Source: Dicyema japonicum
Taxonomy: Eukaryota; Animalia; Dicyemida
Reading direction: 5' to 3'
Assembly: GCA_011109175.1 (NCBI GenBank)
Contig: RDEW01000005.1
Location: 838,124 to 902,123 of the forward strand
DNA length: 64,000 bases
This document shows positions 1 to 64,000 of this stretch, in pieces (position 1 is the stretch's first letter; every line of letters begins with the position of its first letter). The position numbers were made by a program, and so were the translations under genes. The notes beneath the pieces were generated by a model. That model saw only the letters and a list, made by a program, of their open reading frames with translations, ran no database searches and was not told the origin of the DNA.

Positions 1-714
1 TCATGCCTTTACTAATTTTGTATTTTTTAAATATCTGTCTTTCAGATAATTTGTTCTTCAATATCAATTTAGCAATCGTTAATTTTGTTTCGTAGTTGAT
101 AACCATTCACACAGAAAATGTAAATAAACGTGTAAATTAAAATTATATATTTATTAATAAAATATAATTTTATTTACTTATAATTTCATTTCCCACAATT
201 TTATAGTGCCCCAAAATTTCCATATTTTTTATCGATTTTTCATTTTACTCTGCCAAAATGTTGGCCAATAAAAAAATGCCCAAAAATGCGGGGTGCCCCA
301 AAATCCGAGGGTACCCCACCCCTGGGGTCTGCCCAATTCGGGGTCTGACTGTATTGTATTATGATCACGAGGACGAATCTTACAAATAGCGATTGGGTAT
401 ATAGCTTTTGATCTCTCAATTCCAGGATCTAGAGAAGTCATACGATAAAAGAATCTGAAGGAGTAGGTTAAGCATCATGGTAAGTCATTCTTTACATTTT
501 CTGAAAGAAGTCACTGGGACTGCGCAGAGAATATTTGTTGCCGTGAAGGAACTTCACATAATTATCGACCAAATTGGGCAGTGGGATTTTTAATTATTTA
601 TTTTTTTTAATTTTTATAGAAATAATTAAAAAAATAGATTATTATTTAATTCAAAAAGTAAATAACTAACATTTTTAGAACACTACCATGAATTATCTTC
701 ATAGTGAAAATTTA

Positions 715-890
715 TTATTTGCCGGCTTATTAAGCAGATTCCATCTGAGTAAAAAGGGGAATAGTTATGACTACACTACTCCGAGGGACCAGTGGAAAAC
801 ATATCTCGTGTATTTATATTAAGGGGGACCACCCTATTAGTAGAGGATGCTAATGGTGCTTTAGATTTTTCGGATCGGATGAGAGTCGGT
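715..890 (+). mobile_element. Short repeat, probable extreme 3' end of a CRE-like RLE retrotransposon (copy 1)
   Basis: Aligns by eye with 1910-2095 (gccggctt...gaatagttatg...tccgagggaccagt...agtagagg...ttttcggat). Frameshifted reading QISI*VKRGNSY resembles the CRE C-terminal ISIAILRGNS motif seen at 28250-28290. Confidence 0.45.
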
Positions 891-1909
891 GATTGTTCCG
901 TCACTGAAATTGATGTTGTGGGTCTCGTCGGAAATCATGAAAAAATTATACTCAGAAATGATTCCATCCGTGGAAGAATCGACTAAATGGGAATAAATAT
1001 TGAGTTGAATTTTTTTTCCAAATCTTAATGACTCATTAACTTTTTTTGTTTTCAGGATTCGATAAATTTTTAATATTCCTCAGTGGTGATTGATCCATTC
1101 AAATCCAAAATTTTAAACTCTGATTAAGAGAGGAATTAATAGATCTTTTTGCAGAATTTTTGGCAAATTCTAAGATTAGAGAAGTTTCCAAAATTGTGTA
1201 ATTCGATCTCAGATAATCTTGTACTTTCCAACGCCATATCTTGTTGAGAAAGAATTCAGCTCACTTATTTATTGAGCAATGTGCGAAATAAATGTAAAGT
1301 TTGTGTGGTGAATTGACTTTATTTGTCGAATCAAGCTTGATATTAAAAAAACAATGCACTTTCCGAGCTATCGCTCCCCTCAGGCAGAACACACACTTTA
1401 AGCAAAAAAAAGTTTCATAGACTCAGTGTTTTTATTCAGCCATTGGAGATCGGGACCGTTTCGTTTCAATCGCCTTTGAAATTTCTGGAACGGTTGGTAA
1501 AGGAGTGGTTAACGAAATTGGGAATGCGATTGCAGCCCCACATACAAAGATGATTTCACAGTGCTTGTAAATGGTCATCCTTCCCCTTAATGCCCACTGT
1601 CCCTTCGCAGCTGGAGATGATTTATTATTAACGTCTGTATCTGCTTCCATGCATTTATTAAAAATGTCAATGATTTGAGTAAAAATCAACTTTGTAAGTA
1701 TAATTCACGAGGAGCTGCTCTATACATTGACCTGAACTCAAAACTATTCATTGTCTCAAGAAGCTTGGACATCTGGCAACATTAAAGCCATGACGTACGT
1801 GAGACCAGTGCCTTCTTCAGTTGACCTCGTTTTTCGCCAGAGAGGCAACACTATTGATTACGTCGGCGGCACCATGTGACTTATTAAAGCTTTTTTAATA
1901 AAAATTTAT

Positions 1910-2095
1910 TATATGCCGGCTTTTCGAGTAGATTTCCATCGCAGTCCTAAGGGAGAATAGTTATGGCTGCGGTATTCCGAGGGACCAGTCAAAAATTAAG
2001 CCATGTGATTCTTCAAGGAAAACCACCTCATTCAACGATCTACTGAAGTAGAGGGATGGTAATGATTTTTTTCGATATTTTCGGATTGGATGACA
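1910..2095 (+). mobile_element. Short repeat, probable extreme 3' end of a CRE-like RLE retrotransposon (copy 2)
   Basis: Translates as RLFE*ISIAVLRENSYGCG, compared with WLFQRISLAVVRGNS at ~20960-21000. Homologous to 715-890. Confidence 0.5.
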
Positions 2096-2633
2096 ACATT
2101 TCAAACGATCCCTCACAATTGGGTTCGGCATTCGTCAAAAGAAGTTCTTTCATATTGAGAATCCATTCTCAAAACCTACGGACACACTAACACCGTTTGT
2201 AAAGTATGTCTCTACCGCGTGGAGATTCGCGTAGTGAGTACATTATGTTTGCTATCCCTCAAAATGTATGAAGCTTTTTTGAAGCCGATCTTCAACTATA
2301 ACTCGGGCACAGAAGAATCTTAATGTTATAATATGTTGGATTCGTTACAAATAGAACAACTTCAATCCTTCTTATGACTGAAGTGCCAGAAATTTAGTCA
2401 TGCTAGACGCTTCTTTGAAAATGTTAAACGCCTAATAAGAACGTAGGAAAAGTAGGACATCATGTTACGTTGATCAGATCATTTACCAATCGAACATCAA
2501 TTCTAGAAATATCCAAATCATTTGGTGTATCAGGGTCAACGTCACATTTAATAATTTAAACATTTTTAAAATTAATAATATTTTAATAAAAATAAATATA
2601 ATTTATTAATGTCATATTTAAACTTTAAGTTGA

Positions 2634-4661
2634 ATGACAGAAAATAATATATTCGCTGCCCTAAAATTAGCCATAAATGAGTTACTCTCAGAGTCCGTTC
2701 CTATCAATGTTGAATTTGACATTGAAAACTGCAAAACCATGCGGCTTATAAATATCCTCGAGCATTATTTCTACTACGGACTCAAGAGCATTAGAAATTT
2801 AATCTACAGCATTCGAGAAGTCCTCTCTAAATATGAAGAAGGGAGTAGCGCGTTTGAGATAATTCAGAATCTCTCCAACCTGAAGTACTAATAATCTTTA
2901 TCTAGCACTCCCTTCGCCCAATTTCGAGCCTTCATAATGATCTCCCTTTTAAAGAAGCAGCTTTCATTTTTCTACCAAATTTTGATTTCTTCAGGAAAAA
3001 TTTCACAGTTTGTTTATTCTTTACTTTCAGTCCTTCCCTTTACGAAAGCTACGCCGTTTGATGACACAAGAGGCTGAGTTGTTAGACGTCATCATGCAGT
3101 CACTGTCCTGTGTGGACTTTACTCTGGCCATCAACGAAATGGACTTGAATTATAAAGTCACTTTTTGACCCACTTTTCAGCTGAAACCAATCGATTATTC
3201 ATATTTTATGAATATTAACAATTCCGGCATAAATCCGGCCAATTTGGTTTTGAGTGACTCCGAGGACAGCTCACGGAAAATAATGAATATTCTGAGTCAG
3301 AAGGACTATTTGGAAGACCGGATAAAAACCTTGGAGTAAATTTGAATTTGAGACTCTTTAAGACTGGAAGCTTTAAAATTGAAGGAAACGATCAAAATCA
3401 GCTCGATCCGACTGGAGAAATGTTCCAAGAAGGAGGAGACCATAAGGAAGATTGTGGCAGCGAGCGAACGGACATGATGGATTTCGTAGTCCAACGAAGA
3501 CGATTATCGAAACTTTTAAAAATATTATCGCGGTTCTCACTAAACGCTGATTTTTAGAATGAAACGGCCTACTCGAACGAACAGATAACAAAGTTCCATC
3601 GACAGCTTGTCGCCTGTCAAAAAGAGCTCAAAGAAAGCAGGGCACAGAACTCGGTAAGGATTTCTGAGTTGTACAACCTCATCCTAAATGACCTCATTTA
3701 TTGATGACTTTTATTCGCTTTACTTCAGATTATGGAAAATGACAAGAATACCGCCGAAGAAGCTCTCAAAAATCAAACTAATGTGATCATCAGACAGGGG
3801 GGTCAGATCATGGAATTGAAGAATGAAGTCATCAGTACTGCCAACGAAATTGAATCCCTCAAGGCTGACTTGATCGAAAGAAATAAAACCATTGAAGTCT
3901 AAAATGTGCTTCTTTCAGATTTTTGAAGAATCAAGGCGGGCCCAAGAGGATGAAATTAAAGGCTTAGAAGCTGGGATCGCCGAATTATCAGCTTCCGCCC
4001 AAAATAAGGAGATTTTGTAGCCTTTGATGTTATTCCGAAGGATCAAACAGTTGAAGCAAGAGCTCGAGATAATTGTCGAGAAGATCATCAACGCAGACAA
4101 GAAACTAGCCTTAGAACTCGAATCCAAGTAATCATGAGATTCAAGCTAGACAAACCACGAATGCTTTATATGAACAAGCAAAAAACGAAAATATTAACCT
4201 CCAACGGAACCTCGAGCTCTGTGAGGCCACCAATGTCAGTCTTAAAAGGGAGGTTGCTCGACTGTCTCCATTTGAAGAAGTATTCTTGATTCTCACCCCC
4301 TTAGGAGCTGAATTCACTAAGGGAGAAATATGATAGCTTATTGGACACGCATAGGAGGAAAGAAGCGGCATTGGTCGCTTTGGGGGGAAAGCTAAAGTCC
4401 CACAACCTCAAAATGGATGAAATGAATGATAGCACTTTGCTAAAGTCAGACTGGACTGATGATACCAAGCAGACGAGTTGCACGTTGTGTGAGGACCAGT
4501 TTACGTTGTCAAAGAGGAAAGTAGTAGCTTGGTTATTATAGCATCACTGTCGACGTTGTGGGTTTGTGTTTTGTAGTGAGTGCACTAACCATCGAGTCAG
4601 CCTGACCTCCTTTGCCAAGCCCGTCAGAATCTGTGACACTTGCTTTAGGTCTCTGACTTAG
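2634..4661 (+). CDS. RUFY: RUN and FYVE domain protein (RUFY family), paralog A; 12 exons
   Basis: After removing 11 GT-AG introns (21,23,24,27,25,~75,22,24,22,25,21 nt): RUN-like TPFAQFRAFIMISLLKKQL, a long coiled coil, and a FYVE domain WTDD...CTLCEDQFTLSKRK/HHCRRCGFVFCSEC...VRICDTC ending at TAG 4659-4661. About three single-base frameshifts. Confidence 0.9.
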
Positions 4662-5921
4662 TTTTTAATATTTTTGAGTATAAATCTACTTTTATTGAAC
4701 TCTTCTATTTTGTTCTTATTTGCATGTCTCTGAATGTCCTCATTAGAGGTACCTTATGTCCCCCTTAACTGAAATAGTTAAGACGCTACCTACCAGGATG
4801 AATGATTCCGTTCTGCTCTTCACCTTCTTTAAATTCCAAGAAACGCCTTGTCGGCATCCAAGAAAGATCTACTTTTCTCTATTTCACTGAAAGGTCACCC
4901 ACAATGGGGGATATGGATTGACGTGATGTTTGGAGAGAATGTGTTTCACTTAACCATGGAAATTTATTCTCTTTGTAGACCCTTCCCTTATAACTTTTGT
5001 TCTGAAAAATCCGCAGAAAACAATGGTCGCGGTTTTCCGCGTTTTCGTAAAAATACCAGAAAACTCATTTATGCAGAAATCGTACGTGTGGAAAAAAGAT
5101 CAATCAGCCATTAAAGATGACACCCCGATTGAGTCCTCTCGGACATTTTGGAAACACTTTTCGAAAATGGTGAGTCCGCAATTGGTCCATTCGAGGACAG
5201 TCTTTAGGTTGTTAAAAGTTGGGAGCTCCCAAATCCTTCTTTTGTGATATTCATTCGATCAATATTGCACAAGTTTGTTAAATAACTCAGCCTAACTAAC
5301 TTGTAGGTGAGGTTAAGTAACCGCGGGAAATACCGGTCGTCCCCAAAGATTGATGAAGTTGACAGACGGAAACATATAAGTTAGGACACTTAAAAAGGTG
5401 ATTTGCTGTCATCTCTGAGGGAGCCAAATAGAACAAGGGACATTTTTCAAATAGTCTAGTGTATACACGTATGCTTATTTATTTTATTTAAGGAAATTCG
5501 AGGTCACCTAAAAGAAAGACGAAGAAAAGGTCAACCTAGTCTCCCAATCATGATATCATGAGTTTAAGGTGCTCTGTTTGCCCGTTGTAGATCGGAAACG
5601 TCTCCTCTCGAACTTTTATTCAATTTTCTGAGCCGATCGATTTTCTTCACAAATACTGTAAAATGAATCGGATTTCCATCTTAACAGAAAACACAGAGAA
5701 AACCAGCTCCACTCCACATCTATGGAAATTCCTGCTTGGGATTTCACTAAACGATGGTTTTTAGTAAAGCGGATTGGGTCTTTCGAATCTCGAAGTGCGA
5801 ATCTCCACGTGACGGAGACGTATTCCACAGTTGGAGCGATTGTTTCTAATAGTATATTGGTAAATAGAATATTTTGGATTAAAAAATATAAATTAATAAA
5901 TTAAATATTTAAATTTATTTA

Positions 5922-6547
5922 ATGTCGTGGGGATTCTCGTTGATATTTTTAACATTGTTTTTGGTACTTTACTTTAAAATAAAAAAGACATTGACTTCCA
6001 CTGTCACTGTTTTGCACGTGGGGTATCGTTCATGCTCAGAAAAGACGTCCAGTCAACTTGGAAAAATATCATATTTACAAGAAAGTGACATGGCCAGCAC
6101 GGAAATCAACATAAATGTCGCGTGTCTATTAATTTTAGTTGATTGACGACTTTGATTCCCCACTTTGTCTCGATTATCAGAGTTCTGGTGGAAACCTAAC
6201 TTCTTACCTTGTCCGACCGGATGGGGGATGTGCTGAGGGGATAAATTTCCGTTTAACGGTATCAACCGGAATTGTGACCCACCGTGACTTCTAAATATGA
6301 CTGTGAGCCGTCATCAGCGATGATCTTCCATTATACGGATGGGGGAAAGTAAGAATAGGTGGTCAGTTTAGGCCTCAGGTTGCCTTATATTTGGAGAAGA
6401 AGAAACTACGAGATGAGGAGAGACTGAGAAATCCACCCGATGAGAGATCATTCTTTCAAAAATATGTGAGTTTGTTATTATTTTTAGTGGCTCTACATTG
6501 TCCCCCCACTAATCTTTGTTGTTGTTTCTAATGTTATTAATGGATGA
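5922..6547 (+). CDS. EMC10: ER membrane protein complex subunit 10-like
   Basis: N-terminal signal-peptide-like MSWGFSLIFLTLFL. Spliced C-terminus EERLRNPPDERSFFQKY/WLYIVPPLIFVVVS matches the EMC10 SFFxKYWxYIxP TM motif, with a 22-nt intron gtgagt...ttttag. Middle exons are uncertain. Confidence 0.75.
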
Positions 6548-7249
6548 CTGCTTATTAAGACTATTATTTGGCTTTTTTATTTTTCAATATTCCAAATATG
6601 TGGAAGTTGCACGTGTTCGTCTGAATGGCTGTTAAACATTCCCCCTTTTAAAGGAGTTAACTGTAAATTTATTTCCCCACATCCACAATTTCTTTGGATG
6701 AGGTTTCACTGAACGCGTCAGGATCATGGGATTTTTGGTTTGGTTTTATCCTTTGTCCTTGGAATTCTTTCATTCCACATCCGAGTCGGTCGTCTCTTTT
6801 CTTCCGGCATTCGAGGGGATGTCTTTGAAACCAGTCCGTAAGCTGAACAGGTTCGCATTATTAAGCCGAGTGGTTACCCGATTGAGGTGGTGACGTACCC
6901 TTATTGCATGATATGTTTACCTTTCCTCACAGTGGACGAAAGTCACGTCATCTTTAATGTGAGCATGGACGATGTGATGGACTCAGGAAACATCAAAACT
7001 TGAAGTTCTGAGCCGGGTTAGACTATACTAATAATCGTCGAAAGGGAGGGAGCCAACGAACGGTTCCATACTGAGTAGTTGAGACAGTCGCATGTTGATG
7101 GAACCCCTATAAACTCGTATTGTGCTAAAAAGAACCTTCGGAAAGTGTCTATTGATGTCTGTAGGTCTTACTAAAACACCAAGTCAATGAAAGCTGTGAG
7201 CTTTTTTTCTGTGTAATCAGACAGTCCCATAGGAGCAATGGAAGACAAT

Positions 7250-8110
7250 GGCACTCTGAGCGTGTTGTTTATGTATAGTTTATTCCGATATTTTGTTTTA
7301 ATTGCTGTCACTGCGTAAAACCCTGGTTCACGCAAAAAAGTTGTCGGAAATGAATAAGGCTATGGTGACGATCTTAGGGTGTCTCACAAAGACTTTATGC
7401 CAGAACACAGGCAGAGTTGTTGTTTCAAACGTACTTTTTAGGTAACCATCATTTGCGATCTCAATCAGCTGATCTTACACGGATAAACTAGATTCGCCTG
7501 CTTGTTGACAAATGTGTCTCCACACCCTATCAGTTTGTGTATCTTTTGTCGTTGGAAAAAAACACTCGAACTCATTTGAAAGCAAGGACAGATGATCGTG
7601 CACTAACCGGAGGAATGAAGGCTCAGTATCACCAAAATACCTGCCAATGTTTGAAACCCCCAGATTAGTTTAAATGCGGTATCTTGAAGGTAGTTATCAT
7701 GTTCCCTGAAGGGACTGATTGAGAAGGTTGATTACATCACACAAATATGCCAATTTTGCGAGCCATACTTTGTTCATCCTTTTTGTCGACCACCTTATTT
7801 ATGTGTGCAAGAGAAGACATCTGTGTCTGCATCAATCTCATCACAAAGCTGTTCAAATGGGCGCGAGTGATAGGCGTGTGCTTTGATGTGGTTAATAGCT
7901 TCAATAAGATCATTCAATACACTATCAAATTCCGGTGAAATTTTTCCGCTTGCCAACATCTCCCTATGAAGGATACAATGCGAGGATTTACTGTCAGGTG
8001 CAACTTCCTTAATCATAGTAGTCAAACAGCCAATCGTCCAGTCATGGCAGTAGCTCTGTGCATATGTCGACACAAAGGTCAGTTCAGTTGTCCTGGCATA
8101 AATCATTCAG
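7250..8110 (-). mobile_element. Degenerate hAT (Buster/Charlie, ZBED8/SCAND3-like) transposase remnant
   Basis: IKEVAPDSKSSHCILHREMLASGKISPE...LNDLIEAINHIK (7795-8106). Downstream DQLIEIANDGYLKSTFETTTLPVFW...EPGFYAVTAIKTKYRNKL is the hATC dimerisation region, frameshifted. Confidence 0.85.
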
Positions 8111-8849
8111 TGAGCAATCTTCATTAACATCCAGACAAGGACATCGCACATAGCATTGCCAGCCAGCCGAGCAATCACAACACGGGGGTCGCAAGACAGT
8201 GACTAAGATTACAAGGCGTATGACTAATCTTATGACAAATCGTACAAACTGAGATAAAGAACTTTAAAAACTGGAGACATGGCATAAATCGTGACTCGTC
8301 CTCACATTGTGCCAGATGCGGTGGATTCCAGTCTCAAAAAGTTGATCAGAGGAGACCAACGAAAAACGATATACAGACGATATTAGGCGAAATTGGAAAA
8401 ACGCGGACAGCATAGTCAGTTACGTCAAAGACAACACCAAATGTTTGAATGTCGAAAAGGCATAATGAACTAGCACTACCTGAGAAGGCCTCCTAGATCG
8501 ACATTTTGGTGGTCAATGATAGGAGACTAAAGAAAGCGAGGAGTAATATAATGACGGGATAAAATTCCGTGGACGTTTTAGCAGTTGCTAGCACGGAAAC
8601 GTCCATTTTCGTAAGTATGACGTTGTTGCGACGGAGTGTGGATTATTTTGGAGGTCTATACTCCAAGAATCTTGAGACTTGTTCCCCAGACATCCTCACA
8701 ACAAGAATCCCTATACTATCTCAATTTACGAAGAATACTAGTTATGGTTGTTGAAGACAAATCAGGATGGACGACGTTTAGAATTACTGTCTGATTCACG
8801 TGGCTTTGTGAACCTTACGTCAGATGACCCAAAGCTGCAATAAAACTTT

Positions 8850-8940
8850 TTTTAAACAAAAAACTGAGAGACTGTCTAAGTGAGGACTGACAAGTGCTAG
8901 AACCGATAGGAGGATTGTGAGGATCTGATCAATGGTTTCA
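8850..8940 (+). mobile_element. Possible Tc1-like transposase N-terminal scrap
   Basis: Only the short motif TSARTDRRIVR, typical of the Tc1 HTH linker; nothing else is recognisable. Confidence 0.25.
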
Positions 8941-10585
8941 GGAAGAGATCACAGATCCAGGACACACATAAAACTGGAAGAAACGTTCTGAAAAAAATTA
9001 AAAATGGGTCCAGGTGTGGAGTCCAAGCCTTATGGTAGGACTCAGATGTAATACCCTCCAGAAAACTCCTTCTCTAAAACCTAACTAGAACATAGCTAAA
9101 GAACATCAAGGACTTTCCCATCCCCATGTTCAACTCCATTGATGAAGATCATCATATGACAACTCTTCCCCCTATAAATGAAGTGATGTCTGAGACCGTA
9201 GGGTGTGCGATGAAAGTGGAAGAAACAGACCCACTGTTCCACCTTCTTTCAAAAACGGAATGGACTATTGGAAGGACAACCTCAGCCTCTTCCATGGATT
9301 AATTAGTTGTGACTGCTTGTGATGGTTAACGAAGGATTGTAAGTCACTGGTTAATAAATAAAAATAAATAAAGGATTTTCAAATAAATAAAATAAATAAA
9401 TTAAGGATTCACCCCTTAGTTAGTGAATCTCTAAAGAAGTTTTCCGTTCATGTGAAAGACCCTTCCCTATTGAAACCTTAGTAAGGAGTACTGATACGCA
9501 GTTCATTAAAGGATTTCCCAGCTCTTGACTGTACGGCGAAAATATGAGAGTGGGTGGGATCTTGAGAAGAACAAAGATTTTGGGGTTACTAAGAAGAGCC
9601 AGGATCACCTGATAACTGGGGTCCCTTCAAGTACGCAGGAAGGTGATTCATTATCTCTCCCAAACTTTCACTCTGTTCTCCACGAAGAGAATTAGAAACG
9701 CATAGAAGAGATAATTTCAATTTACAATTTTAGAAGATGGTTTTTTTCCTGCGACCACAAACACCTCTACAAGACTATACGAACAAATTTGGACAATCAG
9801 TTTCATCGCTTTTTCTCTCTCCTGCCTTTATGAAGACCAACAGACGGGTCACTTTTTCACTTGTGCTGATTCGCCTTTGATTTCCGTGTCACATCAATTA
9901 CACCTGACTGATCTCTGTGAGCGTCCACTCTGGTTGTTACTTTCTTTGCTAGTCACCAGTTTAGAAAGTTTTAAGAGGATACTCTGCTAAGAGAAGTTTC
10001 GACTTTTTGATTTAAAGTTTTTACAGTTTATTTGGAAATTGTTGGTTTTAAAGTTTTTTTATCTTGGAAATTATTGGGAGAGTAACAATTGATTCTGTTT
10101 AGTGTGAGGTAAGAAGACACAGGGTTTTTCCCTCGAATACACCGAGGAAGAAGATAACAATTATCAACTAATGCATCCAGTTCCCACTGTCACATAAACA
10201 GTCCTTCCAATGTCACACAAGTCCACCTAGAACCAACATAAAAGGTAGAAGTCCATTCCTTGCAGGTTTGGAGCCCCTTCAGTCGAGCGATGGAGAGAAA
10301 ATTATCCTTTTATATGTCATCCTGGCACTGGCGCCACCTGAGACAGGTGAATCACATGCCACCACTCTATTAGAAAAAAGAAGAACATACGAAACAAACA
10401 GAAATCTTAAATCAAGAACCCACATGCACCACAAATCATTTAGAAAAGTCGAAACATTTCCAAGCGTATTAGATTAAAAATCGGAGCAAATGAAATGTTT
10501 TGACAAAAATATTTGACAGTCACCAAACAAAAATCCAGTAATAATCTTACATAAACTAAAAATACTAAAAAACAAATAAATAAAA

Positions 10586-12706
10586 TCAAAGTGATCTAAA
10601 GCAAGAGTCACACACACGGACTGGTTTAACGAAAGAAGGAAGCACAATTCTATGGTCCGAACACTCATTACAAAAAATAAGCCCACAACGTCGACAATGA
10701 TGCTACAATAATTCACCCCTTACCCTCCTTCTAGCCACATTAAAGTTCTCCTCACACAACGTACAATTAGGCTGCTGACTGTCCCCCACCCAAACAGGCT
10801 TGAACAACGTGTTCTCATTCAGTTCGTCCAGCCTCAGGTTATGCGACTGCAGCTGACTCCCCATTGCCACCAGAGCGTCCTCCTGCTCTTTATTGGAGAC
10901 TAACAGACTTTCATACTTCTCTCTCAACCGAGCCAACTCCTACCAACTCAGGAACCCCACCTACGTTCTCATAAGGCGTCAGGCGAGCCAGTTCCCGTTT
11001 AAGACCAGAGTTCACAGATTCCTGGTATTCCAGCCTTTGTTGGACATCCATGTTCTCTAGCTTAGCCTGGTTATACAAAGCTTCAAAGGTCTGCCTGATC
11101 GAGGTTACAATCCAGAGTACTTTGATTCGACCGAGGAAGCCAGTTTCCGTTCCATGGTGAGGAGTTTGTCCGTACACGTCAAAATCTCCTGCTTCAGCTG
11201 GGAAATCCTTTAATTAAACGGTAAATCAACAGAGCGGTGCTATTTTGTTGGGAAGTTGCCATCGTGGCAATTTTGTCTTCCAGATTAGTTATTTGGGCGT
11301 TCTTGATCTCCTGGATTCCTTCCAGATGCTATTATGTTATTTCACGGAAAAACCTCAACTCGGCTGTTCTTTGCAGTCAATTCTTTGGTGAGGAGGTCAT
11401 AGTGTGCTTAGTATCGTCCACGTGGTTCCTCAGATCAACTATCTGAGCACCTTGCTTTACGATTTGGTCGATCTTAGTCCTCATGGACTCATCCAAATCA
11501 CTTTTCACACTTTCAAGAATCTAGTGCATAAAAACAATCAAAATAATGAAACAACGTCAAATATTTTCTTACCAGTTTCTCTTCCTTGGTGTCAGCCAGT
11601 TCATATCGGCATTGAGAGAGTTGCCTTTGAAGTTTGTCGATCCGTTCGTTGGTGGAGACAGCATCTTTCTAAACTCAATTTGATAAGGGAATACAGAGAT
11701 CTGAGCTTTGAAGGTATCTGTATAATGTTCTGCTGGGCTTTGTAGTCATTCAAATCTCGCTCGTTTGCCTCTACCTGAATTCTGGCCATTTCTTCTCTTC
11801 TGGCACTTTCTTCAAGGCGGATTGTAATCTGCTGGATCTCCTTTTTCATGTTAATGGCTTCAGATCTTTAGTTACTGAGGAAATTACTGTAGACGAGCTA
11901 CGAGTTCATCCAGGTAGGCTTTCTGGTTGAAAATGTTCATAATTTTACGAGTATTTTCGTCTGAGTCGCCTAAAGAAGGATCTGAGAAGTCTGAGTTGGA
12001 GAATTTGCTCAATTTCATAAAATAAGTATAATCTATCGGTTCAGGCTATATTTTAGCAGCTTAGAAAACCTCATAGTTCAAATTCATCTCATTTATGACG
12101 AATGTAAAGTCCAGACTTGATAAGCAAAGCATAAGACCGTCGACAACCTCAGCCTCTTCAGAAAGCATACAGGCATAATTTTCAAATAATCCCGGACTAA
12201 ATTTATTTATTTTTAAATTAAAAAATAATTTTAATTTATAATTTTTTTATCTAAATTAGTTTTTAACACCTTTTAATTTTTTCCGATAATATAATTATTC
12301 TATAAAATTTCGAAAATTGCTTTCTTAGCAAATAAATAGCAATCCAAGCACGGAGCCGAGAATAAGGCGTTCTGCAGTCAGAAATAACGAACAACCGCAA
12401 GGTCTTTAAATTTTGGATGATTTGAATGACTTCCCTCCCTTCTTCGAACTCTGAGAATTCTTCTTGAATAATATTCATCAAATTTTTTATGCTTTTTAGT
12501 CCAAAACAGAAATAATTCTCGATCACGTTTATTAGCCGCATGGCTTTGGATTTTTCCACGTCAAATTCACTCTTAGAAAGTATGGATTCGGAAATTAGGT
12601 CATTAATGCTGAGTCTCAGAGCCGTAAATATGTTATTTCGACAAATCAGCCCGCTTCCATTATCTAAAGTGAGTCTTACATGAACTAGATTTATTGTTGG
12701 ATTCAA
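10586..12706 (-). CDS. RUFY: RUN and FYVE domain protein (RUFY family), paralog B; 12 exons; start probably near 12650
   Basis: RUN-like [12 protein letters not shown]...[19 protein letters not shown], coiled coil, [41 protein letters not shown]...[14 protein letters not shown] at 10586-10588. All 11 intron positions match paralog A. Confidence 0.9.
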
Positions 12707-13242
12707 TTTTTGATTGACCCGTGACTTCCGAACTCATCAGCAACAAAGTGACATTAAATATTTTTGAATTAATTAATAAAACATATTTTATTTTTTTAAT
12801 AATAATAAATTATTTTTATTTAAATTATATTTATTTTAACAAGATTTTTTTTGTTATTTTAATTTTTAAATCAATTTATTTTATTTTTTCGACTACATTC
12901 CACATTTATTGACGTCGAATGGCACAATTGATTGCGAGGACTGGGATCACCTAAATGTAGACTTTTTTGTCTTTCTTTTTCGGTGTTCCCGTGGTTATTA
13001 AAATAAATAAATAAATTGACGTAATTCAAAAATTCAAGTAAATAATGCATATCTAACTATTACTGTAGGTATTCATCAAAATCATTGGTATCTTCTAACT
13101 GGAGACTTGTTTGTCCTGCTTCGTGACTTCGTGACTTAGACATTTCTCAAATTACCTGTTCTTAGTTGATCCTCACTGATACGTTAGATTGCTAGACTTT
13201 AGTTTTCACATGAAACCATTTTCCTCTCCTCCACTACACAAT

Positions 13243-13700
13243 TTATCGGTTTAAAAGTATATCTACTTCCTTGTCTAGCTCATCACATAACTTTTTTTCG
13301 ATAATTTCCGTTCCGAGAGACCGACTTTCTGGACATTCCAATATTGTCCGCATATATTCCAGAATTAAAGCTAGACATTCTTGGTAGACTCTGAAAATAT
13401 TAAACAAGATTGAGATCAGCACTGAGCCTGCGGGAACTCCTGATAAGTGAGATCCCAATAAAGTTCGAACCTTTACATAAGACTCCTTCACAGGCTGAGC
13501 CATAATGGCTTCAGCAAAAAGTGTCAAATCTCTAGAACCACTCTCCTCCTTTTATTGCAGTTAACCGCCATCTTTTCCGTATCCACTCTCTGAATTAATC
13601 ATCTATTCCCTTATAACTTTATATTGAATTTCTTGGTAGTTATTAATTCCGAAGTTAGTTAAAGCAAGCTGAATTTCTGTGAACAGTAAAATTTTGGAAT
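13243..13700 (-). CDS. Possible unidentified intron-containing gene
   Basis: Coding-like helical text (ECLALILEYMRTILECPESRSLGTEIIEKKLCDELDKE) with candidate short GT-AG introns; no family recognised. Confidence 0.3.
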
Positions 13701-14237
13701 TTTACAAAAAATGGGAACATCAATTGTTGGCCGCAGTCAACCAAATAGTAAGTTACAGGCTTCCCCTTACAAAGAGAGGTGGAGAAGTAGGTTTGCCCTC
13801 TTTTTTTACCACGCGACTTACCGCTGCAGAAATCACTTTATTCTTAGGCGGAAGAGTTTTCATAATAACAATCTTCATCGGTGGAGTTGGTAGGAGAAGG
13901 TAGGAAGATCCCTTTCAGCAACTATGTCGCACCAGAAAAACTCGTCGCATCACGGGTGGGATCTGGTAAACGAGAATTCACCTTCGCTGATAATTCCACC
14001 TATGGACGACAACCAGATGCTATGTCTTCAGAGGTTCAACCAAGAAGACGGCATATTACCTCATTAGCCCTTTAGCTCAGTGATTGGCCTGAATGTTGAG
14101 GTGAGGCCCACTTCAGTCTACACAACTGACGACGAATAAAATCCCCCGTCTCCCTTTTTATGTTAATAGAAAGTTTATTAATTCATACGTCATATTCAAC
14201 CTACAATACAGCCGTCTCGATAAAATCCTTATGACAT

Positions 14238-14820
14238 CTCAAAAATCGCTAAAATATTAGCTGAATCTCCCCGTGTCGATCTGAATACAAGTAACTGTGC
14301 TCAAGAAAACCTTCGAAAGTTAGTCATTTGACCAATCAGTGTAATGATTTAAATAAAGTCAGTCCATATTGATATCCCCCGTAGACTTTCACGGAAGCAT
14401 CTGAAGATATATAATGGAAGTCGGTTTGGTCATTCACATACATTGGAGAAACTAGATGTCCTTGAAAAACCTCCTGATTGGCGTAACAATTGATTTGGGG
14501 GACTTGCACCTTTTAAATTAGCGAACCTATGTAGTAAAAGGATTTTTCTCATGGACGCCATACTACTTAAGTTGTTGACTTTAAGGAATACGGAAGGGAA
14601 ACACTAGCAGTCGATCTTGTCTATGATGAAAAAACTCGAGAAAAAATAAGTATAGCTTAATAACGTGAATTCTATGGCTTGGATCTGCTGCCCATTACAG
14701 TGTGCAGCCTAGTGCAGCTGCCCCTATGTCCTCCTCTAGGCACAAATGACCTTATAACTTGTTCGAATCATCTGCCGTACTATGATTGGGGTAACTTCTG
14801 AGGGTCTAAAAGCTTTAGTC
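14238..14820. repeat. ~590 bp local repeat, copy 1
   Basis: High similarity to 15130-15730 from ctcaaaaat...gctaaaatattagc through tctaaaagctttagtc. Confidence 0.9.
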
Positions 14821-15049
14821 CCTCATCTACATTGACTCGAAATGAGTAAAATTACAGGTCAACCCCGCTCCGATAAAACCGCGACTAGTTCAACACGCTT
14901 TTTATGAAGCACCATTTTTTTATTTTTTTTATAAAATTCAATTATATAATTTATTTAATTTCAACCAATAAAAATAATAATAAATAAAAATAATCGACCC
15001 CGCTTTTGGGTCATTTTTATTATTCGTCTCTCAAATTGTAGCCATTTTA

Positions 15050-16450
15050 CACAAATCCTTCATCACACTATTGGACTTGGCTGAAATGAGTCATTTGACG
15101 AAGCTTGCCAAAAATGGAACGGGTCCGGACTCAAAAATAAGCTAAAATATTAGCCGAATCTGCATCCTCGCGACCTCTCATTGTCGATCTGGGATCACTT
15201 GTCGGTCTGAATACAAGTATCTGTGCTCAAGAAAACCCTCGAAAGTTAGTCATTTAACCAATCAGCGTAATGATTTAAATAAAGTCAGTCCACATTGACA
15301 TCCCATGTAGACTTAACGGAATCATCTGAAGATATATAATTGGAAGTCGGTTTAGTCATTCACGAACATTGGAAAAACTAGATGTCCATGAAAAACCTCC
15401 TGATTGGCGTAACAATTGATTTGGGGGACTTGCACCTTTTAAATTAGCGAACCTATATGGTAAAAGGATTTTTCTCATGGACGCCTACACTACTTAAGTT
15501 GTTGACTTTCAGGAATACGGAAGGGAAACATTAGCAGTCAATCTTGTCTATGATGAAAAATCTGGAAAAAAATGAGTATAGCTTAATAACGTGAATTCTA
15601 TGGCTTGGATCTGCTGCCCCTTGCAGCGTGCAGCCTGGCAGCTGCCCCTATGTCCCCATCTAGAACATAACTCTTCCAATCATCTGCCGTACTATGATGG
15701 GGTAACTTTGCGGATCTAAAAGCTTTAGTCTTAAGAATCCCAAGACACAACGAAGCAACGTTTTGGGATAACATTGGTGCTCCAAAATTTTGGAAAACCT
15801 TAAAAAGAAGCAAATCAACATCGTCTGGCTTGTTTGGTGTCAGCTTCAAGGTAAAGGGAGTAGAGCATGGCTTGGTGCAATACCTTGCCCAAACCTAGGG
15901 ACTCTTGGACAACGATTTTTTGAGGATTGGAATCGGACAAAGGCTAGGACTAGACGTTTGCCAGGAACACCGATGCCGATGCGGGAAAATAGTCGATGCG
16001 AAGGGATTGCACCCGCTGTCCTGCAGAAGAAGCGCCGGAAGAAGACCACGTCACGCTGCTCTGAAAAATGTGATCTTCAGAGCTCTGAAGGCTACAGACT
16101 TCCCATCACAGCTTGAACCAGTGGGTCTCGATCGATGAATGGAAAGAGACCTGACGAGATGACCGTTTTCCCTTACACATCCGGAAGATCTTTGGTCTGG
16201 GACGCAACTTGCGTTGACACATATTCAAGCACGAACCTTTTCAAATCGGTTCAGACACCTGGAGCAGCTGCTTCTACCGCGGAAAACCTAAAAATCAAGA
16301 AATATTCTTGCCTCGGGGACCGATGCTGATTTACTCCTGTTGCACTCAAGTCATCAGGAGCCGTTGGTCCAATGACGGCTGAGTTCTTGCGCGAACTCCG
16401 AGGAATGTTTGCCAGAAAGAAAAGGGATCAACGAGAAGGGTTCTGGAGTC
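15050..16450 (+). mobile_element. CRE-like (RLE-type) non-LTR retrotransposon 3' half, interrupted
   Basis: [12 protein letters not shown]...[51 protein letters not shown] (CCHC knuckle), KRPDEMTVFPYTSGRSLVWDATC (PD-(D/E)xK nuclease). No RT present. Confidence 0.85.
15130..15730. repeat. ~600 bp local repeat, copy 2, interrupting a CRE-like element
   Basis: Flanks aacgggtccggactcaaaa | aatcccaagac are contiguous in the uninterrupted copy at ~27504-27530. Confidence 0.85.
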
Positions 16451-17103
16451 GAATAGGTGACGGCCGTAATATAATGTGAATCAGTTACCTGCGTAATAAA
16501 AGGAACAGAAATAATTGCGATCAATTTCGTCACGTTAAGATCATGACACGCCAACTTGACACAGACGTTATTACAAACAGTAAGTCAGACATAATTAACA
16601 TAGGAAAGCCAAAATGGAGTCGATAATTCACCCTCCACAACACCGCTTTAGAGTGTTCACTGCTGTAGACCAATAGTAAGTATTTTATTAAACTAATCCA
16701 CATGGATTATAACGTCAGTCATCCGTTAAAACTGATCGAGTTCATACAAGGGAAAATGGAAGTCAGTGTCAGCATTGATTTTTTATAAATAAAGTTTGTT
16801 TTGTGCGGATTTGGACAGTGCAATCCATGCTGGATATGCGTGTTAATAGTTGCCAGAAAAACTGTTGTAGAATTATTGGAAAGGAAAGGATTGAAGAAAT
16901 CAAAGATCTGAGAAAAGTCTTGTGTAGATATTGATAAGGATATAATCCACGTTGCTGAGATCTAGCGAAGGTCTTGAAGATCCCCATCTTTTTGGACTCG
17001 AAGACTAAATTAAATTAAAAAAGATTTAAAAAATTTAATTAAAAATTAAATTTTAAACAATAAATAATTATAATATTTAAAGTATATTTAAATTAGGTTG
17101 ATC

Positions 17104-18272
17104 ATGGTGGGTTATTTAATTTTTAATTTTAAATATAGTCAGAATCAAACATGATGTACTTAAACGACTTTTTGGATGTATAATTTAAATATAATACATT
17201 TAATAGTACTAGAAAACCTCCCAAAACATTTTCATGATAAACTCAAGGACATCAGAGACTATGACTCTACAATAAATGGTATATTACACGACATACATTA
17301 GAATTGACTAGCAAAACTCTGCCATCTTTGAATGGCTACTTCAATTCTTGCTCGAAAGGAAAGGTGCCCAATGAAAACGAAATTGAAACATTGCTTAAGG
17401 TAATTTTATTTATTTTTAAATATTTTTAAATTTTAAATATCAAATTAATTTTATTTTAAATTATTTGTTCATGGTTTTATTTTATTATAGCCAATAAAAT
17501 ACGCGGAATCTCTTTCCTTAAAAAAGGTGGAATCCATCAATAGTCTATACGACACTGTGATCCTTATAGTTATTTTAGTTACACCAATACGCTCACAAGC
17601 TCGACCAAGATCTCCTCAAATTCAAGCTAGAGCTGGAGGCCGACGACGCGGGCTGTACGGAGATTTTGGAGAAAAGTACTTTTATTAATGTTTTTGAAGA
17701 ATGCATTGAACTCTATGAAAACAGGAATAAATTCCGACGTTGAAACTATCTTAAATCCTTAGGAAGAAAGATTGTGAGGGACAAGACCCCCAGAAATTTG
17801 GTGAAACTAAATGTCCCCAAAAAGTACAAAAGTACCCTCAGAAATCAGAATTGAATGTAAGACATTCTGTTCAGTCCGAATCCACCCCAGTAAAGGCTTC
17901 AATTCCAGATCCAGAAAAGATCCCCCTTCGTACTGAGACTCACAAGAAGTCCACGACCTCTACACGGTTATATGAAGATTTCATTGTCAAGGAAAAACAC
18001 AGCCCCTCAGTACAACTCGTCCACGTGGCAGACTGACGTCTCCTTGGCTTTGACTACCCCGAATGAGGGTGAACTGGACGACTCGAGGACTTATTGTATC
18101 TGCAATTCTTCAGCCTCAGGACAGATGGTGGCTTGTGATAATAATACTGTGATTATATTGATTATGGTAGTGTCCGATTGAGTGGTATCATTATGACTGT
18201 GTTGGGCTTACTGAGGCGCCTTTGGGGGAGTGGTTCTGTCCTCAGTGTAGGAGAGCTTATCCTGCAAAATGA
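17104..18272 (+). CDS. ING3: Inhibitor of growth protein 3 (ING N-terminal domain + PHD)
   Basis: MMYLNDFLD...[25 protein letters not shown] matches the ING3 motif KFKMELEADNAGITEILE. PHD reads YCICN...[32 protein letters not shown]. Tiny introns plus one ~90-nt AT intron. Confidence 0.92.
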
Positions 18273-18569
18273 TTTACTTTTTATTCAAATAATTTTTGTG
18301 TAAAAGTTTTGTTTGAATAGTGTTTTTACCACTTTTTGAAAATGGGGTATGTAGTTGTGTTACCTTGTTCATGTCTCTATCAATGGTTTGATTCCCCTCT
18401 GGTTACTTAATCAAATGTTTATTACCCTTGTTAAAGAGATTTTCTCAGCCCTGGGACCTCAACTGTTATTGAGTAATTTGTGGGAATGGCCGGCAAAATG
18501 GAAAACTTCCTATATAGACGGGTAGGACTATAAACCTTCTACATGCTATCTAGACGGGGAAGACCACTA

Positions 18570-18850
18570 ACCTCATACCTACTATCGAGACGGGTAACTA
18601 ATTAACTTCTGGATCGTGGTGATGGAAAGCACCTACGGGATCACTGTCTGTCTCTTCTCTCGGGGAGAAATGTATGATTAGGGATGGGCCATGCACAGAC
18701 GCCTTTTTCAAGTCAAGATTTGCCGACTCCGTGAAAGCTGGGGAGGCAGTACGAGCATTCAAAACTCAAAAATACGACAGCCTCTACCCGATTCCACGTA
18801 CAGCCCATTGACGTCGAGACGAGTGAAACGTTTCAAGAGATTCCTTAGCG
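18570..18850 (+). mobile_element. Highly degenerate CRE-like RLE fragment
   Basis: LDRGDGK..., TCTDAF...AGEAVRAFKTQKY..., QPIDVETS are collinear with the 27900-28200 element. Confidence 0.6.
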
Positions 18851-19026
18851 TGACAATCTTGTTTCCAAATGAGCTCCAGATTCTTCTGAGAAACCGACAG
18901 TCTTCTGAAGAAGAGTGGGAGGAGTAGACTTTATCAAAGAAGGATTTCCGTTGGATTGAGACTACTTCCTACAGCAACAAGTAATAAATATAAAAAGGTA
19001 ATTACAAGTCATCATAATATGAAGAT

Positions 19027-19490
19027 CTACAACTCCCTTCTACAGTAAGGACAATACGAATAGTCCTAAATATGACCACCAACAACCTCAAGCCACGTTT
19101 TTAGACAACAATGGTGAAACATATGCCTGCACTCCAATAGAACCACTGTGAGCTGTTCACATAATTTTCATAGCAAATTGGACAAAAATGATCTAAATTT
19201 TCTGCAATTTCGCTGTTTTTAATAAAGTTTTGGTAAATAATGGAACAAGGGACATATTTGACTCCCACATTGCGATCAAAATAAAATTCCCCGTCATTTT
19301 CGGTGATACTCGCAGAATCAATAATATCAATAAAATCAGGCTCATCATTGTAATCACGGACATCAATAACGTTGGAATCATCAGAATCGTGGAAACGAAA
19401 AGTGTACATGTCATATTCGTCATCATCGTGTGATTCTGTATTTTCGCAGCTATCAGACTCACTCAACGCATCAAGTTCTTCAGAATCCAT
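19027..19490 (-). CDS. Small RING-H2 E3 ligase-like protein with acidic N-terminus
   Basis: CPICYENY...(one T missing) LECRHMFHHCCLKTWLE / 21-nt intron at 19066-19086 / DYSYCPYCRREL*. This is a C3H2C3 pattern. Confidence 0.8.
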
Positions 19491-20824
19491 AAGTTATCCA
19501 CCAAATAATATTTGTTGTATCATTTTAAATATGAAATTATATATAAAATAAATAAATAAACAAATAAAATTTAATAAATAAAATAATAATTTTTTTATAA
19601 AATAAAAAATTTACTTAGATGTGACTGTAGATGCAAAGGCGAATTTCTTCGTTTTGCTAAAAAAGAAAAACTTTTTCGTCTCTGTTATCTGTTTGTGTGT
19701 TCCTGTCCACCATATTGATTTTTATTAGTTCTACACGTTATCACAAATGGGGTAAAATTGAACCAGAGTTTAGGACTGACTGGTCCCTGAGTTAGACGAG
19801 GTCGAAAATTCCCTTCCATAATGATTTTTTGGAGTTGGGGAGATAAGTTGGTAATGAATGAGATAAAGCCTTTCAAGAACTATACAGGTGTGAGCTATGC
19901 CCAATGCAAAAGAGGATGCAAGTGGTTGTAAATAAGAATGGTATCGGAGAATCCTAATTATTCACTGTTTTTCTGTAATGAAGGAATGAATGAATCTACT
20001 ACAAGATTTGATCAAGCAAAGACCAGAACTGGTTAACTATGTGATCCTATCACCATCTCCCAGTGTTCCTCAATTGACTACAAAAAACCGGTGAGATGTA
20101 AATGATTATTCTGATAAACGACATAAGGTTCGAGAACCATTGAGATCCAAGACACAACGAAAGAATGACAGACTGAGTGATCTGATAGTCAGGAATGCCC
20201 ACTTTTATTTGCTGTGCCACAAATCGGATAAAATGTACATTGGTTTTTTAAACAATCTCAGATTCACTGAGCTCTTTAAGAGAACATTCGAGAATCATAA
20301 ATTAATTATCATTACCAACTCATTAATGACACCCCCTGGTATTCCGCCATTCCTTCCAACCTCAAATACCTAAATCAAAAATACAGGTGACACACGTGCC
20401 AAGAACGTGAAAGCATATTTAGCATTTATTGTATAAAATCAAAAACCAATTTTATTTAATAGAACAACTAGCATTTAATCATTCCGAATGATCTCATTGA
20501 ATGAGTTGCGGTTCTTGGTAAAAATCTTAATAAATTTATTCTTTTACATTTTACTTCCAGATCTGTCCTTCGAGGTTGTAGTAGTCTGAGGTTGAGTTGC
20601 CGAGTATGTGATTGATTGCAATCTAAAAAACTATGGATATCTCGTTGACACCGCAATAAATAGTTTTTTTAGGAAAATCTCTAAACCTGAAAAATCAGAC
20701 GAATATTAACGTGGTTTCCATGTTCCATGCTAGACATTTGAAGAGTGCTTAGAGTTTGGTTTGTCTCCACATTTGAATTATTTATTCTTTTTAAGAAAAC
20801 TCAAAAATAAAGAAATACAGCAGC

Positions 20825-21081
20825 CTCCTAAACCGTTTTCATATACAGCCAGTGGTCGTCGAGACGAGCGGAGTCTTTGGCCCCAAGACGGTCTCTTTCC
20901 TTAGAGCACTTGGGTGTCTATTGACCAAAGCCTCGAGGGAGCGTCGGGAAACCGAGTGGCTTTTCCAAAGGATATCCCTGGCAGTAGTCAGAGGTAACAG
21001 CCACTCGATCATATCCGCTGGACTTTAGAACGATTTTATTGTTATAAATAAATTTCTTGAGTTTAAAAAAAAAAAAAAAAA
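20825..21081 (+). mobile_element. CRE-like 3' end with poly(A) tail
   Basis: VVVETSGVFGPKTVSFLRALG...WLFQRISLAVVRGNSHSIISAGL*, then aataaa and an A17 run at 21065-21081. Confidence 0.8.
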
Positions 21082-21109
21082 GAAATATAAAATAAAATAT
21101 AAATTTTTT

Positions 21110-21409
21110 GCTGCGTGGCGCATGTGGTGCTTCGTGGCTAATTGGTTGAAGTTTCTTTTTGTTCGCCTGTTCCTCCTCTCTCTTCCTACTAGAGTAGCGT
21201 CATGTGATCCACCTGTCTAGGTGGCGCCCATTGACAGGCCGGCATGAAAAAGGATCATTTGCTCTCCCCCACTCCACTGGAGGGGTTTCCACAACTGCAA
21301 TTATGGACGTCTTTTACCTTTTATGTTGATTCCGGATGGACTCTGTTTCTGTAGAAGTGGAAACTGGATACACTTAATTAGTTGTTCACTTTAACTTCTT
21401 TCTCGGTAT
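21110..21409. mobile_element. ~300 bp interspersed element, copy 1
   Basis: Strongly similar over its full length to 49525-49826, with the same start (gcYgcgtggcgc) and end (ttctttctcggt). Confidence 0.8.
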
Positions 21410-21429
21410 ATTCGGGGTTAATTAATGAA

Positions 21430-21700
21430 TAAATAAGATTAAGACAAGTTTGAATCTCGTTGCTGTAAATCCCGGCTGAAAGTTCCACAAATCTACGATA
21501 CTTTGACGACGAGTGGTGCCGTCATCAGTGAACATTTCTCTTCGGAACCGCATCGTCTACAAAAGGACTCATATCAAACAGAGAAAAAAGAAGTGAAGAG
21601 CATTCCTTGATTTTCCTTCACGATTATTTATCACAACGGTTACTGAAATGAAGTGTATGTCCTGTATGGTGGAGCTAAGCTAATATGGCTCTTCGTAAAG
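21430..21700 (+). mobile_element. Fragment homologous to the Penelope-like remnant at ~54300
   Basis: caaacagagaaaaaagaagtgaagagcatt matches the reverse complement of ~54315-54350; the rest is weak. Confidence 0.3.
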
Positions 21701-21829
21701 TTCACTATTATTGTATCTTCACCAGTAAAGTTGGGAGAGGATAGAAAGATTACTGGTTGATCTCGATATCTATCGTAAACACTCAAAACTAATACATGTC
21801 AGTAAAATATAGTTTACAAAAAATAAAGA

Positions 21830-22470
21830 TTTAGATAATCAATCCTTTGTAGACAAGATAGCGTAGGCGTTTCCACGCAATATGGCAATCCTGATTCGTT
21901 GTCTATGTCAGAACAATTTGCGGGTTTTTTTTGATTTGTTAGTTCCTATTTATTCAGAAAGACCGCAATGAGAGATCCTACGGCTCCCGACGTTTCTATA
22001 GCCACTGATGTGTATCGGTATCGGTCTCCAATAGACGAATACTTTTGGATTTTGGCGTATTTTGCTGCGTTGGCTGCAGATCCCGGTTTAGAAGCAGATC
22101 TCAGAAGGAGCGAAGTGGAGAAGGTAACCACACAGATCACATCTCAGACTAATAATTTTCCGTGTGAATACAGGAAACGCGTCATTCCGTCTGGCCCCTT
22201 GCTATCTCCACGATTCAGTCCGACAGGCTCTAGTTGAGTTGAGAAGCCTGTTGCCGCGAGGATTGGCAGAATAACATTATTCAATGCAGTGGGACGAGGT
22301 TAGCGACCTGCACTTTTTAGCAAAACAATAGATGTAATCTTTTGGTGTCAACTGTTCTTTCACAACAGCATCTGCTTTTCTGGCAGACGTCAAGTCCCAA
22401 TCGTTGTGCTATTCCGATTCTCACACAGTCATCGTCCACCAGATTCCGAAAAAACGCATGGAAATGCGTG
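21830..22470 (-). mobile_element. CRE-like RLE 3' half (second subfamily)
   Basis: QLEPVGLNRGDSKGPDGMT...KIQKYSSIGDRYRYTSVAIETSGAVG...IRIAILRGNAYAI. Confidence 0.85.
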
Positions 22471-23013
22471 GAGTTTGTTGACTTTTAATATTTTATTTTT
22501 TTTGAATTTTCATTAAGCGGCATACGTGTATGTCCACAGAATTCTTCCAAGATGTCACGATTTAATCCTCCATGATTATATTCGCTGGCATGCTTGGGTG
22601 CAAAACACACAACCAAACAGATTCCAGGGCTCGAAGACTATTACATATGGACATTTTGGACTATCTTAGAATGAACTCTTCCTTCTCACTCGCATTGCCC
22701 ATCTAAGGCTTAAAAAAGTGAAGTTGTCTTTCGTGTAATGAATCGAATTCCTTCTCCTTCAGCTTAGTGATTACAATCCCCACGAATTATAGCGAAGATC
22801 TTTTCAAAAAAGCCTCCTACGTTCTATGACGAAGTGTTCGCAATCTCCAGAGAAATCACCACAGAAAGAATCACGTGACTCCATCCGTTTGATCTCGTGT
22901 TTTTCGTCATTGTAGAACCAGTTGCCAATTAGTCCGGCTCTATCTTAAGCTGTTGTCGAACTATTAAATTTCTAAAATATAAATTTTGCAAGTTTTCCAT
23001 TTTAAGTCTATTT

Positions 23014-23330
23014 TTGGTGAGACGGAGGGGTACTCCTTTGAAAATGTCTAGAAAGCTGAAGAACAAGAGAATGTTTCAATTCAATTACCTTTCTATACGA
23101 AACGACAAATGGATGCAGCCTCGTCGAGAACCATGGAAAATATTTGTTAGTATGTCTACCGCTGATTCAAACGACCATGGCACTATAAATGTCTATGCAC
23201 CACACTGTGGAATGGTGGCCACAGATATGGGAGACCTATTTGGAGTTATGGAAACCTCATTAATAATTATGATAGTTGTCTTAGGAAATTCCATGAAAAC
23301 ATTGAAGGGAGTTGAAATCAACAGATGACC
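23014..23330 (+). mobile_element. RTE-like AP endonuclease (EEP) remnant
   Basis: TINVYAPH...IVVLGNS corresponds to the EEP motifs NVYAP and xxxGDFN. Confidence 0.55.
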
Positions 23331-23490
23331 TAGACTTATTGAGATCAATAGCAAATAGTGGAAGAGTGTCTTCCACTCCTCAGGGGACTATAGTTCTCGT
23401 AAAGTGCTACAATATAATTGAAGAAACATCAATTTAATCGTACGTAGACAAGGCAGATTTTATTTTTTTTAATTCAAAAAAATAAAAAAA

Positions 23491-26224
23491 TCAGAAATCC
23501 TGTTTGATGTCTAATTTTATTTGGTCCGCTGTAGATTTCGACCTTCCCCTAGCAGGACTCTTCAACTCAGATGTTAGGTCATGCACATTAACAGGACTAA
23601 CAATTTGGTCCAAGTAAACACAGCTTTTCCCAACAATATAAACACTCGTCACCAGCTTCGTCAAAATCAGACTAAAATAACCGGAAAAACCAACCAGATA
23701 AAGAAAAGCACAAAAATTATAACGTTGGGATATCCACGTGCACCACAGGCACAATAGTTCTCAAAAGCAGCGCAGCCAGAGCCAGTGGAAGGAAGCTCAT
23801 CTTCCGTGAGACAATGTCGCTGTGATCGGAGGCTGCCCTCCGTTGCCTAGAGTTGATCAAATCCAGGGCAAGTCGGCACTTGAAGGAGAAATAGTTCTAG
23901 ACTAAACAGAAATCAAAACAGTATGGGAGAGGGAAGAGACACGTGTCACAAAAGAGTGCTTTATCCAATCAACGACACATTCCACGGCAAAGGCTATGAG
24001 AATAAACGGAAGCAGATTTCTCAGATGAGCTGGAATTTCAAAGTACAGAAAACCTAATTTCCAGCCAACATCCGACAGATTACGAATCGAAACCACACTG
24101 AGGAGGATTGCCAAATGGAAGCGCTCCCTCACATCCCAGCACGCCAAAGTGAAGTGAGTGTCCTTATTGAAGACTCGGAAGACGTTGGTTTTGATTTCAA
24201 TAAACTAGCAATAATAATTCCTCAGACATTATTCGACATCATTATAGTGAACAGTTCTGCACTGTGAGAGTTGAAGGCCACGTGGAGCACAGTCGCCTGC
24301 AGCAGCACAAGAATGAGTGCACAACTACAAAAATCAATAAAATGTCAAATATCAAGTCACTCATATTCAATTGCAGGTAAACAGTAATTATATGCGAATT
24401 ATCATTAATTAGCTGACAATTTGGACAAAAATGCAAATTATAACTTGAATAGTTGAAATTTGAGCGTAATTTGTAAAAAGAATATTTTGGCAGGATTTCA
24501 CAATCTTGTGATAAATACATAATCTAAGGCAAAGCGATAATTATTTACTCCTACAGAATCAATAGGTTATGAAAGAATATCCTCAGCTAACAAAGTGATC
24601 TCGGACCAACAGAGAATGGAGATAATCAGGGAATAAGGAACTAAAGTTAGGTGAGGTAAATGCAGTATAACCAACAAAAAATTGATTTAATAAAAATGGA
24701 CAAATACAAAAATAAACCGATAATTATCACTAAATGCATAAATCAGCAAAGCAATCCCACAAATTATTATTAAACAATCACCATTGTTACACAATAACTC
24801 AATTAAACGGCGGAAATAAGGAAACGCCGACTCAGCAAAATTAAGGCAGCAATAAAAACTATCACTAGGCTGGGATTAAAGAGTAAAGGTACAATATATC
24901 AATTATTATAGAGAAGCAGCTAAGACCAGCAACATGAGATACTGTACCACGTGCCAATATGAGGTAACCACTACACCACTAGCAATCTAGACAAGTAAGC
25001 TTGCTAAAGAAATCCAGCTGGAGTAACAATTGGGAGAGCAGCAAAGCAAATATGGGAGCTAAAACAGGAACTACTTCGAAATACCATAAAAAACGAGGAT
25101 ACCAAATTAATTCGTTATAATCCACAAATAGAATTTAATTAAGAATAACAGTCAAATCAATGAAAGCTTAATGAATACCAGCAAAAAGGCAAATAAACAA
25201 AATGACTCAAATAAACCATAGGCAGAAAAATGAACACATATCACCCCAATCAGAATATATATGAGCACACATATCGATAAGCAAAAATAAGCCTTCACCA
25301 CATCAGATCTCCTCATTAGACCTGAGTGAGTAGCCCGACTTAGCATTTACGCTCGAGCAAACAACCGACTCATTCACTAAAGGGACCCGGGTAAATAAAT
25401 AATGGTCATTCAAGAATCAAGGAAATAGTAAAAATCAAAAAATCATCAAAATTAAGCTAACCGTTAATATGCACAAAATTATGCGGACAATCAGAACTAA
25501 GCGCAGTCAAGCAAAAACAAGCCAATTACAACAAAAAACTAAAAAGTATAATCAACCAAAAACCCCCAAAACGACAAAACACAGCAAATAGCCGAGGTAG
25601 CAAATAAAGAAGTGACAATTTCGAAATGGCAAAATAATATAGGCATACACATATATAGGATCATCACCAGGTAATCGAAGCTCACATAACGTCCCTCAAC
25701 ACAGGACCAAATGGCTGTGTCGATGATATCACTCCCAATCGAACAGAATAGTTTATCCCCAATCTAAAATAACTCAGAACAGCTACTTCCAGCATATTGA
25801 AGAAAATGAACAATTTGATCAATTTTGAGACCGAATCAGGTGGTACAGCACATTCAAGTCGATTCGTGACAAAAAACAGCTCGTCAACAAAATTATGAAC
25901 ATCTTGAACAAATCGTTACGGTCCGCAGCGTCCAGCTGTCGTCTTTGGCTGAAACTCAGGATTTACGAATACATCAGTAATCGCTTAATCGAGAACAAAC
26001 AGCGAATCGGCATCAACGTGAAAATATACAGGAATATGTCCAGACACTGCACAAGTCCGAAAAATATAAACTTTTGGTGAAAATCTAATTACCTTTTCAA
26101 ATTCAAAGGGAATCGAAAGGAAGGATTTCACTGCCTGCCTTTTGGAGTCAAAGCCTTCTTGGTCATATGCTGGGTAAAAGACTTTCTTGAGCTCATTTTC
26201 TACGAACTGGTAGAAAAGTGACAT
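23491..26224 (-). CDS. TAPT1: Transmembrane anterior posterior transformation protein 1 (DUF747/Emp65 family)
   Basis: IPFEFEK/FIFFGLVQCLDIFLYIFTLMPIR; LYHLIRSQNLIKLFIFFNMLE; QATVLHVAFNSHSAELFTIMMSNN/FIEIKTNVF; DVRERF; VDWIKHSF; SDHSDIVSRKMSFLPL. Tiny introns plus one 1324-nt intron at 24325-25648. Confidence 0.92.
24560..25640 (-). pseudogene. Putative NUMT: degenerate nad2-like (Proton_antipo_M) sequence inside the TAPT1 intron
   Basis: Strong G+T bias on the minus strand and hydrophobic frames. Collinear motifs FSEWVG (TGA=W), RRSDVVKAYF, YPRFLWYFEV, ILARGTVSHVAG and LPHLT parallel the ND2 motifs WxGLE, RSTEAAxKYF, PFHFWVPEV, ILAYSSITHMG and LPPLT. Confidence 0.55.
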
Positions 26225-26399
26225 TCAAGAGATAAATGCCGACTAAACACAGAATTTGAATTTAATCGTGAATTTTTTTAATATTTTTAAATTTATTAAC
26301 AATTGAATTTATTTATTATTAAATTATATAAAATTATATGCAATTGTGTTTGACCTACGATTTTGTTATTACGAAAGCATCCGAAGAGTCGATGATAAT

Positions 26400-26700
26400 A
26401 AAATACTACAATGGCCCCTTCCTCCAATGACCAATCAGAATCCTCTCTTCCGAGGGACGTATGGGTAAACCTGACTCGTCTAAAATGTGACCACCCACCC
26501 GATTTCCTCTTTCCCTTTTGTTACCTATGCGTGGTGACAACAATCACCTATTTTAATGTCATGAATTAGCACAACGTTCGTCTACAATGCTTGGACTGAC
26601 CGATCAATGGGAGCGACCGGCATTTGCTGCGTCCTATTTAATAGTGCTGGCATCCTACAAGTTAGTGAGGCCGGGGTTACTTAACTAACTAACTACCTAC
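26400..26700 (+). mobile_element. 3' end of an I/Jockey-group-like LINE with (TAAC)n-like tail
   Basis: SLPRDVWVNLTRLKCDH...CYLC...WERPAFAA...gaggccggggtt followed by taactaactaact. Homologous to the end of the 60283-61525 element (SLPRKIRIGLARLRCGH...WERPV...gaagccggggtt). Confidence 0.7.
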
Positions 26701-26774
26701 TTTTTCAGTTAAGTGTAGACGTGTCTTAATTTCACAAATGTCCTAAAAGCGTTTGAGAATTCAAATAACTATCC

Positions 26775-27290
26775 TTCTTACTTTCAACACCAGAAAACTT
26801 CAAAAATTCGACCAAGAGACGCACTTTGTGTCAAAACATGGCGGATTGGTATGCTGCCTGCAGGAAACTAAGAGGACAGACGGATTGTACGAGAAGTATT
26901 GAAACTATGATTCCTTCGGATTCGAGAAACTGGTCATTAATTTTTCTACAACACAAGGAAGTTGTCCCTTGAAAGTTAAAGGAAGGATCTTTCATTGCAA
27001 CTTTGAAAAATCCTTAAGAACTTTACCAGTTCTACGAGTAATAGAAAGGACAATGACAGAATTTCAATTTTCCCAATGGCTGCCCGTCGCAGGAGACTGG
27101 AATGCGAAGGTAGGAATCCTAAATGAAAATGATGCCTCTATCGGTCGCCACAGAAGAGGAATCAGAAACTTCCCGGATCGACACTGATAAACTTCTGTCA
27201 AATATTTGTCTTCCTTCATGCAACAATTGCTTTCAACACTCACTCTTATAAAACTACGTAGACTTGAAAAGAATTTGTGCTAAAGGGAAA
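26775..27290 (+). mobile_element. RTE-like EEP endonuclease remnant
   Basis: TFNTRKL...CLQETK...VAGDWNAKVG...IGRHRRGIRN...INFCQ. Confidence 0.7.
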
Positions 27291-27504
27291 AAATCAACAT
27301 TATTCAAATAATTTCTACCCTTCTTCTTCAGTATCTGCTTCCTACGCGTCTGTTTATGATCGCGAGAATCCATACGCTAAATGTGTCTGAACAGTTTTCA
27401 CTGGATATCATTTATGTACAGACTTAAAGACCTACTCTTGCAAAATTATTTTTTTGAAATTTAATTTATTTAAAAAATAAACATATTTAATTTAAATAAA
27501 ACAA

Positions 27505-28314
27505 ACGGGTCCGGACTCAAAATCCCGAAGACAAAACGAAGCAAAGAAATTGGGATGACATTGTCTGCTCCAAAATTTTGGAAGACCTTAAAAAAGAAGC
27601 AAATCAACATCGTCTGGCTTGTTTGGTGTCAGCTTCAAGTAGAGGGAGTGGAGCATGGCTTGGTGCAATACCTTGCCAAAACCTCGTGACCTTTTTGGAC
27701 GACGATTCTTTGAGGATTGGAATCGGACAAAGGCTGGGACTGGACGTTTGCCAGGAGCACCGATGCCGATGCGGGAAAACAGTCGATGCGGAAAAACAGT
27801 CGATGCGAAAGGATTGCACCCGCTGTCCTGCAGAAGAAGCGCCGGAAGGGGACCACGTCATGCTGCTCTGAATGATGTATCGTCAGAGCTCCTGAAGGCT
27901 CAGGCTTGAACCAGTTGGGTCTTGATCGAGAGAGGGAAGAGACCTGACGGGATGACCCTTTTCCCCTTCACGTCTGGAAGATCTTTGGTCTGGGACGCAA
28001 CTTGCATAGACACGTTCTCAAGCACGAACATTTTTAAATCTGTTCAGACACCTGGAGCAGCTGCTTCGACTGCGGAAAACCTAAAAATCAAGAAATATTC
28101 TTGCCTCAAGGATCGCTACCGATTTACTCCTGTTGCGAACGAATCATCGGGAGCCGTTGGTCCAATGACGGCTGAATTCTTGCAAGAACTCGGAGGATTG
28201 CTTGCCAGAAAGAAAAGGGATCAATGAGAATGGTTATGGCTAAGACAAAAGATTGGAATAGCCATACTCCGAGGGAACTCTTTCGCAATCCACGCTGCAG
28301 GCTTCCTTAACTGA
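27505..28314 (+). mobile_element. CRE-like RLE 3' half, best-preserved copy
   Basis: KQRNWDD...SGAWLGAIP...CRCG...HPLSC...RHAALND...KRPDGMTLFPFTSGRSLVWDATC...KIKKY...WLRQKIGIAILRGNS, then an A-rich tail. Confidence 0.88.
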
Positions 28315-29256
28315 CATTTGTTTAATTGTTAAAAAAATTTTTGTTAAAAAAATAAATAAATAAAACAAATAAATTTTAACTTAAATAAATTCAAACTAAA
28401 ATGTGTAACTAATTAGTTTTGACGTTTTTAATTCTTATATATCTTCATTTACTTGATCGCCTTTAATTTTGAACAATCTCTTTCAACAGAAAACTACGCT
28501 TCACTGTGGATAACAAAAACACTAAAAATAGTAATAGGGGTTCTCAGTGGTTTGATAACATCTGAATATTTTGAAAGTGGGAAAATATGAAAAATGTAAT
28601 ATTCAGCAAAATCGGGTAATGTTCGATCATCAGCCAGTGTTACTAATTTTAAAGGATACAAATGACTCAACCTTTCGAATTGAACAAGATAAATTTAAAT
28701 TATATTTTAAAGCAAAATATAAGAATGATGGAGCTAAAATGTTTAAAATTAAACTTAAAAAATATACTGGTTAGTTATTGAGATAAAGTTAGACGTATAT
28801 ATCCTCATACAGGTTGACATGATCATAATATTGGCATTATTGCAGATGCAGTGAATTCAACTTTAAAAATAATTCACTTTCTGTTAAAATTGGGGAATTT
28901 CATTTTCAATTAATCAGACAGTCCAATATTAGTGATTTTATTGGGGAGGGTTTATTTCTACTTAATACTAGAAGATAATGTAATTCTCTACCACTAAGCA
29001 AATAACAGTAAGACGATTAACGCCTAAGTAAGAGACGATTTTTTGTTGGATTTATAGTGCCCTGTCTTTTTAGTATTTTCGTGATATTATACACCAAATA
29101 CAAATATAAACAAGATTGTTCACATTTACCAATAATTAGGTATTACCTAGACATTCTCATTGCTAATAATAATAGAGCTCCTTAATATTTAGCTTTGTTT
29201 ATTTTAATGAAAATAGAGACTGCACGTCTATTTCATCCTCTTCTCATCGAAAGACT

Positions 29257-29900
29257 TTACCGCTTCCCGGAAGCGTCAGAGTTAGTGCCTATACAGATAT
29301 GGTGGATATAGATTGCTTTAAAGACCGACAACTTTGAAGGGTGAAATGGATGATTACCTGGATTTATACAGAACAAATCCACAGCCATTTTAATCTTATC
29401 GACGAAATCATCATTATGTGAATTCTCTAAATACTTGACTTTATAGAGACAGACACAAAAAACTGCACTTTTACGCAGATCCATGATAGCTATAGCTCCG
29501 CTTAGACAGGACACAATCTCCAATCCCAATAAAATTCCACAGAATATAAAATTTTTCAAATATGGGTATTTTAAAAATGATGTTTTATCAAACTTATCTA
29601 AAATTATTTTATACGGCTTTGCCAATTCTATAATCCCATATGGCTATAGATAGAATGAGACGATAGATAGGTCCAGAACATATGCGTACGACCATTTTAA
29701 TATAATGGTGGATATGAGTAATTCGAGTCTCTTACAATCACTTTGAGGTCCTTGTTGAGGGTCACGTTGAGAGTGACCCTTGTCAAAGTATTGTTCTTTT
29801 ACTATAATTGCAGGGGTATCTATGTGCATCCCCAGTACTTACCCAAGGAGTCTCCACCTCGATTCAATAGTTTGATTGTACGAGTACTTGGAAAATAACC
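29257..29900 (-). CDS. Possible orphan membrane-protein gene
   Basis: 122-aa ORF with a TM-like segment FIFCGILLGLEIVSCLSGAIAIM. A candidate upstream exon carries NxS/T sites and a 23-nt intron gtaagt...cacatag. No family recognised. Confidence 0.3.
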
Positions 29901-31303
29901 ACATGAATACATCATGAATAAGTTATCTCAACGATTGGGAATCTCTCCTCTAAGCTGGCGACAACTTACACTTTCGCTTCCTAACCTTGCTTTGCACCAG
30001 AGAACAGTTTACTCTATTTGGAATCATGTACAGATAAAATTCTTAAGCAAAAAGGCCAATACACCAGAAAAACTTGCATTTAGTGCCTCACTCGGTTGAC
30101 TGTGAAAATCTCCTCTCCTAACTAAGTGATTCCAAACCGGCACGTGGGGGCCAATTCTGAGAGGACAGGGAAAAAGACTCTTATACAGTCACAGAGAAGC
30201 ACACACTCAAATTTAGATTAAAAAATTATTAATATTTTGTGTGTCCACAACGGCGCCTTCCGACGTATCAATGGTGGCATCAGACACTTGTCACGGTAAA
30301 ATCTTCCAATTTTTTAAAATATCGACGTTTTATTAAACCTTTATGTTGGTTTTTCAGCTCTTATGATAAAATGGAACAAAGAATAAGGAAATCATTAGAA
30401 GACTAACTTTTTGATGAAAAAACAATCAGCAACAAAAATGATGTCATAATAGTCTATTTTATACAACCAAATTTCTTCTTATGTGAAATAGACCGGTGAT
30501 CCCAGCCATTCAATTTTCTCGTTGCCTTCAATTATTAGTTTGTCTGGAATCGTGCCTATTCTATATCGTTGGAAGACACAAGCGGGAAATGAAAAGTTTT
30601 CATTACTAGGTCCATGAAGTAGTTCAAAAACTTAATTTGTTCCTAAATTAGTAATTTATATGGCACAGAAAGCAAAAGTCACAGAAGAAAATCAGTTGCA
30701 ACTCGTAAAATAAAGCTCACCACATTAATTGATGAAAAAACCATTGTCTAATTTCCACTGTTTGGTTAAAAGTAGAAGGGTTTATTGATTGATGACGACA
30801 TCTCTCGTTTAAAATGGTTAAAATTGGTAATGATTTTTGTCAATAAATTCAAACTTTAAAATGATATTCCAGTAACTTCTTTCTTGATGATTTTCAATAC
30901 TTAACACCCCTTTTTGAGTGTGTGTGCCATAACATATCTCTGTCCAGGGCCAAGAACGTGCCAAAGTAAACAAGAAAATTAAGGTCGGGAACATTATAGA
31001 CGAGGTACTGAAACTCTGCAGGTATGAGAAGGTACTTTTCTCACGGCAGAGGTGATCTAAAAAATTTCCCTACAACACCAATCAGCTCCATGTGATATAC
31101 GCACAACAAAAATAAAGGTAGACACACTACATTTCCCCATTACCAAGGCGGCTATATTACCATCTACCCAGAAGTGTTGGCCATGACAGAATAAGACTGA
31201 AACGTATAAAAGATCTAACTTGTGTTGCCGTGAACATATGCGTCAGAAAACGAGGAATTTCATCTTAAAGTTAGAAATCAGATAGAAAGATTATCACATA
31301 AAA

Positions 31304-31374
31304 GCGCCAGTGGTCTAATGGTATGATGTTAGCTTGCCATGTTAGCGACCCGGGTTCGATTCCCGGCTGGCGCA
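31304..31374 (+). tRNA. trnG-GCC: tRNA-Gly (GCC)
   Basis: Acceptor stem GCGCCAG/CTGGCGC, anticodon loop TTGCCAT, T arm CCGGG-TTCGATT-CCCGG, followed by a T-run Pol III terminator. Confidence 0.92.
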
Positions 31375-32418
31375 TCTTTTTCTGACAATTTTACCTCAAG
31401 TTTTTTTTAGTAAATTTTAATTTATGATAAATGTAATTAAATTAACACAGCCAACCATCCAAAGTGGACCCCGCAGATATTATCGACGTTGCTTCACTTT
31501 TCACGATTGGTACAGAAATCAACTGGAGAAGCCACCGGGTCTCATTTATCTTAAATTAACGAGTTAAAAATCACTTTTTATGACAAGATTCCATTATGGT
31601 CTACAACCACGCAATGGGAGTTATCCCTTATAATTTATAATGTAAAATAATGAATTAAATTTCAGATTAAAAAAAATTAATTTATTTACCTTCGAATGAC
31701 AAGAAAACGTTCTACCCACTTACCATCCAAGAGTCTTCCTTAATATTATCCGTAGAGCGTCATCCACTTTGAGTGTTTTGATTGCGGCTATAAAACTTGC
31801 TTACAATACCGTCCCATGTTTTACTAATGTATTATATTTACTTTAACGTTGTGCATTAACTCTAATTTTTACTTTACAGCATATTGTATTTATGCAATTC
31901 GAACTGCTTTGGCATTTCTTATATGTCTTCATTGTAGTTTCTTTTAACATACGACCACACCTTATCGCCGAGTGGTCGACACTTACGACGCTCCAATTTT
32001 TCTATCATTGCTAAGAATGAAGCAAATCAATCCCTTTTTATGTTTGTTCGATCAAGATGTCTTCCAAAGTCATTTTAGTAAGAACCAATTCATAGAACTG
32101 ATTCATATATTTTGATTGTACCAAATGTAATGACTCGTAGAATCCCTGCGTTCCTTAGACAAACTTCGACTTCTTTTCCAGATCTCGGAAAATTGTGGTA
32201 GTATTCGTTCACTTTTATGGCTAATAAACACCAAAACCTCTTCCAAGATTGTATCTTGGCAGAAGAGTCTTTTCTTGTTTCCAGGTTACAAGTGAATTCA
32301 ATGCAGGACAAAATTTTCTGTACATTTTGTTGAATGGGTTGTTGAGGCGATCAAATATTGACATTCAATATAGAGGCCTGTCAAATATAGAAGACGTTGC
32401 TTTTTCCATCCTCTAGTA

Positions 32419-32445
32419 CAGTGGTTCCCAACCTGGGTTCCGCGG
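32419..32445 (+). mobile_element. Isolated hAT Charlie/Buster-type terminus
   Basis: CAGTGGTTCCCAACCTGGG preceded by CTCTAGTA, close to the Charlie target consensus NTCTAGAN. Confidence 0.55.
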
Positions 32446-32529
32446 GATATGGGCATGACATGACAATAACACAGCGAAAAACAAAATTTTAAGAATAAAT
32501 AAAAATATATTCTACAATAATAAATATAG

Positions 32530-34964
32530 TCAAGAATTGGTCCTCGGAATGGCCCTAATGGAAATATCGCGCACAGCTCTAAATTCCCCACAATTATTCA
32601 AATGTTCATTTTCAAGTCGAAAATAATTCCAAACGAATCGTCTGCACACGGTAACAAATACTCCAACCTAAAGATCTCCACAATGACGAGAATTGTCCTC
32701 AGCGGTTCTGTCGCGTTAAAAATCCTAACTAGAACCCAAGAAAATCGAGCTATGCAATTTTCCACAACAGCAAAATAGTAAACCGCCTAAATGAACCAAA
32801 TCCATACCACGTGGGAATAAATCAGCTCATCCCTAAGGAGGAAGTACTCCTGAGGTTTCTCGAAGCTAAAAATACTCCAATCCATCCAATAATCCCAATA
32901 TAAGCAGTATAGGGTTTTGATCAAAGAAGTCACGACGACCAAGGCTACAAGGTTGATGCTTGGCGAAATGATCTTCCCGTTTTTCCAAATCCAACATAAA
33001 AATGGCAAAAATATTCAAAATTCCGCTTAAATATTTTCCCGCGTTGACTAAATGCGGAAAGAACTTTCTAGTGTCGACGTAACGTCTCACACATTGGAGA
33101 AGCCGAATACAGAAGGGAATCGTCGCGAGGAAGTACAACCCGTAAAAGTGACCCTCCACCTCATAATCTGCAAAAATTTAGTTTCCTCTACCTTCACTGC
33201 TTTCATGAACTGCCTTGGAGTATAAAATAAACAGTTCGATCTCAATCATTAATTCCGCCATGCTGGTTAGCTGATCCCCCAGCCAAAAGTCCGCAAATGT
33301 GACTTTGAACAATCCGGCGGAAAACAATCGTCCCTTAAATGAGTGAGAAGCCAACAATTTGTTTGATCAACCAAAATCGACTGGAATAAAGGACTGAGAT
33401 CGGATTCAACAAAAGTACGCAAATAACGACCCAGAATACAAGTATCGGTGTAAAATGATCTATTTCAAGAAAGTCGCTCAGTAAAAAACTCGTTATACTC
33501 AAATTCACAATAGACTAATAAATCCAGAAATCTAAATTTTTTATTTAAATAAAAATAATTAATTAAAAAATATATTAAAAATTTAAATAAATAAAAAGTT
33601 AAAAAATAAGACAGATAAAGAAAATCAATCCAACAAAAAGGGAAACAAACCAAAAAGTAATGCATGTACGATAAATGGTCACGTGGGTTAAGTTCGAATA
33701 TCAGCACATGGTTGACACCGGCTTTATTCCACCCATAAACGTTAAAGCCCAAGAGAAACATAAAAACGGAAATAAGCATAGGTCCACGGTAAACGACATT
33801 AAATCTATCCCAGTCATACTCCTGCTTAGAATAGAAAGCTTAAACGTCAGAATGCTGATAACCAATCAAAATGTTGACTACTAACATCAAAAGATTTGCA
33901 GCAAAGAAAAATCCGGCAAAAAACGTAGTAACTGGAAAGAATTTCTAAATCAATCACCATACATTTTGAAACGGAGGAACCCGCAGTTTAGTCATTGCCT
34001 TAGATCGGTTTCCTCCTTCCAGGTGATTTATAAATAATTTCTGGGAGTAAAAGTCATTGGAAACCTCAATTTCGTCAATAACGACATCAACGCTGTTATC
34101 TCTGCTAAAATAAGCACTGTCGATATACTCACGTTTAAAGTTCATTCCCCAAGAAGAATTTATTAACTGTCAAGGTAACCGTTTAAATTTTATTTACAAA
34201 AAAATAAATAATAATAAAAAAGGTTAACAAAGAGAATTTGAAAATTTTAATAAAAAATTAATAAAATTTAAATTAATTATTATATTAAAAAATTTAAATT
34301 TTTAATAAAATATTATGGAAATTTTACTTTGTCGTGCTTTTTAAGGATTTTTCGAAATCCTGTTGAATTCAAGGATTGGTAGTTTTGAATGAGAACGGCA
34401 GACAGGTAAAGTTCTTGAAAGGCAAATTTAAACTTTCTGTTAGTTTTTACGTAAATTTTTGAATTTTTATTTTCCATATTCTGTGCTTCGTTGAATGAGG
34501 ATCGCAATTCGTTAAATTTTCTCTCAATTGATGCTTTGTTTTCTACGAAAATAGAGTTTTACAAAACCTTTATAAAAATCGTCAATTTTTCTCAATTCAT
34601 TCCTTAAAAGGTCGCAGAAAAATTCTCGAAATCCTCTTTCATCGGATTCGCCCTTTTGTCTCTTGAAAGATAAATTTAAAATTTGATGGAATGCCCACAA
34701 CATCGCATTTCGATAAATATAATTTATTTAAAATTTAAATTTATTTTAAAATATAATTTATATTAAATAAATTTAAATAGGATAATTAACATTGATTATT
34801 ATTTATGACGCTTATCGACAGCCTAATAAACACTTACTTTTTTCTTTTTCTTTGTAAAGCAACTCCTTAAGTTTCTAGATATTAAGCCATAAGTACTCCA
34901 TAGAAATGTACTGAATTCTCCATTCTGGAGTTATATGGGCGTCTAAATGCTTTCGAAACTTCAT
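32530..34964 (-). CDS. XPR1: SPX-EXS phosphate exporter XPR1/SYG1
   Basis: [20 protein letters not shown]; [29 protein letters not shown] (SPX); [13 protein letters not shown]; [11 protein letters not shown]; [27 protein letters not shown] (EXS). Confidence 0.95.
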
Positions 34965-35164
34965 GAATATTGAAATTATCGCATGCATAAATTATATACG
35001 GCAACTGCGCTCCGGCATGAATATTTGTACAGTTTTTATGCCAGAAACGATTGTTAATGTCGTTCTCTCAAATGTTGGGAGTCAATCTAAGATTTCCCAT
35101 TGTCCGGTCAATCGGAACGTAAGTAGGTTGACTGAAGGAATAGAAAATGATTAATTGTTTTGTC

Positions 35165-35410
35165 TCACAGCTGGTGAGAATAATAGTGCTGATGATCATG
35201 TTCTCTTTAAGTTTTAAAAGTACAGCTTTTATTCGGATATATCCAGTTCGTTTGGACTCTTGTGTTGTTGTTGGTCGGATGAACTAGAAACCGATTATCA
35301 CCTGGCTTATCTCGCAGCTGGTGACAATAATACCGCTAATGACCTCTCTTTAGAAGCTTTAAACCTATAGCTTCTGTTTCGATATATATCCGTTCATTTG
35401 GTCCCTCGTT
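35165..35410. repeat. Two diverged ~150-bp tandem units
   Basis: cagctggtga(g/c)aataata...tagct...gatatatcc.gttc.tttgg occurs at ~35165-35260 and ~35315-35405. Confidence 0.6.
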
Positions 35411-35619
35411 ACTTATGTAGGTTAAGTGAAGACTTTCATGTATTGGGTAACATTCAGGTTCTCGTCCATGCTTATTGCAGGAACTTGGATAGTGATGTAT
35501 TATGTACGCTTTTCACTTTGAAGTTCTTATAATAGTAACTGCTAATGAGTGTAGAAAATTTGAAATTTCTATCGAATGTCAATTAAATGATATTCACAGG
35601 ATAAAATGATCTTATATTG

Positions 35620-36160
35620 TTTCCACGTGGTAAAATTCTGATTTGGAGTAAATGTCGCTTTCAAATGTTCGGTTATCTCACTTTACGGTTACTTTGGTCA
35701 AAGTTATGTATTTTCCTACGGAGAGTTTACAGATCTTCCGGGATTAGCAATTTCATTTTTACCTACAATAAATCATAGTTGAGGAAAGTCAGTAGTCATT
35801 CATGTTCAAGAAAACTATTAATTCTCATTTTGATTGTAGTAAGATCTACCATTCCGCAGAACAGTGGTAATGTTCTATTTCTTAATCCTCCAGGAAAATG
35901 CTCACTTTAATTTGAGAGGTAAACGTGATGCTCACGAGGGGGTCGTACTGACACTCAATAACTTGACGGAGTATGTTGAAAAGATAAAATCCGTCACAGT
36001 TACCAGACAAGCGGTCACGCCGGATAATTTTATAATCAAAAAAGGTAGGGGGAGTTTTGTTTCTAAGTAGACATATGTCCGTATAATGTTTTTTTTTCAA
36101 AAAGTTCTTAAGTAAAAACATCTTACACATCAGTTAACATAATTTATGAAGTCAGGTGAA
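35620..36160 (-). mobile_element. LINE EEP endonuclease remnant
   Basis: LKNFL..HYTDICLL...DYKIIRRDRLSG corresponds to the EEP motifs DIxxLQET and GYxxxRxDR. Confidence 0.55.
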
Positions 36161-36520
36161 AAAAAACCAGTAAGGGGAACAAGCTTTTGGATTGGTGACC
36201 GCAAATTGTTCTTTTACTGTGAAATTGAGTTCACAATTGACGTCACAGTGTAAGAAAAAGGTATGTCCTTTTAAGATCCCGGCCAGGAATTGAACGTCCC
36301 CATAGACAAATGGACGAAGAAAGTCGTTTAGGAGTTGATGAAGGAACAGATCAGAACGAAATATTTCGCCACGTGGGCAGTTCGTACCAACCACTGTGCT
36401 ACCTGTTTTAAGTATCGATAAACAAATATTGCTGAGTCATTAACCACACCTCAAATATAATTTAAATTTAAATTAATTACCGAATTTAAATTAAATTTGA
36501 AAAAACGATTTAATCCTGTT

Positions 36521-37191
36521 ATGCCGAAGCTCGTTCGTCTTACTTTGAATACTTCAGCACTTTTTATCTGCGATATACAAACGAAATTTGCACCGACAAT
36601 CAAATACTTCAAGGAAATAGCAGCCAATGCTAACCGCCTAACGAGCTGCTGTAAAAATATAAATGTGCCAATATTGGCTACGGAACAGTACCCTAAAGGT
36701 AAATTATAACCTAAATCAAGGCTTGGGTCACATCACGCCTGAGATAAACATCGAAGGAGTCACGGTATTTCCCAAGACTAAATTTTCAATGTGCATCCCA
36801 GAAGTAACAGATTGGCTTAAAAATAAATGTTTATTATTTAAACTATTTTTATTTTAAATTTTAAATTATTGATAGCAAATATCGAAAATGTCGTCTTGTG
36901 TGGAATTGAGGCTCACGTATGTGTTCAGCAAACTGCCTTTGATCTGATTGATTCAGGTTACAATGTCTACATTCCAGTGGATGCTGTTTCTGCGCGTACA
37001 ATGACTGACAGGTTCTTACATTTGTTTTATCCTGCAGGAAATATGCGTTTGAAAGAATTTCAAGGGCTGGGGCTTACCTCACCACTGCAGACAGTGTTAT
37101 ATTTGAGCTTTGTGGGGATGCGAAGGACCCCAGTTTTAAGAGCATTCAGAAAATAGTTTTTGATCCTCCGAGCGACAGTGGACTTTATTAG
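36521..37191 (+). CDS. ISOC: Isochorismatase domain-containing protein (ISOC1/2 family)
   Basis: ALFICDIQTKF...TEQYPK/GLGHI...FPKTKFSM...VVLCGIEAHVCVQQTAFDL...VDAVSAR...DSGLY*. Introns of 22, ~47 and 26 nt. Confidence 0.92.
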
Positions 37192-38284
37192 TTTCTCTGT
37201 TATCTCGTCAATAATAATTTAATTTTTTTGGTTTAATATGTGGTTGGATGAGATTTTATATGCTCTCCCTTTTTAGCACGTTTTTTTGTGAAGGTAATAT
37301 ATTAAAAAAAGCAATTTCAAGAGTTTGTTGACCTGTTAGCGTTCCATGGACTAGCTGTCGGGACAAGTGGAACGTCGAGTAGGAACTCTCTGTCTTTCCA
37401 TAACATCCTGGACATATTTAAAGCCGTGACATGCGCAAAATTCAGGGGTCCTCCAATTGATCTCATAGCTATCGTATTAGACAACGCCGCGACGATTTAG
37501 TTCGCAGGAATTAACAATTATCATTATTATTAAAAACCAAAGATCACCGACAAATTAAATAACTACATAGACGTCACGTGATTCCGGCCGCCTCGAGTAG
37601 CCATCTCATTTTTGCTCGGTGTTCTTTTTCCGGATTGGGCGGGGGTTTCTAACTTTTTTGGAGGGTAGTAAGGCTCCGGTTTTCTTCACTAATGTTCACT
37701 GGAGGTCCCAGCTTTTTGTAGCATCAATGATAATTGGTCTGGTGATGGAAGTAAGAGCCCGATTCGTCTCTTAGGAGAAGTGCTCAGAAAGTATTTGTGC
37801 TAGGGTCCTTCTTGTTTCTCTGTCGAGGGTAGATTCTGAGTCATCCACCAGTTGGGAAGGAGTATCAATTAATTGTTGCAAACAGGTCTTCGAATTGCTT
37901 TAGTAGAGAGTGGTCATGTATTTATTTTGACTTATATTTATCAGGAGGTGGCTGAAGAATCTTTACCAGTTCGCGAAGCATGTCCGCTATTTTAGAGATA
38001 ATAATACAGCAGTTCTTGTGTGGTTCAAGAAGTGGCAAAGGTGATCTGGTTCCGTGGTTTCGCTTAAAAATTCGAAATTACTCATGCAGAGGTGATCTTC
38101 AACTGGCAGAATGAGTGTTTCCAGTGGTGGGACGGTGTGAATTTGCTGCGTAGAATCATTTTCGGCACCACACGGCTTGAAATAAAAATGAAACTCGTCG
38201 CAAAGTTGTGTAAATAAAATAATATTTAAAATACGATATAAATTGAAAATATTTTAATAATAAATAAAATTTTGAAATTATAAC

Positions 38285-40400
38285 TCTCGGGGGAGGATTA
38301 TTGACTATCGTTAAGGATGGACTTAAATTCACAGATGTCACCCCTTCTGTATCTTCTTTCTGCGAAGGGGATCTTATTCTGGAACAGATTTCCATTGAAG
38401 TTCCCTTTTATTTTTATGTTTTACACTACGTAATGTCTATATCTATATCCCGCCTCAGGGGTCATGTACTACTTCCTACATCCCCAACTTATTGAGCCTG
38501 TGTGGACTAAAGGATCTGCTACTATGCGGAGACCTAAACGCGAAACATCCACTCTGCCTCCGGACTCAATCAGCCGACCAGTCGCCGGCGAAACATCCTT
38601 TCCTGCTCAATGATCTGACTATCCTTAATAATCCGGACACCCACGCAAGGATCCCGTCTCGCAGAAGGGAAAGTCCAACATCCAGGACCTGTCCTCTGTT
38701 TTCCCTCTATGTGTGGATGTATATCATGGAATGTTCGTAATGGTTTCTCAAGCGACCATAACCCCATTGAGTTGAGACCTAGAAGGCCTATTTGTTCACT
38801 GTGTTGTTCTACAAAGTTCAAAAATTAATTTAAAGTCGACTGGCAAGGTTTCAAAACGTATGTGGACAATAGTCTTCTTGACCTTACTATGATTTATTGC
38901 ACAGTAGAGGAGACGGCCAAGATTCTGTCTGCTATTATTCTGAAAGCTGATAAACTATTTATACCTGTCGCCTCTTACAAGAAGTTCAATCTAAGATTAT
39001 CATCACAAATTGTGTCACTCATCAAGAAACGAAACGTGATGCGCTGAAGAGGAATAAAACACAGACTAATAACTCCTACTCCATACGTTCACTGAATACC
39101 AAATTATCTGAGCATATCCGAACTAACAACAGACTCAAATGGAGCCGCCTAGTTGGACGACTATGTCACAAAAACTCTTGTGCCACATTTTCGAAAACAC
39201 TAAGAAGGATCAATAGCCTTATCAATGAGGAGGACCGCGGAGTTGAGGCCGTTACCCGTAACGCTTCGGAACCCGCACGCAAACTCGCAAACAAGATTAT
39301 GAGTACTACGTATCGATCAGCCATAAAAATATTTCCACAACAAGAACCACATTCCATTTTCTTCACCTCCGATGATCTTGAAAAGGCTATTAAATTGCTA
39401 CGTCCCACTCGTGCTTGTGGTCCCAACGGTATTTGCACTATTCACCGCAAACATCTTGGACCTCAGGCACGGGCCATACTATCAAGACTGTGCAACGACT
39501 CCATCAACTACCATACGCTACCTAATATATGGAAAAACTACCTGATTACGCCAATCCTAAAAACCCAAAAAACCAAAAGACGTTCCCTCTTCTTACCGGC
39601 CCATCTCAATAACTTGTGTTTTATTAAAAGTACTGGAAATGCTTGTGTTAATCCGCATCTCTCATGTTCTACATCTACCAGAGATTCAACATGGTTTCAG
39701 GGCAGACCGTTTTACAAAGACTCACTTGGGTTCTATCTCCCAGTTTATTACTGACGGCTTCAACATGAAAACACACTTACGGACGGCCTTAGAATCCATC
39801 GACATACAGAAGCTCTATGATTGTTCCGAGGAAACTCCAAACGCAAAAGATTTTTAACTCGAACTTATACCCAAACATCAAGCTATGGCTGAAAACTTCT
39901 TAACTGGACGAGGAAGGGTCCGTATTGACAAAACCACTTCAAAATCAAGACTACTCCCCAATGGAGTCCGCAAGGCTCCCCTTTCTCTCCTTTCCTTTTC
40001 AATTTATTTCTACATGACCTACCTACTACCAATTACCAGGACACTATGTTATTATCCTATGCGGACGACTTAATTATCGCTGCAAGAAATAAATCTCCTT
40101 CCATGGATGTAGCAACTGTTCAGACACACCTAAACCGAATTTGTGACTGGCTATCTGCAAATACGTTATGTGTATCAGCATCCAAGTCTCAGTTCACATT
40201 ATTCACTACGGACAGATGGTTTAATGGTGGGCTTGAGATATCCATCGGAAACACTCCCATTCCTTGTACGCGGACCCAGTAGATCCTTGATGTAGTTTTC
40301 GACTCTCTGTTGACGTTTTCGAGTCACGTGGAGGAGGTGCTTGCCAAGGGTCTTCGGAAATGGAACATTCTGAATGCGATGATAGAGAAGAGCCCGATCG
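38285..40400 (+). mobile_element. Degenerate EEP + RT non-LTR retrotransposon (I/Jockey-group-like)
   Basis: GGGLLTIVKDG, LLCGDLNAKH, ACGPNGI...WKNYLITPILK, QHGFR, YADDLII...SKSQFTLFTTDR. Many frameshifts. Confidence 0.85.
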
Positions 40401-41299
40401 AATTCAATCGAATTCCTTTGCAGAAGCAAGAGAATACGCTTCCGGTGTGCGGTTAGATCATCAGAAGATCATTTGAAGAGAGTCCGGATGTTGCTGGAAG
40501 CTGGGATCACCTAATTAGTTAATTTTGACACATCTTCCTGGTGGTCTTGGGTTAAATAAATAAAAGTTTTGTGTTACTTTTGATACGTTCACCTTTGTCA
40601 CGAGGGAAGAACAATGATTAGGTCGCTTTTAAAATGCATCGGCATCACGTGATAATTAGTTTGGTTTTACCGTTGTCTTGGCTTGTTAAATAAATAAATG
40701 GCTGAGCATTATCCAGATCATAAATTCTTTAGAAAACTCCCTGGATGTGTAATACTTTAACCTTTTAGTTATTGGATAACTTTGCGTTAAATCCGACGGT
40801 TGCGAACCTTCTACTCTGTGATGAATGCACTACGGGAACTACCAAAAAGGTTGTGTAGCTGGTGGAGGACCTAGAATATCTGACGCTTATTACTGAAGGA
40901 ATGTACTAATTGGAGAAAGATATTAGTATATAATAAATTTTAGAGAGATAAATGTCACAACACGAAATGATGCAATGTGAGCCTTCAGAAATTCTAAAAT
41001 AAAATATCCATAGACATATTTATTCAAATTGCATCTAGTTGGACTAATTTTTACCAAATCACGTTTCTCTCGTAATGTTGGATAACCTGGTGAATAACTC
41101 TTTCAGGTAAAACCAGGGTTATTAAAAAATTTCCTCGATTTCCGAAAAAAGATTGTTTGAACACATACCTACAGGAAAACGGTCCCAATGCTCTTTACCC
41201 AAATAACAATTGACTAATTCTGGTTAAGAACTCAGTGAATTATTATTATAGGCACGTACGCGATGCCAAGATCATGACAAAGCATGTGCAACACGAAAA

Positions 41300-41720
41300 G
41301 TTAACAATCTAATTAACGTCCCCCATCTTTTTCGATGTTCCGTAGCGTATCCTGAGATCTTCATCTAGAATAACCGGCAGTGTTGTCCTCGGCCGGCGCG
41401 GAAACGAGAAGCTTCTAAGACAAAATACTCCTCCATTGCTATGTTGGCAGTGGTCCCCATATCGTGGCGGAGTATGTGTCCAAAGAGCCTCCATCTTGAA
41501 TCAGTATCTCACATGATATTGGCTCAGTTCCTGTTCTCTTTGTATAAGATTTCAAACTCCTTCGATATTTTTGTCTCTTGGAGACATCCGATTGACATCT
41601 TGTATTTTGAAAGGTCTTCACAAAGTTCTTTTCTTTTCCATGCACTAGAGAGTCCTTTGACATTGAACGTTAAAGAGAGAAGTCATTTAGGTCGCAATTT
41701 TCGTGTATTTCAGACATACT
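41300..41720 (-). mobile_element. Internally deleted RTE-like element (EEP N-terminus fused to ORF C-terminus)
   Basis: TFNVKGL...KELCEDLSKYKMSIGCLQETK is followed within ~80 bp by RLFGHILRH...AMEEYF...RPRTTLPVILDEDL. Confidence 0.7.
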
Positions 41721-44099
41721 TTTGAAGAGGGACGTCTCCAACTTAACCAAAAGAATACACAAAGAAAATCATGGTCATCCAGTCATTGTTAAGAACCCTA
41801 GGAAGTTCTCGTCCACTATGGCAGACCCTACTTCTTTGAGAACTTAGTGGAGAGAACGGGTGCGCAGGTCATCTTACATAAACCTACAGAAAGTGCCTAG
41901 GATCATGTGACGTACATATGGATGGTACCTAATGTTATAGATGTTGCTAATGGTTTCTTTAAAAATAATCAAGGAAACTATGTACCTCAGTTACACACTC
42001 TTCCTTGAAATCGTACTCATTTATACCTCCTTCGGCTAGCAACAGTCCATAAATCTTAAATCTTTTTTCTTAGAGGACAATCACTAAATTCTTTTTTCAT
42101 CAAATTAATTTTCGCAAGCTAATTTTCTAAATGTTAGAGACCATTCAACAATTGTTTGAAAATTATTTTATAAAATTAGGTAAAAAACATTTTAGGGGGG
42201 AAATCTAGGTAAATAGCAGTCAACAAGTAAAGGTGAAAGAATCAGTCTTCCTATTGTTATTTCATTAACTTATTTTTTTAATCTAGTAGATGATAGAACT
42301 AAAAATGTGATTTCTTAGATGATGTTAGCACTGTATTGCGAATCTCTTTTCTAAAATGAGTGGACTAAATAATTCTTTTGTTTCTCACAAAACAGACTCC
42401 ATCAAGGAACTCCAAATTTAGTACTAGATGAGATTCCAAACCAGGATATTGAGTTTCATTTGACCAACTGTCAATAAAATAAAGTCTTGGACATCTTTTC
42501 AAAATAATTATTTGACTATAGTCTTAATTTTTTATTTTCTTTATTTTTGTTGACTACACATATTATTAGCAACATAAGAACTATCACACGTGCATCCTCC
42601 TCTCAGTTTTTCAATTTTTGGGTAAGGATCTCTTTAATTTTATACCAATTTCAAATCCGAACCTAGTGTATTTTACTTTTCGTAATTCCATCTCCACAAA
42701 TCCTATTCACAGGATAGAAATAAAAAAGAGTGGTATGTCTATCAAACATTAAAAAACTTACTTGAATGATTTTTAAAAATTGTCGTTGATTCGAGATTTT
42801 TCTTAGAGAATTTCACATTTTCAGAATTTGATGGCGAATTCGATATGTTTACTGTAAGGCTTGACGCTAATGGTCGTGAAAGTGAAGCCAATGGCCTGGA
42901 AACCCTATGTTTTATGATTTATTTAGAATTTTTAATAGTTTACAATTTCAACATTATTTTTCATAAGATAAATAGAAATGACGATTAGTCTGAATACGGA
43001 AAAAACCGAAAAGGTAAGTTAGATTGTGGGTATATATTCTTACAGGAGAAACTATTCTGACTAACCTAGGATTAGTTATTTAACAGTCTCCTATTTCTCT
43101 TAAACAACTGAAGCGGCTGAAGTATCGGTAAAACTGACTTGTCGAAATTGAAAATGCCCACGTGGTGTTGTATGAAAAATCTCTGGAGCAGCGATAATTT
43201 CATTGAAGGGTCATCGTCTTTGGTGAAAATTTCCAACTACCTCTTGCCTGGTGGTATATATAAAATATGACTTGTTTCCTTAATAACTAAGATTTATAGA
43301 AAAGGTATATTCGATCACAGCATGCTACTACTGAGGAGACCTCTATACGTTCACCACTGATTTAGTTAATGGACGCAGATTAATACAACTCTCCTTTTGC
43401 TACACAGAAAAAATTAAATATAATTAACATCTATCCAGTTTCTACGATCGGAGCGAGACAAATTCATTTCAAGCATGATGACTATCCATATGCGGAGTAG
43501 AATAGAGAGTGCCTGTCAAGCACTGAGCGTTTCCTGAGAAGTGGATCACATTTAATCTTATTATTAAGCACTTTCACGAGAGCCATAATTACTTCTGCTG
43601 ATGTGACTTTTTTTTTTGTTCTACGAGTCGTTAGCAGTACTACCGGGAAAGTTATCTTATTCCTTCCACGAAAACAGCTCTATGACAGACATAGTACTTT
43701 CCGTTGCTCTGTTTGGCGGGGATGTCAACTCTATTCTCAGGATATGCAGTTGTGTTGAAAACGTTACAAACCAGTTTTCAAACTTCTTTGAAAGAGATAT
43801 GGTCATTTATTGCATTTGGTATGGATTTATTAGTGACTGAAGAATTCATTTTAAGTTCGCGAAAACAGGTTGCTACACAGAGTTATCATACAGTACTTTT
43901 GATATGATTAACATCATGCAGATCTTATATTTTTACCAAAACTCCTTTGGAGTTTTGAAAAATACTTTATTTGATAATCTTTTTTGCTATTGAAAGATTT
44001 TTTGTGATGAAGGCGACGGTAAGTGCGTAATATACGATATATAGTTCAACCTTCTAATCTGTCATGACTGCTACTACGGGAACTTCCAAGGACTTCTTA

Positions 44100-46693
44100 A
44101 ACGTCAGGTTGAATGGATTTGTTTGAAGGGCAGAATTATCAGCAAATAGCCTATAAAACCCACGACGGTGTCAAATTTGATTGGGCAGAAATATCCGCAA
44201 TTCTCCTTTCCAGAATGTGAAATTTGCATCATAAATTGATAAAATTCTTCTTAAATTGTATATAACTTATTAATTACAAAATGTTAACAAAATCTGAGAA
44301 AATAGTATTAATTAATTATAACGAGCTATATAATTATCTGAAGTATACTTCTAAAATAATACTTATTTTACATCATATAATTCTATAACTTCCTGAGCAT
44401 GTTTATGTAAACGCTTCATATTTGAAAGTAAGCATACCTTGACGATTTTATTACGGACTTTTTTAGACATCATCATTGGCACATAATTGTTTGCTATATC
44501 ATTAAAAAATATTACGTGATTCTTTAATCATCCTATAGCAAATCCGTATTGCTCTAAACCATAATCTTTGGTCAAATTGTTCATTAAAAAGTTCTACTAG
44601 GTTATCAATCGATCTTTATTAAATTGATTTAATACCGATGATATTCGCGATAATGGATACGAACGTGATCCATTCTGTTAACTTATAAATTATCATAAGA
44701 ATCTCTTCAGACAAACTTGGATCGTAGGAAGCTTCAATCGAATCGATCATTAAGTTGCACAAAGTATTGCATATGGTATCATAGACAATTGAGCAATAAA
44801 TATGTTTGCTGTATTCCCTGTAATATAACACAAAATATACATTAAATAATGAACCATCTTAGTGTTCCAAACAAGATGTCGAAATTTCTTAAATTTTGTT
44901 ATATTTGCAATAACATTAAAAACTGGATATAAAATATATTTATGTTTAATATATTCTCGAAAAAAATCTAGAATTAAATTAATCCCGCCCAACTCTACAA
45001 ACAAAACAATATTTTTAAGGTTATCATCTATCACAAAAATAAAATAATTTTACCAAGAAGATACCAAATAAATGTCCAAGAAATATTACAAAATGAATTA
45101 TTTATTAATTCTTATTCTCATTAATATAATCAATTATTAACTGAATTTAAATTCACAATTACCTTGAGAGTGCCATAAAATCCCAAATAGGACAATACTT
45201 TGTCATTTAAATTCTCCATCGGAATATATATGCTATTAAGTGGATTTTCATAAATAATAAGCGTATGAACTAGGTTTATGATTGTCTGAATAATCAATGA
45301 AATCGACAGAAACTTTAATTAGTTAGTTAAAATACATAGTTTGATAAGTTCCATGGTTGTATATAGTACATCAAAAAATCTAAATCATTCATGAACTGAA
45401 AATATATAATCATGACAACCTCAGTATCTCTGCAATTATTTTTTAGAATAATTGATATTGTTTCATAAATAAGCCTAAATTACATAATCACCAACCATCT
45501 ATATGATTTAGAAATGAGTTTATTTTCGAATTTAATTATTAGACAATGCCTATAAAATATACAAACACAATTACATAATTGTTTTAATAACGTTGTGATT
45601 TTTTGATGTTCTCAACACCGGCAAATAAACTTAAATATACTACCAATTTACCCTCAAAAATCGTTCATATAGTGAAGATCGAATTTCATAATCACATTCA
45701 CAAATACTATTTAGTGTGTAACAAATAAGATCATCTTTATGTTCGAAATAAAAAATAGCATTGAAAACATTATGCATCATGTAATTTGAGTCAATCTATT
45801 AATAATCATAATTATAGGACTTTGTCATTATTTTTGAAAAATTGCGAAATTTTATCATAACTAAACTTCTGAATTCCTCTTTTGAATAGCTCTCTAAAAG
45901 TCAATTAGTAAAATACGGGTTTAATAATTCATAATTAACTGAGAATCCGGACAAATCAAAAAATTCTAAATTCTTGGCTAGTGTTAACAAAGGTTTGAAA
46001 TCACAGCTTATTTCATGGACATTTTTGCTGTTTGTATACGAAAAGTATCTCAATATAACAAACAAAAAACTTTAAAGATTCTGGACTGTTCAGACATTTC
46101 GAAAACTTTTCGAAATTGGAAATCATAATATTGTTAAAATTAATTTTTTCGAGTTTTTTTATCAGTTTGATTGTGTCGCTATAAATTGTTGTAGGATAAT
46201 TTTTTTTATTGGAGAATTTGAAAAAAGTTCAAGTGACCTAATTTCACTAAATCCGCTTTTAATTAGCAAATGTAATGAAATTGGGTCATCATAATCCAAA
46301 AGTGTGAAAGAATTGATATATTTGGAGTAAACTGCAGTAAAGTCAAATTTTCAGATGATATATCTTTGCTATTTTAATATTTATTAAATTTGGAAGTATT
46401 CGGCACAAATTTGCTAAATCTTTAATTTCAATTTGATTTTTGGATAAATCGAGGCAATAAACGTTATAACAGACTTCATGACATTTATTGAATCTCGAGA
46501 AATCATCAAAAATTGATGATATCATTTGTGAATTAAAATCATCAAAATATTTTATCTCATAATGTATTCTTTTAGAAATCATCATCTTTGACTTTGAATT
46601 TAAGTTATTATATATATTCAAATCAAATTTTTTTCGAAAATCATTTATACATATTGAATATAAAGAGAAAATCTGCATTTCGTTACTAAACAT
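44100..46693 (-). pseudogene. ZYG11/ZER1-like LRR-ARM gene, copy Z1 (frameshifted; pseudogene or assembly errors)
   Basis: SLYSICINDF N-terminus, LRR-like LDLSKNQI, and ARM-like DDNLKNIVLFVELGGINLILDFF...VFNVIANI...HLVWN resembling ZYG11 TDESPTTC..F...GLELF...LGLLNNIAEV. Confidence 0.6.
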
Positions 46694-47254
46694 TTGAATT
46701 AATTAGATTTTAAAAAACTTTATTATTAATTATTATTATTATTATTATTAATAATAAACTAAAATTGTAATTATTTAATAACGATTTCAATAGTAAACTA
46801 ATAAACAAATGACGATCTCAATACAATCCTGAAAGATCGATTTTGTTATCCTCCAGCTTGCTCTGTATCGATATTGATGAGGGGATAATCCATGCATCAC
46901 AGGCGTACTCAATACTTAGTAGAACGAATTGTTTGTATAAAAGCTCTGACGATGGGCGGGAAGATAATGGAGATTGAGTGAACGCCTAGAGAATTCAAAT
47001 TTTCTTTTGGATCCATTCGGTTACTAGGTCCACTTGATGGGTAAATGTGAGTGATGATCCAGGATGACTCCAAGGATTGAAAGGGTTTTCTTAATCGGAA
47101 ACGGGGAGTAATACAATGTAATTCGCGGTTTTGCCTGTAATTTTTTGGTGATGAAGTAAACGTCATTCTGATATTTCTAATTAATTATTCAAAAATATCA
47201 TTTAATTAAAATATAAAATTACAGTTTATTTAAAAAAAATATAAATAAATTTTG

Positions 47255-47700
47255 TGTAAGGATGGGAATAGCACAACAGTGTGGACTTAAGATCTGGCAG
47301 AAACAAAGATGCTGTTGTGTAAAAACAGATGACACCAAAGGAGTACATCAATTGTCTCACCTCGTCACGTCGAATTGTTTAATGTTATTCTGCGCATCTC
47401 GAAGATTCATGCTTCCTAGTTCAACTTAAGCCTGTTGGACTGGATCGTGGAGATGACAAGAGGCAAGACGGAATGACGCTTTTCCCATATACACACAGAA
47501 AATCATTGGTCGAACTGTTCTTGTGTTGATGCTTTCTACACTTCATTCCTTTTAAGATCTGCTCTGAAATCTGGATCTGCGGCCACGTTGCAGAATCGGA
47601 GACTACAGAGCCGAAAAAAATCGCTCTGGCTAAGGAAACGAGTCGGGATTGCCGTATTACGTGGAAACTTATATTCAATCCTATCTTCTAAATCTTTAAT
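47255..47700 (+). mobile_element. CRE-like RLE 3' half with internal deletion
   Basis: Colinear with the reverse complement of 21830-22470: PVGLDRGDDKRQDGMTLFPY...LWLRKRVGIAVLRGN. Confidence 0.8.
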
Positions 47701-47899
47701 ATCTAATTTTTTTAATAAATCGGATTCATTAAAAAAATTTACATAAACAAATATGGTACTTTTTGACTGAACGTCTCATGATATCGAATCTGACACTTGT
47801 AGGTTAGATGAGAGAGATGTTATAGCTAAAGTGTTTACACTTAAAGTCAATTCTCGTGAAACAGATCCTAACAATGTGGATCGTGTCTTTTGCCACTAC

Positions 47900-49200
47900 A
47901 TAGTTGTTCAAAGGGATCTTCCTATTTCCCCATCTCTCTTTTTAAGCAGAAGCTTGTACTTTACTATTGGAGAATGGATTTAATAATATATAAATAGAAC
48001 TATTGAGGGACTTGACTGAGTATCATTGCTTTTCGGAAAGCAAAGAGATTGTTAGATTGATATTTCTTGATCAGTAAAATCTCTCAGTTGAACATTGTTC
48101 AAGTTACATGCGAATGATCGGAGACAACTGGTTTGATAAGAAAAAAGTCTTTGTCCCTCTTCAATCTCATCGAATATCTCTACCTATACTCAAGTGCACA
48201 ATGCTCAATGGAACCTCTATTTGATCTAAACTAAAATATTGATTGTTTAATTCAGTAATTTCTCGTAAAGTTGCGCAACATTTTATATAAAGCTCACTTT
48301 CCAATGAACCATCGTCTATAGATAACCTCAATTTTCCTATTATTTTTGCGACTTTACACTTAAACAGAGAATCAGTAAAAAAATTTCAGACATGTTCAAA
48401 AATAAATAAGACATATTTCAAAATACTAACAGTATTTTCATTCTAACAAACTTTTTTTTACACATTCTGTTGTCTCCTCTAATCAACTTTTTCAATGCGA
48501 CAATTCATGATTTAACATCAAAATTATATGAAAGTAAGTTTTTTTTCAGAGGATTGTCGACAAATAAATTATGAATATTTATATATTCTAGATGTGTAGC
48601 ACATCTCACTTCTACATTCAGCGTCTAGAGAAGCATAATACACATTACTAATATTTCATAATATTAATGATTCATTTATTACACAATATCCAAGACAAAG
48701 ATTTTTCTTTAATGGCCGTAATTCACCCATTGTCAAATCATATGAGAATTAAAATATTGTGATAATTTACATTTTTATTCTAACAATCGAAATGATATGG
48801 AAAAATTCTTGTCATGTTAAATATGTGAATTGTCGAATATAATCTATCAATAGTATTGGTAGATCACTGTGTCGTCATTTATGGAATATTCTGGATAAAC
48901 ACTCAATTTTGAGACTAACTTGATTTCATTAGCTTCATCAAAAATACAAAAGCAGGCTGATGTACTTGCAACCCATGTGTTCCTAATGATATGGATTTAT
49001 TCAGACTTTGGCTTCGTGCAGTCAAATGGTTAATCGCAGCTACTAATACCTTCAAATCACCCGATCGAGTCTGGAAAGCGAAAATTATTATAGTACATCG
49101 TGGGGGAATACCTCCGTTAGTGATGTCTTTGAGTAAATGAAATCTGCATAAATTTCCCATCGCTTTCAATTGGCAATGAACAACATCGGAAGGTTCATTA
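47900..49200 (-). pseudogene. Probable more divergent ZYG11-like remnant (block X)
   Basis: 48626-49408 is duplicated at 62911-63711. Weak motif similarity (MCNY vs ECNY in Z copies); the adjacent 62737-62922 ORF resembles the ZYG11 ARM start. Confidence 0.3.
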
Positions 49201-49524
49201 ATAACAGGTGTTTAACAATCCCTAAATTTTAATATAATTACGATACAGAACTTCAAATTTAATCATATTATCCTATAACAAATCTCATACTTGGAATCAA
49301 TCTTACTTTGTTGATATTTTAATAATAAAACTTTTTTTTAATTTTAATAACTTATTATTTCTATACAAACAGTTAAAAATTACTAGAAATTCTTTCATTC
49401 AAGGCTGGCTAGTGCCCGCTACCATGATGGAACCCTCGTCCTAAAAAATTGCCATTATTACATATATTATAATTTACAATTAGCTTTTAATATTAACGTC
49501 ACAGATGAAAGGAAGAGGAAATTA

Positions 49525-49826
49525 GCCGCGTGGCGCCATGTGGTGCTGCGTGGTTAATTTGTTGAAGTTTTATTCTTGCTTGTCTGTTCCTCCTCTCTAT
49601 TCCTAATGGAGTGTCGTCATGTAATCCACCTGTCTAGGTGACGTCCAGTGCAAGGCCGGCACGAAAAAGGATCATTTGCTCTTCCCCACTCCACTGGAGG
49701 GGTTTCCACGACTGCATATACTGGACGTCTAACCTTTTATGCTGATTCCGGATGGACTCTGTTTCTATAAAAGTGGAAACTGGATACACTTAATTAGTTG
49801 GTTACTTTAACTTCTTTCTCGGTGTA
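49525..49826. mobile_element. ~300 bp interspersed element, copy 2 (empty site in duplicated block near 63890)
   Basis: Flanks aaatta | acaacc are contiguous in the paralogous block (aaattacaaccaattagctaaaagc, ~63891-63920). Confidence 0.85.
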
Positions 49827-51059
49827 ACAACCAACTATCTAAAAGCACATAGCGATAGGATCCTCAATAAATAAATAAAATTGAAAATAGTGATAGAAAA
49901 AAATTAATTACATTTATTATGTAAAAAAATTAGTTTTTATGGTGAGGTCTCATTATGGCATGCAGAAATTGAGAACCCTATGAGAGTAGCCTTTCATGAT
50001 CGAGCACAATATTCAGGAAGAGCCATTGTGTTATTCTAGGCATACACTTCTTGTGAAGCAGTCCAATTAACCTGATAAACTCAGTCGTGCTCGGACTAAT
50101 CCCGCTAGAATTAAAATTTTATATTTCTCACAAAAAATATTGTTTTTTTCCAATAAGCTAAACTGGAGTAACCTGTAGCTGCATGAATGGTTAAGAAGTG
50201 AGTTAAATGCACTCTCCTGTTAACAAAAGCATATGAATACTTAGAGTTCCGCTTGAGTCGTTCGCTTCACTATTCGTTCCACCAGGTTTCTTAATGTAAC
50301 TTTCCTCCTTAAACTTCTTCGTAGTTCATCGAGGTGTATCGTTCCAAATACTTCATAAAGTCTCCGGTATGTGCTATAAATTGAATTTACCGGATATCAT
50401 TAATAATTACAACAATAATCAATTTAAATGTTATAAAAAACATCTATCTCAGGTTTCTTGGTAATTTTTCTTTTGAATTCGTAAAACTGTTAAAGTTCCA
50501 CAAAATATTATAGTTTTCAACAATGAATTAGTATAATATTTCTTAACTATAATATATTAGTCCTGCCTATGCGGAGCTATAAATATTACGGCTCTGGCGA
50601 ATAGGTCTATTGGTGTCACTCGAAAAATTTTTCCAGATTTTAGAATTTCGTGTAATTTTATTTTGTCTATAAATAATAAACATAACCTTTTTTCGATTAT
50701 TACTTGCATTTTGTGTTTTCAAACTTCATAAACATCACCAGAACATAATACATAAACATTTTTTATTATGTCACAGGCGCACGCGTTACACTAGTGGACT
50801 TAGAAAAAATAAAAAAAGATTTGTGAGTGTAGAATCCTTTTGAAAAGGATGTTACAGGCCATTATAGAAGAGAGATATACAGGGAGAGAAATGTCAATAG
50901 AGCTGTGATTTCAAGCTTTCCGAGTCTGACTGCCAGTTTGGCCTACTTCTGTGAGTATCCTCAAGCTGAAAGTTAAAGATACACTCCAATGTCGAACGGA
51001 AGATCCCGTCAATATGTGCGAGTTGGTCGAATTTTCGCTCGTTGTATTGTCGTGCATTG

Positions 51060-51250
51060 ATTCGATTACCAGTACTTCACGTGTACTCCATACATAATTC
51101 CACTCCAACTGCTTCCTTTATGTTTTTAGTCCAACACTTATTTTCGAATATCATCTTAGATAGTGATATTGTGATTGTCTGATTGAAGCGTTCGATGATC
51201 CTTTGACTCCTTGGATTGTTAAGCCTATTATGAATTTGTTAAAAGTTGAA
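51060..51250 (-). mobile_element. Retroviral-type (rve) integrase core remnant
   Basis: NNPRSQRIIERFNQTITISLSKM...W matches the PxSQGxIERxNxT integrase motif. Confidence 0.6.
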
Positions 51251-52099
51251 AATCGGGTACTAGCACACATTTAGTGAATGTGAACATAAATAAAGAAATA
51301 TTATCTAACACGGATATTTACGATCTCATTGAAATCGAAGAATTTATGTCTATAAATTCTTTTGAAAAAAATGCAATAGATTAAGAAGAAATAGAATCAT
51401 TAATTGATAATAATGAGATAATCATCCATGAAGAAACTACAGAATTAAAACCCCTATCGAGAATGAAATAGCATTTAAGTTAAGCGAAATTGAAAAGGAT
51501 CTTCTTGAGAACGTTGAAAATGAAGAAGATGTCGTCTTATTACATCAATTAGAAGATTTAATTCAAATATTAGAAATATATGAAGAAGCAAATTGGAATT
51601 GAATTTTATTCTATAAAATTTAATACTTCATTTTTTAAAATAAATTTTTTTCGTAATAATATCAAATTTTGTTATTTCATAGATAAGAAGTTGCCCAATA
51701 ACTATTTTAAAATTATTGATTAAATTTTCAAATTTGCCGAATTTCAATTTTGCCATAACAAATACTGTAACAAAAACGGCAAATTTGGGAGAGCTTATTT
51801 GATAATTTAATATTGGAATAAAAATAAAGAGAATTAATACGAAATGTCATAGCTGTCAAAAAACTTCTACTAGATAGTCTCTCCACACTTTTTTGTGGAT
51901 TTTAAACATCGAATAAGATTTGGAAAGAAATTAACATTTAATTTGACATTTTTTTATTATTTTATTAGATGATAATATATAAAATAGTTTAACATATGTT
52001 TTAATTATGAGAACAAAAAATATGAATTAACAATAATATTATTGATTCGAATGATAATTCTAAAATAAATAAGAAAAATACATTATATTTTTCTTTAAA

Positions 52100-54050
52100 G
52101 CTAATGGCATATTTTTGTAGATCCTTGATATTAGATAGAGTGAGACTAGAGTCTCAATTTTTCTAGAGACATTTGTAGACATTATCATTGAATGAATATT
52201 TGTGCTACTAAATCAAACAATATTACGCTTGTAGTAAACCATTTGAGAAAATTCCCAAATGGCCCAAAACCATAGTCTTTGGTCTAATTCCTCATTTAAG
52301 ACGATCACAAGTGAATCAAACGATCTTTTGTTTAAATGATATATTACCTATAATATCCGTCATACAGTACATGTGTAAAATGTTCATGTGAACATGAAAT
52401 AATTGTATCAAGAATATCTTCAGACACGGATTTACCTCCAGTATCGTAAAAATCGAAAATCTTTATATCTTGAGTTGTGTCACTTATTATGTTTGATAAA
52501 GCATTGCAGATGAAAATATATATTTGTGGCCAATTATCCCTAAAGTCATAGTTCCTATTAAATTTACACAAAACATACAATAAATAGGTAATAATAATAA
52601 GTCATAAAATATTTTTATAGTCAGTCCACGGTATATCATTTCATATAAACTTTTGAATATTTCCAGGATTCCCTACAATAACAGAATAGTTAAACTTCAA
52701 TAGTTTGTTCTGAAGTGTTCAGAGAAAACGCTTCATCGAGGCATTCATACCAAACCTCTTCCCAAGTCAATCCAATCCTAATCAGCTCATCAGTGAGCTT
52801 TGTAGAATTTGTGACATGCATTGCCTCATAGTTATAAAGAGCATAATTATGCTATAAGTACATATTAAAATCATATATACCTCATAAATGTCACTAGAAT
52901 AAGATTTATTTAAATTAATTTTATTCATAAAATCATCAAGGAGGTTGAGCAGAGGCTTTATAGAAGTACTATTTATTCCGTAAATTCGTTCATGAAGGAT
53001 TACAAAGTAATTTATAAGTCCAATTTAAATATTGTGAATAAACCTAACGAAATTATCAACTTTGAATTTCTCAGACTGATTGTCGTTAAGTTGATGATAG
53101 AAAACCTCACTTTTAATATAAAATAATAGAGAAGAGTAGTCTTTCTCTAAAAATCATAGAGAATAGTAGGCTTTTTTTTTAGAGTAGGTTTTATTTATTT
53201 GTCAAATGTACTTTAGAGTTTTTTTTCAAAAAAATAAATACTAATAAAAAATATCAACTTAGGGTCATAATAAATGTAGGATATTGTGTTTAAATCATCG
53301 CATTGAATTAACTTTTTCACGTTTCCTTCAATGAGTTTAGACATATTTAAGTATAATCATAAAGTCCAAAATAGTCAGCATCCGTGTCATAAACAAATGA
53401 CCGCACCAAATTCAGTTAGTGAATCTCCCGTTATGATTTTTGCTTATTCTATAAGTCATCAACTAAACTTATGACAAAGCGATTCTTTCAGAGAAACGTT
53501 ACAGTAAGTCTGTCTCGCTTATCTGTTACCCGAACTACTTCCCTACGTTCAGTGGACGATTGTGCCTCGAAAAGACCCTGGTGGTAAAACTAACATAAAC
53601 TTTTTTTTAAGTGGGATATCACATCAAAGGAATAAGACTTTAGTTCATTAGATAAATGTTCATCATGGAGATCAATAATCTATAATAGTATAATGGAGTA
53701 CATGAAGTGCAGATTCATAATTATTCTTAGCAATTGCTCCCACCGATAAGTAGAACGCTCTCTAGGCAGTTTTAAAGGGTAGTTTTTCATTATAATTATC
53801 GAATATTCTCCACTTTCCGAACTCCCATAATGTATCACTGCTATGATCATCATATTTTATAGTTGTTCATATTGCTTTCGTTATGTTGTTTTATAGTGTC
53901 AAAGGCCTTTTCTAAGCAACTTCGAATTGCTGATTTATTTATTTCGTTCCAGGCCAATTTTGAAGAGATTCCATATTTGTCACAAATAAATGCTCTTACA
54001 CACCCGACTTTATTTCCTACATATCATAAATTTTAGTTTGATTTACTTGT
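52100..54050 (-). pseudogene. Divergent ZYG11/ZER1-like paralog (Z3), degraded
   Basis: ICNALSNIISD...FYDTGG, and KRSFDSLVIVLNEELDQRLWFWAIW, which parallels Z1/Z2 KSIDNLVELFNEQFDQRLWFRAI and ZYG11/ZER1 YRSF..L...Q.WA.WA. Confidence 0.55.
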
Positions 54051-54249
54051 AGCTTCTACTCCTAAATTTTGGAGGATAAATTTAAAAATTAAGAATTGCA
54101 AGATCATTTACGAAATAGAACAAGCTTAATAATTTTATTATTAATCAATTTATTAACAAAAATAATATGGAATAAGAATAATTAATAAACTAAAGACCTA
54201 TTCTGTACAATCTGTTGTCGGAAATGAATTTGTGGAGATTTCTATAATC

Positions 54250-55450
54250 ACGATTATCAGTACGGATAAGGCTGTATGAATAACAAACCTTACACTAATC
54301 ATAACGGAAAACCAATAAATGCTCTTCACTTCTTTTTTTTTTGTTTGCTGAAATCTCCATCTATCAGATTCCCTTCAAGACTCGGTGCAGTACATCTTCA
54401 AGAGTGGATGGAACATTTTTAGTGTTTGAATCATGTTATTGACATTTGGAATAATAAGATCACATCAATGGATCAACATTTTTTTGCTAATGGGTTTCTT
54501 ATTGACCACATATGGGTCCAAACCCCGACAATATACTCCTCAATAGTTTTGATCGTCAAATATCATTATTTTTTATTTTATTCGTCAATACAGGTTCGAA
54601 TCTTGCCTATACTGAAATCCTGGGAATATTGTGCTTGAAATCTGAGTCAAGGTACGTTCACTAGATTTCATTATAAGACTACACTATTAGTACCAACTAA
54701 AATTTAATGGTCTTAGGCATTAAGTTATAAAACCTGAGTCTTCCAATGAATCAACAAATATACTTTACAAAGGTGAATTGATATAATAATTATGGTGTTA
54801 ATGATAGTGAGATTCTCAGCTTATTATATGTTAACAAAGCTGGGTTTACAGCTTAACTTGATGGCCACTGTCGATTAACTGGTCATAAGATGAAAATGGT
54901 TGTGTAGCACTTCTTTAAATATTTATCCAATGATGGAAGAAAGAGACATTTGAACTAAGAACCATCACCTGCTTTTTAAAAAAACTTCAGTCGGAATGTG
55001 GATAAGTCATATAAGTCTCAAGTTGCAGGGGCTCGGAAAGAAGTTACCAATCATGTTTGGAAGAGTCATTCTGGATTCTCTCTTCTTTGTCCTTGATAGT
55101 GGGCCGATTATTTTGACAAACTCTGGTTTTTTCCGTGTTAACTTTTAAGAACGATCAATTCTTCGTTGTGAATCAATTATGTGAAATGAAGTTTCGTCGT
55201 TTAAATAAAATAGTTGGGTTGTATCAAATGACAACTGATATAGAGGTACGTTCTTGAAGCAACACTTCCTCGCTTTTATCCTTGTTGATATTTTGGGTTA
55301 TTGACCAGTCTGACAGAGTAGCTAGACTGCTATGGCCAAAGATTTCTGACGTTTCCAAGTAGAAAGGAGCAGTTATCCACGTCCTTCAACTGATTGACCT
55401 GGATGAGATTGGAACTGCAGTATTCAATTTTTAAAGGTAATAACGACATT
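54250..55450 (-). mobile_element. Degenerate Penelope-like RT remnant
   Basis: Collinear broken motifs VLHNHF...KPSFVNI, a KY.VD-like segment and VNKKPISKKMLIH resemble PLE RT/thumb motifs. Confidence 0.4.
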
Positions 55451-56249
55451 TGAACAAGAAAAGAAGGTGAAGATCACTCATTCGTATAAAAAAATAGAGT
55501 CTAACAAATTTATTTGCCGCCTGGTTAGTATTATGTAGTTATATATGACCAAATAAGAAATAATTAATGATCTCCAGCTTCTCTAATCTACTGGAGAGGT
55601 TCCCACTATTGGGGATATGGATGAACGTGATGTTTGAAATGAAGCGCCAAATGACTCCTTTCTGCTGTACCTTCTCAAATTCTAAGTAGCTTCAAGCGAT
55701 CCTTCGTCTCAGCAGAAGATTAGTGAACAGTCGGGATCAAAAGAATATATAAAGCTTATTCATCCACTGGTGGGGCTCATAATGTGTTAATGTTGATAAA
55801 CGCGATTTTTGAGAAGAGCCGTGAACTTAGTGTGACCGTGGTAACTAGAAACATTTTAGACATTATCTCTTGACTTCTTTCATATATAAGGGGTTGAAAA
55901 TTAAATACATGCAAATTAGAGTAGTTGGTAAATTTTGATAAATCTGCTAAGGACTGGTTATTAATTGGTTTTTTTAGTAGAAAAATTATAGTTAATTGTC
56001 GTTATGAGTTTATGATGATGCATGCCTCTTCCTCTTGTATATGACGAAGTGGTTGAATTAAGAGACATAGTATAAACGATATAGTTCGATAGAGAAAAAG
56101 TAGATGTCGTACCGTAGCTTTATTATCTAACTCGTAGAAATGAGTCAATATGACAATAGTGAAAAAAAGACACTCCTTAATAGTTTGAGATCCGATTTAG
56201 TAGACACATGTGCTTTCTCAAATTGATGTATTTAAATGGTAAAAAATTT

Positions 56250-57090
56250 GTGTGTCAATTGAATTAAAGGCTTGCGGTACAAGAAAACTATGGGGAAGCT
56301 GCTAATCCTTGAATTTTTCTAAACTTATCGTAGATAAAGTGGTTATTTGAATACAAAAGACTGAAAAATGTTTCTTCTTTCTGACGACAATTTCATGTTA
56401 GTTTAGCTAAATCACGTTGAAACTCGTAAAAAATTATCAACTTGGTATTTCCCTGTATATTAATTGGAACATTGGGAATTGGCGACAAACAAGTAGTTCC
56501 TTTGTTCCCCCTTAAGGTAGACCTGCCGATGTTGGTCAGACATGATAAAAACTTCGACTGGCATTTCTGATGGTTTTTTATTTAAAAAACTTTTGGTTTT
56601 CAAGTGCACCAAGAACAAAAGCTAAAAAATATATCCAGGAGATAAAGACAGTTAGTATGCCAATACTTTGGTATATTGGATTACAAACTTAACTTCCGAG
56701 AGTATTAACAACTTCGTTGAATGGTTTCTCTGTTTCATAAATATTCTTAAAACGAATATAGTAGCTAATATTCTAGATAATTGGATTATCATTGATTCCA
56801 AGTATCCTAAACGTCCAAATATTCATAAATCTCTACCTAGCGATAGTGAACTTCAGGATAATCGTAATTTCTTCCTTTAAAATTAAATTTATTGAACCAA
56901 AAAACACTATCACAGCCATAATGAAAAAATCCGGTGATCCCGTTCTCCCTTTAAATCTTCGCATGCTCTAACTTGAAGCAAGTGCCTTCTAGGTGGAACC
57001 CCTTTGCATGGTTGTTGATTAATTGTCTTTTTGGATATATAAAAGGATTATATCCACTGGATGTTTTTTGACTAATAGTTTTATTTGACA
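56250..57090. repeat. Duplicated block Y (copy 1)
   Basis: Strongly similar along its length to 61540-62400. Confidence 0.9.
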
Positions 57091-57275
57091 AATACTTGCA
57101 ATTTTCAAATTCTTTTTCCATAAATAATAACAAATTGAAAACCGATTATATTAACGTTTTTTTTAATTTCCAATTTATTAATCTAAGAAGATTATAAAGC
57201 TTAACTGTTATAATTCCAAATTCTAATTACTCAAGCAGAACATTTTCCAGAATTAATAACTTCAGTATCATTGAT

Positions 57276-57348
57276 GCCTCCGTGCCGTAATGTTTAGCGC
57301 GTGCGGCTGTTAACCGCAAGGTTGCTGGTTCGAGTCCAGGCGGAGGCG
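57276..57348 (+). tRNA. trnN-GTT: tRNA-Asn (GTT), possibly variant or pseudo
   Basis: Acceptor stem GCCTCCG/CGGAGGC, anticodon arm TGCGG-CTGTTAA-CCGCA, T loop TTCGAGT. The D loop lacks GG and the D and T stems each have a mismatch. Confidence 0.75.
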
Positions 57349-57559
57349 TCTACTTTGAAATTTTTTCAAATATCTTTAAAAAGACATCAATATGGAAAAT
57401 TATAAACTTAGCAATTCTGCATGAATAATTCTCTGTATTTACAAAAATAGCAGATTATCTTTTAAAAAGGGTTAATGATTCATAAGTCTTCCAACAAAAT
57501 TCAGACAACGAATAATAGCAAATCGTCTCCATAAGCAGAACGGAGGGATACATTTTCTA

Positions 57560-60146
57560 AAATTATCAATTCAGGTTGAATGGATTTGTTTTAAGAGCAA
57601 AAATATCAGCAAATAGCCAATAAATCCCATGACTTTGTCAAAATTGATTGGGCAGAAATATTAGTAATTCCTTTTTCAGAAAATGAAAATTGGATCATAA
57701 ATTGAGAAGATATTTTTTAAATTCTATTTAACTTATTAATTACAAAATGTTAACAAAATCTGATAAAATATTATTAATTAATTATAACGAACTATATAAT
57801 TATCTGAAGTATATTTCTAAAATAATACTAATTATACATCATATAATTCGATAACTTCCTGAGCTTGTTTATGTAAACGTTTCAAATCTGAAAGTAAGCA
57901 TACTTTTATGATTTTATTACGGACTTTGTTAGACCTCATCATTGGCACAAATATGTTTGCTATATCATTAACAAATATTACGTGAGTTTTCAATCATCTT
58001 ATAGCAAATCCGAATTGCTCTAAACCATAATCTTTGGTCAAATTGTTCATTAAAAAGTTCTACTAGGTTATCAATCGATTTTTATTAAATTGATTTAGTA
58101 CCGATGATATTCGTGATAATAGATACGAACGTGATTCCATTCTGTTGACTTATAAATTATCATAAGAATCTCTTCAGACAAAATTGGATCGTAGAAGCTT
58201 CAATCGAATCGATCATTAAGTTGCACAAAGTATTGCACATGGTATCATAGACAAATGAGCAATAAATATGTTTTCAGTATTCCCTTTAAAATAACTCGGA
58301 ATATACATTAAATAATGAACCAACCTACTGTTCCAAACAAGATGTCGAATTTTCTTAAATTTTGTTAGATTTGCAATAACATTAAAAACTGGACATAAAA
58401 TGTATTTATTTTTAATATATTCTCGAAAAAAATCTAGAATTAAATTAATCCCGCCCAACTCTACAAACAAGGTAATATTTTTAAGGTTATCATCTATCAC
58501 AAAAATAAAATAATTTTACTAAGAAGATACGATATATAATTCCAAGAAATATTACAAAATGAATAATTTATCAAATCCCTATTCTTATCAATGTAATCAA
58601 CTAATAACTGAATTTAAATTCACAATCACCTTGAGAGTGCCATAAAATCCCAAATAGGACATTACTTCGTGACTTAACATCCACATCGGAATATATACGA
58701 CATTAAGTGGATTTTCATAAATTAAAAGCGTATGAACCAGGTTTATGATTGTCTGAATAATCATTGAAATCGACAGAAACTTTAATTAGATAATTAAAAT
58801 ACATTTTTTGATAAGTTCCATGTTTGTAGATGGTACATCAAACAATCTAAATCATTCATGAACTGAAAATTTTAAAATCGTGACAACCTCAGTATCTCTG
58901 CAATTATTTTTTAGAATAATTAATATCGTTTGATAAACAAGGCTAAATTACATAAACTCCAACCATCTATATGATTCAGAAATGTTTTTATTTTTGATTT
59001 TATTTATCAGACAATACCTATAATATACACCAACACAATTACATAATTGATTTAATAACGTTAGGATTTTTTGATGTTCTCAACAACCGGCAAATAAACT
59101 CAAATATACATACCAATATACCCTCAAAAATCGTTTATAAAGTGAAGATCGAATTTCATAATTACATTCACAAATATTATTTATTGTATAACAAAGAAGC
59201 TCATCTTTATGTTCGAAATAAAACATAGCATTGACAAAATTGTGCATCATGAAATTTGAATCAATCTTTAATAAATCATAATTATATGACTTTGTCATTA
59301 TTTTTGAAAAATTGCGAAATTTTATCGTAACTAAACTTTTGAATTCCTCTTTTGAACAGTTCTCTAAAGTTAGTAGTTAAAATACGGGTTTAATAATTCA
59401 TAATTAATTGAGAATCCTGACAAATCAAAAAATTCTAAATTCTTGGCTAATCTTAACAGTGGTATGAAATCACAGATTAATTCATGGACATTTTTGCTGT
59501 TAGTATACGAAAAGTATCTCAATATAACAAACAAAAACTTTAAAGACTCTGGACTGTTAAGACAATTCGAAAAATCTTCGAAATTGGAAATCAGAACATT
59601 GTCAAAATTGATAAATTCGAGTTCTTTTATCAATTTGATAGTGCGGCTATAAATTGTAATTAGAGAACTTTTTGTTAGTGAATAATTTGATAAAAGTTCA
59701 AGCGATCTAATTTCACTAAATCCGCTTTCAATTAGCAAATGTAATAAAATTGGGTCATCATAATCCAAAAGTGTGAAAGAATTGACATTATTTGTAAACT
59801 GCAGTGAAGGCAAGTTATCAGAAGATATTATCTTTGCTAATTTAATATTTATTAAATTTGGTAGAATTTGGCACAAATTTGCTAAATCTTTAATATCAAT
59901 TTCATTTTTAGATAAATCGAGGCAATAAACGTTGTAACAAACTTCACGACATTTATTGAATTTCGAGAAATCATCGAAAATTGATGATATCATTTGTGAA
60001 TTGAAATAATCAAAATATTTTATCTCATAATGTATTCTTTTAGAAATCATTATCTTTGACTTTGAATTTAATTTATTATATTTATTCAAATTAAAATTTT
60101 TTCGAAAATCATTTATACAAATTGAATACAAAGAGAAAATCTGCAT
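57560..60146 (-). pseudogene. ZYG11/ZER1-like LRR-ARM gene, copy Z2
   Basis: 258-aa LRR-like ORF at 59370-60146 and ARM ORF at 58216-58500. Colinear and highly similar to 44100-46693. Confidence 0.6.
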
Positions 60147-60282
60147 ATTGTAACTAAATATATGAATTAATTAGATTAAAAAAAACTTTAATATTATTAT
60201 TAATAATAAACAAACAATTATAATAATTTAATGACGATCTCAATAGTAAACTAATAAACAAATGACGATCTTAATACAATCC

Positions 60283-61525
60283 AAGATCTATTCTACAAAT
60301 ATTCCCTCTGTATGGAAGTCATGGCTCACAAATTTCCTCTCGGGAAGACTGGGCCATACGTGTCTATATTCAAATCTATCAAGATATCGACTCCTACCAA
60401 ACGGTGTTCCCCAGGGATCAGTCCTTTCACCCTCACTTTTCAACCTTTACGTCAAAGATATCCCAACAACCCAAAATACGTTACTATTGACATATGCCGA
60501 TGATCTAGTAATCGCATCCAGGAGTGGCGATGTTCGACTGGCCACCGAAAAAGTGCAGTACCACCTGAACTTGCTATCCGACTGGATGAACTTAAACTGG
60601 ATGAGTGTTTCCACCTCGAAGTCATCAGCTACCCTGTTCACAACCGATCGAAGACAATTCAACCTAAACCCCACACTCTCGTTGGGAGACAAACCACTCC
60701 CCTTAAATAAATACCCGAAGATCCTTGGAGTTGTCTTCGATCCTTCACTCTGTTTCAACAGACAAGTGGAGGAAGTAATGACAAAAGCCAAGCGGAAACT
60801 TAACATATTACGGGCAGTAGCTGGCCACTCAAACGGTCAGCAAAAAGAAAACTTAACTCTTCTCTACAAACAGTTCATCAGGACTACACTAAACTACGCC
60901 TCACCAAGTTAGGCCCCCTCAATCTCCTTGTCCCTTTTTCAAGAACTGCAGAAAGTGCAAAACTCGGCGCTGAGATAATAACTGGCTGCTTAAAGTCAAC
61001 CCCCACCGACCATTTACATTGGGAGTCGAAAATCCTCCCGCTCTCTGGAAATGCGTAATTTACAATTCCTACGGCAGTCGTTCGACCCGAATCACCCAGT
61101 TCACGCTTTGCTAAGTAACAATAACCGCAGATACATACGCAGGACCCTCTTTGACCTACAAAGAGCCTTGTCGAAGATCACCCCCCCTCAAGAAGACTCA
61201 ACTTGGACCCGCCGAATCCATGATTTCATCTCGACACGGGCCATTAGGACACTTCAATATAACAAAGTCTTGGAGCGCTTCCCCCCTGATATCAGTCCAA
61301 CGGAACAATCGCTCCCGAGGAAGATCAGAATCGGACTGGCTCGCCTACGATGTGGACACCACCCTTTCCTGGCTGGCATAGTAGTTCGGGACCTTTTTCC
61401 CTGCCCTGGACCACCGGATGCAAAAGTCGAGGATCTCTGGGAGCGGCCTGTCCGGACTGCACGCTCTCTGATGGTCGTCGGCTTCCCACTTGCTGGCGAA
61501 GCCGGGGTTAATAATTTAATTTAAT
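60283..61525 (+). mobile_element. 5'-truncated LINE (RT C-terminal half) with 12-bp TSD and (TAATT)n tail
   Basis: GVPQGSVLSPSLFN...YADD...KILGVVFD...LARLRCGH. TSD ttaatacaatcc at 60271-60282 and 61526-61537; empty site caatacaatcctgaa at ~46819-46833. Confidence 0.92.
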
Positions 61526-61539
61526 TTAATACAATCCTG

Positions 61540-62400
61540 AAGTCAAGTGAATTGAAGGCATTCGGTACAATAAAACTTTGAAGAAACTGCTAATCCTTGA
61601 ATTGTTCTAAACTTATTATGGATAAAGGGGTTATTTTAATTCAAAAAACTGAAAAATGTTTCTTCTTTCTGACGACAATTTCATGTAGTTTAGCTTAACC
61701 AAGTTGAAACTAGTAAAAATTATCACCTTAGTATAATCCCTCTATATTAATGGGAACATTGGGAATTAGCGAATAACTATTAGTTCCTTTGTTCCCCCTT
61801 AAGGTAGACCTACCGATGTTGGTCAGACATGATTAGAACTTCGACTAGCATTTCTAATGGTTTTTTATTTAAAAAACTTTTGGTTTTTAAGTGCACCAAG
61901 AACAAAAGCTAGAAAATATATCAAGGAGATAAAGACATTTAGCATGCCAAAACTATGCTATAGTGGATTGCAAACTCAACTTCCGAGCGTTTTAACAGCA
62001 TCGTCAACTGTTCGCTATGTTACATAAATATTGTTAAAACAAATATAGTTGCTGAACATTCTAGATTATTGGATTATCTTTCAATCAAGTATCCTAAATT
62101 TTTAAATATTCATAAATCTCTACCTAGCGATAGTGAACTTTAGGATGAGCGTAATTTCTTTCTTTAAAATAAAAATTATTAAAACAAAAAACACTGTCAC
62201 AGCCATAATGAAAAAATCAGGTGATCCCGCGCTCACTCAAGAGTTTTGTATGCTCGGACTTGAAGGAAGTGCTTTCCAGGTGGAACTCCTCTGGATGGTC
62301 GTTGATTAATTGTCTTATATTATATATATATATATATATTAGGATTATATCTGGAGCCACTGTATGTTTTTTGACTAATAGTTTTATTGACTAATACTTA
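61540..62400. repeat. Duplicated block Y (copy 2)
   Basis: Matches 56250-57090. Confidence 0.9.
62317..62339. repeat. (AT)n microsatellite
   Basis: Run of TA dinucleotides, not present in copy 1 of block Y. Confidence 0.8.
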
Positions 62401-62910
62401 CATTTTTCGAAGTATCTACGTAACTAAGCTAGACTGAAATAGTTTAAAAAAGAGATCGAAAATATCTCCTAGAAACAATTTAAAATGACAATAATGCTCT
62501 TGTATAACCAATTATCAAGTAAAAAAAATATTAGGAATTTTTGAGAGGTCAATTCCTGTAGTTAGTTTAACCAAAATATCAACAATTCTGGTAACACGAA
62601 TATTTTGTCTCAAATAGTCTACAAATAAAAAAAATAGATAGTTAATGACCCCATTTTCGTTGTAGTTATAGGCCTAAGGATAAATTTCGCAAAAACTTTA
62701 AAATCATTGTAGAATGCGTAGAATGATCGAAATTCTTCAATTCCAAGGTGTCTTGAAGATACTGACAGTCTTCAATAGTTGCAACATTTTCGATATATCT
62801 GGCCTCAAATAAGATGCTACATCCGACTTAATATGATATCCATGCATTACCACGGTAAACGATAGTGCCCTTGTTGTCAAAATGACAATTGCGATAAGAC
62901 CCTCTAATCT

Positions 62911-64000
62911 TAGAGAAGCCATAATGACACATTACTTAATATTTCGATAATATTAATGATTCATTTATTACACAATAATCTACGACAAAGATTTTTCTTT
63001 AATGGGCGTAATTCACCCATTGTCAAATCATGTGAGAATTAAATTATTGTGATAATTTACATTTTTATTCTAACAATCGAAATGATATGGAAAAATTCTT
63101 GTCATGTAAAATATGTGTAATTGTCAAATTTTAATCTATCAACAGTATTGGTAGATAACTGTGTCGTCATTCATTGAATATTCTAGATAAACACTCAATT
63201 TTTAAACTAACTTGATTTCATTAGCTTCATCAAAAATACAAAAAGCAGGCTGATGTACTTGCAACCCATGAGTTTTTAATGATATGGATTTATGCAGACT
63301 TTGGCCTTCGTGCAGTCAAATGGTTAATCGCAGCTACTAATACATTCAAATCACCCGATCGAGCGTCTGGAAAGCGAAAATTATTATAGTACATTCGTGG
63401 GGGAATACCTCCGTTAGTGATGTCTTTTAGTAAATGAAATCTGCATAAAATGTGCCATCGCTTTCAATTGGAAATGAACAACATCGGAAGGTTCATCAAT
63501 AACAGTTGGTTAACAATCCCTATATTTTAATATAATTACGATACAGAACTTAAAATTTAATCATATTATCTATAACAAATCTCATACTTTGGAATCAATT
63601 TTACTTCGTTGATATTTTAATAATAAAACTTTTTTTTTAATTTTAATAACTTATTATTTATAAAAAAAAAACAGTTAAAAATTACTAGAAATTCTTTTCA
63701 GTCAAGGCTGGCAGCTCTCAGAATTGAAAACTTATTTCCTATGACAACAAAAGTATTCTTCAATATGATTGCTCCATAACAGAAAAGTTTACCTGGCTAA
63801 TCGGGCGACTTGCAGGAATAAAGAAAGGACATCCTACAATGACAATTTACAATTAGCTTTTAATATTAACGTCACAGATGAAAAGAAATGTAAATTACAA
63901 CCAATTAGCTAAAAGCACCACATAGCGATGGAATCCTCAATAAATAAATAAAATTGAAAATAGTGATAGAAAAAAATTAATTATATTTATTATGTAAAAA
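62911..64000. repeat. Duplicated block X (copy 2)
   Basis: 62911-63711 matches 48626-49408; 63835-64000 matches 49470-49925 minus the 300-bp insertion. Confidence 0.9.

What the first reader, a model, noticed from the sequence alone, without database searches (positions are those of the whole stretch)
24325..25648. 1324-nt TAPT1 intron containing a mitochondrial-type nad2-like insert
The intron is about 50 times the local norm and is bounded exactly where TAPT1 reads ILYM-F|VHSFLVLLQ. Most of it has a sharp G+T strand bias unlike its surroundings. One minus frame (~25446-25140) has 7 TGA codons in hydrophobic context versus 2 internal TAA, as expected for TGA=Trp. Five motifs appear in ND2 order with roughly ND2 spacing (FSEWVG; RRSDVVKAYF; YPRFLWYFEV; ILARGTVSHVAG; LPHLT). 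It is probably a NUMT of a very divergent complex I gene. In lineages with fast-evolving, poorly annotated mitogenomes it could reveal an unrecognised nad2, and it shows that a tiny-intron spliceosome can handle a kb-scale intron.
Basis: partly seen in the sequence, partly recalled or inferred. Interest (0 to 1): 0.8.

Follow-up and report, generated by a model that had tools for sequence, protein, structure and literature searches.

The report
Long intron in tiny-intron TAPT1 gene
A 1.3-kb stretch interrupting a membrane-protein gene (TAPT1) in a parasite genome whose introns are normally about 23 bases is a genuine, spliced intron at an ancient intron position, and nothing supports the idea that it is a captured mitochondrial nad2 gene.

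Summary
The intron is real; the mitochondrial reading finds no support in any test.

**Intron.** The window is most likely Dicyema japonicum. A TAPT1/DUF747 gene lies on the minus strand (23491-26224), with seven introns of 22-24 nt and one of 1,324 nt (24325-25648).
- An RNA-like public run holds a contig that joins 24324 to 25649, exactly the boundaries proposed.
- About 11-17% of the signal at the junctions is unspliced.
- DNA-like runs carry the insert at single-copy depth and bridge both junctions.
- A tardigrade TAPT1 gene has an intron in the same codon and the same phase, so the position is ancestral.

**No nad2 or NUMT signal.**
- Every frame has 13-19 TAA/TAG codons, and 14-20 after read-based correction.
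- The longest stretch open under mitochondrial code is no longer than chance (P=0.10).
- There is no three-base periodicity, although the flanking exons have it.
- Pfam, PDB, word and Atlas searches of the pieces give no complex I hit.
- The five "ND2 motifs" lie in three different frames.

**Composition.** The G+T bias equals that of the gene's own tiny introns (chi-square P=0.88).

Earlier notes of this scan describe the tiny introns of this genome. None describes this intron or a NUMT.

It is an unusually long member of a known kind, of modest interest.

The parts
24325..25648 (-). Long spliceosomal intron. It is 1,324 nt in the window and 1,327 nt after three read-supported single-base insertions. 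It is GT..AG and phase 1, and splits the Phe codon between ILYM and VHSF.
   Evidence: The X5 contig joins 24324|25649 at depth 53.4. Unspliced unitigs have depths 10.8 and 6.5. DNA contigs bridge both junctions. Gene model.
25643..25648 (-). 5' splice site, GTATGC on the sense strand
   Evidence: Sequence; junction in the RNA contig
24325..24349 (-). 3' end of the intron: a T-rich tract ending TTTTTGTAG, with possible branch sites TTGAC and TTGAT 10-25 nt upstream
   Evidence: Sequence. The branch site is inferred only.
23491..26224 (-). TAPT1/DUF747 gene: ATG at 26224-26222, TGA stop at 23493-23491, nine exons, about 416 aa
   Evidence: Pfam PF05346 hits on five exon pieces in profile order; gene model; 609 homologues in the representative library
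26071..26092 (-). Tiny intron 1 (22 nt in the window, 23 with the read-supported base)
   Evidence: gap total of X5 record 29
25949..25972 (-). Tiny intron 2 (24 nt)
   Evidence: The 24-nt version fits the 70-nt gap total of X5 record 29.
25764..25786 (-). Tiny intron 3 (23 nt), at the NMLE| position shared with the tardigrade
24205..24227 (-). Tiny intron 5 (23 nt), at the SNN|F position shared with the tardigrade and Acropora
24030..24053 (-). Tiny intron 6 (24 nt, in frame and stop-free, so invisible to ORF reading)
   Evidence: The 47-nt gap total of X5 record 26 equals 23+24; located
23897..23919 (-). Tiny intron 7 (23 nt)
   Evidence: Acropora exon boundary at the aligned residue
23672..23694 (-). 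Tiny intron 8 (23 nt)
   Evidence: Acropora exon boundary at the aligned residue
24311..24312 (.). One base is missing from the window sequence here. This causes the apparent frameshift just downstream of the long intron.
   Evidence: table 4: A put in behind 24311 at full depth in X1 and X2 and most of the depth in X4. The RNA contig has an extra G (table 5c).

Best explanation
The 1,324-nt stretch is an ordinary U2-type GT-AG spliceosomal intron of a TAPT1/DUF747 gene. It is exceptional only in being about 57 times longer than the gene's other seven introns (22-24 nt).

**Shown**
- It is present in genomic DNA at single-copy depth.
- It is removed from most transcripts exactly at 25648/24325.
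- About 11-17% of the RNA signal at the junctions is still unspliced.
- It sits in the same codon and phase as an intron of a tardigrade TAPT1 gene.
- It has no coding signal on either strand.
- Its T- and G-rich sense strand has the same base composition as the tiny introns of the same gene.

**Inferred**
- It is an ancestral intron that either escaped the genome-wide shrinkage or was enlarged long ago by DNA that has since decayed to plain intron composition.
- Its U-richness, GTATGC donor and T-rich tract before the TAG acceptor are what let the same spliceosome define it.
For: - **Spliced form.** X5 record 26 (depth 53.4) carries 30 nt of the upstream exon, starting at 25649, joined directly to 24324. 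Its other gaps, and those of records 25 and 29, equal the sums of the tiny introns. X5 has zero depth in the intergenic DNA, so it behaves as RNA.
- **Unspliced form.** X5 record 28 (24960-25678, depth 10.8) crosses the donor site. Record 27 (24397-25003) has depth 6.5.
- **DNA.** Contigs of X1, X2 and X4 inside the insert have depths 36-59, 75-91 and 737. The flanks have 35-75, 70-80 and 645-866. X1 24277-24611 and X2 25448-25729 bridge the two junctions.
- **Host gene.** PF05346 hits on exon pieces run in profile order, with the insert between positions 91 and 97.
- **Ancestral position.** The tardigrade reads LLYV-L(C|TG)-VHS across an intron of about 87 nt. This gene reads ILYM-F(T|TT)-VHS. 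Both are phase 1.
- **Composition.** Tiny introns have A .21, C .14, G .16, T .49. The long intron has A .22, C .15, G .18, T .45. Chi-square P=0.88 between them. The long intron differs from the exons (P=3e-9) and from the intergenic flanks (P=4e-13).
- **No coding signal.**
Against: - X5 is labelled 'DNA?' by the tool. That it is RNA is my inference from its behaviour.
- Contigs carry no strand, so the low-depth intronic signal could in principle include an independent transcript.
- The composition match rests on only 135 nt of tiny-intron interior. A noisier window-wide set of 53 candidate tiny introns shows the same direction of skew but weaker (T .32, A .25).
- The source of the extra length is unknown.
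- This is the most skewed kilobase of the window, which an ordinary intron need not be.
Confidence: 0.82

Rival explanations
1. The intron is ancestral, but most of its length is a very old, fully decayed piece of mitochondrial or other circular DNA (a NUMT, possibly nad2) that was inserted into it.
For: - Dicyemids keep mitochondrial genes on minicircles of 344-1605 bp. They also have thousands of non-coding circles and circles with decayed nad2, nad4 and cox3 copies (PMC6543705).
- nad2 was not recovered from D. japonicum (bioRxiv 10.1101/282285).
- The insert size fits a minicircle.
- One frame is open under code 5 for 159 codons and holds many TGA.
Against: - The 159-codon stretch is within chance (P=0.10), and so is the TGA excess (P=0.06).
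- Each frame has 14-20 TAA/TAG codons after correction.
- Periodicity is at the level of shuffled sequence (P=0.48), while the exons score P=0.003-0.017.
- There is no Pfam, PDB, word or Atlas match to complex I and no tRNA or Rfam hit.
- No high-depth contig at 85% identity or more lies on the insert in the DNA or RNA runs.
- The composition is already explained by intron composition.
Confidence: 0.05
2. The extra length is a decayed transposable-element fragment, for example an antisense LINE piece (the plus strand is A-rich, as LINE sense strands often are), lodged in an ancestral tiny intron.
For: - 49% of the D. japonicum genome is repeats, with many LINEs (PMC6736024).
- The plus strand is 45% A.
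- High-copy repeats lie just outside the gene.
Against: - The insert is single copy at 85% likeness or more in three DNA runs.
- Nothing else in the window resembles it at nucleotide or protein level.
- No Pfam domain is found on either strand.
- There are no terminal inverted repeats, no tandem structure and no poly-A end.
Confidence: 0.1
3. The stretch is removed at the DNA level, as an excised circle or by chromatin elimination as reported for dicyemid somatic cells, and not, or not only, by RNA splicing.
For: - Extrachromosomal circles and chromatin diminution are reported in dicyemids (PMC6543705 abstract).
- A 4-nt TGTA occurs at both ends.
Against: - DNA depth over the insert equals the flanks in X1, X2 and X4.
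- No deleted or circular joint is listed for the DNA runs.
- The ends are GT..AG.
- The position is a conserved intron position.
- Unspliced and spliced forms coexist in the RNA-like run and sum to the exon depth.
Confidence: 0.02

Closest known systems
Dicyemid micro-introns (Ogino 2010; Aruga 2007, PMC2222250; Lu 2019, PMC6736024; Zverkov 2019, PMC6543705; PMC13644364)
   Same: Same gene, same GT..AG ends, same U-rich base composition and same conservation of ancestral intron positions. It is spliced in the same transcripts.
   Different: Its length is 1,324 nt. Published values are a mean of 26 nt in the first 16 introns described, a median of 27 nt in Dicyema sp. and a mean of 38 nt in the D. 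japonicum annotation. It has a recognisable T-rich tract before the acceptor. About 11-17% unspliced signal is seen.
Orthologous TAPT1 intron of the tardigrade Ramazzottius varieornatus (GCA_001949185.1, locus L002)
   Same: Same codon (the residue just before the conserved VHS) and same phase 1. Two further introns of the gene also coincide (after NMLE, after SNN).
   Different: The tardigrade intron is about 87 nt. No sequence similarity between the two introns was looked for or is expected.
NUMTs / mitochondrial nad2 (Pfam Proton_antipo_M)
   Same: Only a T- and G-rich strand and many TGA triplets, both of which follow from base composition.
   Different: There is no open frame under code 5, no periodicity, no profile or structure-database match, no close mitochondrial relative in the reads, and no tRNA.

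Membership tests
U2-type GT-AG spliceosomal intron | GT at the 5' end and AG at the 3' end on the transcribed strand | tested here: met
   GTATGC...TTGTAG on the minus strand at 25648 and 24325
U2-type GT-AG spliceosomal intron | Absent from mature RNA with exact exon-exon junction, present in genomic DNA | tested here: met
   The X5 contig joins 24324|25649 at depth 53.4. DNA-like runs hold the insert at flank depth and bridge both junctions. That X5 is RNA is inferred from its missing tiny introns and zero intergenic depth.
U2-type GT-AG spliceosomal intron | Removal restores the reading frame of a conserved protein | tested here: met
   With the read-supported base after 24311, the junction reads ILYMFVHSFLVLLQATVLHVAFNSHS. 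This aligns without a gap to TAPT1 homologues. Pfam DUF747 is continuous across it.
U2-type GT-AG spliceosomal intron | Position shared with orthologues (ancestral intron) | tested here: met
   The tardigrade intron is in the same codon and phase. Only one other genome could be read at this site. The Acropora locus lacks the region.
U2-type GT-AG spliceosomal intron | Branch point and lariat | not testable with these tools
   Candidate TTGAC and TTGAT lie upstream of the acceptor by eye only.
NUMT of nad2 (Proton_antipo_M, invertebrate mitochondrial code) | Detectable similarity to ND2 or any complex I protein | tested here: not met
   Pfam at E up to 10 was run on 19 stop-free pieces of both strands. 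PDB chains at E up to 10 were searched with the four motif-bearing pieces. The word search and the Atlas were also run. None gave a complex I hit. Pieces are short (35-66 aa), so sensitivity for a divergent ND2 is limited.
NUMT of nad2 (Proton_antipo_M, invertebrate mitochondrial code) | A frame that is open, or nearly so, when TGA is read as Trp | tested here: not met
   There are 13-19 TAA+TAG codons per sense frame, and 14-20 after read-based correction. The longest open run is 159 codons, P=0.10.
NUMT of nad2 (Proton_antipo_M, invertebrate mitochondrial code) | Residual codon periodicity | tested here: not met
   Period-3 power is 0.69 against a simulated 0.69 (P=0.48). Flanking exons give P=0.003-0.017.
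NUMT of nad2 (Proton_antipo_M, invertebrate mitochondrial code) | Similarity to the organism's own mitochondrial DNA | tested here: inconclusive
   No high-depth contig at 85% likeness or more lies on the insert in three DNA runs and one RNA run.
Transposable element insertion | Multiple copies, terminal repeats or element-encoded domains | tested here: not met
   Single-copy depth; no inverted or tandem repeats; no domains; no relatives in the window. The whole genome could not be searched.
TAPT1 / DUF747 (host gene) | Match to PF05346 above the gathering score | tested here: met
   The 100-aa exon piece scores 79.2 bits (cut-off 25). Three further pieces score above 25 bits, in profile order.

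The most novel reading that the evidence does not exclude
The intron is kept long for a reason. Either regulated retention (the 11-17% unspliced signal) tunes TAPT1 output in a genome that has otherwise purged long introns, or it preserves a fully decayed relic of dicyemid circular or mitochondrial DNA that entered a nuclear intron.
Probability: 0.07. Interest if true: 0.55.

Novelty: new member of a known kind. Interest (0 to 1): 0.25.

Why it matters
Dicyemids and some myxozoans have the shortest introns known in animals, and how their spliceosome measures or defines introns is an open question. Here one transcript carries seven 22-24-nt introns and one 1.3-kb intron, and the long one is mostly spliced. 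This shows that the machinery is not restricted to micro-introns. It also offers a natural substrate for comparing the two modes in a single gene.

The negative result matters too. In T-rich non-coding DNA, hydrophobic 'motifs' and TGA excess arise from composition alone and should not be read as mitochondrial genes. The case also shows that single-base deletions in this assembly create false frameshifts next to real splice sites.

Tried and rejected
- **Ciliate germline IES.** This was my first guess, from the tiny introns and the TA/TGTA at both ends. I dropped it once the genome proved to be a micro-intron animal and DNA depth over the insert equalled the flanks.
- **Copies of the insert elsewhere in the window.** There are none by blastn or by six-frame tblastn.
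- **Internal structure.** There are no inverted repeats, and the only tandem repeat is a 16-nt chance one.
- **RNA genes.** No Rfam family at E up to 1 and no tRNA.
- **Cryptic micro-introns.** I asked whether the intron avoids internal GTA...AG pairs 19-32 nt apart. It has 10 such pairs, against 19 expected at average window composition. Given its own composition the expected number is 12.4 (z=-0.6). There is therefore no evidence of selection beyond composition.
- **Window-wide tiny-intron set.** An automatic ORF-based set of 57 candidates was too noisy, with false positives in long repeat ORFs. It gave only the direction of skew.
- **Acropora locus.** It could not be used for the key site, because the gene model skips the region and the exons are not found in the locus.
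- **Other TAPT1 homologues.** Several looked up for genomic context were transcripts or were not on record.
- **Reading TGA as Trp.** Searches with the insert read through TGA could not be done by reference.

Full report
**What is there.** The window (35% G+C) carries a gene on the minus strand from ATG 26224 to a TGA stop at 23493-23491. Five stop-free exon pieces match Pfam PF05346 (DUF747, the TAPT1 family) in profile order:

| Window coordinates | Profile positions |
|---|---|
| 25822-25962 | 3-38 |
| 25641-25763 | 51-91 |
| 24225-24329 | 97-125 |
| 23905-24204 | 126-217 |
| 23720-23896 | 218-271 |

The 1,324 nt at 24325-25648 fall between profile positions 91 and 97, so they interrupt the protein and do not encode part of it. 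A search of 1.8 billion representative proteins with the 100-aa exon piece found 609 relatives, all alignable as TAPT1-like proteins. Earlier notes of this scan place the genome in the micro-intron animal Dicyema japonicum. The 23-nt introns, the G+C content and the dates of the public runs fit this, but I did not test the species directly.

**Is it an intron?** Public runs were laid on 22800-27000.
- Run X5 (2017) behaves as RNA. It has zero depth in the intergenic DNA on both sides. Its contigs skip 48, 47 and 70 nt within the exonic parts, which is the sum of the tiny introns.
- X5 record 26 (depth 53.4) runs from 23987 to 24311. It then has 14 letters that are 24311-24324 with one extra base, and then 30 letters starting at 25649.
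- On the sense strand the intron starts GTATGC and ends TTTTTGTAG.
- X5 record 28 (depth 10.8) runs from 24960 to 25678 across the donor site. Record 27 (depth 6.5) covers 24397-25003.
- These are 31-mer unitigs, so depths add at the branch. 10.8 + 53.4 is close to the 61.4 of the upstream exon.
- About 17% of the signal at the donor and about 11% further 3' is therefore unspliced.
- The three DNA-like runs of another sample (X1, X2, X4) hold the insert at the depth of the flanks. X1 24277-24611 and X2 25448-25729 bridge the two junctions.
- The assembly is therefore not chimeric here, the insert is single copy, and it is not under-represented in DNA.

**Window errors.** The reads add single bases that the window lacks, after 23726, 24311, 24702, 25282, 25466, 26084 and 26272.
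- The one after 24311 explains a discrepancy.
- With these corrections and one further inferred base at 25826-25829, a complete model results.
- The 47-nt gap total of X5 record 26 shows an additional in-frame 24-nt intron at 24030-24053.
- The gene thus has seven tiny introns of 22-24 nt and one of 1,324 nt (1,327 corrected), a ratio of about 57.

**Is the position old?** The tardigrade Ramazzottius varieornatus TAPT1 gene (protein P0053, locus L002) was mapped onto its DNA.
- It has an intron of about 87 nt after the first base of the Leu codon in LLYV-L-VHS.
- This gene has the long intron after the first base of the Phe codon in ILYM-F-VHS.
- The two residues are aligned. The codon and the phase are the same.
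- Two more introns coincide with the tardigrade (after NMLE and after SNN).
- Five of the tiny-intron positions fall at or within a few residues of Acropora exon boundaries.
- The interruption is therefore an ancestral intron position. It is not a new intron created by DNA landing in an exon.

**Is there a nad2 or any mitochondrial gene inside?**
- Under the invertebrate mitochondrial code, each sense frame has 13-19 TAA+TAG codons.
- The longest open run is 159 codons. That length or more occurs in 10% of first-order Markov simulations.
- The highest TGA count in any frame is 17, which has P=0.06.
- The three indels and six substitutions that the reads support were then applied. Three of the five proposed motifs then fall into one frame, but they are still separated by stop codons. 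The frames still hold 14-20 TAA/TAG codons.
- Period-3 power in 180-nt windows equals the simulated mean (0.69 against 0.69, P=0.48). The flanking exons give P=0.003 and P=0.017.
- In the window as given, the five motifs lie in three frames.
- Pfam at E up to 10 was run on 19 stop-free pieces from both strands. It gave only scattered sub-threshold hits and nothing related to complex I.
- The four motif-bearing pieces gave no complex I chain in the PDB at E up to 10.
- The word-index search of the 64-aa piece found nothing. The ESM Atlas gave a low recognition value and no named neighbour.
- No tRNA and no Rfam family was found.
- No high-depth contig at 85% likeness or more lies on the insert in any run. 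A recent copy of a minicircle would produce one.

One test could not be done: a direct comparison with dicyemid minicircle sequences. The literature shows why the idea was worth testing. Dicyemid mitochondrial genes sit on circles of 344-1605 bp. There are circles with decayed nad2 copies. nad2 was not recovered from D. japonicum.

**What explains the strand bias?** The insert is indeed the most skewed kilobase of the window (AT skew 0.40, 4.2 sd above the mean). The interior of the gene's seven tiny introns has the same composition, as the table shows.

| Sequence (sense strand) | A | C | G | T |
|---|---|---|---|---|
| Seven tiny introns (135 nt) | .21 | .14 | .16 | .49 |
| Long intron | .22 | .15 | .18 | .45 |

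- Chi-square between the two gives P=0.88.
- The long intron differs strongly from the exons (P=3e-9) and from the intergenic flanks (P=4e-13).
- A noisy window-wide set of candidate tiny introns shows the same direction of skew, weaker.
- The bias is therefore what intron sequence of this gene looks like. It does not mark the insert as organellar.
- Whether it reflects transcription-linked mutation or selection for U-rich introns is not resolved.
- The low A content halves the number of cryptic GTA...AG micro-intron pairs, but not beyond what composition predicts.

**Rivals.**
- A decayed transposon fragment is possible. It has no support: single copy, no terminal repeats, no domains and no relatives in the window.
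- DNA-level excision is unlikely, given equal DNA depth, GT-AG ends and a conserved intron position.
- An old organellar fragment inside the intron remains formally open, at about 5%.

**Comparison with what is known.** Published descriptions stress very short, uniform dicyemid introns.
- The first 16 introns described had a mean length of 26.2 nt (PMC2222250).
- Dicyema sp. has a median of 27 nt, with two thirds of predicted introns under 30 nt (PMC6543705).
- The D. japonicum annotation has a mean of 38 nt (PMC6736024).
- D. japonicum splice signals are reduced to GTa...AG (PMC13644364).
- A mean above the median implies a tail of longer predicted introns. I found no description of an RNA-supported kb-scale one in these papers.
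- Other first-stage notes on this genome-140 nt 'long'.

This is therefore a new and extreme member of a known kind, not a new kind.

**Verdict.** The NUMT/nad2 half is unsupported. Interest is modest.

Noticed in passing
window 26325-26747: A high-copy repeat lies just upstream of the TAPT1 start. Summed contig depth is 20-200 times the single-copy level in the three DNA-like runs, and the repeat is also present in the RNA-like run. Many copies end near 26692-26695 and continue into unrelated A/T-rich DNA. There is no Rfam hit and no second copy in the window.
   Followed up: partly
window 23082-23222: A second short high-copy segment lies downstream of the gene. Its depth is about 18-28 times the neighbouring bins in the DNA-like runs. 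There is no second copy in the window.
   Followed up: partly
window 23726, 24311, 24702, 25282, 25466, 26084, 26272 (and probably 25826-25829): The window sequence lacks single bases that the public reads carry at full depth. This is roughly one per 400 nt, often in homopolymer runs. They create false frameshifts in exons, for example right after the long intron, and would mislead any frame-based reading of this assembly.
   Followed up: yes
window 24030-24053 (minus strand): A 24-nt intron that is a multiple of three and has no in-frame stop. An ORF-based model reads straight through it as eight extra residues (GFLYFEIP). The RNA contig's gap total shows that it is spliced.
   Followed up: partly
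window 32400-35000 (minus strand): An SPX-EXS (XPR1-like) membrane-protein gene (Pfam EXS 4.5e-09, SPX 1.4e-04). It is the second most T-skewed stretch of the window. It contains A/T-rich, stop-rich stretches of roughly 150-250 nt (about 33450-33680 and 34170-34330) that may be further non-tiny introns. These were not checked against RNA.
   Followed up: partly
locus L001 (Acropora digitifera GCA_000222465.2, DF971070.1): The public TAPT1 gene model (P0014) lacks the conserved segment from IKLY..NMLEV to ..NSHN. The missing exons are not found in the locus, so there is probably an assembly gap or an annotation error there.
   Followed up: no
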